This document shows, piece after piece, positions 1 through 64,000 of a stretch of DNA of 64,000 nt. Location: positions 27,327,288 through 27,391,287 of the forward strand of contig NC_081390.1 of NCBI RefSeq assembly GCF_030684315.1, written 5' to 3'. The notes beneath the pieces are model-generated. The model was not told the DNA's origin. It did not search any database and worked only from the letters and a program-made list of their open reading frames with translations. Origin of the DNA: Stegostoma tigrinum. Taxonomy: Eukaryota. Position 1 is the first letter of the stretch; every line of letters begins with the position of its first letter. The position numbers were made by a program, and so were the translations under genes.

Positions 1-90
1 TGTTTCTTTCTGCGCAGATGCTACCAGACCCTTTGAGTTTCTGTAACTTTTCTTTTAATTTCAGATTTCAGCATATGTAGTATTTTGCTC
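1..90 (+). mobile_element. Short PLE-terminal-repeat-derived element (partial)
   Basis: cagatgctaccagaccctttgagtttc...tcagatttcagca, the reverse orientation of the copies at 3192, 13275 and 54765. Confidence 0.6.
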
Positions 91-2024
91 TTACCTGATT
101 ATTGTTTCAATTTGGCAAAATATTTCACGTCTAATTCATAGTTGTTCCCTCAGCAAGTGTACCTTCAATTTACTTTAGGCTTGGGTGTGCAAAAGAATAT
201 AGTTTTATTATCAGGACTAAAGGCACAGAATCATGCCTGGTCCTGGACAGAGCACATTATGAATTTGTGTTATATTTGATCTTTGGGTAGGATGTGGGAT
301 AGACCTGAAAAGGATAGCCCAAACCATTAGTTGCTCACTCTTTTTATCTCAAGTCTTGCCTGTCATAAAGTGCCTCTAGTACTTCCCTTCATAACAATGG
401 GCATCGCACCTTAAAGTAATTCTTTGTATGTGAAGCTGACCAAGAAAATTGGAAACATATTTGAAGACGCTTATGTAAGTATACATCTTCCCCCTTCCTT
501 TGCTCACTTTTGAGAGTCATTATATTTCTCAAAGACAGAAAATATTGTGGATGGTAATTGGTGGTTATAAGCATTTGAGATTTTAGAAAGTGTAGGAAGA
601 AATTCTCATCTTAGTATGATAGTAAATGTGATACAGCGAGAAGTGATTTGTTCATTTGAACCACTAATGTTTGAACTGGAAGTAAAGTCAAGATATTCAA
701 AAACTGACAGCCTAGCTATCCAACTGGGCTCAAGTGAAAGGAACCCTAGAATGAAAATTGTGGATTAAATGAACTGGATGGTTTAAGAGCCCTGCGGAGA
801 AAACTTTGAAAATATTAGGACAAAGGCCCTGAAGAAGCATTGTTTATATGGCTTATGATATACAGTTGATTAAATTTCAGGATAATAGTTTATTCAAAAT
901 CCATAATATCTGTAAAGAATCTGATAATTTAAAATTTTATAATAGCTGAGGAAGCTGCAGGCTGTCTTGTATTCTTTGGCAAATGTGGCTTAAAAGTCTG
1001 TTAAATCAAAGGCAAAAGAAAGAGGCTCAACAGAAAATAGTAAAAGAAATTACCATTGTCAGCAAGGGAGAACCTAAGTATCTCCCCTCGAAATTCCATA
1101 GTACTACCATCACTGAATCCCACACTATCAACATCACAGGGGTTACATTGTCCAGAAAGTGAACAGAACCAGCATATAAATACTGAGGCTAGAACAGCAG
1201 GTCAGAGGTTAAAAAATCTGAAGTGAGTGACACACCTGACTCAAGTGCCTATTCACCATCAGCAAAGTACAAGTTAGATGCTCTTTGGAAAATTTTCCAC
1301 TTGTCTGCGTGGGTTTATCTCCAGCAACATTCAGGAAGTTGGTTGGAGATTGCTTGATTGGCACCCCACCCACTTTCAAATGATCTGAATTGACGACTGA
1401 ATTGTATACTAGCTACAGCATGAGCTACAGCAATACACCCACAAGGCTTCTCTGACTATAGCTTGTTAGAAATGTTGGTGCTGCACTGGAACAGCGCAGC
1501 CAGGGGAATGGCAGGTTTTTGAGTACACATGTCCAGTACTATTCCAGGAATGTTGTCAGGGCCCACAGCCTTTGCAGGATCTAGTGACTTCAACAGTTTC
1601 TTGATATCACATGCTGTGAATTGAATTGCCTGAAGTCTAGCATCTGTGATTTCAGATGTATTGGGAAATTTACCACCAACTTGGATACTAACCTAAAAAT
1701 TAAGAATAGAGTAGACCTTAGCGACTTATTGGCTACTCCCCATACAGCCAACTCCTTTCCTTCTGTTAGATCAAGATCTAATTTCAAACTCTCAAGTTTG
1801 CACATAATTTCCAGAGCTGCGTTTTTTTTGTTTTTTTTCTATTCCTATTTTCTGTGTTTGGAATGGTATTGAAATCACTCTGTCAAATTTGCGCTTTCTT
1901 CAATGTCCTTGCACAGCTTATTTCACTATCCTCCGTCTTATCGGTTGAGAACATAGATGGTTTGCTTGACTTCCTCACTCCGTTTCACGTGTTCTGTTTT
2001 CCTGGTTAAACCCCACTTGAAATA

Positions 2025-2545
2025 GATTTGGGTGCCACACCTTAGGGAGGATAGATTGGCCTTGAGGGAGTACACGCCAGTGTGCAAGAACAATATAACG
2101 TAGGTTTGCAAGAATGGTGCGAAGACCGTTAATTTGTTAATTATAGAAATTAAGCCAGTTTTTACTAGAATTCAGAAGGTTTAAGGGGTGATCTGATTGC
2201 AGATATAAAGATTTTAAACAGTAAAATATCGTAGATATGGAAACTATTTCCACTGATTGGGCATTCTAGAAATAGGGGCCTTTTTCTGAGAATTAGGGCC
2301 AGACTGTTCAGGAGAGGCGTTAGAAAGACTTCTGCAGACAAAGGGTGGTAGACGTTTGGAACTCTCTTCCACAAAGTGATTGATGCTAGATCAATTGTTA
2401 ATTTCAAATCTGAGATTGTTTTTGTTAAGCATAGGTATTAAGGGATATACACCAATGGCAGGTTTTGGAATTAGACCACAGATCAACCATGACCTATTTG
2501 AGTGTTAAAGTAGGCTTGAGAAGCTGAATGGCCTATGTTCCTCAC
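2025..2545 (+). mobile_element. Degraded CR1-type LINE 3' fragment
   Basis: ggtttaaggggtgatctgattg, cagactgttcaggaga, 3' aggcttgagaagctgaatggcct. Confidence 0.7.
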
Positions 2546-3191
2546 TGAATTAATAGCTCACTTCCAGCAGTTAACAGACCAAATATGTTTGAGTTGAAAG
2601 CTGCAAGGACAGACCTAACAAATGATAGTTAAATTCTTCCACTTCGTTGTGACCAAGACTTGTTGAACCTACTTTCTTTTCATACGCTTAAAAACATACC
2701 GTTTTCTTGCATATTTGGCCAGTTTCCGATCATATTCTGTTTTTATTCCTCTTTTTCACCTTTTTTGCTGTTTTTTAAAACACTCCCAGACAGTCCCTCT
2801 AATTTTCTGCGAGTAGTACAATAGGAATTTTGTAATAAGCAGCTAATATTTCAGAAGAAACAATGCAGGTGTTCCTGCTGAGGCATGACAAGACAGCAAT
2901 TTAGTCTTTTGTACGATTGCGTTTGAGTAGCTGTGCATCTCGGGCAGCTGTGCATCTCAGGCAGGTAGTGCTTAATTTACATAAATGATAATCATCTATG
3001 ATTTTATGGTTTGTCATAATTTCACCACAGGCACTGTTGATAATTGAGATGTTAAAAATAACAATAATACTTATACCTCTGAATGATGATACAGCTGTTT
3101 CTGATTCACCACCAACCAGCATCAGTGTTAAAGGTTACCAATTCAGGAAGAATCAGTTTTGAGGGCACGAGTTTAAAACCATTCACCGAAT

Positions 3192-3327
3192 AAAAACTGA
3201 AAGAACTGCAGATGATGTAAATCAGAAACAAAGACAGAAGTTGCTGGGAAAAGCTCAGCAAGTCTGGCAGCATCAGTGAAGATAAATCAGAGTTAAAGCT
3301 TTGGGTCCAGTGACCCTTCCTCACAAC
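3192..3327 (-). mobile_element. Short PLE-terminal-repeat-derived element with decayed hammerhead
   Basis: aagaactgcagatg...aaagctcagcaagtctggcagcatc...gggtccagtgacccttcctca; repeated several times in the window. Confidence 0.75.
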
Positions 3328-4964
3328 AGTGACCACCTTCCTCCGAGGCAGATGGACTGTGGAACTTTCCCTGAGTCCTGCTACTGGCCTCACAGATTAA
3401 AAATCCAGGCTGTGTGCTAAGTAAGAAATTGTAGAATAATTTTAACCCCTTCTCCCCAAGTCAGAAATTTAATTCAGACGTTTGTGGGTATTTGGAAGGT
3501 TGAATGCTTGTTGCTGTGTGGTGCTGAGGGGTCCTGTGCCCCCTCACTCTCCCCTGCTGCACTCTAATAGAAAACAATGTGAAACAATGCATTCAGGTTC
3601 ACTTTGCCGATCACACCGCAGCTCTTCAAACCATTCACGCTGATTGGAAGGAAAGCTCCCTCTGCCATCCATCCACTAGAATTTTATTACGGCGGCAGCA
3701 GCAGAGTGTTGGCAACTGAGTGGTTATATATTTTGTGGTTTACAAGGATTTCTTCACTTCAGCAATCACAACAATGGCTGGCCCTAGATCCTTCTCCGCC
3801 TTAAGTATTTTATGTATTTGTTATGAATGGAAGTTCTTTCTGTTGCATAGGACACCTTTGTACTTTTCCAGGGACATAGTTGTTATACTGATGGGAATTA
3901 GACCATCTTGATGTAGACAGCCATGATGTCACAGACCATAAGAGTCTGGCATTCAAACCCTGAACATGCAGGGCCAAATTGGCTGATTTCTCCTGGAAAC
4001 AGAGGTACGGTATTGCCACCAGCCATTGACAGCCCCTGATGAGGAAGGAAATATCTCAGATGTAGTTTGTGCAACTGATTGCTTTCTGATGTTATCCTGG
4101 CATCTGCCATATCCTCAACTTCAATCACTCTGCCTTTGAGCTGTCAGCTACCTAGACCATGAAATCTCTCCCTAAATCTCTCTGCCTTTACTTCCGTCTC
4201 CTTTAAGACATTGTTTAAAACTTGCTTCTTCCATCAAACTTTTGATCACAACGCCTGACACCACCTTCTGTAGCTCAACTTGGAGCATTGACAATGCTCT
4301 TGTAAAGTACCTTCAGATGGTGCATTAAGCTAAAGGTGCTATCAAATAGCAGGTTGTTCATTGAGGATTGGAAATTAGAAATAAACTGCCATTTTCTATT
4401 GATCTGAATCTGTTTTCACTTCACTTCAACTATACTGCAGTCATAAATTTTTCAGGTTTTCTCTAAAATCAGATGACCATCTGTTTTTAATGTAAAGCTG
4501 TTCTATCTATGATTTCAGTTGTTATAAAGAGGAATACATACATCAGCTTGACAGATAATATGTACTACAGCTGATTTACTGGAGAAAGGTGTATAATGGA
4601 AATGGGGAGATGAGTGGTTAACAACCTTATTAATGTCATTTTTAACCCATTATGTCTTCTGATTTATTCATGCTGTTCTTTTTATAACAAATAAGTTGTA
4701 AAATTACATTTTGAGCATTACAGTCTAGCTATCAACTTGCCATGACTCATCTCTTGATGAATTTGATCTGAATAGCTGTGAGCAGAAAGTTATGGACAAA
4801 CAATATCTTTGCAGAATTTAATTGTGGTTTCTTGCCCAGTTTAAATTTATGTAACAAATGGACTTGTTTTTTGAAAAGTGCCCAATTAGCCATGAAACCA
4901 ATCTGTCTAGAGTTCACAGGTTGCTCTTTGATCACTAAGAGAAAAGGGAAATGCTGGAAACCTG

Positions 4965-5272
4965 AAATAGAGTTCCTACATTGCGAAAGCAGGCCATTTG
5001 GCCCATTGAAACTACACTGATCCTCCAAACAACAGACCCACCTCCTGTAACCCTGCATTTCTCATGGTTTTCCTGGACACTTTAGACAATTTAGCATGGC
5101 CAGTCTACCTACCATGCACATCTTTGGGCTGTGGGAGGAAATCGGAGCACTCGAGTAACCCGCATAGGCCTGAGGAGAATGTACAAACTACAACGCAGAC
5201 AGTTGCCCAAGGGTAGAATCGAAGCTGGGTTCCTTGTGCTGTGAAGCAGCGGTGCTAACCACTGTATTGCCC
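4965..5272 (-). mobile_element. tRNA-derived SINE, HE1/V-SINE type
   Basis: tgcacatctttgggctgtgggaggaaatcggagcac...agcagcggtgctaaccactg: V-domain and tRNA-like head in reverse. Confidence 0.8.
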
Positions 5273-5499
5273 ATAAAAGCTGCTGTCTGATCACTGGCAC
5301 CTGTCAATTATCTGCTTCAAAGAAATCAAAGTTAATTCCCTTAAAAAGCATCAAGAAGGGGCTGTTAGTGTCTCTATAACAGTCTTCAAACATCTCAACA
5401 AACTTCTTTCAACTTCCTTAAATGGTGTTAACTAGATACGTCTTCTTACTGAAACATCTATTCATCAAGTCTTCTTGTCCTGGTAAAGGACAAAAACAG

Positions 5500-5620
5500 A
5501 GCTAGACCTGAAATGTTAACTCTGATTTCTCTCCACAGATACTGCCAGGCCGGCTGTGTTTTTCCAGCAATTTCTGTTTATGTTTTTGATTTCCAGCATC
5601 TGCAGTTCTTTTGGTTTATT
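5500..5620 (+). mobile_element. Short PLE-terminal-repeat-derived element
   Basis: gacctgaaatgttaactctgatttctctccacagatactgcc...ttccagcatctgcagttcttt. Confidence 0.7.
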
Positions 5621-6709
5621 TGTTCCATGGTGGGACGGCTCTTCTTTACAAACTCTAAACTGATTGTGTGGGTATATTTTCAGTGCCGATATCTGTCAAG
5701 GCAAAGTTGGAATTTTTCTGAAATTCTGTCTATTTTGCTGCTGTGTTTTAAATAATTTCTGAGCCAACGCCTTTTGTGATGAATCTAGATGAGGTTTCCA
5801 GTCCAGCCGAAGTTCACACAACAAATGTACGATGAAAGTATTCTGAGGAACAAAATTGAATTTCTGATTTGATGCTGGAGGCCAATCCATGTGCAGCAGT
5901 GCAGACACAGGTCCAAGTCTAATCAAATATTAACTGGGAAGTTGAGAGGACTGCTGTACATGAAATCATGTAATTCATATCCAACTAGCAGTTTAATTGA
6001 AAGGGAAGATAAATGGTGCTGCTGTGATTATTTTAACAACCCAACTCTCAACCAATAATTTACATCAAAATTTGTGTGGTGTTCTAATTAAAAGCCTTAA
6101 TAATTAAGGCTTTGCTATTGAATCGCTTTAAAAATAGAAAATAACTGCAGTGATTTGAAGATCTTACAATTAATTTGACAGAGCTTAAACCATTTTAACA
6201 TTCTGTGATTACAATAAACGTACAAAATATCCTCCTATTGTCAGTGGTGTTCTTAATACAAGATAGACAGAGATATCAGTACAAAGTGTTGGAGAGAGGA
6301 TGGAGGCCATATTGCAGTTCTGCTGGAGGCAGTCATCCTCCTGTCTGACAGACAACAGAGATGAAGAGCCTGCTGAGGAATTTCCTTTGCGTTGGTCCTG
6401 CCTTTTTCTAATAACTCAACCACACTTTCCACTGAATTTCCAATAGCAACAACAATAGAACAGCGGTCTTGGTTACACATTTTAGACCATGTCTCATCTG
6501 GCAGGCTGGAAATCTGAACTAAATCTAATCTGGAATATTTCCATTGACAACAAGCCTTCCCATCTTCCGTAGAAACACTGGTTAGAAATACTCTCCCTTC
6601 CATTAATCCAAGATGTCTCCCTTTTACCATGCCCTACCGAGTCAGGTATTTCATTAATCTCCTTATACAACAGGTGTTATGTCTGTAAATCCCTGGGTCA
6701 CCATTATGT

Positions 6710-7265
6710 CATAGAAGATAAGAGCAAAAGGAAGCTATTCGGCCCTTCGAGCTTATGCCAACTTTCATCAAGATCGTGCCTGATCGTCCAACTCAACAGT
6801 CTAATCCTGCTTTCTCCCCATAACCTTTGATCCCATTCGCCCCAAGTGCTATATCTAGCCGCCTTTTTGAATACATTCAATGTCTTGGCATCAACTACTT
6901 CCTGTGGTAATGAATTCCACAGGCTCGCCACTCTAGGGTGAAGAAATGTTTCCTCATCTCCGTCTTAAATGGCCTACCCTGAAACCTCAGATTGACCCCT
7001 GGTTTGGACTCACCCACCATTGGGAACATTCTCCCTGCATCTACCTTATCCAGTCCTGTTAGAATTTTATAAGTCTCTCTGAGATCCCCCGTCATTCATC
7101 TGAACTCCAGTGAAAACAATCCTAACCTAGTCGGTCTCTCCTCATACATTAGACCCACCATTACTGGAATCAGCCTGGTAAACCTTCGCTGCTCTCCCTT
7201 GAGAGCAAGAACGTCTTTCCTCAGAACAGGAGACCAAAACTGCACACAATATTCTAGACACCACT
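6710..7265 (-). mobile_element. Degraded CR1 LINE 3' fragment
   Basis: ORFs GDLRETYKILTGLDKVDAGRMFP and SLWNSLPQEVVDAKTLNVFK. Confidence 0.85.
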
Positions 7266-8099
7266 TTATAATGATTGGAGTTGAAAACTGTTTTTGCTAC
7301 TACTTTCACTGATGATTCCCTAAAGGTGGCATTAAGGAAGCAATTGATTATTTTCCCCTGCATTTCTTTGAGTGCCATTGTCTGCAAGCCATTGACTCCT
7401 GTTCCCTTGTTTTCTTCTAATGTTTTTTCCAATCTGTCGAAAATTTCTATATCTGCTTACCATTTAAACTCATCTTCTGTTTAGGATCTCCTTCACAAAC
7501 ACACGAAAATGTTTGCTGTCCTTGCAGTCCCACTACCATTGCCATGATGTTACATTTGAGTAATGTAGTCTTAGATCCCAGTTGACTTCTATCCCTTAAC
7601 AGACATGACTAATAAAGGTCATCTGGTCTTTCATATCGATACAGTGTGTGAGACCTTGCTGTGTTTCTCTGCTTTAATGTTTCCCTGCATTACCACAGCA
7701 ACTGAACTTCATAATAGCTGTGGCATGTTCCTGGGAAACGAACCATATATATACTGGCTCACTCTTTTGGACCTTTCACTGGCCCTACTGTTTACTTTGT
7801 CACATGTTACTCTCAGTATATCTGTACAAGTACATGTTATTCATTTAACCGTACCTGCAACCCTGTTCTCATTTTCTTTTTTATTGGCCTCATGGTTTCT
7901 TAAGGTCTTCGGTTTGCTTTTGTGCTGGCCCTGGTCTGCCATGCTGCAAATCATGTGCAATTTATCTTCACCTCTTGCTGCTTTTTGGGACTCTACTTTT
8001 GCTCCCTTGTCCATTCTCTCCCCACTTCGCCATGGATATGTAGCCCCTCTCCTTGTCTAACCCTGTTCCCATCAGGACTGTCTAAACGATGTCTGCATC

Positions 8100-8560
8100 T
8101 TTCTGGAAAGGAAAGCTTAACAGCCCCCTTTCACTGTCACCTCCTTTACCTTACACAGCTTGCCTTCACTTTGACCAACTTCTTCTTTAACTCATCACAC
8201 TTCCTGTGAGTCATGGCCAGGCTACCCGCTTGGGTCCCAGTCTTAGTTGGGTATGTGGGACATTTCCTTGTTTCAGACGTACCCAGAACACCTCCAATTA
8301 GTCTTTCCCCGATACATCGATGGCAGCATTGATGCTGCTCCCACTCTCCTCTGGAATTGAAATTATTGATAAATTTTGTTTCCAATTCTCATCCTTTTCT
8401 CATCTTCAACTGATCCAACTCTTTGTCTTCCCTTTCTTTACTTTTCCGTTTTAATTTCTGGGGATAGTCTGTCACCAATATCCACTAAAAATCCACTGTC
8501 TCCCACAGTTATGATGGCTACAGTTCCTCAAACACCACTTCCGGTAAGCATCAAAACATA
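8100..8560 (+). mobile_element. Degraded Penelope-like RT fragment
   Basis: TLTNFFFNSSHFL and following sequence resemble the RT at 43500-43100 (VLTLNNLSFDSSHFL), with many frameshifts. Confidence 0.65.
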
Positions 8561-9509
8561 GGAGCAGGAGTAGGCGATTGAGCTCCTCAAGTCTGCTCCA
8601 CCATTCAGTACCATCTTTGTGCTCAATTCCCTGTTTCCATCCTCCCCCATTATCCTTTATTCTGTAAGCCGCAAGAACTTAATTCCATTCCCCCACTTAC
8701 TTCATCTCTTTTGCATCCGGTCCGATGATGCCATCTACAATGGGTGCCTCCAACCCGTAGTCCTTTTTTTTCGGCTGAGGATTCCAAAAACATAATCAGT
8801 AATACCTCACAAAATAATAAATGAAGATATCTTGAAGACTAATTTGGAGTTAATGTGAAAGAAAGAGGGCTATAATTTTGACCATGATGCATTCACGTGA
8901 TAAATTCTTGATAAGTTACGTTGACGCCAACATTAGAGGAGCCCAGCTGGAGACCTGATGCTAAGACTGGAGATGAGCCTTTTCTAATGGTGACAGAGTG
9001 CATTGCAACGGAGACCTGAGAAAGACACTAAATGCATTTGCTGCCCATTGATTTTAAAAGAGATTAAAGTGACGGCCAAGATAGTGACGGAATTATACTT
9101 ATGGGCTTCAGTCTCCTGGCTAGTGACACATAGACTCAAATATTTTAGAGATTTATGACAGCCATAATCATTTGCATTCTCTGGATAATATATATTGATT
9201 GTTAAATTTTGGCAGTTGATAATACATGATAACTTGTACTTGTTTTCCTGCATGAAAGACATAATTATATGCTTTCCCCAGTCACTGACAAACCACTGTT
9301 CAAAAGCAGAATTAAAACTTGCATCCTAAAAACTATGTTCATTATATGGAGATTAAGGGATGCTTGTGAGTGACTATTACTTATATTAATCCAAAATTCA
9401 ATTCAGTCCTGTTATTTATAAAGTAAATTAGCGAGTTTTGAGAAGATTTGTAGCTCAGGTTGAGGTTCTAGATGTGATTTTGCTCGCTGAGCTGGAAGGT
9501 TAGTTTTCA

Positions 9510-9543
9510 GACGTTTCGTCACCATTCTAAGTAACATCATCAG
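9510..9543 (-). ncRNA. Minimal hammerhead ribozyme core, mirror copy
   Basis: Reverse complement reads CTGATGA-tgttact-tagaat-ggtgac-GAAAC-GTC. Confidence 0.75.
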
Positions 9544-10548
9544 TGAGCTTCCGACGAAGCACTGGTGTTATGTCCCGCTTTCTATTTATCTGGTTAGGCT
9601 TCCTTGGGTTGGTGATGTCATTTCCTGTTCTTTTTCTCAGGGGATGGTAGATTGGCTCCAAGTCAATGTGTTTGTTGATGGTATTCCGGCTGGAATGCCA
9701 TGCTTCTAGGAATTCTCATGCATGTCTCTGTTTGGCTTGTCCTAGGATAGACGTGTTGTCCCAATCAAAGTGGTGTCCTTCCACATCTGTATGTAAAGAT
9801 ACGAGTGATAGTGGGTCATGTCGTTTTGTGTCTAGTTGATGTTCGTGTATCCTGGTGGCTAGCTTTCTGCCAATTTGTCCGATGTAGTGTTTGTCACAGT
9901 TCTTGCAAGGTATTTTGTAGATGACGTTCGTTTTATTTGTTGTGTGTATACGGTCTTTTAAGTTCATTAGCTGCTGTTTTAGTGTGTTGGTGAGTTTGTG
10001 GGCTACCCTGATGCCAAGAGGTCCGAGTAGTCTGGCAGTCATTTCGGAAATGTCTGCCAAACTACTTGGGCGTCTTGGCATCAGGGTAGCCCACAAACCC
10101 ACCAACACACTAAAACAGCATCTAATGAACTTAAATGACCCTATTCAGACAACAAACAAAACGAACGTCATCTACAAAATACCTTGCAAGAACTGTGACA
10201 AACACTACATCGGACAAATTGGCAGAAAGCTAGCCACCAGGATACACGAACATCAACTAGACACAAAACGACATGACCCACTATCACTCGTATCCTTACA
10301 TACAGATGTGGAAGGTCACCACTTTGATTGGGACAACACATCTATCCTAGGACAAGCCAAACAGAGACATGCACGAGAATTCCTAGAAGTATGGCATTCC
10401 AACCGGAATTCCATCAACAAACACATTGATTTGGAGCCAATCTACCATCCCCTGAGAAAAAGAACAGGAAATGACATCACCAACCCAAGGAAACCTAACC
10501 AGATAAATAGAAAACGGGACATAACACCAGCGCTTCGTCGGAAGCTCA

Positions 10549-10582
10549 CTGATGATGTTACCTAGAATGGTGACGAAACGTT
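10549..10582 (+). ncRNA. Minimal hammerhead ribozyme core in the PLE terminal repeat
   Basis: CTGATGA-tgttacc-tagaat-ggtgac-GAAAC-GTT: conserved boxes with a pairing stem II. Confidence 0.75.
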
Positions 10583-13274
10583 TGAAAACTAACCTTCCAG
10601 CTCAGCGAACAAACTCACATCCATAAAGTAAATTGTTGGCTACATTGTCTCCTAGCCAATGTAAAAATGATTGGAATATATGTCTTTATAGTTTTTAAGT
10701 CAGCAATTTCAAATGTGTTGAGCTACTCAAGTTAAAAGGATGGTGAAGGAGTGCAATCTCTGTGACAGAATAATATTGGTATTGATTGAACAGCCTAAAA
10801 GTTCACAATTTACAAAGGAACACACAGAAGCTACGGACAATGAAACATTTAAATGTTCTTTCATCATTACACAATAGTTGTTAAAAGCTTTACTTACTGG
10901 GAAATAATATGGATGCTCATTCCGAGACACAATTTCCGTTTACCCAGTCGGACCTACATGTAACTCCAGACCCACAGCAATTTGGTTGATTCTTAATTGT
11001 CCCTTTGGCAATAAATGCTGGCCTAGCCAGAGATAACCACATCCTGTGAATTGATTGAATAAAAGTACCAACGTATAACATGTCAATTATCAGCACGCAA
11101 TCCCAGTGTATTCAGTAGCTCATTGATAGCAGCTAACATGATTAAATTGCTTTCCCTAATCATTTTCTGATTTATTTCAAATATTTCTGGTGAGTTGGAA
11201 AAGCTCGTGTTGCTGTTCCTTTTAAGTTCAAGTCTCTGGCTCCATAGTTTGGGCTCAAAATGGATGAGCTATTGCACAATAAAGCCAGAAAACAAATTCA
11301 GGTTTTGTCAGATTGTGAACCAAATTCAGAATTTTCAGTGGAAAGCAGTGAAGGGGCGCACTAGATTTACATTTCATTTGGACAGGCATTTCTGTCTAGG
11401 TAGATTGTATGGCAAAGGTAATGCCTCTGGATTGCATGTGGTCGAGTATTAGGGATCTCTATTAAACTGTTGAAGGGACTGTTCTGAATTCTGAATGGAA
11501 GAGGTGGGAATTGTAATACATTGTTTTGCTCTAGCTGACCAATGACCTGAACAACGTCCTGTTTGGGAACGTGAAATCTACTAATTATAATTGCAATGAT
11601 CTCATTGTGTGTCAGTTCATGACTTGAGCTCTCGGGATAATTTTGACTTTGGCTTAAATAATGGTGTACATCTAGAAAGTGAAACTTTAAACATGCTTAC
11701 CATTTAGGAGCATGAATTATTATTAGTTTGCTACCATCATAAGCATTCAGGGAATTTAAGCAAGAAGAGCTCTTTTTCGTTCTCATTAAGAGCAGTAGTT
11801 ACCCACCTTGAGGTCCAATCTCCATTCACCTGATTGATAAAAGAAATTAATGATCCTAACAAGTTTAATAGTAGGGGCCGCGTGGTTTAAGCACCTGGGC
11901 ATTTGAATGTTTTTGCCGTGAGTTATTTATTGTTAATATTTAAAATATCTACTTCTGATCAATAGTACATGGGAAAGGAATATTTATCGATTTGACCTGT
12001 TGTACAATGGTGTTAGAAGAGGGAGGGTCAGTGGTTCTTATCATTAAGAAGGTATTTGCATTTGGAAAACTGAGCGAAGGTTTTAGTGGTGGACAGAATA
12101 AAAATCCAGGAACAGGAATAGGCCATTTAGCCCCTGAAAGCATCTCTACAAATCCAAAAATTATTGACACCGAGTTCTACCTCCAAAAGTAGGAAAATCT
12201 TCCCCAATATTACCATGCCATCTTTGAAGATGAAATATCATTGAGACAAAAAGTGAAGCTTGTTAGCTTCGTAAATACGCAATAATTAAAATCTTTAAGC
12301 CTAGCCTTAAAGAAGAACCAATGTCACATTTCACCAATAAACCATTCAGTGGTTTGATGTCTGTTTTCTGCATAAAACACAAATGTAATTTTTCCTGTTT
12401 TAGACTTGTTAATATAATTACAAGAAATTGAATTATCAATTGTGTTTAACCTTAAATTATTTTACAACTCCATTATTCTTGTTTATTTTCTGATTTCCTG
12501 TAATATCAGAAAATTTTATTATGATCTTCAATTTGGATTTTGACTTTCTTCTTTGAAAGTCATGACACCAGAACATTATCCTGGAAGATATTTTGAAAGC
12601 CTGGTTAGATTTCAGGATATCTCAAATATGGTTCAGTGTACTTCAGAGCATTTGGATGTTGTGCATAGCAGGAAGGATTTTCTTGAAATTCAGAATTTGG
12701 TTTGTGTGATTTTTTTGATTAATCTGCACAGAGACCAGAAAAAAAGAATTGTCAAGTAGAAACTCCAGTTCAATTTAATGCTTGTCACTTTAGCAATATA
12801 TTAATGAATTTGCTGCCATATAATTCACTCCCTTATACTTGAGGTTATGAAAATATAAATGAAGGTGTGACTTGAATAACTTGGTATTTCTTGGTTTCAT
12901 GTATAAAGCTCATAAAATGCAAGAAGTGTTTACTCCAGCAAGCCTAGCAGTATACTCGGGACAATAGTTTTGTTTTCTATATTTCCTCAGGATTTGGATG
13001 ATATTGGTAAAGCACTCCATCCTTAGTCACCCTGAGGAAAATAGGATTTAGTCACAGAATGTGGAACCTGGCATCATGAGAATTTTGTGCTTATCCAGAA
13101 ATAGCCATATTTCTAAAATTCATCTTTTCATATGTTGCGATGCTAGAATTTGAACTCGTAACCTCTGGAATGTCAGTTTATAGGCCCATATTCCAAATCA
13201 CCAATCTCAACAGTGGTATAACCTTTGAAAGTGCAACTTGGCCTATTCCAAATTGTTCACCTGGATTACTCAAT

Positions 13275-13410
13275 AAAAACTCAAAGAACCGTGAATGTTG
13301 TAAATCAGGAACAAAAACAAAGTTGCTGGAAAAGCTCAGCAGGTCTGGCAGCATCTGTGAAGAAAAATATCAGAGTTAACGTTTCTACTCCGATGATCCT
13401 TCCTCAGAAC
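13275..13410 (-). mobile_element. Short PLE-terminal-repeat-derived element
   Basis: Same family as 3192; ends gatccttcctcagaac. Confidence 0.75.
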
Positions 13411-14379
13411 CTGGATTACTCCTTTATCTTGCGTGCCTTTCAGATAGACTTCAGCAGGAAGTGGATGAGTAAGAGAAGTGATTAAGCTTCACCTGAAAAG
13501 GTGCTGATTATCAAAGTTATAGCCTGGTCTGGACAATTGCCCAAAATAACCAATGCGCTTAGTAAGTGGTGACTTGTAATTGAGTCTTCTGTTAATTCAT
13601 TGCAAATGGTTACTGCTTTTTGCCCACAGCTGCTGGTGATAACTGTGATGGAATTTGTGTAAGGGCTTTGGAACCTTGGAGCAACCTGACATTGACATCA
13701 CAGAGTTGCATGGGCAGAATTAATTTGAAGTGAAAAAGGGTGAAGAGAGAAGTACGTGTAAGAGTATAGCATCTGTTCAATTTAACAGTAAGATTAGAAC
13801 CTGCTGTATCTCAGATTAAATAGAACTGTAAAGATGTCTGAGCCTGAAGACCGTTCTTGTCCTTCCCTTCTCCTCCTTGAAACCAGACCCTTAGGGTGGC
13901 CATAAAACCTCACAACACAAGAGTTTGTACCACGACAGAATCACAGGAGGCCATTTACCCATTGTTCAGCATCCACTCATTAAATGAACATCATTACCCA
14001 CTGCCAACCTGCTGCTTTTTCTCCTTGCACACTATTTTTCTGCACATAATCATACATTGCCCTCTTGAATACCTCATATAATGGCTTCCAGCATGCGGCA
14101 CATGCCCAGGTATACAGTAATTGCCCATTTATCCACTTGAAAGTTTGTATTACAAAATAGCTTCCCATTTTGTTTAGGTAACATTTAAACGTAACTCGTG
14201 GTTTGAAATGTACTGCAATGCTATATATTTTTTAGTTTGCAAAGTTGAAGCATAAACTTTATTTAGTGAGTGCCCTTGATTTCCCTGTCGCTCAAATCTT
14301 TGCTCCCACTTTTATTTCAACTTTAGGATTGAAATCCAGCAAATTGATGGGATAGAGAATCCTTACTGCTGCCTGTGAA

Positions 14380-14650
14380 GGCTCAGTGACAGCTCAGTGC
14401 AGTTAATACACACACACATAGTTCTGAGACAGGAGACTGTCTGTACTCGCACTGCACTCAGACTTAAACATATTACCTCTGATTCCGGTGACAGCTTGAG
14501 GGAGTGCTGCAGTCTTAGAGGAATTGCTTTTAGGACGAGACATTGAACGGCTATTTGTTCAGGTGGGCGAAGATGATCCCATGGCACGTTTTTGAAGAAG
14601 AGCAAGGGAGCTCATCCAGTCCTGGCCAGCATTACTCCTTTGACCAACTT
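14380..14650 (+). mobile_element. DeuSINE/SacSINE1-like element
   Basis: gagggagtgctgca...gagacattgaac...gatcccatggcacgttttgaagaagagcaagggag...cctggccagcatt, the Deu-domain pattern as I recall it. Confidence 0.65.
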
Positions 14651-14664
14651 GACAACGACAAACA

Positions 14665-14793
14665 CAAAAACCTGTAAATGCTGGAAATATGAAATAAATG
14701 CAGAAAATACTAGAGATAGTCAGTGGGTCTGGTAGCATTTGTGGAGCAAAAAAACAGAGTCAATGTTTCAGGTCAGTGACCTCTCATCAGAAC
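14665..14793 (-). mobile_element. Short PLE-terminal-repeat-derived element
   Basis: atgctggaaat...cagagtcaatgtttcaggtcagtgacctctcatcagaac (reverse complement ctgatga...gaaac). Confidence 0.7.
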
Positions 14794-15179
14794 AACGTAC
14801 AAAAGCCTGTTTAAATCACAGAGACTGGATCGATTGAAATTGGCTGTTGCATTTGTTTTTGTAACAGCATTGGATACTTATCAAAGTAATTTATTGAATT
14901 CTGTATTATGGATTTGTGAATGTAATGAGCTGCTGTGAATAAAAGATCTTCCTACAAGCTAGACATACTGACACTATTCCAACTCAAGAATACGTCAACA
15001 GCACAGAGCAGCTGTATTTGTAATTACTATTCTCAGCCAAAGAAATGATGTAGACTTTGGATAGAATTGAAATTTCCTTTCTGGTAGAGAATGCTGTCAA
15101 TCAGCTGAGGATGATATATTTTTGTCCTTGGATCCCATTTAACTCAATAAGCCTAGACCTCATCCTAATCCCAGTTTAT

Positions 15180-16090
15180 TAACATGGAAGATGGTTGTGG
15201 TTGTTGGAGGTCAGTCAGTGCAGGAGTTCTTTAGGGTAGTGGCTTAAACCCAAACATCTTCAGCTGCTTCATCAATGACCTTCCCTCCATCATCAGAAGT
15301 GGGGATGTTTGCTGATGATTGCACGATGTTCAGCAGCATTCACGGCTCTCAGATATCTGAAAGGCGTGCAAGATAAAGGAGTAATCCAGGTTCTGAGGAA
15401 GGGTCACCGGAGCTGAAACGGTGCTGACAAATGGCAAGTAGCATTTATGCTAATCCGTTGCCATTTCCAACAAGAGAGAATCCAACCCATATAAATGCAG
15501 TGGCTACAAGAGCAGTCAAAGCTGCGATTTATGCAGAGAGTAACTTGCCACTTGACTTCCCAAAGCCTGCTCACAGTTGAACAGGGGAGAAATTCGGAGT
15601 GTGATGGGATTGTGCCCTCTTGCCTGGACAAGTGCAGCTCTAACAACACTCAAGAAGCTTCAAAGATCGTAAGGACAAACCAGTCTTCATCATTCACTTC
15701 TTCCACATTTGAGACACAAACTCAACAATGCTTTTTTGCAGAATATTCCAAAACCCTGACTTTATCCTCTGAAAGGACAAAGGAATACATGGGAATGCCA
15801 TCTCTTACACGTTCCCTTCCAAGTCACTCAACATCCTGAACTCCAACGTTTATCAAATTCCCTCCCTGATGATGTTGTGAATTTACTTACAGCATGTGGA
15901 CTACAGCAGTTCAAGGAGGCAGCTCACCATCACCTTCTCAAAGGAATTAATGCTCCCTTATTAACAGCATTGCGAGTTACCTACTCCACGTAGACTGCAG
16001 CAGTTAAAGAATGCAGCTCACCACCACCTTCTCCAGAGCAGTTAGGGATAGGCACTGAACACTGTCCTCGCCATTGATGCCAATATCCAA
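15180..16090 (+). mobile_element. Fragmented old CR1/L2-group LINE with duplicated 3' end
   Basis: atggttgtggttgttggagg...gatgtttgctgatgattg (FADD). The 3' motif gact(a/g)cagcagtt(c/a)aag...gcagctcacca(t/c)caccttctc occurs twice, at about 15899 and 15993. Confidence 0.7.
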
Positions 16091-18094
16091 TAAACAATTG
16101 GTATGAAATGCTGACCTAACCAGCAATGGTTATATTTCATGGAAGGATTTTTGAAATAAAGCAAAGCTATGTTCAGTTTCATTGGGCCTGCAGAATTACG
16201 ATTTTAATCAATTGTATCCAGTAGTAGCTATGTTCCTGCATTTGAGTGGTTGATTCCTAAATGCTGGTGGAGATTGTTTCAGTGGATGAAGCAGCCTACA
16301 TACTTACTGATGCCAGGCTACCAACATGATGTATTTAGGATTAAAACAATGTTTGTAGATTCTGAGACATGGTACCTCCAATTAGTACACTGCTGACATC
16401 CTGAAAGGGGAACTGCTGGCAGCAGTTACAAGTAATGAATTCTTTCGAATTACATAAAAAATGGAGAACATTCTTAACACTCAATATGTCAGTTTTTGTT
16501 TTGGAGAATAGTTGCAGCTGAATCTAAAATAGTTATAGACCCATTGCTCTCAATTCAATTTTCACCTCATCTGTGCCATTCTTAAAAAAAATGTACAATT
16601 TAAATGCTTGTACTTTTTTTTGTAAGCAACAGACACTAAAACACTTGCTTTTGATGCCTGATATGTTGCAAGAATAATGTCCAGAAGGAAATATGCTGTC
16701 CAAATAATTGCTTTTCAAACATTTGTTTCTGGAAGCTGTGGTAATGAAGTACTAAGAGACTTGGAAGCACTGTATCAACTGAGAACAATCCAATCCAATA
16801 ACCGAGCACACTGAATACCAAATGTTCTTTGTAGCTTGTAACTTTGTAACTTGGCATCTGCAAAATTTAATTGAGTGACCAACCTAATCGTATGGATAGG
16901 TTGCCAAACACTGGATTTTGTTGGAAATGATGTAATGTGGTTAACAGGTTGCATGTTTGTAACAGGATTGATACTGTAACATCAATGGGCTTTCGTTTCG
17001 TTATTTGTTTATTGGATGTTGGCATCAATGGCTAGGCCAGTGTTCTGTGTCAGTCCGTAACTCCTGTGCAGAAGGTGGTGGTGAGCTGCCTTTTTTCAAA
17101 TGCTACAGTCAGTGTACAGTAGGTGACTCTCAATGCTGTTAATAAGGGAGTATTAACATGCCCATATCCATATTTGAATTTGGCAACAAATGACTTTCAG
17201 AGATTTAGAAGGGGTTTATTGTAAATCTATACTTTACCTCAAATACCAGTTTTCACCTTTTCCTTTGGACCGATACCACTGAGGAAGAACCCAACCTTTT
17301 CTTTAACTTTAATAACTCATTAGTAAAACACCAATTAACTAATCAATAAATATCAAAGATCAAACACTGACCACCAGGGGTAAATAGCCAGCTCTTATTG
17401 TTAATTTAAAAACTCACCACTAAGTCACCTGCTTGACAAACTGTACAAAAATCAATTTTTTTTGTTACCCACCAACAAATTATCCAGTCAACAAATGAAA
17501 TCGCACAACTAGTTAAAAACATTAACCAAAACACAAACAGAAATTGCTGGGAAAGCTCAGCAGCTCATCAGACACAAAATGTTGAGTTTTTCCATCAATT
17601 TCTGTTTCTGATTTTGTTTCTGATTTTCACCATCAGTTCTTATGGGGTTTTGTTTCATTAAAAACCAGTGACTGGAACAATGCAACTACCATAGAAATAC
17701 AGGATGTATAGAAATAGAGGGCAAGACTAAATCAAGAAAACTCAATTTTTTTTTAAATTAACCTGTTTGGACAGTTGTGACACCTGTCCAAGGCAAATGA
17801 GATTTGAACCTGGGCCTCCTGGCTCAGAAGTAGGGAAGAGAATGTTGATCTGCTAGCTTTTTGTAAGGGGTGAATTATTTGTTACAGGATTCTGAGTTTC
17901 TGACTGACTTAGTGTTCATATGGCCAGTCCACTTCAGTTTCTGGTCATTGCTAATCCCCAGGATGTGGATAATGAGTGATTCAGCGATGGTGATGCCATT
18001 GAATGGAGCTAGTCATTGCCTAGCTTTTGTGTGGAATGACTTACTACATGTTAGCCCACTCTGAATGTCATCCAGCTACTTCATGGACTGCTTC

Positions 18095-18770
18095 TTAAGA
18101 ATTTAAGAAAACAGAAGCAGAAATCTGACGCCTCAAAACCCCCTAAGATCATGGTCGATTTGCCATCACTCCTGTTTTGTGCAGGCTCATTATAGCCCTC
18201 AACTCACTGATATATCAAAAATTTTATCTACTTCCAATGACCTAGCCTCCATAATTCTCCGGGATTGAGAATTCTGGGCATTGACAACCCTCTGGGAGGA
18301 GAAATTCTTTCATATCTCAGCTTTAATTGAGTGTCTACATACTCTGTAACTATGACCCCAGTTCCCTAATAGTAGAAACCACTTCTCAACATTTACCACA
18401 TCAAGCCCCTCAGAATCTTGTATGTTTCAATAAGATCACCTCTCATTCTTCTAAATGCTAACGAATGAAAGGCCTAACCTGTTTTGCCATTCTTGGTAAG
18501 TCAGTCCATTCATCCCAGGAGTTAGCCGAGTGAATCTCTTGAACTGCTTCCATTGCCAATGCATCCTTTCTTAAACACAGGAACCAAAGCTGTACATACT
18601 ACTGCAGATATGGCCTCACCAGCAATCTGTACAGTTATAACAAGGCTTCTCTTTTTTAAAACTCCAAACCTTAACAATGAAGGCCAATCCCATTTGCCGC
18701 CTTAATTTTTGCTACACCTGCAAACTAACCTTTTGTGTTTCATGCACAAGAACATCCAGATCCCTCAAAA
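18095..18770 (-). mobile_element. Degraded CR1-type LINE 3' fragment
   Basis: tatgtttcaataagatcacctctcattcttctaa, gaccaaagctgtacatactac: CR1 motifs in reverse. Confidence 0.75.
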
Positions 18771-20509
18771 TTTCAAATAAGTTGGCTTTTAAAGCCAATA
18801 TATTTGAGAAAATAAAAAAGTTTAACTTGTGCATGTGGATACAGGACCTCTCCCAATTAATAATAGAGTTGTGGCAAACTGGAACAGTTACTTTGCAGTA
18901 ATGTGGTGGGACAATTCAGGTGGTTGGTAAAGGGAGTGGTTACAGGATGGTCAAAGTAAGTCAAAACCTCTGTGACAGACTGTAGAAGCCTGATTTTTAA
19001 AAAAAAAATTTAATGAAGTCCAGGTATGGGACATATATTTTAGTTTGCTTTTGTGCCTTACTATTTGGATGTTTGCCAGCTGTGTTTGAGGAAGCTGACT
19101 GGAAACGTTGTGCAGATAAAGCTGAGCACTGCCTTCACTGCCACTCCTCCCTTCAACTGGCACATAATCACTATGTTTCTAAATTGAAATCAGGGTCTGA
19201 TATTTATGTCAGGCTATCATCTTCAGTCAGGCGTTGTAATCACATGGTTCGAGTTTCATTCAACACAGCAGTGAGCATATATTTAGAAAGAGCCTACTTG
19301 CCAAACAACAGCTCCAGTTATATTCAACAGATTATAGATACTGTTGAAACTTTCTGAAACATGATTATTTGGACTGTCTGAGTATATTTGTGAAAGTTCC
19401 ACAGTTAACTGATGTTGTAGGTAGAAGTATGGGTTGATTAGTAGGGAGCTGGGCTATATGGATGTTTATCAGGTTTGTAATAAGTGGATTGTACAGGGAA
19501 TACTGTTTGGGCTTAAACTATGCACAGTCTATGCAAATTTGTTTTTAAAAGTTTTATTAATGGGATATGGGCGTTGCTGACTGGTCCAGCATTTACTGCC
19601 GGTCTCTTGTTCTCTTGAGAAGGTGGGGGTGAGCTGCCTTCATGAACTGTTGCAGTCCATGTGCTGTAGGTAGCCTGCAATGCCCTTAGAGAGGGAATTC
19701 CAGTATTTTGACCCTGTGACACTCAAAGGGACGATGATATATTTCCAACCCAGGATGGTGAGTTAATGGCTTGGATGAAAGGACTAAGTAAATTGTCACC
19801 AGTTTTGCTGCTGATATAAAGATAGGAAGGAAAGCAAGTTATGGGGCCAACATACAATAATAATACTTCCAGTTACCAAGATGACTAATTAAATACATCC
19901 TCAATGTCAGATTTTAAACCAAACCCATATATATGACGTTCGTCAATAAGCAAGATTATGGGTCTATTATCAAAACAAAACTTATTTAACAAAGATTCAA
20001 TAGTTGGCTAGCGTACATAGTCAGTAATATAGAAGAATAAATGTTTATTGCTCTAAATATTCCTGAAACACTCATGTACACATACACTTTCTCTCCAGGA
20101 AAAGAGAAAAAGAAAGTAATAGATTTCTCTGCATAGACTCGTTTCCAAAAGGAAGCATCCTCGCCAATGGTCAACTCCAGAAGCTTAGGATGTTCCAGAG
20201 TCAGTTGCTTTGAGGCTCTGGCAAGGGATAGCAGTTCATTCCTCACACATGATTGCCTCCGAAGTCTTGCAGACACATCTTGCTCAGGAAGTAAAACATT
20301 GAGATGTTCTTTCAATCACTTTCGAAATATCAAGCAGGTTTCACCCTGACCTCAACAAGACGGAGGTGCATCACTTCTTTTCCAGTGAGGATGACAATGT
20401 CATTTCAAAATTACACTGCAGGCCAGAGCATTGGAATCTTTATGAAAGTATACCCAGGCTTTACAATGTCTAGTAAGGAATAGTCTGCTCAATTCTGATG
20501 ACCAAGCCA

Positions 20510-20880
20510 TAAAAATAGTACAGTGCATTGGAAAAGTTGCAGAAAAAAAAACAAGATCCATTCTGAACATAAAAAGGATGAACTACAAGAAGAGATCAGA
20601 GAAGCATAATCTCTATCATCTAAAGGAGGAATTAATAAGATAATTTATTGAAGTAGATGAAATATTAAATAGAATAGGTAAGATAAACCCTGAGCATTGC
20701 TTTAAAGTCTGTAGGACCAGAGAGGACATCAATTTTTAATAGTTGAGAAATAAATTTAAAGTAGATATTAAAAACCAATGGCTTTACCCAACAGGTGGTT
20801 AATGTTCAGAACAATTTGACAGGCATAGGGGCAGAGAAAAAAGACACTTATAAATAATCCACTTGATGCTGCATTAATAG
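20510..20880 (+). mobile_element. Old CR1-type fragment
   Basis: gcattggaaaagttgcag...atgaactacaagaagaga...aagataatttattgaagtagatgaaata, a decayed ALEKVQ/YEERL/DLIEVYK series. Confidence 0.55.
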
Positions 20881-21929
20881 CACTAGGATAAAAGAGAGAA
20901 CCGCTGTGGGTCAGATGGAAATTTTTCATTTTTGATTGTTCATGACGTCATTTACTCACTAATGAGAAAGTTCCTTGTGATTACTCTCAACTGTCCATGG
21001 ATTTTGTAAGACCTCATCAAATGCTCACAATACAGCAGTTGAGTTCCATGGCACATTTAAGAGCTAGAATTTACACACTGCTTTATCACAGTTACCTGTT
21101 GCAGTGTGCCTATCAACTTGAAATTAACGTAGATAGTTTCAATGTTAAATGTTGACATAACCCAGTGATCGAAATAAAATAGTTAGGAACTACATCCAGG
21201 AGGTGTCCATGTGCACACTGTTTTTAGTAATATGTCTAAATTTACAGAAATATTATGTACAGTATACATTGAGATTAGATTTGATTTTACTTCGTTTATG
21301 CCTAATTTCTTTGTTTTGATGATAAGTGCCATAGGAACATAGAGCAGGAGATTGTCATTCAGTAATGATTAGGATTTATAATAAATGTGATGTGTACATG
21401 ATTCCTATTCATTTCTGTTATTTTATAATGCCTTTGATTTTTACATTGCAAGATTCAACTCTGACAGTTTAATTAATTGCAGATTAGCAGTTGATTTATA
21501 GAAGGTCCAGTTGTTTTCCCCTTCTGAAATCAGACCTTTCTTCTTATTCAGTCATAGTATGTGGGCATCTTTGGCTAGGCCCAATATTTATTGCCCGTCC
21601 CCAGTTACCCTTGAGGTGGTGGTGAACTGCTTTCTTGAATCACTGTAGTTAATTTTCTCTCGATAGACTCTCAATGTCACAAGTGAGGACATGAGGACGT
21701 TGCAAAATTTTGACCCAGTAACTCTGAAAGAGTGGAGATATGTTTCCAAATCAGGATGGTGAGTGGCTTGGAGGAAAACTTGCTGCCCTTATCCTTCTAG
21801 ATGGTAGAGATCATGGATTTGAAATATGCTATTTAGAAGTTTTGGTGAATATCTGCAGTGCATCATTGAACTTGTCACAATCATCAGATATCCCAAAGTT
21901 CTTGATGGTTAATGAAACTCTTCAGGTGT

Positions 21930-22300
21930 ATGTTTGCTGTTGTGATGTCGAAAAGTAAGCAGCTAAGTCTGTGCGAAGGAAATCTGCATAAGCTGCACTG
22001 ATAATGACTAGGTAGTCTATTCTTGTAGTGTTGATTGGAGGATCACCTCTGGCCAAGTCACTGGAGAAATAACTCTCATCGTCTTCCTTGACATAATGCC
22101 ATGGGAGCTATTATGTCCATCTGAATGAGTAAATGGGAATTTGATTTAATGTCTCATTAAAACAATGACAGCTCTATCAGTGCAGAACTTCTTCAATACT
22201 GCGCTATAATGCAGCCTGCATTTTTGTGCACCAGCTCTGAAGTTGAACTTGGACCAACAACCTTATGGCTCTAAGGCAGGAGTGCTACCATTTGACCTCT
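21930..22300 (-). mobile_element. DeuSINE/SacSINE1-like element
   Basis: tgccatgggagct...tttaatgtctcatt...cagtgcagaact...ggcaggagtgctacca, the reverse of the 14380 pattern. Confidence 0.6.
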
Positions 22301-25252
22301 GATGGACATGCAAAAGTTCATTCCTTCTCAACCTCTCCCCTTGCCTGAAGCATGTTGATCCTCAGGTTAAACCACCACCAGTTCTGTCTCTCTGATGAGA
22401 GAGCAGCCCAATGTAGGACTCGTCGTCTCGTTACTCACAGTAACGCAGTAAATGTTGACATTGTCACTTTTCTAAATGAGTGTTCTTTTTTCTGTTTTAG
22501 GGGAACCTCAATTAGTTTTTTATAAAAGCATTATGACACATGAATTTTCAGTCAGAGGTCCCACAGTATCTAGGCACTGTCTGGCATAGGTAACTTTACA
22601 CTAAACATGTATGTGACCCTGTGAAAGCAGCATTCTGACACTCCATGCACACACTGCTCTCTCTATGTTGGAAGATACTCATTAAAAGGTAAAAGAGAGA
22701 CTATTCTCATGGGTTCCTTGACATGCCTTTGGCCGTGTGGTTCTGATGGCTTGTCAGCCTTGTATAGAATCTCCTTCACTATGTGCATGGGCCCGTACAG
22801 AAAAGGATGATTGGCTGTGTGACGTTTTTATTTTTCCTTTTCTTGTACGGGGGTCAGTTCCTGCAGTGTTGTGTGTCTGTTTCATTATGGATTTGATTTT
22901 GTTAAAATGCAAAGAGCTAATTTTGAGCAGTCTGACAGCATCAAATAGCCCTGCCTTACAAGGTCTGATTATACTGCAGCCTGCTAGAATGATGCATGTG
23001 ATATGGGGGTGAGGGGTCATCCAGCCTCATCCACTCACTCAGCTTTTGTCTCAAGCCTCACATTTTTTACTTACCACTCTTTTTCCATGGACACTTTTTA
23101 AACTCGAAGATACTGAAGTTCTCAACGGTAATGCAATGCCTGGTTTGCTTCATTGAAGCACCATTTTCTGTGGATACTGTCTAATATTTGATTGTCACAT
23201 GCATTGCTGTTAGCTTGCTGGGCTCCAATGTGAACAGCCTAATTGTGTATGAAGTAGGAGAAGAAGGGAGGAGCATGACACAGCAGCAGGGCTGCACGGA
23301 GAGCCCACTGTCTTCTCTCCCTCCCAGCTAACAGCATTCTGTTATGGCTTTGCTGGATTCGTCTCTCTCCAGTTTAGGATTAGGTCCCTAGGAATAAATC
23401 CATTCAGAAATTGAGCAGAATTGTCTTTACCCAGAGAGAGAGAGAGAACATGGAGCTCACCAGCACTGAGAGCAATTGTGGTGAATAATATCAATGCATT
23501 TAATGTGAAACACGATGGATCCATGAGAGGGAGAGGGACACTGATGGTGTACAAGGAGATTTATGTGGAATCGAAACATTAGCACTGACCATTTATGCCG
23601 AATGGCCTTTTTCTGAGCCATAAATTTGATAATTCCTTATGCAGTTAATTGCCAACAAAGTGTTAATTGCTTTTGCAACTGAAATTTTATCTTTCTCTAC
23701 CCTTCCGAATTTAGCGTGTTGTTTATTTGAAGCTTGTCATCAGTGCTCATTATAAAATGAAACCAGTGAAAAGAATTTTTTTAAAAACTGTCTGTTTCTG
23801 TTGATTTTTTGCAGTATTTATGTTTGACAAATAGGCTTCACATCAGTGATAGTTGACTAGAACCGGAGACTATATTTATGGCCTGTAGCTCTCAACTCTC
23901 CCAAAATAAAAAAAAAGCATCTTAGTAACTACCTTAAAAAAAAATTTCATAATCTTAAAGGCCTATTTTAGGTCACCTTAAGCCAGGGTTTTCTAATGTG
24001 CAGGTCAGAACTCCAAGAGGGAATGCGAACTGAAATATTTAGCTTGCAAACTCTGAGGCAAAAGTGGTGAGTGAGGAATTTACGTGAAGTGTAAAGTTAC
24101 CTTAGGCCAGATAACATCTAAATACTGAGGGACTGCTGACTGAAAACACCTGTGTCATAAAACAATGCTTTTTTTAAACTAATTGTACTTGCCCTAAAAA
24201 TAACACTCAATTCGAAAAGTGACAATGTAATAAACCCTAACTCTTTCTCTGTCACAGGTTTTGTCTTACCCCACCCCTCTCTCAGTTTTCACGGAGTGGT
24301 TGTGATGGGGCCTCAGTGGGACAAGCACTTTTCAAAGCCTCCTCTTTGCTGGAGGAAGGAGCTGTAGCCCTTCATGATTAATATGTTGTCTTAGTTCTTG
24401 TGTCATAATGTGAATTAATTTTGTACCTTCTCTAGCTCCTTGTTACAATATGGAGACCAGTACTGTGGACTGTACCCCAACTGGCTGTGGTGAGGTGATC
24501 TGTCCTTTCTTCCTTCCATGTTGTTTTCTCAGTTATCAGCATCTGTGAAGTGAGATTTCCTGCTTTTCCAGATCCCTGACACCTTTATAATCAATTCCTC
24601 TACTTTTATATTCTCGTCTACTGACTGGTCCTAGTGACAATTGAGTTGCAATTATATTCCTGTGGAGAATGGAATGGCAAGTGTAATCTAGTTTTTCCTA
24701 AATGTCTACTTTCAACAAGCATAAAACTTGTTCAAACATTGCCTTGCTTGTCAGAAAATTGTATTGATTGAGACTATCACTAATTAGAAACTAGCTGTAA
24801 AGTATTAATTGCACTTGCCACTGATCAGTTAATTCTCAATTCAGAAGCTTGCTGCGAAGAAAATGGCCACCATATTTGGCTGCACTGCACATCAAAGTGA
24901 TCCATGAAATATGAACTGCTTAGAGGCGCATCTGAGAAACGTGATAAGATTTCATATGAGAAAATAGCTGAATGGGATGATTCTCAAAATGCACATTGCT
25001 TTCTCATTGCCATCACTCTTTAATTTTCTAACTTCTGATCATCAAATAATCAGTCTTGAGATGACTGTATCAATCAACTTGTCCCATGATGCCTTAAAAT
25101 GTATATATTCAACAGGACTTCACAGCAAAATATCAAGAGGGAGTGACTTGGGGATTTATCTCCCAGTCAACGAGGAATGGGGACTGAAGGAGTGAGTTTG
25201 TACTTAGGACCCAGCATGTCATTTGTCAGCTGGTTCAACACAACATTGATGG

Positions 25253-25354
25253 ACACAAAAACAGAAGTTGCAGGAAAAGCTCAGTAGGTCTGGCAGCATC
25301 TTTGGAGAGAAATCAGAGTTAAAGTTTCAGGTCCAGTGACCTTTCCTCAGAACT
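25253..25354 (-). mobile_element. Short PLE-terminal-repeat-derived element
   Basis: aaacagaagttgcaggaaaagctcagtaggtctggcagcatc...gtttcaggtccagtgacctttcctcagaac. Confidence 0.75.
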
Positions 25355-25425
25355 GGACAACATTGATGGAGTTCATGGTGCGAGCTCCTGAGCCATTTCT
25401 TGGCTGTGGTTAGTGAATAACTTGG

Positions 25426-25463
25426 GTGGGGGGGGGGGGGGGGGGGAGGGGGAGGGGGGGAGG
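25426..25463. repeat. Poly-G tract
   Basis: ggggggggggggggggggaggggggagggggggagg-type run, seen directly. Confidence 0.9.
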
Positions 25464-26399
25464 TTGTAGTTCGTCAATTGTATGCGTTTCAGATATTCAT
25501 TTAGGTGAAGTCAACTGGATGTCAAAGTGAAATGACTTGAAGGATTAGCACAGTGAGGAGATCACATTGTTAGTTTGGAGAAAGTAAATTATCCATTGAA
25601 CAGTAAATGTGAAGTTGCAAAATTCACTCCAATGCTGTTTATGTCTTAGGATTCCCCACAGCATCACTGATGAAAAGACTCAGTTGCTCACTCCTTCCCA
25701 AATGAAGCCCTTTTTTTAAACAAATATCTCACCTGAAATAACTTTACTTCCATGATGTAGAGATAAGTGACACAGTGAAATGCTGGATCATTCCACACTG
25801 AGAAGTTGGAGGTGGACAATTCATTGTTTATGCTCTGTTCTAACCAATAATACTGTCAATAACAAGTAGAAATAATGTCCCATGATCCAACTCCCAGGTA
25901 TTGTGAAATCATTAATGTATTTTGTAATTGCATGAGACCTATGCAGTATGCAATAATACATTGTTCAGGGTGTTTTCCACTAACACAATGCACAATACAC
26001 AATGAACCTCTGCACTTAGGGGATGAAAGACACTTTCTATGACACAGTAAAATAAACTATTACTGGTGTATTGGTGACCTCAATACAACAATAGGGGAAC
26101 TTAAAATACCAGATAGCATGTCACTCTGTAGGCAGTAGATACTGAAAATTACGTTGTACAGTCAGCAGGACACAGCAGATGATTTACCACTCTGCATGGC
26201 GCTATGTCGGGATAGAAATACAAACTCTTAATGAAACTTTTGCTTCCAAAATGGAAATTTTCCAGGTTAAAGGTCAGTTAATGTTTTTTGGTAACTGCTG
26301 TGTTTTCCAATGCTTTGATTAATAAGGTTCATCATTTGTGATGTCACTACCCATGTCCTTGTCTTTCTTTGTCTCTCCTTTCTCATTGGCTGATGCAAG

Positions 26400-26439
26400 G
26401 AGTTGAGGATGTTGTCCATTACTTCTATGATAAAGCGTG
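26400..26439 (+). CDS. Candidate 40-nt frame-shifting cassette exon (ELRMLSITSMIKR+G)
   Basis: Long pyrimidine tract 26356-26387, AG at 26398-99, donor GTG/gtatgg at 26440. Open in phase 0 and exits in phase 1. Three TGCATG motifs lie 32-64 nt downstream. No transcript evidence. Confidence 0.45.
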
Positions 26440-26471
26440 GTATGGTACAATGCAATCTAATCACTGCTGAC

Positions 26472-26503
26472 TGCATGCTGCATGTGTGGCATAACCCTGC
26501 ATG
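26472..26503 (+). promoter_or_regulatory. Cluster of three RBFOX-type TGCATG splicing elements
   Basis: TGCATG at 26472-77, 26479-84 and 26498-26503, directly downstream of a candidate donor. Confidence 0.5.
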
Positions 26504-27589
26504 GACAGACCTGTAGGCCATTTCAGAGCTGTTTGATGAAATGGCTGGCTTCAATCTGTGTGTATTTGCTGAAGTTCGCTGTGTGCTCCACCCTGCTACA
26601 GCATGTTCTACATCAGAGCATTCTATAATCCGGGCCTGCAGACATTATAAAAACATCACAACAGGGCACTTCAAATAGAAGCAATTGACATTGAAAATAA
26701 ATTATGTGCATCATATCCATTATCCCGCAGTGAATTAAGGCATTTGTTTAGCATCTGCTGGGTTGAGGAGTCTGAACCACACGTTTATGAAGATGTCTGA
26801 TTTCCTCAGCTGTTATCTTATCAGCCAGTTATGTATGTCCATTATATTCTCCTAAATGTGTACCAACCGTGAGACTAGATAATACCCAAAATTCCCAGCT
26901 CTGATTTTCTAATCCATTTGAGGTCTTCAACCCTTGTTTAGCAAGCAGTTATTGGCAGAGAAGCAGGATTAATGCACCAACATTGTTAACTATCTAGTTA
27001 CAGGTATTTCAAAAAGTGAATTTAAAAGATGTTCAGGGGCATTTCCGTCTTCACTGATCAGGTAATGACAAAGATCACTCAACATCATTGACGTGGCTTT
27101 TCAATTCTAGTAGAAAGGGAAGGTGATCACGGAGTTACTTCTGTAAGGTGCTTTTCTGCCTCTTATACCCTCCCAAATGGTGAAGGTGGAGACTGACCAA
27201 TCTGAGAAATCAGAATCAGCTGTTGGAATATTTTCCCCAGGGATCTGCAGGGTTACTGTAGAATGAAAGTGTTTATAACAAATTCGTAAAGTTTAATTTT
27301 TTAAATCCAAACCTTGCCTCTAGATGTTCATAAATGAAGTTATTTTGTAAGTGCCTTGATTGTGCGATATGAGGTTGCCTGAACTGGTTTGAAGTTACAT
27401 ACGACCCACCAGAACCCAATGTCTGCTTTAATGGGAGACAAGCTTACAGCTCGTTATTAGAGTTGCCATTATTCACAATTACTTGACCTCATCGAGCAGG
27501 GTAATAGGCCAGGAAAAAAAATGATGTAATATGTAAGCTTTTTTTAAAATGTTTTCATGTTTCAACCCAATGTTTTATTTGAAATGCAG

Positions 27590-27601
27590 TTGCAATTACA
27601 G
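27590..27601 (+). CDS. Candidate 12-nt microexon (TTGCAATTACAG)
   Basis: T-rich tract, then gaaatgcAG at 27588-89, followed 12 nt later by a strong donor CAG/gtaagg. Frame-preserving and open in phase 0 (LQLQ) and phase 1. Confidence 0.35.
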
Positions 27602-28538
27602 GTAAGGATAACCAGGAGCTGCTCCTCCAATCAGAAGGCCCTTTTCTCCCATGCTTGCAGGATTGCTGGTGAGCTTGTCAGCAACTGTGGGAGAGAAGCA
27701 GTCAGTGATTGGACGAGCCCCCATGGGGCAACAGGTCTAGAACCCCGAGAGACCCAGGGCCTTGGGCTACAAGTGGTCTGAGGCCCAGGACATTTTGAGG
27801 CGGAGGCCGAGAGCCATGGCAGTGAATCTGTGGCCAGATGAGGTGATAGGAAGCCTCCAGGGAGACTGTGACTTGGGGAGAAGGGATACCAGACCGGAGT
27901 TGCACCACGAGGAGAAGGCAGTGAGAGTCATACGGAGGACTGAAACTGTGAAGCAGCCTGAGATAGTGGTGAGGAGGCCACTGCTGATTTCTCTTACATT
28001 CCATTTTTATAAATAAAACCAACTTTTATCAAACTGTATTTAAATCTCTCCAGAAAATAAAAACATAGCCACTTTGGTTTCAACATCAAATGTTTGCTGA
28101 TGAGGTATTAGTGCAGGTAAATATTTGGAGTGCAAAGCCCCGTGGATTATTTTCTTGAAGTTAAAGGGAATCAGAGTAAGACAGAAGGAGGGAGAGGGAT
28201 CGGAGATATGGGGGACGGGAGGGTGAAAAAGTGCTAGAACAAGGTAAGAGAGAGAAGGTGAATGGTGAAAGGATAAGTGTTGAATGGGAATGGGGAGGGT
28301 GAGAGAGGAAAAGCAGACCATGAGAAGAAGAAACTTCAGGCAGCAAGTCCACCACATTCTCATGTGAGTTCCACCGGGGGCAGCTCAGAGTGCAGAGAGG
28401 ATCCAAGGTCCGTATTAGTTAAATCCAACTTGTTAGTTTGGACCCAGTCACTAACTACTTCCCTGGAGACCATGAATTGGAGCTGATTCTCTCTCTCCCT
28501 CTGTCTTTCTCTCTGTCTCTCCCTCTAGCTTTCTCTCG

Positions 28539-28710
28539 NNNNNNNNNNNNNNNNNNNNNNNNNNNNNNNNNNNNNNNNNNNNNNNNNNNNNNNNNNNNNN
28601 NNNNNNNNNNNNNNNNNNNNNNNNNNNNNNNNNNNNNNNNNNNNNNNNNNNNNNNNNNNNNNNNNNNNNNNNNNNNNNNNNNNNNNNNNNNNNNNNNNNN
28701 NNNNNNNNNN
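28539..28710. other. Assembly gap (172 N), preceded by a CT-rich repeat
   Basis: Run of N. Confidence 1.
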
Positions 28711-29194
28711 CGCCTCCGCCACCATGCCTATCTATCTCACTATATCAAGTGCTGCTTCTAAACCAAAAAGACAAAACTTGACTTTATTATTTTGGCAGTT
28801 TTTAAGGTCATTTCTACCAATTGCTCATTTCAATGATCAAATTATTGCTTTTGAAGTTTGTTTTTTGATGGAATTCATGTTTACTATTGAGGTAATCCCT
28901 TCACTTTCTGAAATTTGCTGTTTGGACCCAAGAGGAAAATAAAATTTGAAATGTGCCAACAAGGTTGGCCTCCTCTGGTGTAATGAATAAAGTTTGATAT
29001 TTTTATGTTTCTCATTCGAGACATCATGGTGTAGAATCTATTTCAGGTTAATTGTTTTTTATGTCATGCTTGAAGATGGCCATACCTCTGTGCCTTTGGT
29101 AAAAACACTTTAAACACAGCTGCTGAACAGAGCCATACTGCTTTCGGACTCTTCCTTGCAAATTTATGTATCATCAAAGCCCAGTGTAAGAGGA

Positions 29195-30015
29195 GAGTCA
29201 TAGAGTCAGACAGCAAGGAAGCAGACCTTTTGGTCAGCATGAACTGGTTGGACCATGTTTCCCAAAGTAAACTGGCCCCACCTGCCTGCATTTGGCCCGA
29301 ACCATTCCTATTCATGTACTTATTGCAGTGTCTTTTAAACATTGTAACTGTGTGTGTATCCACCACTTCCCTCTGATCGTTTATGGAATGAACTAACCCC
29401 TTCTGTGTGGAAAAGTTACCCTTCTTAAATGTTTCTCCTCTCAGCTTAAAAATATGCCAGAAGTTTTGAACTTGCCCACTCTTGGGAAAAGAGCTTTGCT
29501 ATTCAATTTATCCATGCCCTTCACGACTTTATAAGCCTCTATAAGGTCGCCCTTCAACTTTCCATGCTCCAGTGAAAAATGTCCCAGCCTATCTATCAGA
29601 TGCTGGAGTCAAAGATAACAAAGTGTGGAGCTGGAGGAACACGGTAGACCAGGCAGCATCAGAGGAGCAGGAAAGTTGATGTTTTGGGTCAGAAATTTTC
29701 TGAAGAAGCGTCCTGATCGAAAAGGTCAACTTTCCCGCTCCACTGATGCTGCCTGGCCTGCAATGTTCCTCCAGCTCCACACTTTGTTATCCCAGCTTAT
29801 TCTCATATATAACTCAAACCCTCCACTCCTGGCAAATGTTTTCTAAACCCTCTCCAATTTAATAATGTACTTCCTATAACAGGGCAACCAGAACTGAACA
29901 CAGTACTCCAGAAGAAGCCTCACCAATGTCCTGTGCAACCTCAACATGATGTCCCACCCATGCACAATGGTCTGAACAATGAAGGCAAGAATGCTAAATG
30001 CCGCCTTAAGCATCC
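29195..30015 (-). mobile_element. Degraded CR1 3' region interrupted by a short PLE-derived palindrome
   Basis: CR1-type 3' sequence (ctctataaggtc, aactgaacacagtactcc) on both sides of 29593-29790. Confidence 0.8.
29593..29790. mobile_element. Short non-autonomous PLE-derived inverted-repeat element with degenerate hammerhead
   Basis: gataacaaagtgtggagctggaggaaca ... tgttcctccagctccacactttgttatc. Core remnant ctgaagaagcgtcctgatcgaaaaggtc at 29700. TSD CCCAGC(C/T)TAT at 29583-92 and 29791-800. Confidence 0.85.
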
Positions 30016-30389
30016 TACCTCTGACGCAAATTTAACAGCATTTGAGAAAAGTATGGAGCTTTCCCCAAAGAATGACACAACTTAACCACACTGCTGTTAA
30101 GTAACATAATCACTGCAATATCTGTGGGCCATTCAGAACCACACTGGCCTGTGTCCTTTCCCCACAGCTACAGTCACCCCCCTGCACGCCCCAGTGCTCA
30201 TCTTCAACCCTTCTGTTTTGCTATTGAAATCCTTCAAAACCACAGCTTCTTTTAACCCTGCTTTTAGCTTTCTTTCCTCCTCTCTGTATTGCTCCTCTCT
30301 TACACCCCCCCACCCCCCACGACCATAATTCTTTGCAGGCTTTGTTACAAAAAGAACATTCCCTGTAAATGATTTATTCTCATTTGCAG

Positions 30390-30452
30390 ATTGGGATCCA
30401 GAGGGAAAATTTTCAGATGGTTCCAAAATACGAGTTAACAGACACCCTTTCT
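30390..30452 (+). CDS. Candidate 63-nt exon
   Basis: Acceptor ttattctcatttgcAG, donor TCT/gtatgt. Open in phase 0 (IGIQRENFQMVPKYELTDTLS) and phase 1 (xWDPEGKFSDGSKIRVNRHPF). No recognised homology. Confidence 0.25.
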
Positions 30453-33400
30453 GTATGTACACTATACATGGAGAGAACAATACAATGCTTTCCTTCTTTA
30501 TTTTCTCAAGGTCGTGGATTGCAAACCTGCTCCTCATCTCAACCAGCCATCAGGGATTTACAGAAGTAGTTAGAAATGGCTCAGAAATGCTAAACTGCAG
30601 TTCTCCACGGATTGAAATTGGGAGTTGGTGATTTGAAATGAGAGATACGGCCCAAAAAAGTGATATTCACTTTTGTCATTGTATACCATTAATTCTTCCA
30701 TCAATAACCGCAAACAGAAAACCCAGCAGATAGCAGCATCAGAAACTTTCAGAGTAAAAAGTCCAAACCCACGAACACAAATTCATCTTTTGGTTGTGAA
30801 TAACATCCTCTGCTCTTACACCAGAAGTACCAACTAAACAGGAGGAGATGAATTTGCATCTTAACCTGGAGTAGAATCTACTAGTTCCTGTAACATGTAG
30901 AGAGTTTAAAAATCATCCAACTTTAATCTTTAGAAATATTGTAAAAATCTGCATGTAATGGGAATTAAACTGCATTCTATGACATAGTGTATATTTCAAC
31001 TTGCTCAAATTATTGATTTTTGGTCTTCTGGTGTCAGAGCGTTGATTATTTGCCCATATTTAGGGTGGGTGATATTGTCAGCATACTACCATCATGTCAT
31101 AGCTACATTGATAATGTAATTTGCCCATTAAAGCACCCTCATCTGATGTTAGTTAATCTTTAATACAACATTATTTCCACCCCTCACAATTTAATTGATA
31201 AAAGACAGACATCTGTTTGCTGAGTAGGTTCATTTTCTCAATGCAGTGAGCATCTTACCACTGAGCAGTGGGGATCAACAGGCTGTTAATTTACTGGATC
31301 AGGTTCAGGATGGATGGAGTGCAGCTGTCTTTTGCTTTAATTTCAGTATGTAAATGCTCATTTACATTGTCTCTGCTGTGATCCCACCTCTGTGCAGACC
31401 TCTTTGGCATCTCCAAGACTGGCAGCAGTGAACTTCACACAAAAAAACAAAGCGTCAGTAACAGAATTTAAACAAATTAAACAGTCTGCATTTTATTTTT
31501 TATTTTCCCAGTAGGTTTTCAGTGATTAGGATTGAATAGTTTATTGTGATTTTTATACATGATACTGTGCAAAGGAGTTAATACCATTCAAAGACAGATA
31601 TCCCTGTAAGATGACACTGTTATAACAAACTAGCGACAATTGTAACATTCATCCTCCAACATAGTAATTAATATTCTTCAAGTGTGTGTTACCATCAAAT
31701 TTATTGCACCCTGACTGAGAGGCACTGAGAACACTAATTAAAAAGCACGTTTTACCACTGTTAAGAAGTAGCTGGAATTCCTGCATTGAAAACACAATCT
31801 TATCATACCTACTGGAACCCAACAGTTAAGTGAAAAGAATACATGTGAGGAGGCTGAGGAGGCCGAGGGGTAGAGTCAGTCTGTGATGGCAAAGAATCTA
31901 TTGGAGCACATGGCCTTTGATAGAAGGAGGGTCACATCCCATTTTGTTTCATTATATTTCAAATTCATCAGTTGTATCTTCATAGGAGTGTTAGAAAGAA
32001 AAACTGAGAGAAATCTGAAATGAAAATAGAACCTATAGACAATGTTTAAGAGTAATCTTTCTGCTAGTTGTACCCCTCAATTGAAATGCAAATATCACAA
32101 AGATATTTCAGAATATCAGGTCAACGCTTTAAGAATGACCACTTTTCAGAACTCCGTTCCATAGTGAATGAATAAACACTTATTCATTAAATTGTTTTCA
32201 GTGTAAAAATTCTCAAGAGGCTTAATCTGGCATCTGCGATAACTTGTGCCGCTAAACCATCTGCTTGTGAGCAGCAAAGGCTTATGTTCCTGGTATGAAC
32301 GTGAGAAATTAAGCAGCTAGGAATTCCTTATAAACAATAAGATTTTACAGCACTTGTTCTGATTGCCTGTTATTTGTGTTTACCCTTGACTTAAATACGA
32401 TAGTCTGGGAGCATGTGTTTGTCAATAGCAACAATAACTCTAATTTTATGAGTGAAACCTCTAGGAGGTATCCAAAACACAGAAGCCATGGTGGATAGTG
32501 AGTAGAATGGAAAAGGTAGTGACCAGCAAAGACATGGTCGAGGTTTGGGGGGGATGCGGTTTGAAACCAAGCAGGGAGGTAATGAGGGATCTGCAGATCA
32601 AGAGACTCAGTCTGCAAAGAAGGACCGACCAAGGGAGCAGGGGCAAGCTGTGCCTTTAGGCTCTGAGACATGACATTGTGTTCAGGGACATACAGCAGCA
32701 GGGGAACAGTGAGAAAGTGGTGAAATGTGGCCATGGAAGAAGATAAAGGGATTATTCATATATTGAAGTCAAGTCGGTGTCTTCAGTTCTGAACCTTGTA
32801 ACTGAGATCCATTATAGGGTTAAAGCCGTTTTCCTTCAGAAAGGGACCTGAACAGCTTCCTTACAAGGATCAAGGCGATAATCTAGTTAAAGTGGTTGAA
32901 TTTACTGGAAAAGGATTCCCAATTTAATATAACTGCCTAGGTACAGAATACAAGTCTCTTAACCATCCATTAAAATGATGAGGCCTACATTATATTTTTC
33001 CTATGCACTGCTCTGGATGTAAAATGCAATATTATTATGTTCATTGCACTGACTGTCCTATCCCACTGACCTTCCACTCACTCCCTACATACACTTGTCT
33101 CTCCCTACCTTTTGTCATGTGTGCAGGTTTTGCCCCAGTGAGGATGTTGGATATTTCACTGCTTGAGAGAGTGATTGAAATTCAGGTTGGCAATCAGTGT
33201 ATTGGATGACATTTGAAATGTGACATTTGAAGTATGAGAAGCATCTTCAGAATTACCTACAAATGAACTGATTCTCCCATGGTGGTGTTTGTGGATATCC
33301 CTGAGTGCAGTTATAATGTTTAGCTCTCCAATCACAATGGCTGAATGCTCACCAGCAGGGGACATTGGTTGTAGAACTTTGTAGAATTATTAATCTTTCT

Positions 33401-33679
33401 CCTTGGGAGACAACACACAGGATGCTCTCCAGCATTACAGAATCAGCAGAGGGCAGTTCAGGAATTTAATAGATTTAACATAAGTATTTAATATTATAAC
33501 ATTTTTGAGTGTATCTCTCACACATGTCATATCGATGAAGCAGAACTAACCATTTGAAAAATGAATAGAATTTTTTTTTCCTGCACTGTCTTTCTACTGA
33601 TAATATAACACACTAGAAATGAAAATTGAAGAAATTTTGCTAAACCTGTGTTAATTAGACAGGTGAGCTGAAAGTTACA

Positions 33680-34160
33680 GTACTGCATGCAATTCTGGTT
33701 GTCATATTATAAAAACGGTCCAGAGACTGAAGAGACAGCAAACAAGATTTACAAGGATCTTGCATAAATATGAGACTTCACATTTCAGAAAAAGAGTGAT
33801 AGACTAGGTCTTCTTGAAAAGAGGCTAAGGGTTGATCTAATAGAGGTATTTGAAATTAATCCGATTTTGCTAGCTTTGATACAGAGAAAATGTGCAGACC
33901 TTTTCCATCAATATGCGACAGATACAAAAAAATCCAACAGAGAACTTAAGAGAAGATGTCATAGTGTGAATGTAGAATTCACCAACACACCAGGGTGGCT
34001 GAAGTGAATGGTCTAGATGTGGAAATGGAAATGAGACAAACACGAGTGGTGAAGGGAATAAAGCTTAACGAAGATGGACTTAGATGATGAAAAATAAGTG
34101 GATTCTGAAGCACCAGATGGACTATAGGGGCCAAATGGCCTATTTCTGCATTGTATATCC
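33680..34160 (+). mobile_element. Old CR1-type fragment
   Basis: aggctaaggggttgatctaatagaggtattt; 3' ggggccaaatggcctatttctgcattgta. Confidence 0.65.
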
Positions 34161-35354
34161 CACGTGATGTAATCTCAAGCAATAGTGAGTCCCTAATTGT
34201 CCTTATGAGTTGCATATTTAAGTCTATTGTTTACAGCACCTATCTGAGAGATAAGCTTAAAGATGGAGCCTAGAGACTTGTGACGCCAGAAAGTTTGGGT
34301 TTAACTCCTGCTTGACTTGGAGGTGTGACAGAACATGTCTGAACAGGTTAATTAAAATAACTGAGTGTAGTCTTGTTAGCAGATAAATGATGCTGTTTCA
34401 GACCCAAGTCTCAAATGTCATATCCACCAACAATCCACAATTTCATTATAAAACAAAGAGTGGTCACTAGTTCATGCTGAGGTCAGTATCATCATCATTA
34501 TTGCAGTTTTATAAATTTACCAAGAGTTGGAGATATGTAAACTTGCTTTACTGTTGGCGATAAATCTGCAGTTATTCTTGTGGCCTATATAGATTACCAG
34601 GAACAGCGATGCTTGTTCTTCATCCCTTGGAGGTGTCCAGAGTGTGGGCAGCCTCAGCTAGTGGAGACACAAGCACTGATATCCCTAACACCAGATTATT
34701 TTTCTGAATATCATATAGATATCGGCAATGTCTGCTCACTGGCTTCAGGGAGATGATCACAGAATTTGATATAGTGGCTTTAAATATTGTTTTACCTGCA
34801 CAACCATTTCTAATATCATCTGCATGAATCGACCACTTAAGTAGAACTGCTTGAGGTGTTACAACATTCTTTGATCACAGTACAGGAAGAATGAACTGAA
34901 ATTTTCTCCAGCCTCCTACATCAATAGTAAAATGCTAAATGTTTAAAGAGTTGGAAATGTTAATATGTGCCTTGCAATGTGATCTGTATTGTGTACTGTA
35001 CTAGAGCGTGTGACACTGTTGAAATCTGAAGCAATACCTACCTCATACAGTGGGGAAGTCTGTGTGTCAAAGGCAATAAAAAAGAATTACCTGAGAAGAT
35101 GGTAATGGGTTTCTGCATTTAGGTTACCTCTGCCTTGGTATAGGGATCATTGTAGCTCTAGACACTGGTGAAGCGTTGAGCAGTGACTGGTCAGTTAAGA
35201 GGGTCTTCCCATAGAATCAGAGAAGCTTATAGCACATGAGGAGACAGTTCGTCCTTTTGCATATGCTAGCTCTTTTAGCACACTTCCTTTCTGTTTTCCC
35301 ACATCTCTGCATTTTCTTTCCTTTTTAAGTGCACGATTCTGTTTTGACAGTTAT

Positions 35355-35428
35355 TGAATCTACCCCCATTGCCCTTCAGGCAACTTTCTGAATCTACCCC
35401 CATTGCCCTTCAGGCAACTTTCTGAATC
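35355..35428. repeat. 34-bp exact tandem duplication
   Basis: tgaatctacccccattgcccttcaggcaactttc twice, plus tgaatc. Confidence 0.9.
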
Positions 35429-35774
35429 AGTGTTCCAGGTCACAGCAGCCCACTATGTCACATTTATTTTGTGGATGTTGCCTCTAATATTTTTGCCAAT
35501 TCCATTAAATCTGATATCCTCTGGTTACCTCCAGCTGTGGAAGCATTTTATCCATATCCATTGAGAAGCTTCCCATATTCACTGGGATTCATACTCACTT
35601 TCAAATAGTCGGCATGAAAAATTTTCTCACCATTTTATGGTTTAAAAAATCGCAGTTTTTGTTTCTGCTGGAGTCTAGAATTTTAATCATGAGATAGCTT
35701 TTAAACTGGAGTAACATTTATTTATTAACACACTTGGCGAAGATGATCATCTCCGAGCAGTTTTCCAGGAGAGG

Positions 35775-35925
35775 AGTCAGAAGTCACACAACACCCAGGT
35801 ATAGTCCAACAGGTGCTTCCCTCCACTTCACCGAATGAAGAAACAGTGTTCCAAAAGCTTGTGATTTCAAATAAACCTGTTGGGCTATAACCTGGTGTCA
35901 TGTGACTTCTAACTTTGCCCACACC
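35775..35925. mobile_element. Short inverted-repeat element, probably PLE-derived, with decayed hammerhead-like centre
   Basis: agtcagaagtcacacaacacccaggtatagtccaacagg pairs with cctgttgggctataacctggtgtcatgtgacttctaact; centre ccgaatgaagaaacagtgttccaaaagct. Confidence 0.7.
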
Positions 35926-36629
35926 AGCAGAAGAAAACAGTGAGAAATGTGTGGGAAGTTAGCAATGGGGAGATGGATCCAGATACCAGCTTCTGAAGGA
36001 GGAGAGAAAGGCTGCAATGCAGGGTGGTTTAAGGGAGAGCATTCTAAAGCTAGGGTAAACTGAAAAAAGTGGAGTGTGGGCAGTAAATGAAAACCTAGAG
36101 GCATTGGGGTATAAAAACATAACATATGGGAGCAGGCTTAGACTGTTTCACCCGTTAAACCTATACTACCATTCAATATGATCTTTGGAGTGAAGAGGAG
36201 CAAAAGGTGATTTTTATTTTAAAACCACAAAAGATGGCAGAGCAGATGCTGAAAGAATGTTTCTCTTGTGGGAGAAACTTTAACTTAGGGACACAGTTTA
36301 AAAAGGAGGGATTTCCCGTTTAAGACTGTGGTGAGGAGAAGTGTTATTCTGAACCTCTTCACTCGAAAGCGGTGAAGTCGGGGCGTTTGAGTTTTTTTTG
36401 AAGGCAGCGTTAGGTGGACACTTATCTGTCAAAGGAGTTAAAGGATATTGTGGGAAGGTTGAAAAATTAGGTTGAGGCCACAGCCAGATTAAGCCAACAA
36501 GTTACAAGAGTAGGCCACTCAACCCTTCGAGCCTGCTGTGCCATTCAATAAGATCATGACAGATCTGATTTTAACCTCAACTCTATGTTCCTTCTTTCTT
36601 AGCTCTTTTAAGTTTTAGCAAAGATTTGT

Positions 36630-36925
36630 AAACGACACAATGAACCTTCCCTAATATAGTACAGTCAGACAATGAAGGCCATCAGTTTAACTGGGACAAT
36701 GTAACCATAGTAGCCCAAGCCAAGCATGGACATGCATGAGATTTCCTAGAGGTATGGTTCTCAACCCCTAATGCAATCAACAAGCATATAGAATTAGACC
36801 CCATACACAAACCCATACAAATCAAAATTAGAAATGACATTACTCACCAGAACAGACTGGGCAGTATAAATTCCATGTCGAGTAGAACAGCATCATTTAT
36901 CGCTGGCCTCACTGATGTCACCTGC
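36630..36925 (+). mobile_element. Degraded Penelope-like 3' fragment
   Basis: Similar to 10265-10560 (gaaggccatcagtttaactgggacaa, gagatttcctagaggtatgg, ctcactgatgtcacc). Confidence 0.7.
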
Positions 36926-36929
36926 ATCA

Positions 36930-37900
36930 CTGACTTTTGAGAAAGAGAATTCCAAAGAGACTTAGCCCTCTGAGAGAAAAAAAAGTTTCCTCTTCACTAA
37001 ATAGACAGCCATTATTTTTAAACAATGACCTCTAGTTCTAGATTCTCCCATTAGAGGAAACATCATTTCAACATCCACCTGGTCACGGCCCATCAGCATC
37101 TTGTGTGTTTCAATTAAGTCGCCTCTGACTCTTCTAAACTGCAGAGGATACAAGATTCCTCAGAAGGCAATCTGCTCAATCTGTGTATTAGTCTAGCGAA
37201 CTGCTTCCAACACATTAACATCCTACTGTAAGTACCATATCCAGTATTTAGCACAGTACTCCAGATGCAGTCTTACCAATGACATGCATAACTGAAACAT
37301 AACCTTCCTACTCTTGCATTCAGTTCAACTCACTATAAATCATAACATTCTATGATTTTTCCTGATTACTGGCTGCACTCACAGACTAACCTGCTATGAT
37401 TCATGCACTAGCACACCCAGATCTCTCTGCAGCTCAGAGCTCTGCACCCTCTCACCATTTAGGTAATGCAATTGTTTTTATTCTTTTTGCTGAACCTCGA
37501 CACCACGAGATTCTATATTCCCTAATAAACTTTGATGTGGCACCTAGTCAAATATGTTCTGGAAGTCTAAGTACAGTACCTCCATTGGTTAAAAATATTT
37601 TCCCTTTAACAACACCGTATTAGCTCTGCTTGATTAACCTTGAACTTATCCAAATGATCTGTTGTAACATTTTTTATAATAGCTTTTAACATTTTCCCTC
37701 TGAAAGATGTTACACTAACTGGCCTGTAGTTTCTTGCCATCTGCCTCTCTCCAGTTTTGAATAAGGCTATTTTTCAATCTAAAGGAACCTTCCCTGAAGC
37801 CATTGAAGTTTGGAAAATTAGGACCAATGTGTCAACTATTTGGCTACATTTTTCCAAGACCCTGAAATTCATCAGGACCTGGGGACTAAATGTCCCATAA
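36930..37900 (-). mobile_element. Degraded CR1 LINE
   Basis: ORF RRVRGDLIETHKMLMGRDQVDVEMMFPLMGESRTRGH, and upstream taactggcctgtagtt (NYRPVS in reverse). Confidence 0.8.
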
Positions 37901-38015
37901 CCTTCAATATTTAGATCCCAGTCCAGATCACCTTGTAGCCACATCTCAGTTATGACTAGCCGATTGTACTTCTTTATCTGAATTTGTTTTCAAATACAGG
38001 GCCTTAAATTTTGTC

Positions 38016-39390
38016 AGAGATAACAAGAACTGCAGATGCTGGAGAATTTGAGATAACAAGGTGTAGAGCTGGATGAACACAGCAGGCCAAGCGGCATCAG
38101 AAGAGCAGGAAGGCTGACATTTTGGACCTAGACCCTTCTTCAGAAATAGGGGAGGAGAAGGGGGTTCTGAAATAAATAGGGAGAGAGGGGGAGGCGGATA
38201 GAAGATGGATAGAGGAGAAGATAGGTGGAGAGGAGACAGACAGGTCAACGAGGCGGGAATGGAGTCAGTAAAGGTGAGTGTAGGTGGAGGGGTAGGGAGG
38301 GGATAGGTCAGTCTAGGGAGGACGGACAGGTCAAGGGGACAGGATGAGGTTAGTAGGTTTGTGATGGGGGTTGGGCTTGAGGTGGGAGGTGGGGGTAGGT
38401 GGGAGGAAGGACAGGTTAGGGAGGCGGGGACGAGCTGGGCAGGTTTTGGGATGAGGGTGGGGAGGGAAAAATGTCCCCTTTCTGGAGGGACCATTCTCTC
38501 AGTGTCTGCCTTGTCTGCTCCACACTCCCCTCCAGCCCCACCACACCCAGCACTTTTCCCTGCAACCGCAGGAAGTGCTACGCTTGCCCCTACACCTCCC
38601 CCTTCCCCCCCCGCCAATCCCAGGCTCCAAGAAGAATTTCCACATCAAGCAGATGTTCATCTGCACATCTGCTAATGTGGTATGCTACATCCGCTGTTCC
38701 CGTCGTGGCCTCCTCTACATCGGGGAAACCAAGCGGAGGTTTGGGGACCGCCTTGCAGAACACCTACACTCGGTTTGCACTAAACAACTGCGCCTCCTAG
38801 TCGCGAGCCATTTCAACTCCCCCTCCCATTCCTCAGACGACATGTCCATCATTAGCCTCCTGCAGTGCCACTATGATGCCACCCGAAGGTTGCAGGAACA
38901 GCAACTCATATTCTGCTTGGGAACCCTGCAGCCCAATGGTATCAATGTGGATTTCACAAGCTTCAAAATCTCCCCTTCCCCCACTGTATCCCAAAACCAG
39001 CCCAGCTTGTCCCCACCACCCTAACCAGTCCTTCCTCCCACCTAAATCCTCCTCCCACCCCAAGGCCCACCCCAATCTCCGACCTACTAACCTCATCCCG
39101 CCCCCTTGACCTGTCTGTCCTCCCTGGACTGACCTATCCCCTCCCTAACTGCCCACCTACACTCACCTTTACTGGCTCCATCTGCCTCTCTTTGACCTGT
39201 CTGTCTCCTCTCCATCTATCTCCTCCTCTATCCATCTTCTATCTTCCTCCGCTTCTCTCCCTATTTATTTCAAAATCCCTTGCCCCTCCCCATTTCTGAA
39301 GAAGGGCCTTGGCCCGAAACGTCAGCCTTCCTGCTCCTCTGATGCTGGCTGGCCTGCTGTGTTCATCCAGCTCTACACCTTGTTATCTCT
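38016..39390. mobile_element. Penelope-like element (Neptune-type), truncated, with inverted terminal repeats
   Basis: GIY-YIG ORF 38575..39024 (VVCYIRCSRRGLLYIGETKRRFGDRLAEH), preceded by the Cys linker PCNRRKCYAC. 38016-~38465 is an inverted copy of the 3' part. TSD TTAAAT(T/G)TTGTC at 38004-15 and 39391-402. Confidence 0.9.
39296..39323 (+). ncRNA. Minimal hammerhead ribozyme core
   Basis: CTGAAGA-agggc-cttg-gccc-GAAAC-GTC. Confidence 0.75.
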
Positions 39391-39949
39391 TTAAATGTTG
39401 TCCTTGTGTACATGTAACCTCTAGTCGTGAGTAGTGATTTGCTCTGTCCCTTTTTGTCATTATGTTTATAATTTCCCTCATCAATTCCATTTTTTACATT
39501 TTAGCCACAACTTCCTAAATTTGGCCCTTTCCCCCTACTGTTTAGTTTAAAACCCACTCTGCTTTTCCAGTTCATTGTTTTGCAGCAACACGGTCCCATA
39601 CAGTTCAGGTGCAGCCATCCCACAAGCACAGATCCCACTTTCCCTGGTATTGGTACTGATGCCCCACGCTTTGGAACACACTTCACCTACACCAGTCTTT
39701 CCACCAAGTATTCATTGGTCTAACCTTGTTTACCTTATGCTAATTTGCATGTGGCTCAGGCAATAATCCAGAGATTGTTATGTTTGATGTTCAACTTCTT
39801 AATTTGGTGCCTATGTCTCCATATTATTCATGGAGAATGTTTTTCCTAGTTTTGCCTATGTCATTGGTTCCTCCATGGAACCACGCAAACTGTGTCCCCC
39901 CCCACCTCTGCAATGCAACTTCTTCTCCAGCCCAGAGCAGATATCCTTA

Positions 39950-40047
39950 AAAACTAAAACAATGGTAGGTGCTGTAAATCAGAGACAAAAATAGAAATTG
40001 CTGGAAAAGCTCCGCAGTGTATGTAGAGAGAAATCAGAGCTAACGTT
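39950..40047 (-). mobile_element. Short PLE-terminal-repeat-derived element (partial)
   Basis: gctgtaaatcagagacaaaaatagaaattgctggaaaagctc...aaatcagagctaacgtt. Confidence 0.65.
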
Positions 40048-40133
40048 CCTCGCTGCAGACATGTTGGGACTGAATCAGTTCTGTCCAGTAGGACTTTTCT
40101 TTACTCGCAGAGGCCTATTATATCAAATACTTA

Positions 40134-40453
40134 GGGCAGCACAGCAGCCTCACAGCACTTGGCCCCCGGGTTCATTCCCACCCTCAGGTGACTGTCTGTG
40201 TGGAGTTTGCACATTCTCCCTGTGTCTGCCTGGGTTTCCTTCGGGTGCTCCAGGTTCCTCCCACAGTCCAAAGATGTGCAGGTTAGGCAGATTGGCCATG
40301 CTAAATGTCTCAGAGTCCAGGGATGTACAGGCTCGGGGGGACATGTGTGGTTATGGGGTAGAGGGCTAGGTCTGGGTGGGATGCTCTTGAGAGGATCAAT
40401 GCAGACTCACTGGGGCCAAATAGTCTGCTTCCACTTTGTAAAGATTCTATGAT
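40134..40453 (+). mobile_element. tRNA-derived SINE, HE1/V-SINE type
   Basis: cctcacagc...gggttc...tgtggagtttgcacattctccc...ctcccacagtccaaagatgtgcaggttagg, ending attctatgatt. Confidence 0.85.
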
Positions 40454-40631
40454 TCACCTGCTACAGACTACATAAGAAAGGCTGATGCAGTGTTATATCT
40501 TGTACTAGGTAAAATGGCCAATGCAAATGGCAGTGAAAATGGGAACTGCAGATGCTGGAGAATCCAAGATAACACGGTGTGGAGCTGGATGAACACAGCA
40601 GGCCAAGCAGCATCTCAGGAGCACATAAGCT

Positions 40632-40659
40632 GACGTTTCGGGCCTCGACCCTTCATCAG
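40632..40659 (-). ncRNA. Minimal hammerhead ribozyme core
   Basis: Reverse complement CTGATGA-agggt-cgag-gccc-GAAAC-GTC. Confidence 0.75.
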
Positions 40660-41049
40660 AGAGGGGGATGGGGATAGGGAACTGGAATAAATAGGGAGAG
40701 AGGGGGAGGCGGACCGAAGATGGAGAGAAAAGAAGATAGGTGGAGAGGAGAGTATAGGTGGGAAGGTAGAGAGGGGACAGGTCAGTCCAGGGAAGATGGA
40801 CAGGTCAAGGAGGCAGGATGAGGTAGTAGGTAGGAAATGGAGGTGCGGCTTGAGGTGGGAGGAAGGGATGGGCGAGAGGAAGAACAGGTTAGGGAGGTGG
40901 AGACAGGTTGGGCTGGTTTTGTGATGCAGTGGGGGGAGGGGAAGAACTGGGCTGGTGTTGGGATGCAGTGGGGCAGGGGGAGATTTTGAAGCTTGTGAAG
41001 TCCACATTGATACCATTGGACTGCAGGGTTCCCAAGCGGAATATGAGTT

Positions 41050-42349
41050 AGAACATAGAACATAGAACATAGAACAGTACAGCACAGAACAGGCCCTTCA
41101 GCCCACAATGTTGTGCCGACCATTGATCCTCATGGATGCACCCCCAAATTTCTGTGACCATATGCATGTCCAGCAGTCTCTTAAATGACCCCAATGACCT
41201 TGCTTCCACAACTGCTGCTGGCAACGCATTCCATGCTCTCACAACTCTCTGCGTAAAGAACCTGCCTCTGACATCCCCTCTATACTTTCCACCAACCAGC
41301 TTAAAACTATGACCCCTCGTGCTAGCCATTTCTGCCCTGGGAAATAGTCTCTGGCTATCGACTCTATCTATGCCTCTCATTATCTTGTATACCTCAATTA
41401 GGTCCCCTCTCCTCCTCCTTTTCTCCAATGAAAAGAGACCGAGCTCAGTCAACCTCTCTTCATAAGATAAGCCCTCCAGTCCAGGCAGCATCCTGGTAAA
41501 CCTCCTCTGAACCCTCTCCAAAGCATCCACATCTTTCCTATAATAGGGCGCCCAGAACTGGACGCAGTATTCCAAGTGCGGTCTAACCAAAGTTTTATAG
41601 AGCTGCAACAAGATCTCACGACTCTTAAACTCAATCCCCCTGTTAATGAAAGCCAAAACACCATATGCTTTCTTAACAACCCTGTCCACTTGGGTGGCCA
41701 TTTTAAGGGATCTATGTATCTGCACACCAAGATCCCTCTGTTCCTCCACGCTGCCAAGAATCCTATCCTTAATTCTGTACTCAGCTTTCAAATTCGACCT
41801 TCCAAAATGCATCACCTCGCATTTATCCAGGTTGAACTCCATCTGCCACCTCTCAGCCCATCTCTGCATCCTGTCAATGTCCCGCTGCAGCCTACAACAG
41901 CCCTCTACACTGTCAACGACACCTCCGACCTTTGTGTCGTCTGCAAACTTGCTGACCCATCCTTCAATTCCCTCGTCCAAGTCATTAATAAAAATTACAA
42001 ACAGTAGAGGCCCAAGGACAGAGCCCTGTGGAACCCCACTCACCACTGACTTCCAGGCAGAATATTTTCCTTCTACTACCACTCGCTGTCTTCTGTTGGC
42101 CAGCCAATTCTGTATCCAAGCAGCTAAGTTCCCCTGTATCCCATTCCTCCTGACCTTCTGAATGAGCCTTCCATGGGGAACCTTATCAAATGCCTTACTG
42201 AAGTCCATATACACCACATCCACAGCTTGACCCTCATCAACCTTACTAGTCACATCCTCAAAAAACTCGATAAGGTTTGTAAGGCATGACCTACCCCTCA
42301 CAAAGCCGTGTTGACTGTATTTGATCAAGCCATGCTCTTCCAGATGGTC
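41050..42349 (-). mobile_element. Young 5'-truncated CR1 LINE (RT C-terminal half) nested in the PLE endonuclease
   Basis: Uninterrupted 426-aa frame with [41 protein letters not shown]. (ATGTTCT)n tail. Flanked by AGTT at 41046-49 and 42350-53, where the PLE sequence resumes. Confidence 0.95.
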
Positions 42350-44568
42350 AGTTGCTGTTCCTGCAACCTTCGGGTGGCATCATTGTGGCACTGCAGGAGG
42401 CCCATGATGGACATGTTGTCTAAGGAATGGGAGGGGGAATTAAAATGGTTCGCGACTGGGAGGTGTAGGTATTTATTGCGAACCGAGCGGAGGTGTTCTG
42501 CAAAGCGGTCCCCAAGCCTCCGCCTGGTTTCCCCAATGTAGAGGAACACACACTGGGTACAGTGGATACAGTATACCACATTGGCAGATTTGCAGGTGAA
42601 CATCTGCTTCATGTGGAAAGCCATCTTGGGGCCTGGGATAGGGGTGAGGGAGGAGGTGTGGGGACAAGTGTAGCATTTCCTGCGGTTGCAGGGGAAGGTG
42701 CCGGGTGTGGTGGGGTTGGAGGGCAGTGTGGAGCGAACAAGGGAGTCATGGAGAGAGTGGTCTCTCCGGAAAGCAGAAAGGGGTGGGGATGGAAAAATGT
42801 CTTGGGTGGTGGGGTCGGATTGTAGATGGCGGAAGTGTTGGAGGATGATGCGTTATATCCGGAGGTTGGTGGGGTGGTGTGTGAGAACGAGGGGGATCCT
42901 CTGGGGGCGGTTGTGGCAGGGGTGGGGTGTGAGGGATGTGTTGCAGGAGATGCGGTCCAGGGTGTTCTCGACCACTGCGGGGGGAAAGTTGCGGTCCTTG
43001 AAGAACGTGGACATCTGGGATGTGCGGGAGTGGAATGCCTCATCCTGGGAGCAGATGCGGTGGAGGCAGAGGAATTGGGAATAGGGGATGGAATTTTTGC
43101 AGGAAGTTGGGTGGGAGGAGGTGTGTTCTAGGTAGCTGTGGGAGTTGGTGGGTTTGAAATGGACATCAGTTTCTAGCTGGTTACCTGAGATGGAGACTGA
43201 GAGGTCTAGGAAGGTGAGGGATGTGATGGAGATGGCCCAGGTGAACTGAAGGTTGGGGTGGAATGTGTTGGTGAAATGGATGAACTGTTCGAGCTCCTCT
43301 GGGGAGCAAGAGGCGGCGCCGATACAGTCATCACTGTAATGAAGGAAGAGGTGGGGTTTGGGGCCTGTGTAGGTGCGGAAGAGGGACTGTTCCACGTAGC
43401 CTACAAAGAGGCAGGCATAGCTGGGGCCCATGCGGGTACCCATGGCCACTCCCTTTGTCTGTAGGAAGTGGGAGGAATCGAAAGACAAGTTGTTAAGGGT
43501 GAGGACGAGTTCAGCTAGGCGGATGAGGGTGTCGCTGGAGGGGCATTGGTCGGGTCTGCGGGACAGGAAGAAGTGGAAGGCCTTGAGGCCATCTGCATGA
43601 GGAATACAGGTGTATAGGGACTGGACGTGAAAATAGTGGTGTTGGGGGCCAGGGAATTGGAAGTTCTGGAGGAGGTGGAGTGCGTGGGTGGTGTCACAGA
43701 CGTAGGTAGGGAGTTCCTGGACCAAAGGGGAGAAAATGGAGTCCAGATAGGTGGAGATGAGTTCGGTGGGGCAGGAACAGGCTGAGACAATGTGTCGATC
43801 AGGGCAGGCAGGTTTGTGGATTTTGGAAAGGAGATAGAAACGGGCCGTGCGGGGTTGGGGAACAGTGAGGTTGGAGGCTGTGGGTGGGAGGTCCCCTGAG
43901 GTGGTGAGGCCATGGATGGTGTTGGAGATGATGGTTTGGTGCTCGGGGGTGGGGTCGTGATCAAGGGGGTGGTAGGTGTCGGAGAGTTGGCGTTTGGCCT
44001 TGGCGATGTAGAGGTCAGTGCGCCATACTACCACTGCGCCTCCCTTGTCTGTGGGTTTGATGGTGAGGTTGGGGTTGGAGTGGAGGGCTGCCCATTCTGC
44101 AGGGGAGAGGTTGGAGTGGGTGAGAGGGGTGGAGAGGTTGAGGCGGTTGATGTCTCAATGGCAATTGGAGATGAAGAGTTCGAGGGAGTGTAGGAGGCCT
44201 AGGGGTGGTGTCTAGGAAGAGGACTTGTGTTGGAGGTGGGTGAAGGGGTCAGTGGAGGGAGGGTAGGCTCCCGGTTAGAGAAGTAAGCGTGGAGGCGAAG
44301 GCAGCGGAAAAACTGCTCGATGTGCAAACGTGACTGGTATTCATTGATGTGTGGGTGGAGAGGTCAAACGTGAGCCCCTTGCTTAGGACTGACCGTTCGT
44401 CCTCGGTCATTGGGAGGTCTGGGGGGCTGGTGAAGGTGCGGACTGACCTATCTCCTCCCTATGTCCCCACCTATACTCTCCTCTCCACCTAACTTCTTTT
44501 CTCTCCATCTTCAGTCTACCTCCCCCTCTCTTCCTATTTATTCCAGAACACACTCCCCATGCCCCTCT

Positions 44569-44596
44569 CTGATGAAGGGTCTAGGCCTGAAACGCC
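44569..44596 (+). ncRNA. Hammerhead core with mutated cleavage triplet
   Basis: CTGATGA-agggt-ctag-gcct-GAAAC-GCC; GTC is changed to GCC. Confidence 0.55.
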
Positions 44597-45027
44597 AGCT
44601 TTTGTGCTCCTGAGATGCTGCTTGGCCTGCTGAATTCATCCAGCTGCACACTTTGTTACAATGCAAATGGCATCCTCCCGTAAGATGTGCAGGAGTATTT
44701 ATTCTGAATTTCGCATACTTGAGGATGAGGAGGGGAGGGGTTAGAGCTGGGAGAAGAGTGTCTCTGGGGAGAAAAAGTGTCCAGCAGCCATGTTATCAGA
44801 ATATTTCCAGTGTGACTGATGGATTTAGCGTTTCTGCTGGTTTGGTTCTTCCTATCTGAGAGGTAGAGACAATGCTTCTGTCAAATTTTGTCCCAGAGCC
44901 AGACTGGAATTCACTAATTTAGGAGATTTGCTGTGATCAATAGCAATCCTTTTTTTGTACAAAGAATTAGTTCAGTTTTGTCTGTGTAAGTGGTCTATAA
45001 GTTGATTAGTTGCTTCCTAATAATGTT

Positions 45028-45630
45028 TAGAACATAGAACAGAACAGTAGAGCACAGAACAGGCCCTTCAGCCCACGATGTTGACCATTGATCCTAATGT
45101 ATGCACCCTCAAATTTCTGTGACCATATGCATGTCCAGCAGTCTCTTAAATGTCCCCAATGACCTTGCTTCCACAACTGCTGCTGGCAACGCATTCCATG
45201 CTCTCACAACTCTCTGTGTAAAGAACCCACCTCTGACATCCCCTCTATACTTTGCTCCAACCAGCTTAAAACTATGACCCCCTTGTGCTAGCCTTTTCTG
45301 CCCTGGGAAATAGCCTCTGGCTATCAACTCTATCTATGCCTCTCATTATCTTGTATACCTCAATTAGGTCCCCTCTCCTCCTCCTTTTCTCCAATGAAAA
45401 AAGTCCGAGCTCAGTCAACCTCTCTTCATAAGATAAGCCCTCCAGTCCAGGCAGCATCCTGGTAAACCTCCTCTGAACCCTGTCCAAAGCATCAACATCT
45501 TTCCTATAATAGGGCGCCCAGAACTGGACGCAGTATTCCAAGTGCGGTCTAACCAAAGTTTTATAGAGCTGCAACAAGATCTCACGACTCTTAAACTCAA
45601 TCCCCCTGCTAATGAAAGCCAAAACACCAT
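45028..45630 (-). mobile_element. 5'-truncated CR1 LINE, same subfamily as 41050-42349
   Basis: Nearly the same sequence as 41060-41665; ORFs 45272..45622 and 45109..45327 are separated by a frameshift. Confidence 0.92.
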
Positions 45631-46350
45631 GATATTTTCAATCCACCTTTTCCCTGGTGAAGTGCGGATGAGAAAGCTGATATTAAAATTGTTCAGACTT
45701 ACCCTTTCATTATTCAGTAACAGCTTAGTGACCTTAGTGATGTCTAAAGTGTAGCTGTAAAGCACACCTTACTCTCTTTGGTAGACACAGCGAATAATCC
45801 ATGTTACCCCATACTCCCATTCCACTCTGGGCGAGCCACTGTTTGGTTTGTAACAATAAAATAAAGAACACCATGCATTATTGAGTCACAAATAAGTAAA
45901 TGCTCATAGACCTGAGCTGCCTCGACATATTTGCCTTAGCAATTTAAGCCCTCATTAACAGAAAAGCGGAAAACGATGTAAAGAGAGCTATTAATGATGA
46001 AACCCTACATAAAAACTGAAAATTGCTGGAAATATACATCAAACCTGCCAGGTGGCCCCTGAAGAGAGAAAATAGGTTAACGTTGCAGCTTTAGCCTTTT
46101 GTGAGCTTTGAGCGAGCCTTCAACCATAAGTATTAACCTCTCTCTTCTCTTGACAGTTGCTGTCAAACCGGCTATGTATTTCCAACATGATATTGGAAGC
46201 ACACAGTGTAGTGTGGCAAATGCTATACAGCAGAAAATGCCTTTGACCGGAGTGTTTATTCGATAAATTCAAGTCGTTTCTGGTCACATCATGGAGTATT
46301 TTAATATATATATAATGCTCAAAACTTTTTCTAATTCATGTACGTACGTG

Positions 46351-46450
46351 TGGACGTACATGGAATAGTGTAGGTTAGGTGGGCTTTGGATTGGTATGAC
46401 AGGTCGGCACAACATCGAGGGCCGAAGGGCCTGTACTGTGCTGTAATGTT
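46351..46450 (+). mobile_element. CR1 3'-end fragment (about 100 bp)
   Basis: ggtcggcacaacatcgagggccgaagggcctgtactgtgctgtaatgtt, the CR1 3' UTR motif shared with other copies here. Confidence 0.85.
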
Positions 46451-46668
46451 AGAACATAGAACATAGAACATTACAGCACAGTACAGGCCCTTCGGCCCTC
46501 GATGTTGTGCCGACCTGTCATACCGATCTCAAGCCCATCTAACCTACACTATTCCATGTACGTCCATATGCTTATCCAATGACGACTTCAATGTACCTAA
46601 AGTTGGCGAATCTACTACCGTTGCAGGCAAAGCGTTCCATTCTCTTACTACTCTCTGAGTAAAGAAAC
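46451..46668 (-). mobile_element. CR1 3'-end fragment, tail-to-tail with the previous copy
   Basis: (AGAACAT)n tail; encodes FFTQRVVREWNALPATVVDSPTLGTLKSSLDKHM. Confidence 0.88.
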
Positions 46669-46676
46669 TATATGAC

Positions 46677-47574
46677 TTGAACTGTATGTATATTCTTATA
46701 CAAAATTTTGATACAAAATTTTGATCATCAGTTTTCAAAATATCAAAAGGTGGTGTGTAGTATCCTGTTGCTGGATCAAAACCCTGGAATTCCCTCCCTA
46801 ATGGCATTGTGGGTCAATTTACAGCAGATGGACTGCAGCGGTTAAAAGAAGGCAACTCACTACCACCTTCTCAAGGGGAACTAGGGGCATGCAGTAAATG
46901 CTGGCCAGCCAGTGATGCACACATTCCACAACATGAATTTTAAAAAATTATGAGCTTAATGTGCTTAATATATATTAAAACTAAACAGTGAATATATTAG
47001 GATAAACTACTTTATATATAAGCAAACTAATTAGTCGCACTATCTTGTCTTTGCACCGGGGATTTAAGATGGCTGGCACTTGGAGCTCTATCTCAGATTG
47101 CATGGCACTGGTTTCATGAACCCCAGTCTGATGGTGAAGGCCCATGACTCCTGTTTCATGACTCTGGTTCAATGAGGAAAATCCCATGAGTGGGTCGAAG
47201 TATTAACACTATTAATAATGAATACTATCCTGGTGTCATGTTGATTTGCCATTTTGTACATTCAGTACATTTCCAGACTTTCCATTGTGCAGAAAACAAA
47301 TTGAAAACAGCTCTGCACTAACTATATAAAAGAATGGTTCCCACAGGCCATCATGGTTTTGCAGTTACATCCCAGACAAATCAGGTTGTTTTTCCACCAG
47401 TCCTATTTTCATTTTTTTATACTTTGCTGTAATTGCATATTGTCATGTCCTTATTTATTACCCCTCAATGATCTGATTTGGAGGTATCATTTTTAAGCCA
47501 ATACTACACACCACCATCTGATATCTTGAAAACTGATGATCAGAACTCTGTATAAGAACATACATATTGTTCAA
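46677..47574. repeat. Pair of ~75-85 bp inverted repeats enclosing about 740 bp (possible MITE or DNA transposon relic)
   Basis: 46677-46763 (…gatcatcagttttcaaaatatcaaaaggtggtgtgtagtat) is the reverse complement of 47501-47574 (atactacacaccaccatctgatatcttgaaaactgatgatc…). Confidence 0.7.
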
Positions 47575-50159
47575 TTTCTGCAAGTTGGTTATACATGTGG
47601 TATAGTTTGCAGGCCATTATACAGGTCCATACAAACAAGAATCATTCAGTTAACAATAGTACAACAAATGGATGCCATAAGGAGAGAGTACTGCCAAAGC
47701 TTTAGGTGACCACAACTTAAAAATCTCTCACAACAAGGATTTGTAAACTGAAAATCAATTGACCATGGCTAGAAATTACAGCAGTTTCTTGCCATAAGAA
47801 GTCATGGCGTACTGTTGCCAAATGCTGTGCAAGGAAGGCCCACAATTTTTTAAATGTCGCATGTGGAGGAACCCTTCTCGATCAATTGATGGTGTGATAC
47901 ACTTATCTCATTCTTTAATAAAGTAGGGCTTATGACCAATTGCATCATCAATAACAATAATTTCTCCCTATCTAAGCTGACAGTGTTTCTTTCTCTTATA
48001 ATTATGATAGACAATATAAGTGCTGGTCAATACACATGGTTAGGGCCTGTTTGCAAATCATTGTGCGGTAACTTCTCCATACTGCATATAGAGTACCCCT
48101 GCTCTGCTGCAGTATACATGATTCAAAGGTAGGAGTTTAGAAGGGACATATTAGGTCTTCTGACCACTGTTCACAATCATTTTCCTTGTGAGGTTGTTTG
48201 TTATAATCCAACCTCTTGCCAAAAAACACAGATATCCCCAAACAGATGAGGTAGAGTGAAAAACTAGCACCATATTTGCTCCTGTGTACTATTTAAAAGC
48301 AAAAAGTATTACACAGTATTACATACTGTGGCATTTCAATTAGCAATTAGCCTTTAACAGATCAGGTTTAAGTACTAAGTTAGCATGAGTTCTATGTTCT
48401 ATGTTGGTACCACTCGCTAGACTAGCATTTATTGCCCATTCCTAATTACCCTGCGGGCAGTTAAGGGGCAACTATATTGCTGTGGTTTTGAAGTCACATG
48501 TAGACCAGACCAAGTATGGATGGCAGATTTTCTTCCCTTAAGGGCAATTGTAAACCAGATGGGTCATTATTAGACTCTCTAGTCCCAGATTTTTATTAAC
48601 TTCAAATTCTACCACTTACCATATCAGGATTCAAACTTAGATCATCAGAAAATTATCTTGGTTTCTGTATTAATGCTGTAGCAATAACCCCACTAGGCCC
48701 TCCCTGTGGAAATTGTTGTTTTGGCTGAAAAGTATAATGTAATAACTCATTTTGATTCTTTTTGTTATAAGTATGCCTGTATAGAAACTAGGCTGCCATA
48801 TTGTGATAATTATGGGAGTCTTTTGTACTATTCTCCAATTTCTCAGTCAGGAATCTCAGATTTGTTCATTATTGTTGATGTAATCAGGGAATTTGCTTGC
48901 ACACTGGAATTACAAGGGCTTGTTGTGTTTCTGAGGTACTCTGAACCCTCGCCCTCCCTACAAATATCAAATGATTTTGAAATGTTGCACTCTGCCAAAT
49001 TGATCAGATATCAACGCGCCTGGAATCTCAAATCAACTTACACATAACCAAAGAATCTTAAGCTAAGATTGTAACAACATTTCAAGTGCAAAAAGACAGT
49101 GATATTATTTCTCCTGACCCAAAGCTGAATTTGCAAGCATCAACTGATCTGCGGATTTCCCTGACGTGAAGTAATTAGCCTCAAATTGACCTTGGGGAAT
49201 GCTTATCTACACTAACTAAATCTTATGGCCTTTAAATAACAGACTAGTTAAATATATTGCAATAACGCACACAATGAACTATACATAGTTAAAGTAATTG
49301 TAATGTTTGGATTTTCCAGAAAAAATGTCACAGGAGATTTTCCAGGTTTATCAATGTGCTTTCATTCTTGCAAATAGGCATGATAAGCAAGGCTGGAACT
49401 TATTGTCTATCCCTTGCTGCTGTCAATAAGATGCTGCTGAAGTGCCTACCATACTGAGTGACTTGCAGGTCACTTCAGACGATAGTTATGAGTTAACTAC
49501 ATTGTTTGAGGATTGCAGTCTAATACATTGTCAGATATGGATAAGATCACCAGGTTTCATTCTATGAAGGGCATTAATGAACTTATTGAGTTTTTACAGC
49601 AATCTACAGCTTCGTGGACATCAAAACCAGGTTTTAATTTTTAAAACTTTTTATTATTTCTAAATATTTTAAAACCAGATGCCAAATTCTGTAGTTGCTG
49701 TTGAATTGAACTCACATTTTCAGGATTGTTGTTTTAGAAATGCAATATAACTAAAGAGTAAGAATTTCATTTCTCATTTCTCTTGAATCTTCTCAACTAT
49801 GCTAATTTGCAATGGATATTACAGACAGACAGACAGCATGACTTATATGTGACTGTGCTGCAGGCAAGTTTTTTTTTCTCACCCATTCTGTGTGCTTCCT
49901 TATCATTCAGCAGTTACCAAATCCAATGGCTGCAAATCCTTCCTCTGTGATCTGCTTCAAGATTTCATGAAAGTCCTGCTGGATGACGGTTCCAGTTTCA
50001 TCCATGTTTGTATCATGTGCTTCTCTCAGACTGTCAATTCTATTCCTGCATGGTGTCGAGAAATGCAAAGCAAGCCAGCATGTCTTGTACCAGGAGTTTT
50101 TGTTCTCTGCAAAAGCAAAATCTAATCAATATGTTCTAAAATGCCTTTTCTTTCAACAG

Positions 50160-50254
50160 CCTCCAGTACTACAGCCTTCCAACCACATATGCAGCTCCAA
50201 AGAACACGACACTGGAAAAGTAGTAAAACCAATCCGTATCGAGGACCCCAGTAG
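50160..50254 (+). CDS. CCSER2: Alternative reading frame of the same terminal exon (short-isoform C-terminus)
   Basis: Entered in phase 1, it reads (x)SSTTAFQPHMQLQRTRHWKSSKTNPYRGPQ*, with TAG at 50252-54. The recalled human short isoform ends TSSTTAFQQPSQTHRSHPGKTNKATTYRGPQ*, the same length. Confidence 0.75.
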
Positions 50255-51089
50255 ATGTACAGAGAATGTGTCTTGTGACTGCCAAACCAACCAAAATGCA
50301 AAAGCTGCTGTTTCCTCGGAGATATCTTCAGATAAACTCAGCTTCCGTCAACCCATCCCACAAAAGTCAGGGGACTCTTCCCAAGAACAGCCAGGGTGTA
50401 AGAAGGTCAGACAAAATTCAAATTTTGCACCTAAGGAACATGGACACAGTCAGGTTTCAGTGCAGCAGACCAGTTTACGGAGCACTTCAGTATTTACAGA
50501 AGAATCCAGAAATAAAGACTTTCGGCCCAGGTTTGCTTTTAGACAGTGTGTACCTTCCAAAGATCCAAGTGTCAAATCCAAGACTCGGGCTTCAACAGTG
50601 AAGTCTTCTCAACTTTCCAAATCCAGAAAGAGTGCTGGCTCAGTCTCTCACCTAGGGATTTGCATTGGAGAACGTCCAGTTGATCTATCAATGAGAGATC
50701 AAAAGGAATCAGAACGTCAAGTCCCCCAACCAGTACATATCAACCTTACAACACCTAGCGACGAACAGCAAAAGAGAAAATCTAAACTTCCACCATCCCT
50801 ATCTTCACCACTTCTGACCATTAAAACAACAGTGTTTCCAACGAATCCTCAGCCACTTGTCAGGGAGAGTCAGCATGGCGAACCCAACAAACACAGGGAT
50901 GAATCCCATTTTGAGATTTTGCCATTCACCAAGCTGCAGAGAAAGCAGCCGCTCGGAGAAGACCATCCACGGAAGCTTCAGAGCTACGATTCCCAACCTG
51001 AGAAATCTTCAACCTCGTTCCGGCAATCCCGCCTTCCTCAACCAAAGATGCATGCATCCGGCCCCTCAAACAGCAGCTCCCAGAGTTGA
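50160..51089 (+). CDS. CCSER2: Terminal coding exon of coiled-coil serine-rich protein 2, long-isoform frame (309 aa + stop)
   Basis: Acceptor ttttctttcaacAG at 50158-59, branch-like ctaat near 50122, phase 0. The exon starts PPVLQPSNHICSSKEHDTGKVVKPIRIEDPS, versus recalled human PQVLQPSSSLPRPTDHTQGKLIKPQRIEARS. It ends SRLPQPKMH..., versus recalled human SRLPKPKIH. It is the only long non-transposon ORF in the window (track 49983..51089). Confidence 0.85.
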   Translation, partial: PPVLQPSNHICSSKEHDTGKVVKPIRIEDPSRCTENVSCDCQTNQNAKAAVSSEISSDKLSFRQPIPQKSGDSSQEQPGCKKVRQNSNFAPKEHGHSQVSVQQTSLRSTSVFTEESRNKDFRPRFAFRQCVPSKDPSVKSKTRASTVKSSQLSKSRKSAGSVSHLGICIGERPVDLSMRDQKESERQVPQPVHINLTTPSDEQQKRKSKLPPSLSSPLLTIKTTVFPTNPQPLVRESQHGEPNKHRDESHFEILPFTKLQRKQPLGEDHPRKLQSYDSQPEKSSTSFRQSRLPQPKMHASGPSNSSSQS

Positions 51090-54000
51090 CTGAAACCTTG
51101 CATTAAACATTTCTGTTTCAATTTACTTGCTGGAGAAGCTATAGACTTTAATTTTGAACCTGGCAACTGTTGACTTTGCTGTAATTTACTTAGCTCACTA
51201 TTGACCTGACTCTTAAAACAGCTCCTGCAGACCTGATTGATGCAATGTCAAAGACTTGGGCATTTGATGTCTCAAGACAATTTATATTTACAATTTGTGG
51301 CCTTTTTTTTTCTCTGAAATATGACAAAGTTACAGGTGTGGGAAGTTTTGATGAGGAGCTGGGGCGGTTTGGCGGGGGGTGTATAGGGAATAGCAGAATA
51401 GTTTGCTGTACAGCAGTTTATGAATCTGTAATGACCTGGACATGAAACATTTAGGTGTCAAGGATGACAATGATGCTGTGGGGAGGCTGTTTTTAAAGCA
51501 GATATTGTATTAATGGTTAAATGATACCATTGACCTCCATTTCAGTTGATCTGCATGAACATGTTGTGATTGGGAAGACAATTTGGAAAAAAAACTGCTC
51601 ATCCTAATCTAAAATAGCCTTACCAAGTTAAATATGTTTGTTTGCTTGGAGCCATCAGTTTAAGAATATATTTAAGTTAAAATTTTGGAGGCTTAGCTTT
51701 CTAAAATAAGTAATAAAATAACATCCTGCATTACGATGCTTGCTACAGAAATTATACTTGCTGGATCTTCACCAACAGCCTGCTGCTGTTCGACAAATGA
51801 ATGGACATTCAGTCCAATGGATAGATGCAAAAACAGTGAGAGGATAATTGTCCTTCAGGATGGTTTGCCAGAATCCCAGTGAAGCTATCCTGAAAGAAAG
51901 ACTATGGTTTATTTTCCAACTGAACTGGCACGGAGTGTTTTAAAATACAACTCTTCCATCTGTGAGCTGGGAGAGATCCAATATTAAAATCACTTAGTGA
52001 AAAGGGACTCTTGTGTTCCTCACCTACACCATCATTGTGCATGCAGGTCCTTCAAAATTAATGGTTGCTGTGAAACTGCCACTTAGCAACAAATATATTA
52101 CCTTGATAGGTAGTTACCAATTGTGTATTTTCAACTCCATGTATTAATGGTCTCGCGGGTCACGGCACTGACCTTTCACCCCGGTAGATCTGGATTCAAA
52201 ATCTGTCTGCCTCACTGGATGAAAGTTTTCTTTGCCAGTTTCTCTGGCTTTTAATGAACTTTGTTGAATCTTTTAGACAGTTTTGCAACCCAATTCCCCA
52301 CTGGCGCAAGTGCATAGAACAGAACTTTTTGCACTAATTTGACAGCCTCCCTCAGAAAGGTTACAGAAGCAGATGGTGTGGGAATTTAAAGATCCCTCAC
52401 TGATGTGCTGGGCAAACTGTATCCAACTCTGGAGCCATGTTGCTATGCTATGTCCTGGGCACAACGTTCATGTGTGCTGTACACGCGTGAAACAGAGAAA
52501 AATGTTGTCTCATTCGTATTGCCAAATGATACTGAACCCATTTCAGAAAGGGTCAAGATGATTTGAAATTGTTGAGTCCAAATACCAAAAATTCCACACT
52601 TAATTTGTTGGCATTCCTGTCTCTTCGGGTTGTATTTGGCAGTGTCCAATCATCAGTCTTCAGCGAGCTCATTCCCTGTAGCGTTGAGCTTGTGGTTTTA
52701 GATTGTCTGAATTCAATTCTTGCTGCTGCGATCAAGTGGCATTCTTGCCCTGGCCCTATTCACAGAAACCACATGAAACCTGTGACATCCACTTCAAACA
52801 GCAAATCAATTTCTTAAAATGGTAATTTTTACCTTTAGATTATAGGGAAAAAAGGCAAAATCAATGATTCTCATTAAGCCAGATTTTGAAGTTTGTTCTG
52901 GACTTTCGTTAGCATTTCACATGAAATGAGAATATGCTCTGCTGTTTCAAAGCTGCAGTCCTGTGCTAACTTTAAATATCTTCACACATACACATTGAAC
53001 ACACACTGAGTTGGTGGTACGTCTGGAGGTGAGTTTTCCTCTTCATTATCTGCTAACAAAATCCTTTTTGGATGTTGGTAGATGAAGCAAATGGAAGAGG
53101 TTTTCAACTGCTAATGAGAGTTGGTGTTGAGGGTAAATAGCCCTGATTTTTCTGGTTATCTTTACATTGTTGGCAGTGCTTTATAACCAGAGGAAATCTC
53201 CAATGGACCAACACCTGCCACCCCCCCACCCCAATCTTAACACATAAACTGCTGAATCGGTCTCATTGCAGTTACACATGACTTCACTTCTCAGAGCCTG
53301 TTCCCATTCTGTCTATTCTTACATCTGTAAATAGTTTGCTGGTACAGATCATAGTGAACCAGGAACAGAATGATATATTATTTAAGTTGAGGCCTTTTTC
53401 TATGCATTAGATTCATCTGCAGAGTCAGTGACATTATCTGATGGTGAAGTCAGAAATGTCAGCATGGAAGAGGACTGGACAGTCCTGCATTCAATGCTGC
53501 AACCTGCTTCGCATCACAGCTTACCCACTCTGATCTCACTCTGCTTGCTCGTTTCCTAATCTTCCTCAATATTTATCATAGCTGCCATGAATTGTTGCTA
53601 CAAGAATAGTTCTTGCTGAAAATTACAGCACAAATATAACGTAAAACTGGCTACATGACAAAAGTTGAGAACCTGAATAGCTCAAGCCAAGTGTAAAATA
53701 TTATTTGTCAATTGGATCTGCATGTCTTTGCTGGTTTATAAATAACAGGGTGAAATTATAAATGGTATCAATCTAAATGGTTATATCTAGAGTTTCTGTA
53801 CCAGTCAATGTTGCGTGACATCGGAGATGCAGAGTTGAGACCCAGTGCAGTTCCCACTGGGTTAGAGAGCAGGAGTTATGGAGGAGGAGGCACAAAACTC
53901 AGTTGCCTTTTGGAAGTCATACACTCTTATTTATGTTTCATAATTCCATTATAAATTCCATAATCCGTATTTATAATAGAAGTGTCAGTGTGAACTTGTC

Positions 54001-54640
54001 AATTGCGATCAGTCCTGCTAATTGCAGTGCTCTCAGACTTTTAATATAATCATTGATGTAAGTATATACATGGATAATATATCTCATTACACACAACCAT
54101 GAATTACATATTGCCCAGGTCGTTCGGATTTGTAAGTTGCTAAATAAAATCAATTCTGTGTCAAACATGTACTGCTATGTTCAAGTGCAATATATACTGT
54201 TGTTAATAACAAAATGAGGTATAGAGAGTACTCTTATATGTATATGCAAAATTAATTATCGACTGAAGCTCTGAAACTGCATACTAGATAAAATGAACCA
54301 AGAGTTGCACTTTAAATGATTTTATGCATCATACAGCTGTGCCTATGCACCCGGGTTCTACCAAGCCTAATGCAGCATTTATCACTTGTCTGCTTTTGTT
54401 CTTGGAAATTATTGTTACTTTGGGTGGTAAGTGCTGTTATCATTGTGGAGTTACACAGTGACTCGCTGTATCAATGATAACTCCCGGCAAGTGGCTCCTA
54501 CTTTAATCAGGAGGCTGGCTAAATTCCGTTTCTCCATTGTTGCACTTGTCCTGATCGCTCTGCTCAAGATTGAGATCAGAATTGCGGGTCTAAATGTGGA
54601 AGGGTGGTAATAAAATTATCGTACTTATATGCTGTAGTAT
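51090..54640 (+). other. Putative long 3' UTR with several polyadenylation signals
   Basis: Follows the stop codon and is largely free of recognisable young repeats until about 54765. ATTAAA at 51102; AATAAA at 51712, 54143 and 54609. Confidence 0.5.
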
Positions 54641-54764
54641 TTTAATTCTTGTGAAGCATAAGCTTACTTCACATCTGTGTGAGAGTTCCATTTCAAAGCC
54701 ATTATTAAAACAAACGAACCATTAATTGGTGCAACAACTTGACCATGACCAGGAAAGATTTATT

Positions 54765-54895
54765 TATAAAAACCGAAAGGTGCTGTAAATCAGGAACAAA
54801 AGTCGAAATTATGCTAGAAAAGCTCAGCAGGTCTGGCAGCATCTGTGGAGAGAAATCAGAGTAAATTTTCAAGTTGAGTGATCCTTCCTCAGAAC
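54765..54895 (-). mobile_element. Short PLE-terminal-repeat-derived element
   Basis: aaaagctcagcaggtctggcagcatctgtggagagaaatcagag...gatccttcctcagaac. Confidence 0.75.
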
Positions 54896-56143
54896 TTGTG
54901 TTTGATGCAAATTGCAGAAGTGTTCTTGATAAAAGCAACAGAGAATCTTTCCTCAGATCTTGCTGTCAAAATTCAATCTGCTTTGGTAATAATCCCAAAC
55001 TGACTGTGGGAGTTCATCATTGTTGCAGATGGCTCCCTCTCAAGCACTTTTCCAATGTTCTGTCTGCTTGTCCCAATCTCCCAACCAAAATTACTTTGCC
55101 AACACCACAAAAGAAAGATTTTCCCGTCATTTATCTCATTGTTCTTTATGAGACCTTGCTTTAAGTGGAATGGATGGCTGAGTTTCCAAATAATTTGTTG
55201 TAATGTGAAGAGCTTTGGAGTGTTTTCGGAGAGAAATCCTAATGTGTCATATAAATGCAAGCTTTTCGTCAGACAGTTAGATATCTAAATGAGAACTGTG
55301 CCCACAGTAAGTATCCTTGTTCGAATGACAAGATTATTTGATTTGATAAAACAAACTACAGGGTTGAGATGAGAATGATTTAGATTTCTGATAGTGTTCA
55401 AATTGAATTTATTCTAATACTGTCTGCCAGAAATGGTACAGCTTTGATCCTGTCTGTCTGTTTGTACTGTTTACCGGAGCTTTTAGTCAGCTTGAAAGAT
55501 TAATCAGAGGGCTTCTTTGGAAAAAAATCAAATTACTGTGAATTCGTGAATTTTTTTCCGAGTTTTATCTTTCACATTGTACGTTAGGGCAGTCATGGGC
55601 ATTTTCAGTGTCAGCAAATTTATAGATTCCATGGAAATCCAATCCTGGAATTACATTTTCCATCTCTTATCCCGTTTTGTCTTCTTTTCGCAGGAGTGAA
55701 TAGAGATAAAACAATACTGAACTATACTCTGTATCTCCTAACAAAGCAGAAAACATAAAATTTATCTCAAAAATGCGAAATGTGAAATGAAGCCTTTTTT
55801 GAACACTGTTAAAGAAATTGGTCCCTCTCAACCCTCCTCCCCCCAATTAAAAAAAAGTTCCACACATTAGCTCCAAGTTAGAGCTTGCAGTTAGAGTCAG
55901 AGTCACAGAGCACAGAAACAGACCCTTCAGCCCAACTCATCCATGCTGATCAGGTTTCCCAACCTGAACTCATCCCATTTGCCTGCTTTTGGCCCCGATC
56001 CCTCTAAATCTTTCCTAGTCATGTACCTGTCAAAAGGTCTTTTAATGGTTATTGTTCTCTGATGGAGAACGAGTGAAACAACCTGATTGAGATTGGCATT
56101 CTCAACTCAGATATTAGGTAACTGCTGACCTTGGTGTACAGTA

Positions 56144-56145
<2 letters not shown>

Positions 56146-56197
<52 letters not shown>

Positions 56198-56257
56198 TTT
56201 GCTCATGTCCCAGTGCGTAGGCACCTCTGTCTGCCTGACTGTGTACTTATGACTGGC

Positions 56258-56291
<34 letters not shown>

Positions 56292-56645
56292 CGCGCGCCT
56301 ATCTGTGAATGAGTGTGCATGTAGGTCCCTGTGACATTGAGTGTGTATATATGAGTATTTGCCTAAGTGCCTGTGTGTCTATGAGCGCTTGTCCCGCTGA
56401 GCTTGTCTGACTGAGTGTGTTTGTCTTACCTGTGTCTTTGTCTCTCAGTGCGTGTGTCTGTCTGTGATTGTGCATGTCTGTCTTACCTGTCTGTGATGAT
56501 GTGTCAATCTGTATGTGTCTGCAAGCGCATCTGTCTGTCTGTCTGTGCGTGTGTCTGACCATGAGCGTATCTGAGAATGTCTGTATGTTTTACCTCTGTG
56601 TGTGTCTGAGAATGTGCACAAGCCTGACTACGAGTATGTGTGTAC
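56146..56645. repeat. (GT)n microsatellites, a (GC)n run and a degenerate TG-rich low-complexity tract
   Basis: (GT)n at about 56147-56194 and 56259-56282, (GC)n to about 56298, then gtgt/gtct-rich sequence. Confidence 0.95.
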
Positions 56646-57493
56646 ACTGCGACATTTTGATATGGGGGAGATTCCTGTGTTTTGTGCTATGTTTGGCAGT
56701 GTTTGGATTTTCTTGATTTGTGCCCTCGAATTCTGGGTGGAGAATGAGCAGTCCCAATAAGGTAAGTTTATCCCTGGCAATTAACAATATTTACAAAAGT
56801 TAATCTGCTCCAACCAGGAAATGAAAGATTCATTAATTCTGGCCTGAAAATACAAAGTAAACAGTTTGTCAACTATATATTTAACTGGCTAATTACAGGC
56901 TCATCTGATAAAGGAGCCTGTACAGAAAACAGCAGGAGGTTCATTACTGCCTGCTTTTCACTGCATTGCCTGATACCCATCACTTTCAGCCTGCCTCCCA
57001 CCCTCCCTTCTCCACTATATCGTCTCCAGCTCTTCATTTCCCCCCTTTCCCACTGTCCCTCCTGTTTTAACAGTGTAACTGTGTTAGCACTGCCAGGGTT
57101 CTCAATTGGGATGAATAAACAATATTGTTGGCACCACACTGCAACCCTGCTCCCCTGTCTTTCCAAGAGAATTAGCTTTGGGGAGACCGGCTGTTTCTGG
57201 TGTTGGTTGTAAACTGGCTCCAAATCCTAAGCTGAGACTCACCAGCTGGTGAAGAAACAGTTAGATGGACGACTTCTCTCATTGTGCCAACATACTCTAA
57301 CCTTGCAGAGCCCCAGGTTCCACACTTACACTCGGGTTTCCTATGGCTCCATTCTGTGCAGAGTCTCAAGACCATAACCAGGATCTTAACAGAGGCAATT
57401 TCAGGTGACAGGTGAGTCTGAATCCATAGAAGGAGCTGGAAAAGTGATTATAGTTCAATCCTGTGTATTTCTGTGCAGCTTATGGTATGGAGA

Positions 57494-57797
57494 TCATCGA
57501 ATCATCAAATCATTACAATGTAGAAGCAGGCCATTTGGCCCATCAGGTTTACACTGGTTCTCCAAAGAGCACCCGATCCAGACACTCACCCCCATCCTAT
57601 CCTGTCCTATAACCCGGCACTTCCCATGGCCTCTCCACCCAAACCTCTGCTTCTTTGGCCTATGGGAGGAAATCGGTGGAAACCGTGCAGTCATAGGGAG
57701 AATGTGCAAACTCCACACAGTCACCCAAGGTAGAATCGAACCCCGGTTGTTGATGCTGTGAGGCTCCAATTCTAACCACTGAGCCCCTGTGCCACCC
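57494..57797 (-). mobile_element. tRNA-derived SINE, HE1/V-SINE type
   Basis: gggagaatgtgcaaactccacacagtcacccaagg...gctgtgagg...taaccactgagc. Confidence 0.85.
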
Positions 57798-58589
57798 TGA
57801 TGTTACTTAACCATCCCAAGGTATGTGTTTGACCCACTTAGACCACCTCCATTCAGATCTTTTAAGCCCTAACAACATCCCACTGCAATGAGACATTTGA
57901 CAGAATCCAGTGTGTAATCCAGAAAATGAAAGGCATTCAGATTTAAGTGGGATATGAGTAGTGATTCGACAGACAGGGTACGTATCAGATCTTGCTGCTA
58001 CCATTTAAATTTTCAATTTTGAGTTGCTATAGATTGAAACACAAGTATTTGTGAAGTTATATCTTTTGTTTCAGTGATGTCACAGTCACAAAATGGACTG
58101 AATCCTTTCTTAATACTGCACATCTGTTCAGTGCAAACACACTGTGGCTGGAAAGACCATTCCAAGTGATCTTAATCCTGTGATGGGTTACAAATGCATT
58201 TCAAGATAGGCTCCGTGTTGGTTGGGAGATGGATGGAGTCACTGGTCTCTGCTCAAAGTGCCAAGTTCCAACTTGTTGTATAGACTTGTGGAAATCTAGA
58301 AAGGAAGGCTTAGATTTATATGGTGCCTGTCGTGACCTCAGGAGGTTCCAATATGCCTTACAGCCAGTGGTATATTTTTGAAGTGACATTGTAGTAAAAG
58401 AGGAAATATACCTGGGAATGTACAAGATTAGATTGAAACATAAACGAGATTGAGAACAAAGGTCACTGAATGAGTTGAAACTATTCCACTGGGTGTATTG
58501 TTAGATCTTGCTTCTTTCTGGTCCCCCGTAATAGAGCAAATTGCGATGAAAGGCAGCGGAATTAAGGTGCCAAAGTAAGCATCTTTGCC

Positions 58590-59090
58590 TTTTCAACCTA
58601 CTGCACTATCCAATAAGATTATGGCTGATCTGATTTTAACCTCAGCTCCATACTTGCCTACCCCTGATAACCCCCGCCATTTTGTCGATCAAGAATCTAC
58701 TTCTGCCTTAAAAATATTCATACATTCTACTTCCCTTTCTTTTCAGAAAGCGTGTTCCAAAGGGACTGAACCCTCAGATGGAAGTAAGTTCTCCTTAGCT
58801 CTTTCTAAAATTGACCACCGTTTATTTTTAAACAGTGACCCCTAGTTCTAGATTGTCCCACCAGAGGAAGCATACTTTATAAATTCATCTATTCAGGACT
58901 CTGGATCTTATATGTTTTAATCAAGTCACCTCTCTCTTTTCCTTTCCTGAAAGAATTATATGTCCATTCCAAGTATTCGTCCAATAAACTTTTGAATTGA
59001 CTTCAACATATTTATGCCCTGTCTTAAATAGGAAGACCAAATTGCTCTGACCAAGCCAAATAAATGTGGTCTCACTAATGCCCTGTGTAA
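58590..59090 (-). mobile_element. Degraded CR1 LINE 3' fragment
   Basis: caataagattatggctgatctg, gtgacccctagttctagatt, tttaatcaagtcacctct. Confidence 0.75.
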
Positions 59091-59536
59091 TTTCATTTTA
59101 TTCATCCATCAGATGTTGGCGTCACCGGCTGGTCCAGTATTTATTACCTGTCCCCGGTTGCCCTAAGTTTCTAAGTCAGGATGGTATGACTTTTGAGCGG
59201 AACTAGTAGGAGGCAGTGTTCCCATGTATCTGCTACTCTTGTCATCCTGGATGGAAGTGGTGATGGGTTTAGAAGTTACTGTCTAAGTAGCCTTGATGAA
59301 TTTGGGCAGTGCATTGTGTAGATAGCACACGATGTGATTATTGTGCATTGGTGGTAAAGGGAATGTTTGAGAATGTGGTGCCAATGATACAGGCTGCTTC
59401 GTCTGAATGGTGTCAAATGTTGTTGGAGCTGCCCTCATCCAGACAAATGAGTATTTACTCACACTTGAGTTCTGCCTTGCATACGGTGGAAGCAGGAGGT
59501 TGGTTACTTTCTGTAGGATTCCTAGCCCCTAACCTT

Positions 59537-59600
59537 AGAGCATAGAACATAGAAAAGTACAGCACAGTACAGGCCCTTCGGCCCACGATGTTGTGCTGTG
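59537..59600 (-). mobile_element. Very short CR1 3' end
   Basis: agagcatagaacatagaaaagtacagcacagtacaggcccttcggcccacgatgttgtgc. Confidence 0.8.
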
Positions 59601-60374
59601 GAATAATCCTAATCCAAAAATAAAATAACCTAACCCACATTCCCCTCAATTCATGTGCATGTCCAGCAGTCACGGTATTTGTGTGGCTTTTCCAGTTCAC
59701 TTTCTGGTCAATGGTAACCCCCATGCTGTTGATGGTGGGGTTTCAGCAGTAGTAATGACATTGAATGTCATGGAGTGGTGATTAGATTTTCTTGTATTGA
59801 AGATGATCATTGCCTGACACTTGCGGATGTTACTTCCACTGATGCATGTTGTCCAGATCTTGTTGCATTTGAACATGAGCTGCTTCGGTATCTGATGCTG
59901 AAAACACATTGCACAGTCATTGACAAACATCCCCACTTCTGAACTTAAAATGGATGGTAAGTCACTGATGAAGCAGCTGAAGATGATTGGGCCAAGCACA
60001 CTACCCTGAGGAACTGCTGGAGAGCAGTCCTGGAGATGAGATGACTGACCTCCAACAACTACAACCATCTTCCTACGTGTCAGGCTAATACTCAACCAGC
60101 AGCTTCCCTCCTTCGATTTCTGTTGACTGCAGGTTTGCTAGGGCTCCTTGATGCCTTACTTGTTCAAATGCCACCTTGCAGTCTGTCATCTCCCCTCATG
60201 GAATTCAGCTGTTTTATCCATGTTTCCACCAACAATTTGTCATGTGGTGGAACCCGAATTGGGCAGATCCTGCTTGATAGCACTGTTGATGACATCTTCC
60301 AACACTTTACTGATGATCAAAAGCAGACTGCTTGGGTGGTTTACGGTTCTTGCGAAGATTTGTAGCTTGGGTTG

Positions 60375-60765
60375 TGGATGAGGTTACTGGCTGGTTATTG
60401 TACAATTGTTTCATCACACAAACCCACAGCCACACTACGATAAACACTCACAAGGACCAAAGACCCTGTACCCACGACATGTCGGACCAACGTAGCTTAC
60501 AAAATGACTGCAACAAACATTATATTGGCCAGACTGGAAGGAAACTAGCTATCACGTGAACATCGACTAGCAGCAAAATCACACAATGAACTTTCCCTCA
60601 TCTCTGTACAATTGGACAATGAAGACCATCAATTTAACGGGGAAAATGTGACCATCCTAGCTCTAGCCAACCACAGACGCACATGGGAATTCCCAGAGAC
60701 CTGATTTTCAATATGTGATGCAAACAACAAACCTGTGGAATTAGACCCCACATATGCCTGTACAA
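60375..60765 (+). mobile_element. Degraded Penelope-like GIY-YIG fragment
   Basis: Encodes DCNKHYIGQTGRKLA; similar to 10090-10440. Confidence 0.8.
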
Positions 60766-62008
60766 TAACCAGCCAGCTCGACAAGCAAGCCAACAACCTC
60801 ATGACTGGGCAGTAATTGGCTGGGTTGAATTTGTCCTGCTTTATATGTACAGGGTATACCTCAGCAATTTTCCACACTGTTGGGCAGATGCCAGTATTGC
60901 AACTGTGCTGAGACAGCTTGGCTAGGGGAATGACAGGGTCTGAAACACAAACCTTCAGTCTGATTGCTGCGATGTTGTCAGGCCCCACAATCTTTGCAAT
61001 ATCCAGTGACTTTAGCTATTTATTGATATCACATGGGGTGAATCAAATTGGCTAAAGACGAGAATCTGTGATGCTGGGGGGTTCTGGAAAAGACTGGGAT
61101 GAATCATCTGCATGGCACTCATGGCCGAAGATGTTTGTAAATAAGACGATAAGATGCAGGAGCAAATGTAGTTCCCTTCCAGGTTAAAAATCTGCTTATC
61201 TCAGCCTTGAGATATTTAGTGACCCAGCTTTGAAAGTCCTCTGCAGTAAAGGATCCCACAGATTGACTATCCTCTGAATGTCAAAAACATCCTCCTTCTC
61301 TCTTTCTTAGGTGGGCCACCCCTTAATCTGAGATCCTGACCTCTTGTCCTAGAAATGTCTAGAAGGGAAAATAGCTTTTCTTCATTTGCCCTTTCACGCC
61401 CTGCATGAATCTTAATAATGTTTTCCCTCTTGTTGGTTCCTTCATCAAAGGCTGCAGCAGCATTTGAGCAGCTGTGTCCTTTAGGATCCAACCACCTTGG
61501 TCAGTACTGCTACCGCAGAGCCACTCTTGTTGGTGAACATTGAAATCTTCCACCCAGGGTACATTTTGTGCCTTTGCCACCCTCAGTTCCTCCTCCATAC
61601 GTTGCACTGTTTCAGCAGCCAAGAGAGGACGGTATGTGGTAAATCAGCAGGAGATTTCCTTGCCCATCTTTAACCTGAAGCCATGAGACTTCATGGAGAT
61701 CAGAATAAATAAGGCAGCTCCCTCCCTGCTGTGCTGCCCCTTCTGCTGGGTCAGTCCTGCCTGTGGAACTTGTCTGTATGGTATGACTCTGTGAATGTGA
61801 CTGTGCCAAGCTGTTGCTTTGTTAGCCTGTGGGTCAGTTCTCCCACTGTTGGCACTAGACCCCAGATAGTAGGGGGGCTTTGCTGTTCAACATGCCTGTG
61901 TTTGCCATTGTTGTTTCATTGATTTGAGTCCACACCGACCCTCTGGAGAGCGTCCTGTCCAGACCCACCCCCCACCCTACACATATAACCCTACATTTAC
62001 CGTGGTTA

Positions 62009-63498
62009 ATGGCATGGGATTCAGGGAAATCTGGCTGTCTGGATACAGAATTGGTTGTCCAATAGAAGACAGTGTGGTAGTAGATGGAAAATATTCAGCC
62101 TGGAGTTCAGTGACCAGTGGTGTTCCGCAGGGATCTGTTCTGGGAGCTCTGCTCTTTGTGATCTTTATAAATGACTTGGATGAGGAAGTGGAAGGGTGGG
62201 TTAGTAGTTTGCTGATGACACGAAGGTTGTTGGAGTGTGGACAGTGTGAAGGGCTGTTGTAGGTTGCAACAGGACATTGACAGGATGCAGAGTTGGGCAA
62301 AAAAGTGGCAGATGGAATTCAACCTGAAAAAGTCAAAGTGATTCATTTGTGAAGGTCAAATTTGATTGCAGAATACAGGGTTAATGGCAGGATTCTTGGC
62401 AGTGTGGAGGAACAGAGGGATCTGGAGATCCACGTTCATAGATCCATCAAAGTCGCTACCCAAGTTGATAGGGTTGTATGGGCGGCATGCTGGCACAGTA
62501 GTTAGCACTGCAGCCTCACAGCACCAGGGACCCAGGTTCGATTCTAGCCTCGGTTGTCTGTGTGGAGTTTGCACATTTTCCCCGTGCCTGTGTGTTTCCT
62601 CCGGGTGCTCCGGTTTCCTCCCACAGTCCAACGATGTGCAGGTTAGGTGGCTTGGCCATGCTAAATTGCCAGTAGTGTTCAGGGATGCGTAGATTAGGTA
62701 GGTTATAGGGGGATGGGTCTGGATGGGATGCACTGAGGCTCGGTGGGGACTTGTTGGGCCAAAGGGCCTGTTTCCACACTAGGGATTTTATTTTATCTGT
62801 AAAGAAGGTATATAGTGTTTTGGAGATGATAGGAACTGGAGATGCTGGAGCATCCAAGATAACAAGGTGTGGAGCTGGATGAACACAGCAGGCCAAGCAG
62901 CATCTTAGGCTTTTATTGGCAGGGGAATTGCGTTTAAGAGCAGTGAGGTTATGCCGTAGCTTTATAAAACCCTGGTTAGACCACACTTGGAATACTGTGT
63001 TCAGTTCTGGTCACCTCATTACAGGAAAGATGTGGAAGCTTTACAGAGGGTGCAGAGGTGATTTACCAGGATGCTGCCTGAACTGGAGGGCAGGTCTTAC
63101 GAGGAAAGGTTGAGGGAGCTTGGGCTTTTCTCATTGGAGCAAAGAAGGATGAGAGGTGACATGTTAGAGATTTACAAGATGATGAGAGGCATAGACAGAC
63201 TGGATAGCCAGAGACTTTTTCCCAGGGCTGAAATAACTATTATGAGGGGGCATAATTTTAAGATGATTGGAGGAAAGTGTAGGGGAGATTTCAGAGGTGG
63301 GTTTTTTACGCAGAGATTGGTGGATGCATGGAATGCACTGCTGGCAGTGGTAGTGAAGTCAGCTACATTAGGGACATTTAAGCAACTCTTTGATAGGCAC
63401 AGGGATGTGGGGTATACAGGGTAGTTTGATAATAAAGTAGGATAATAGGTCGGCACATCATTTTGGGCCGAAGGGCCTGTACTGTTCAATGCTCAATG
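62009..63498 (+). mobile_element. CR1 LINE 3' part, frameshifted, interrupted by a SINE and a PLE-derived piece (about 62825-62905)
   Basis: [32 protein letters not shown]; MLPELEGRSYEERLRELGLFSLE; 3' ggtcggcac...gggccgaagggcctgtactg. Confidence 0.9.
62480..62795 (+). mobile_element. tRNA-derived SINE, HE1/V-SINE type, nested in CR1
   Basis: gggcggcatgctggcacagtagttagcactgc (A box), ggttcgattc (B box), then the V-domain. Confidence 0.88.
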
Positions 63499-63507
63499 TT
63501 AATCCAC

Positions 63508-63719
63508 TTGGCCTGCATATCCCTGACACTGTGGGCAATTTAGAAAGGTCAATCCACCTAACCTATACATCTTTGGGCTGTGGGAAGAAACCAGAGCACC
63601 CGGAGGAAACCCACACAGACACAGGGAGAATGTGCAAACTCCACACAGTCACCTGAAGGTGGAATTTAACCTGGCTCCCTGGTGTTGTGAGGCAACAGTG
63701 TTAACCACTGAGCCACTGT
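63508..63719 (-). mobile_element. tRNA-derived SINE, HE1/V-SINE type
   Basis: ccagagcacccggaggaaacccacacagacacagggagaatgtgcaaactccacacag. Confidence 0.85.
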
Positions 63720-64000
63720 TTCTGTTGATGCCAGATGTTCCACATTCCATACTTGTGAAGCCTGACCTCCTCACTTTGTATTCAATTCCCCTCACAATGA
63801 GTAGCAATATTCTATTTTCTGTCTTCATTACTTGTTGTACTTGCTTGTCCTTTTGTATTTTGAGAGTTTGGTCACCCAGAAATCTCTGCCTCTCAGAGCT
63901 CTGAAGTCTCTCCCCATTTCAATCACCTGCTTCTATTTTACACTTCCTGCCAAAATGGACAATATCAGATTTTCCCAAAAGACATTCCGTTTACCATGTA

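Follow-up and report, generated by a model that had tools for sequence, protein, structure and literature searches.

A 40-nt cassette exon of zebra shark CCSER2 that opens the third reading frame of a triple-coding last exon and precedes a candidate RBFOX enhancer

The closest described counterparts of the exon reported here are 40-nt cassette exons of human and zebrafish CCSER2. The human exon (gene also called FAM190B; hg19 chr10:86267049-86267089; hg38 10:84507294-84507333; VastDB HsaEX0024310), placed after an 85-nt cassette, is one of the 145 brain-specific micro-exons that PMC4317164 lists in its Suppl. File 2. The neural inclusion values given in a zebrafish study are dPSI +53.9 for ccser2a, +81.3 for ccser2b (counterparts DreEX0019867/DreEX0019869) and +46.1 for the human ortholog, in a neural call that leaves muscle and heart out of some comparisons (PMC12626424). 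The human 85-nt and 40-nt exons are both also listed as RBPMS2-regulated in iPSC cardiomyocytes (PMC9770155), and inclusion of the 40-nt exon in heart or muscle therefore stays compatible with the record. The exon that follows has been described as triple coding and conserved across jawed vertebrates (Tress et al., bioRxiv 10.64898/2026.05.28.727796), with all three frames under selection and peptides for each; as in the shark, three C-termini come from one exon, and the available text of that survey gives the isoform functions as unknown and names no regulator of the 40-nt exon. CCSER2 does not appear in the main text of a preprint on dual coding (10.64898/2026.02.24.707805).

We report that the 40-nt segment at 26,400-26,439 (forward strand) of the window, the 64-kb stretch of DNA that was analysed, is a real optional exon (exon B) of zebra shark CCSER2, a microtubule-tip gene, and, as judged from its sequence, the ortholog of the vertebrate CCSER2 40-nt cassette. 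Our main reading, to which we give a probability of about 0.8, is that exon B is the second of two tandem frame-shifting cassettes, opening the third frame of the last exon when it follows the first (cassette A), and that sharks probably include it in neural tissue, where RBFOX bound to three downstream UGCAUG would likely promote its splicing. Exon B itself, the neural pattern of its human and zebrafish orthologs and the triple-coding last exon are already known: exon B is annotated in zebra shark RefSeq, where CCSER2 isoform X2 (XP_059496288.1, P0050) is an annotation of this very locus and shows no difference from it.

The host gene is identified as CCSER2 from sequence matches: the open reading frame at about 50,160-51,089 matches shark, ray and chimaera CCSER2 (6 matches among 1516 candidates), and a Pfam scan of this last-exon frame returned no family. 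The last exon is the sole exon of the long isoform inside the window, and the others lie upstream on the contig (C49 of genome G000). Among these, the exon shared by all forms (27279734-27279832) ends in phase 0, 47 kb before the window, and the 85-nt cassette A, flanked by AG and GT, is located at 27319868-27319952, 7.3 kb before it. Exon B sits within CCSER2, downstream of the 85-nt cassette and upstream of the last exon, and the introns measure about 40.0 kb (shared exon to A), 33.7 kb (A to B) and 23.7 kb (B to last exon). The initial annotation had found no homolog of the frame-shifting human-type cassette here; that cassette is present, and a tblastn search of the window with the cassette-A peptide gave no credible match because cassette A sits before the window. 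Orthologs of cassette A (P0128; HsaEX0024309) include a shortened cassette A in a bat model. A 49-nt human form of cassette A, also of 3n+1 length, is spliced in less often in tumours of the breast and prostate than in healthy tissue; this is the only form among the matches listed for that source (2 of 4; 12 of 19 files searched; PMC7935315).

A recount of the splice signals bore out the sequence features first described for exon B. The acceptor TGCAAG (26,394-26,399) carries a TGC at -6 and is preceded by a polypyrimidine tract (26,358-26,387; 27 of 30 pyrimidines), and the nearest upstream AG lies at -75, with no AG between it and the exon B acceptor. The donor is GTATGG (26,440-26,445), followed by three TGCATG at 26,472, 26,479 and 26,498 (a candidate RBFOX enhancer spanning 26,472-26,503, at +33, +40 and +59 from the donor), all on the forward strand. 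A second GT lies 5 nt further on (window 26,440-26,446) and is used in a Scyliorhinus canicula model (P0020), in which a 45-nt exon leads back to the short frame. Exon B has two open frames, one starting ELRML and the other reading VEDVVHYFYDKA; after the 85-nt cassette A the exon reads R/VEDVVHYFYDKA/C and encodes an RVExxVxYFxDK peptide.

Five splice forms were translated in silico, and their C-termini were compared with the zebra shark RefSeq proteins. When both cassettes are skipped, the last exon (50,160-51,089, forward strand) is read in a long frame of 309 codons with its stop at 51,087, and the C-terminus matches P0055 (1092 aa) exactly. Cassette A alone gives an exact C-terminal match to P0057 (842 aa, ending YRGPQ; short-frame stop at 50,252-50,254). 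A plus B (85+40 nt) bring the last exon into the third frame (RVEDVVHYFYDKA, then 20 more codons; stop at 50,221-50,223), and the product is identical to P0050, of 845 aa, over its C-terminal 74 residues. Each cassette adds one base modulo three, and the number spliced in (zero, one or two) decides in which of its three frames the last exon is read; the two tandem 3n+1 cassettes act as a counter choosing among three C-termini, in which no cassette yields the 1092-aa form with two C-terminal SxIP motifs, A alone the 842-aa form with the YRGPQ end, and A+B the 845-aa form with the conserved tail. The exon-B-alone form and the 45-nt variant match none of the zebra shark RefSeq proteins in this comparison.

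These results bear directly on the model first proposed for this locus, in which exon B is joined on its own to the shared exon, uses the ELRML frame and takes the place of an absent cassette by leading to the short YRGPQ frame. The ELRML frame is indeed open and would reach YRGPQ, but we consider this model highly improbable: cassette A is present and already yields the short frame in assembled contigs (X11 and X1), the exon-B-alone form occurs in none of the 191 anchored CCSER2 proteins described below, and the amino acid conservation of exon B falls in the VEDVVHYFYDKA frame and not in ELRML. YRGPQ comes from cassette A alone and exon B gives the third frame, being added after cassette A and not replacing it. 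The initial annotation misread both the frame and the substitute role of exon B because its partner cassette lies outside the window.

Evidence from reads comes from sequence runs without a tissue or library label; a run search listed 14 entries, none recorded as RNA and all of guessed or unknown kind. In the four runs aligned on the last exon, every contig begins at the acceptor with a loose end (of which 30 letters are shown per contig). In the contig from run X13 (1 of 4 runs), which has 600 nt upstream of the junction, the 30 letters shown are the last 30 bases of exon B, joined to the last exon (26,439 to 50,160). Contigs X11 and X1 (a related species) carry the end of cassette A at the last-exon acceptor, and contig X14 runs straight from the shared exon into the last exon. 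Joins that span introns of 24-98 kb show that the runs contain spliced RNA. Of the two exon B junctions that had been predicted, the one at 26,439/26,440 is thus seen (X13), whereas the one at 26,399/26,400 is not directly seen in reads, and the pairing of A before B at that 5′ junction comes from protein models. None of the four runs X10-X13 showed cover of 25,900-26,900, a blank that is false at least for X13, which carries exon B letters.

The cross-species conservation expected of the exon was found well beyond cartilaginous fishes. We fetched 213 proteins and counted the 191 with the shared exon's anchor motif. The A+B tail occurs in 61 of them, the short tail in 37, the long tail in 77, a 45-nt variant in one and other ends (classified by eye) in 15; some of the protein searches were seeded with the A+B tail, so these proportions are not a sample. 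The A+B tail is found in chimaera, catsharks, carpet sharks, rays, skates, bichir, tarpon, bonefish and a cyprinid, and also in frogs, lizards, a turtle, a crocodilian, birds and mammals up to gibbon; the exon B peptide of the shark is orthologous to those of primates and ray-finned fishes. An alignment of 58 A+B proteins has 10 invariant positions among the 19 from 812 to 830. On these comparisons exon B is ancient. Five proteins with other odd terminal-exon models were compared as well, and none mapped to the window.

All three forms share residues 1-783, including the N-terminal SxIP and two helices (672-699 and 716-753) that precede the split at residue 783; helix 672-699 aligns with the Ndel1-binding region, which lies near residues 657-687 of the human protein (bioRxiv 10.1101/2024.06.13.598865). 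Two C-terminal motifs of the SxIP type, SKLP (50,781-50,792) and SRLP (51,027-51,038, both on the forward strand), belong to the long frame only. SxIP motifs drive tip tracking (PMC10486078; bioRxiv 10.1101/2024.06.13.598865), and the A+B protein, which would keep the Ndel1-binding helix and the N-terminal SxIP and would lack the C-terminal SxIP, would track microtubule tips less well than the long form because these C-terminal motifs are missing. CCSER2, an Ndel1-binding protein, acts as a gate on dynein at the cell edge (bioRxiv 10.1101/2024.06.13.598865); it takes part in neuronal development, and each of two mouse isoforms reaches plus ends (PMC9974511). The available parts of these two sources describe no test of the A+B isoform.

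The tail encoded by A+B is predicted to be disordered: an AlphaFold model built with the 58 sequences has a mean pLDDT of 42.9, with values below 50 for residues 774-845. Such disorder, together with the lack of a C-terminal SxIP in nearly all proteins with the A+B tail, as in those with the A-only tail, would suit a reading in which the sole job of exon B is to shut off the long, SxIP-rich frame, with no function for the tail sequence as such. We regard this as improbable, however: the long frame is already lost with cassette A alone, and exon B adds nothing to that; the exon B peptide, which overlaps no other frame in use, is nonetheless almost unchanged from chimaera to mammals; and the triple-coding survey reports selection on the third frame (bioRxiv 10.64898/2026.05.28.727796). 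A tail that is disordered yet nearly invariant would instead be a short linear binding motif.

For the shark, neural inclusion is argued by analogy. Human and zebrafish 40-nt exons come with tissue data, whereas the shark exon B is known here from sequence and unlabelled contigs; exon B is likely neural in sharks, and A+B splicing likely gives neurons a short protein tail of their own. The early proposal of a conserved and frame-shifting cassette ahead of the last exon holds, as does its neural character in the human and zebrafish orthologs, and the motif cluster downstream of it suits RBFOX.

The best candidate for the activator of this neural inclusion, and in our view a probable one, is RBFOX acting through the cluster downstream of exon B. 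The forward strand of the whole 64-kb window contains 34 TGCATG, and the only place where three fall within 65 nt is the stretch after exon B; when 34 motifs were placed at random, such a cluster arose anywhere in the 64 kb in 1.5% of 20,000 trials (p about 0.015), and the minus strand of the window, used as a control, has no cluster of three TGCATG within 65 nt. UGCAUG is thus present above chance in the proximal downstream intron, where RBFOX would bind the three copies and promote inclusion of exon B. Downstream RBFOX binding is tied to inclusion and is enriched around brain-specific micro-exons as a class (PMC4317164). Similar to these micro-exons, exon B is at most 51 nt long, has its human ortholog on the list and is followed by UGCAUG; it differs from them in being frame-shifting and not frame-preserving, and RBFOX binding was shown there, in the part of the source available, for the class. 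CCSER2 is absent from ten supplement files of an Rbfox1/LASR study (PMC11874969) and from one supplement file of a neocortex Rbfox study (PMC11419088), whatever the coverage of these files, and literature listings for RBFOX with CCSER2 or Fam190b yielded no paper on regulation of the 40-nt exon.

A skate RefSeq model (Rhinoraja X4, P0037) closes with a terminal exon of 9 residues. The window encodes the first five of these only at 26,461-26,475, 22 nt after exon B; 0.3 such matches are expected per window and about 0.0006 near the exon, in a post hoc calculation. The match may, as a weak indication from sequence, mark conserved intron sequence; skate would then differ from the shark at the first two TGCATG.

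With the same exon and frame, neural inclusion could also depend mainly on something besides RBFOX, such as SRRM3/4 acting at the UGC or release of the long pyrimidine tract from PTBP1, with the TGCATG cluster then in an accessory or lineage-specific role. A UGC close to the 3′ splice site is the motif rule for SRRM3/4 targets, and the TGC at -6 of exon B follows it; the CU-rich tract (27 of 30 pyrimidines) also speaks for such a reading. The possible loss of two TGCATG in a skate and the lack of a CCSER2 row in the two RBFOX supplement sets point the same way, and small SRRM3/4 effects go in the expected direction: in the available data zebrafish ccser2a has a dPSI of -6.41 in srrm3/4 mutants, and the human 40-nt exon changes by +11.05 on overexpression in human cells (PMC12626424). 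These effects fall short of the cut-off of -15 used in that paper, however, and at 40 nt the exon lies outside the SRRM3/4 microexon class (3-27 nt, with a drop of at least 15 PSI on srrm3/4 loss); the SRRM3/4 hint in the initial annotation was right about the UGC at the acceptor, while dependence of the orthologs is weak. With the sole TGCATG cluster in 64 kb located 33-64 nt past the donor, we hold a mainly non-RBFOX mechanism to be rather unlikely, and keep RBFOX-promoted inclusion as the preferred reading.

CAC clusters are the motif of RBPMS, and six CAC are found in the 100 nt after cassette A (positions 1577-1676 of L011, on the same contig), compared with a window mean of 1.4 per 100 nt; no TGCATG lies nearby. 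In both zebrafish and human, RBPMS2 regulation is listed for the orthologous 85-nt exon (PMC9770155).

Tentatively, and at somewhat less than even odds, we suggest that the two tandem 3n+1 cassettes came under different regulators (CAC-rich, RBPMS-type after A; RBFOX after B) and have formed a three-state switch since the first jawed vertebrates, which in neurons would give the Ndel1/dynein regulator CCSER2 a near-invariant motif, VxYFxDKxCLxYYS, that redirects it from EB1-led tip tracking towards a new partner or site. What the shark locus adds, a clear candidate enhancer together with a conserved motif of 20 residues, eases the design of minigene and pull-down tests.

Two further features of the window were observed. 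The long frame contains PVDLS (50,676-50,690), which we take to be a CtBP-like motif; it is not kept in the other aligned sharks and is probably there by chance. Fragments of LINE-like reverse-transcriptase and other retroelement reading frames, recognised by eye in the translations, lie in introns and downstream (38,300-45,800, 61,800-63,500 and 9,700-10,600).

What the first reader, a model, noticed from the sequence alone, without database searches (positions are those of the whole stretch)
50160..50254. Dual-frame coding at the start of the CCSER2 last exon, apparently conserved from shark to human
Seen: the same 95 nt give PPVLQPSNHICSSKEHDTGKVVKPIRIEDPS... (open for 309 codons) in phase 0 and SSTTAFQPHMQLQRTRHWKSSKTNPYRGPQ* in phase 1. 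Recalled: both peptides resemble the two human CCSER2 C-termini, with identical SSTTAFQ and YRGPQ* ends and the stop at the same position. Inference: a frame switch that removes the SxLP-containing tail has been kept across jawed vertebrates. Because the stop is in the last exon, the short form would escape NMD.
Basis: partly seen in the sequence, partly recalled or inferred. Interest (0 to 1): 0.8.

Follow-up and report, generated by a model that had tools for sequence, protein, structure and literature searches.

The report
CCSER2 last exon read three ways
The last exon of this shark's CCSER2 gene encodes three different protein tails in its three reading frames, chosen by two small optional exons, which likely tunes how strongly the protein follows microtubule tips; this is already published for CCSER2, but the same switch appears here in the sister gene CCSER1 and in lamprey gene models, so it is likely older than reported.

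Summary
Real, but already described. 50160 starts the last exon of shark CCSER2. It is read in three frames, not two: phase 0 (309 aa, two SxLP motifs), phase 1 (30 aa, ending YRGPQ*) through an 85-nt cassette 7.4 kb upstream of the window, and phase 2 (20 aa) when a 40-nt micro-exon at 26400-26439 is added. All three joins match database proteins exactly. Contigs of related sharks show the phase-0 and phase-1 junctions; phase 2 was seen in 0 of 8 runs. Phase 1 is conserved beyond what phase 0 forces; phase 2 is not shown to be, within the overlap. A 2026 bioRxiv preprint already names CCSER2 as a triple-coding exon conserved across jawed vertebrates, and the 85-nt and 40-nt exons appear in earlier supplements. 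Corrections: the short forms keep the N-terminal SxLP, and crocodilians and some frogs move the stop. Not found in my searches: shark CCSER1 has a 46-nt cassette and a phase-1 tail ending RGPI*, and two lamprey genes have modelled isoforms ending RGPQ*. The switch therefore likely predates jawed vertebrates and the CCSER1/CCSER2 duplication. The scan's notes held no CCSER2 finding.

The parts
26360..26399 (+). Acceptor region of micro-exon B: pyrimidine tract set back from an AAG acceptor, with TGC at 26394-26396 (an SRRM4-type feature; label recalled)
   Evidence: sequence
26400..26439 (+). Cassette micro-exon B, 40 nt, GTATGG donor; with cassette A it puts the last exon into phase 2
   Evidence: tblastn of isoform tails; spliced translation equals P0054; a human 40-nt FAM190B exon is listed as brain-specific
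26440..26444 (+). 5-nt extension to a second donor (GTACAA); a 45-nt exon B would return the last exon to phase 1
   Evidence: sequence; such an isoform is modelled in Scyliorhinus canicula, P0020; no exact match for this species
26472..26503 (+). Three TGCATG (RBFOX) motifs downstream of exon B
   Evidence: the only one of 978 100-nt intron bins with two or more
50136..50159 (+). Acceptor of the last exon (pyrimidine tract, CAG), shared by all three phases
   Evidence: contigs break off at exactly 50160 in 6 of 8 runs
50160..51089 (+). Last exon, phase 0: 309-aa tail of the long isoform
   Evidence: equals the end of P0165
50160..50254 (+). Last exon, phase 1: split codon plus 30 aa, ending YRGPQ*
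   Evidence: equals the end of P0167; junction seen in X1, X6 and X8
50160..50223 (+). Last exon, phase 2: split codon plus 20 aa; all three frames overlap here
   Evidence: equals the end of P0054; junction seen in 0 of 8 runs
50781..50792 (+). SKLP, an SxIP-type motif, phase 0 only
51027..51038 (+). SRLP, the terminal SxIP-type motif, phase 0 only; present in all 9 long forms scanned

Best explanation
The last exon of CCSER2 encodes three different tails, selected by two frame-shifting cassette exons, and the switch likely lowers microtubule plus-end targeting while leaving the Ndel1-binding core intact. Skipping both cassettes gives the long tail with two SxLP motifs. Including the 85-nt exon A gives a short basic tail ending RGPQ. 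Adding the 40-nt exon B gives a third tail. Shown here: the exon anatomy and phases, exact matches to three database isoforms, two of the three junctions in relatives, and constraint on phase 1. Taken from papers on other species: exon B is brain-specific in human, and exon A responds to RBPMS2 in human and zebrafish heart cells. Inferred for the shark: RBFOX drives exon B and RBPMS-type proteins drive exon A; short forms bind EB1 less avidly, having lost the two tail motifs; the free RGP-x end has a function of its own with an unknown partner. Odds: anatomy 0.97, selection on phase 1 0.9, tissue control as described 0.65, EB-avidity tuning as the main effect 0.55.
For: Exons U (99 nt, ends in phase 0), A (85 nt) and B (40 nt) have AG acceptors and GT donors; the joins U-L, U-A-L and U-A-B-L equal P0165, P0167 and P0054 from exon U to the stop. 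Loose ends at 50160 are the end of U in X3, X4 and X10, the end of A in X1 and X6, and both in X8, where 29 of 30 columns are explained by U or A. All three tails are annotated in sharks, rays, chimaera, frog, lizard, turtle, cat and rat, and teleost-like representatives carry all three types. Phase-1 identity in 25 shark-tetrapod pairs is 13-18 of 30, against 4.6-6.6 under saturated recoding of phase 0 (p at most 0.001 in 25 of 25) and 9.0-12.4 under half saturation (p<0.05 in 24 of 25); the pairs are not independent. At the RGP site the phase-0 residues vary (EDP, EAH, EGP, AGR, ADL, EDR) in the way that synonymous changes of phase-1 R-G-P would produce. The 85-nt length is the same in human and mouse. 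Three TGCATG lie behind exon B, and six CAC in the 100 nt behind exon A, a count reached by 14 of 978 bins; these are the activating positions described in PMC4317164 and PMC6613909. SxIP dependence of tip tracking and the Ndel1 site at residues 657-687, upstream of the switch, come from PMC10486078 and bioRxiv 2024.06.13.598865.
Against: The B-L junction was seen in 0 of 8 runs. All runs are contigs of other species, of unknown tissue, whose RNA status is guessed. Within the overlap, phase 2 exceeds the half-saturated null in only 3 of 25 pairs, and its open frame with stop is largely forced by phase 0 (0.14-0.56 per species); the case for it rests on exon B. Crocodilians lose the RGPQ end (7 of 120 tails) and Xenopus laevis runs on to 41 residues; the preprint adds premature stops in bats. 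Against a close relative the overlap is no less substituted than the rest of the exon: 3 in 95 nt against 28 in 835 (low power). CCSER2 with all four SxLP motifs mutated still partly rescues knockout cells, so tip tracking may not be what matters. RBPMS2 loss is tabulated in opposite directions in zebrafish and human. In the passages I read, no experiment tests a short-tail isoform.
Confidence: 0.72

Rival explanations
1. The short frames are only a way to cut the tail off without triggering NMD; their sequence does not matter and is dragged along by phase 0.
For: Phase 2 in the overlap fits this. Crocodilians tolerate loss of the last nine residues. The tails are short and have no Pfam match (phase 0 and phase 1 tested).
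Against: Phase 1 is as conserved as phase 0 over the same bases, or more so (13-18 of 30 against 13-17 of 31). RGP-x-stop stays while the phase-0 residues change, in CCSER2, CCSER1 and lamprey genes. The peptide of exon B, which codes only in the phase-2 form, is conserved from sharks to mammals.
Confidence: 0.13
2. The short form is the default product, and the long frame is a splicing-accessible coding 3'UTR whose main effect is on protein stability or interactions, as in the model of Preussner et al. 2020.
For: CCSER2 is listed in that paper's tables with exactly this 85-nt skip. Q9H7U1-1, one of the frames, is the UniProt canonical form with protein-level evidence. The lamprey models share the short RGPQ end but not the terminal SRLP motif.
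Against: The long tail carries motifs shown to be needed for tip tracking, which is a more specific role than stability. Stability was not tested here. This reading is partly compatible with the best one.
Confidence: 0.1
3. The first 95 nt are conserved as RNA (splicing enhancers or a structure next to a very long intron), and the conserved short peptides follow from that.
For: The most conserved part is the first 25 nt or so, next to the acceptor of a 23.7-kb intron.
Against: The second conserved block lies 80-95 nt into the exon and varies at the positions that are synonymous in phase 1. A substitution in two other species turns the phase-2 stop TAG into TAA (one event).
Confidence: 0.05

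Closest known systems
Human CCSER2 triple coding exon (Tress et al., bioRxiv 10.64898/2026.05.28.727796; abstract, passages and sections 8, 16, 21, 25 read; supplements closed)
   Same: Same gene and exon, three frames, three C-termini; reported as conserved to the earliest jawed vertebrates, with peptide support and low dN/dS in all three frames.
   Different: Its main text never mentions CCSER1 (0 hits) and does not place CCSER2 among the families whose switch predates gene duplication. It calls the isoform functions unknown.
Splicing-accessible coding 3'UTRs (Preussner et al. 2020, PMC7392665; search listing and supplement rows seen)
   Same: Human and mouse CCSER2 rows show the 85-nt penultimate exon, both C-termini and the stop in the last exon, supported by RNA-seq.
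   Different: The rows seen cover two frames in two mammals; CCSER1 had 0 hits in its supplements.
Brain-specific RBFOX-type micro-exons (Li et al. 2015, PMC4317164; passages and one supplement row seen)
   Same: [quoted passage not shown]
   Different: I match it to exon B by gene and length, not by sequence. Shark tissue specificity is untested.
SxIP-motif plus-end tracking proteins; CCSER2/Gcap14 (PMC10486078, parts 1-2 of 3 read; PMC9974511 and bioRxiv 2024.06.13.598865, passages read)
   Same: The long shark isoform has the N-terminal and terminal SxLP motifs.
   Different: The constructs appear to be long-tail forms (1038 and 485 aa in mouse; inferred from rat forms of 1036 and 483 aa). 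No short tail is examined in the passages read.
Ancient dual-coding last exons of microtubule genes: NDEL1, MAP2/MAP4/MAPT, MARK, DCLK (same preprint, passages read)
   Same: A frame-shifting cassette before a last exon, shared by paralogues in several families.
   Different: The CCSER1/CCSER2 pair would be a further such family; it is not named there.

Membership tests
CCSER2 orthologue | Best hits and exon series of CCSER2 rather than CCSER1 | tested here: met
   (nine exons in order on C49); CCSER1 lies on C1
Alternatively spliced dual/triple coding exon | Frames open to a conserved stop across clades | tested here: met
   108 of 120 phase-1 tails have 30 aa and 59 of 67 phase-2 tails have 20 aa. 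The set is redundant (64 distinct phase-1 tails) and was partly found with a phase-1 query.
Alternatively spliced dual/triple coding exon | Frame-changing exons with intact splice sites | tested here: met
   85-nt and 40-nt exons with AG/GT ends
Alternatively spliced dual/triple coding exon | Transcripts enter in phase 0 and in phase 1 | tested here: met
   phase 0 in 4 and phase 1 in 3 of 8 runs of related species, one run showing both
Alternatively spliced dual/triple coding exon | Transcripts enter in phase 2 | tested here: inconclusive
   0 of 8 runs, tissues unknown; RefSeq models only
Alternatively spliced dual/triple coding exon | Selection on the phase-1 frame | tested here: met
   recoding nulls and the pattern of phase-0 variation; protein-based, not a dN/dS
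Alternatively spliced dual/triple coding exon | Selection on the phase-2 frame inside the overlap | tested here: inconclusive
   above the saturated null in 25 of 25 pairs, above the half-saturated null in 3 of 25
Alternatively spliced dual/triple coding exon | Peptide evidence for each frame | not testable with these tools
   reported for human in the preprint
SxIP plus-end tracking protein | [S/T]x[I/L]P motifs | tested here: met
   six pattern matches in the long form and four in the short forms; residue 13 (12 of 12 proteins) and the terminal one (9 of 9 long forms) are the conserved ones
SxIP plus-end tracking protein | EB1 binding and comet tracking | not testable with these tools
   shown for human and mouse forms in papers
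Brain-specific RBFOX-type micro-exon (exon B) | At most 51 nt, with TGCATG in the downstream intron | tested here: met
   40 nt; three motifs 32-63 nt downstream; 1 of 978 bins
Brain-specific RBFOX-type micro-exon (exon B) | Inclusion restricted to neural tissue | not testable with these tools
   human listing only
RBPMS-regulated exon (exon A) | CAC cluster next to the exon | tested here: inconclusive
   6 CAC in 100 nt downstream, reached by 14 of 978 bins and noticed after the fact; human 85-nt and zebrafish 82-nt orthologues respond to RBPMS2 loss
Dual-coding last exon in CCSER1 | A 3n+1 cassette and an open phase 1 ending RGP-x-stop | tested here: met
   46-nt exon and a 27-aa tail ending RGPI* in G000; two damselfish RefSeq isoforms end RGPL*
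Dual-coding last exon in CCSER1 | Transcripts that use the cassette in sharks or mammals | not tested

The most novel reading that the evidence does not exclude
The switch between a long tail and a short tail ending R-G-P-x was already present in the single CCSER gene of the vertebrate ancestor, before jawless and jawed vertebrates split and before CCSER1 and CCSER2 duplicated. It has been kept in both paralogues because the free RGP-x C-terminus is a functional motif with an unidentified partner. CCSER1, a fragile-site cancer gene, would then have an overlooked short isoform, and the brain-specific third frame would be a later addition in CCSER2.
Probability: 0.6. Interest if true: 0.5.

Novelty: already known. 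Interest (0 to 1): 0.3.

Why it matters
For CCSER2 the shark adds an independent confirmation of a published triple-coding exon and spells out how the frames are chosen. The published cell biology appears to concern the long tail, while two conserved and regulated tails remain untested. The extension to CCSER1 and lampreys makes the switch older than reported and points to a four-residue C-terminal motif that is easy to test in a Ndel1/dynein regulator.

Tried and rejected
Pfam: no family for the phase-0 or phase-1 peptide. tblastn of long isoforms found no other CCSER2 exon in the window; the upstream exons lie outside it. No RNA holder was listed for the window's own species, so only relatives were laid; 8 of the 14 listed runs were used. 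X2 and X5 run through the acceptor into the intron and say nothing on splicing. A possible second acceptor 7 nt into the exon (CAG ending at 50166) was used by none of the 6 runs with a loose end there. The joins U-B40-L, U-B45-L and U-A-B45-L match no stored protein exactly. I first read mouse isoform 'A85' as the 85-nt form; the supplement gives it 485 aa, so it is no test of a short tail. The cassette search in the CCSER1 intron used six queries; only the clownfish one gave a convincing exon, and the top hits of the other five were not convincing. The lamprey and damselfish recoding values were one codon out of register and are replaced. The tree leaves the Lampetra gene unresolved and joins the Lethenteron gene to CCSER1 only at 86/84, on long branches. 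The protein atlas could not be reached. No fold or complex was predicted: the tails are short, and SxIP-EB1 is a textbook pair. No CCSER hit in the supplements of PMC13247117. PMC8321653 (passages) describes only a rearranged CCSER1 form.

Full report
Observation. At 50160, after a pyrimidine tract and CAG, phase 0 is open for 309 codons and phase 1 gives a 30-residue peptide ending YRGPQ with its stop at 50252-50254. The remaining frame gives 20 residues, stop at 50221-50223. The long frame finds six chondrichthyan proteins, five named CCSER2. In the window's genome the upstream coding exons lie in order on the same contig over about 565 kb.

Anatomy. Database isoforms of sharks, rays and chimaera showed three kinds of tail. 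Their exons map as follows. Exon U is at G000:C49:27279734-27279832 (99 nt, ends in phase 0). Cassette A is at 27319868-27319952 (85 nt, 7.4 kb upstream of the window). Cassette B is at window 26400-26439 (40 nt). The last exon L starts at 50160. The introns are 40.0, 33.7 and 23.7 kb. U-L, U-A-L and U-A-B-L translate letter for letter into the ends of three RefSeq isoforms labelled Stegostoma tigrinum (P0165, P0167, P0054), so the window is from the zebra shark or a very close relative, and its annotation already holds all three forms. Three other joins matched no stored protein.

Transcripts. No RNA run of the same species was listed. I laid 8 of the 14 listed runs, all contigs of three other species, with guessed RNA status. 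Six have loose ends at exactly 50160: the end of U in X3, X4 and X10, the end of A in X1 and X6, and two contigs in X8 whose mixed consensus is explained by U or A in 29 of 30 columns. X2 and X5 continue into the intron. B-L was seen in 0 of 8.

Conservation and selection. Of 120 phase-1 tails retrieved (64 distinct; partly found with a phase-1 query), 108 have 30 residues and 101 of these end RGPQ. Seven crocodilian tails stop at 21 residues, two teleost-type tails have 29, coelacanth has 31 and two frogs have 32 and 41. Of 67 phase-2 tails, 59 have 20 residues. With only the phase-0 protein fixed, phase 1 keeps its open frame and stop in 0.6-11% of draws per species (16 species sets), and phase 2 in 14-56%. 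In 25 shark-tetrapod pairs, which are not independent, phase-1 identity (13-18 of 30) exceeds the saturated null in all and the half-saturated null in 24. Phase 2 (8-11 of 20) exceeds the half-saturated null in only 3. At the RGP site the phase-0 residues change freely among the options that leave phase-1 R-G-P intact: 66 of 80 long CCSER2 forms can carry RGP-x-stop in a 45-residue window, against 0.21 such sites per 45 residues further downstream. Against a close relative the overlap showed no drop in substitutions, 3 in 95 nt against 28 in 835. These tests are protein-based and do not replace a dN/dS.

Regulation. A 40-nt FAM190B exon is on the list of 145 brain-specific human micro-exons, and downstream TGCATG marks alternatively spliced micro-exons (PMC4317164; passages and one supplement row). 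Shark exon B has three such motifs, the only bin of 978 with two or more. The human 85-nt exon and a zebrafish 82-nt orthologue respond to RBPMS2 loss, tabulated in opposite directions (PMC9770155; passage and one row). RBPMS activates through downstream CAC clusters (PMC6613909; passages), and shark exon A has six CAC in the next 100 nt, a count reached by 14 of 978 bins. That these factors act in the shark is inference.

Consequence for the protein. The short forms lose the SxLP motifs at residues 991 and 1073 and keep the one at residue 13, which was found in 12 of 12 proteins scanned. Human CCSER2 has four motifs; mutating the first and fourth reduces comets, yet the all-four mutant partly rescues knockout cells, and the Ndel1 site (657-687) lies upstream of the switch (bioRxiv 2024.06.13.598865; passages). 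In a construct that starts at an internal methionine (my reading of its primer), deleting both tail motifs abolished microtubule binding (PMC10486078; parts 1-2 of 3). I infer graded loss of tip tracking in full-length short forms and complete loss in N-terminally short ones. The stops lie in the last exon, and the human isoforms are tabulated as no_NMD (PMC13160074; supplement rows).

What is known. The preprint 10.64898/2026.05.28.727796 names CCSER2 in its abstract as a triple-coding region under selection in all three frames, with peptides for each and conservation to the earliest jawed vertebrates (abstract, passages and four sections). Preussner et al. 2020 list the 85-nt skip and both C-termini for human and mouse (supplement rows). 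The finding as given is therefore already known.

What goes further. A search of cluster representatives brought up two lamprey genes, each with a long and a short RefSeq model. Both short models end RGPQ*, and each pair fits one DNA read in phases 0 and 1 over 26-28 residues. The Lampetra cassette is 28 codons plus one base, i.e. 85 nt as in CCSER2 (inferred from the peptides). In the window's own genome, the last exon of CCSER1 (C1:8519057, minus strand) reads 27 residues ending RGPI* in phase 1, while its phase 2 closes after 3. In the 428-kb intron before it, the best of 2,607 candidate exons for a clownfish CCSER1 cassette is a 46-nt exon with a GTGAGT donor and a shared SSRRQ motif; 1 of 200 shuffled queries scored as high. 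All 6 long CCSER1 forms at hand (two skates, a shrew and three teleost-type) can carry RGP-x-stop at the site, against a background of 0.10. The chance of open frame, stop and RGP given phase 0 alone is 0.002-0.016 for these four genes.

Caveats on the extension. The lamprey isoforms are predicted models that I did not check against RNA, and the Lampetra long tail looks atypical. Lamprey orthology is unresolved. The shrew model has an in-frame 15-residue segment where the shark has the 46-nt exon. No RNA was laid on CCSER1. I found no report of this in the main text of the preprint (0 hits for CCSER1), in the supplements of PMC13160074, PMC7392665 or PMC13247117, or in the listings of searches for CCSER1 with CCSER2, dual coding, FAM190A or lamprey. 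The preprint's own supplements were closed, and most subscription journals are not searched. The scan's earlier notes contain no CCSER2 finding, only other genes with dual-frame last exons; they did not change my reading.

Verdict. Interest 0.3, carried by the CCSER1 and lamprey extension and by the conserved RGP-x end.

Noticed in passing
G000:C1:8703029-8702984 and last exon from 8519057, minus strand (L022, L049): Shark CCSER1 has a 46-nt frame-shifting cassette and a phase-1 tail ending RGPI*, matching the CCSER2 arrangement.
   Followed up: partly
P0347/P0407 (Lampetra) and P0412/P0413 (Lethenteron): Two lamprey CCSER-family genes have long and short RefSeq models; both short ones end RGPQ*.
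   Followed up: partly
end of exon U, G000:C49:27279734-27279832 (L016): A K-x-T-Q-T motif sits just before the switch in CCSER2 and CCSER1 and in one lamprey gene (the other has R-G-T-Q-T). It fits the dynein light chain LC8 consensus (K/R)xTQT quoted in one abstract; no listed title addressed LC8 binding to CCSER proteins.
   Followed up: partly
P0065, P0202, P0205, P0206, P0208, P0211, P0212: Crocodilians have an earlier phase-1 stop that removes the RGPQ end, a natural loss of the motif.
   Followed up: no
P0149, P0153, P0216 and a mouse row: Mammals have a second donor that lengthens exon A by 48 nt in frame; the shark read-through does not resemble it at peptide level.
   Followed up: no
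P0225, P0226, P0230: Lacertid lizard models hold a further exon after A that returns the last exon to phase 0, giving a long form that includes A.
   Followed up: no
exon B peptide, window 26400-26439: V-E-x-(L/V)-V-x-Y-F-x-D-x-x-C is conserved from sharks to teleosts and mammals and may form an amphipathic helix (inference); its partner is unknown.
   Followed up: no
window 41051-44154, 45275-45768, 9719-10562, 37949-39296: The introns hold long reverse-transcriptase-like and endonuclease-like ORFs that look like LINE and Penelope-type retroelement copies (labels recalled, not searched).
   Followed up: no
window 51712-51717: First AATAAA after the long stop, a candidate polyadenylation signal; one contig (X1) has 539 further letters past 51300.
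   Followed up: no
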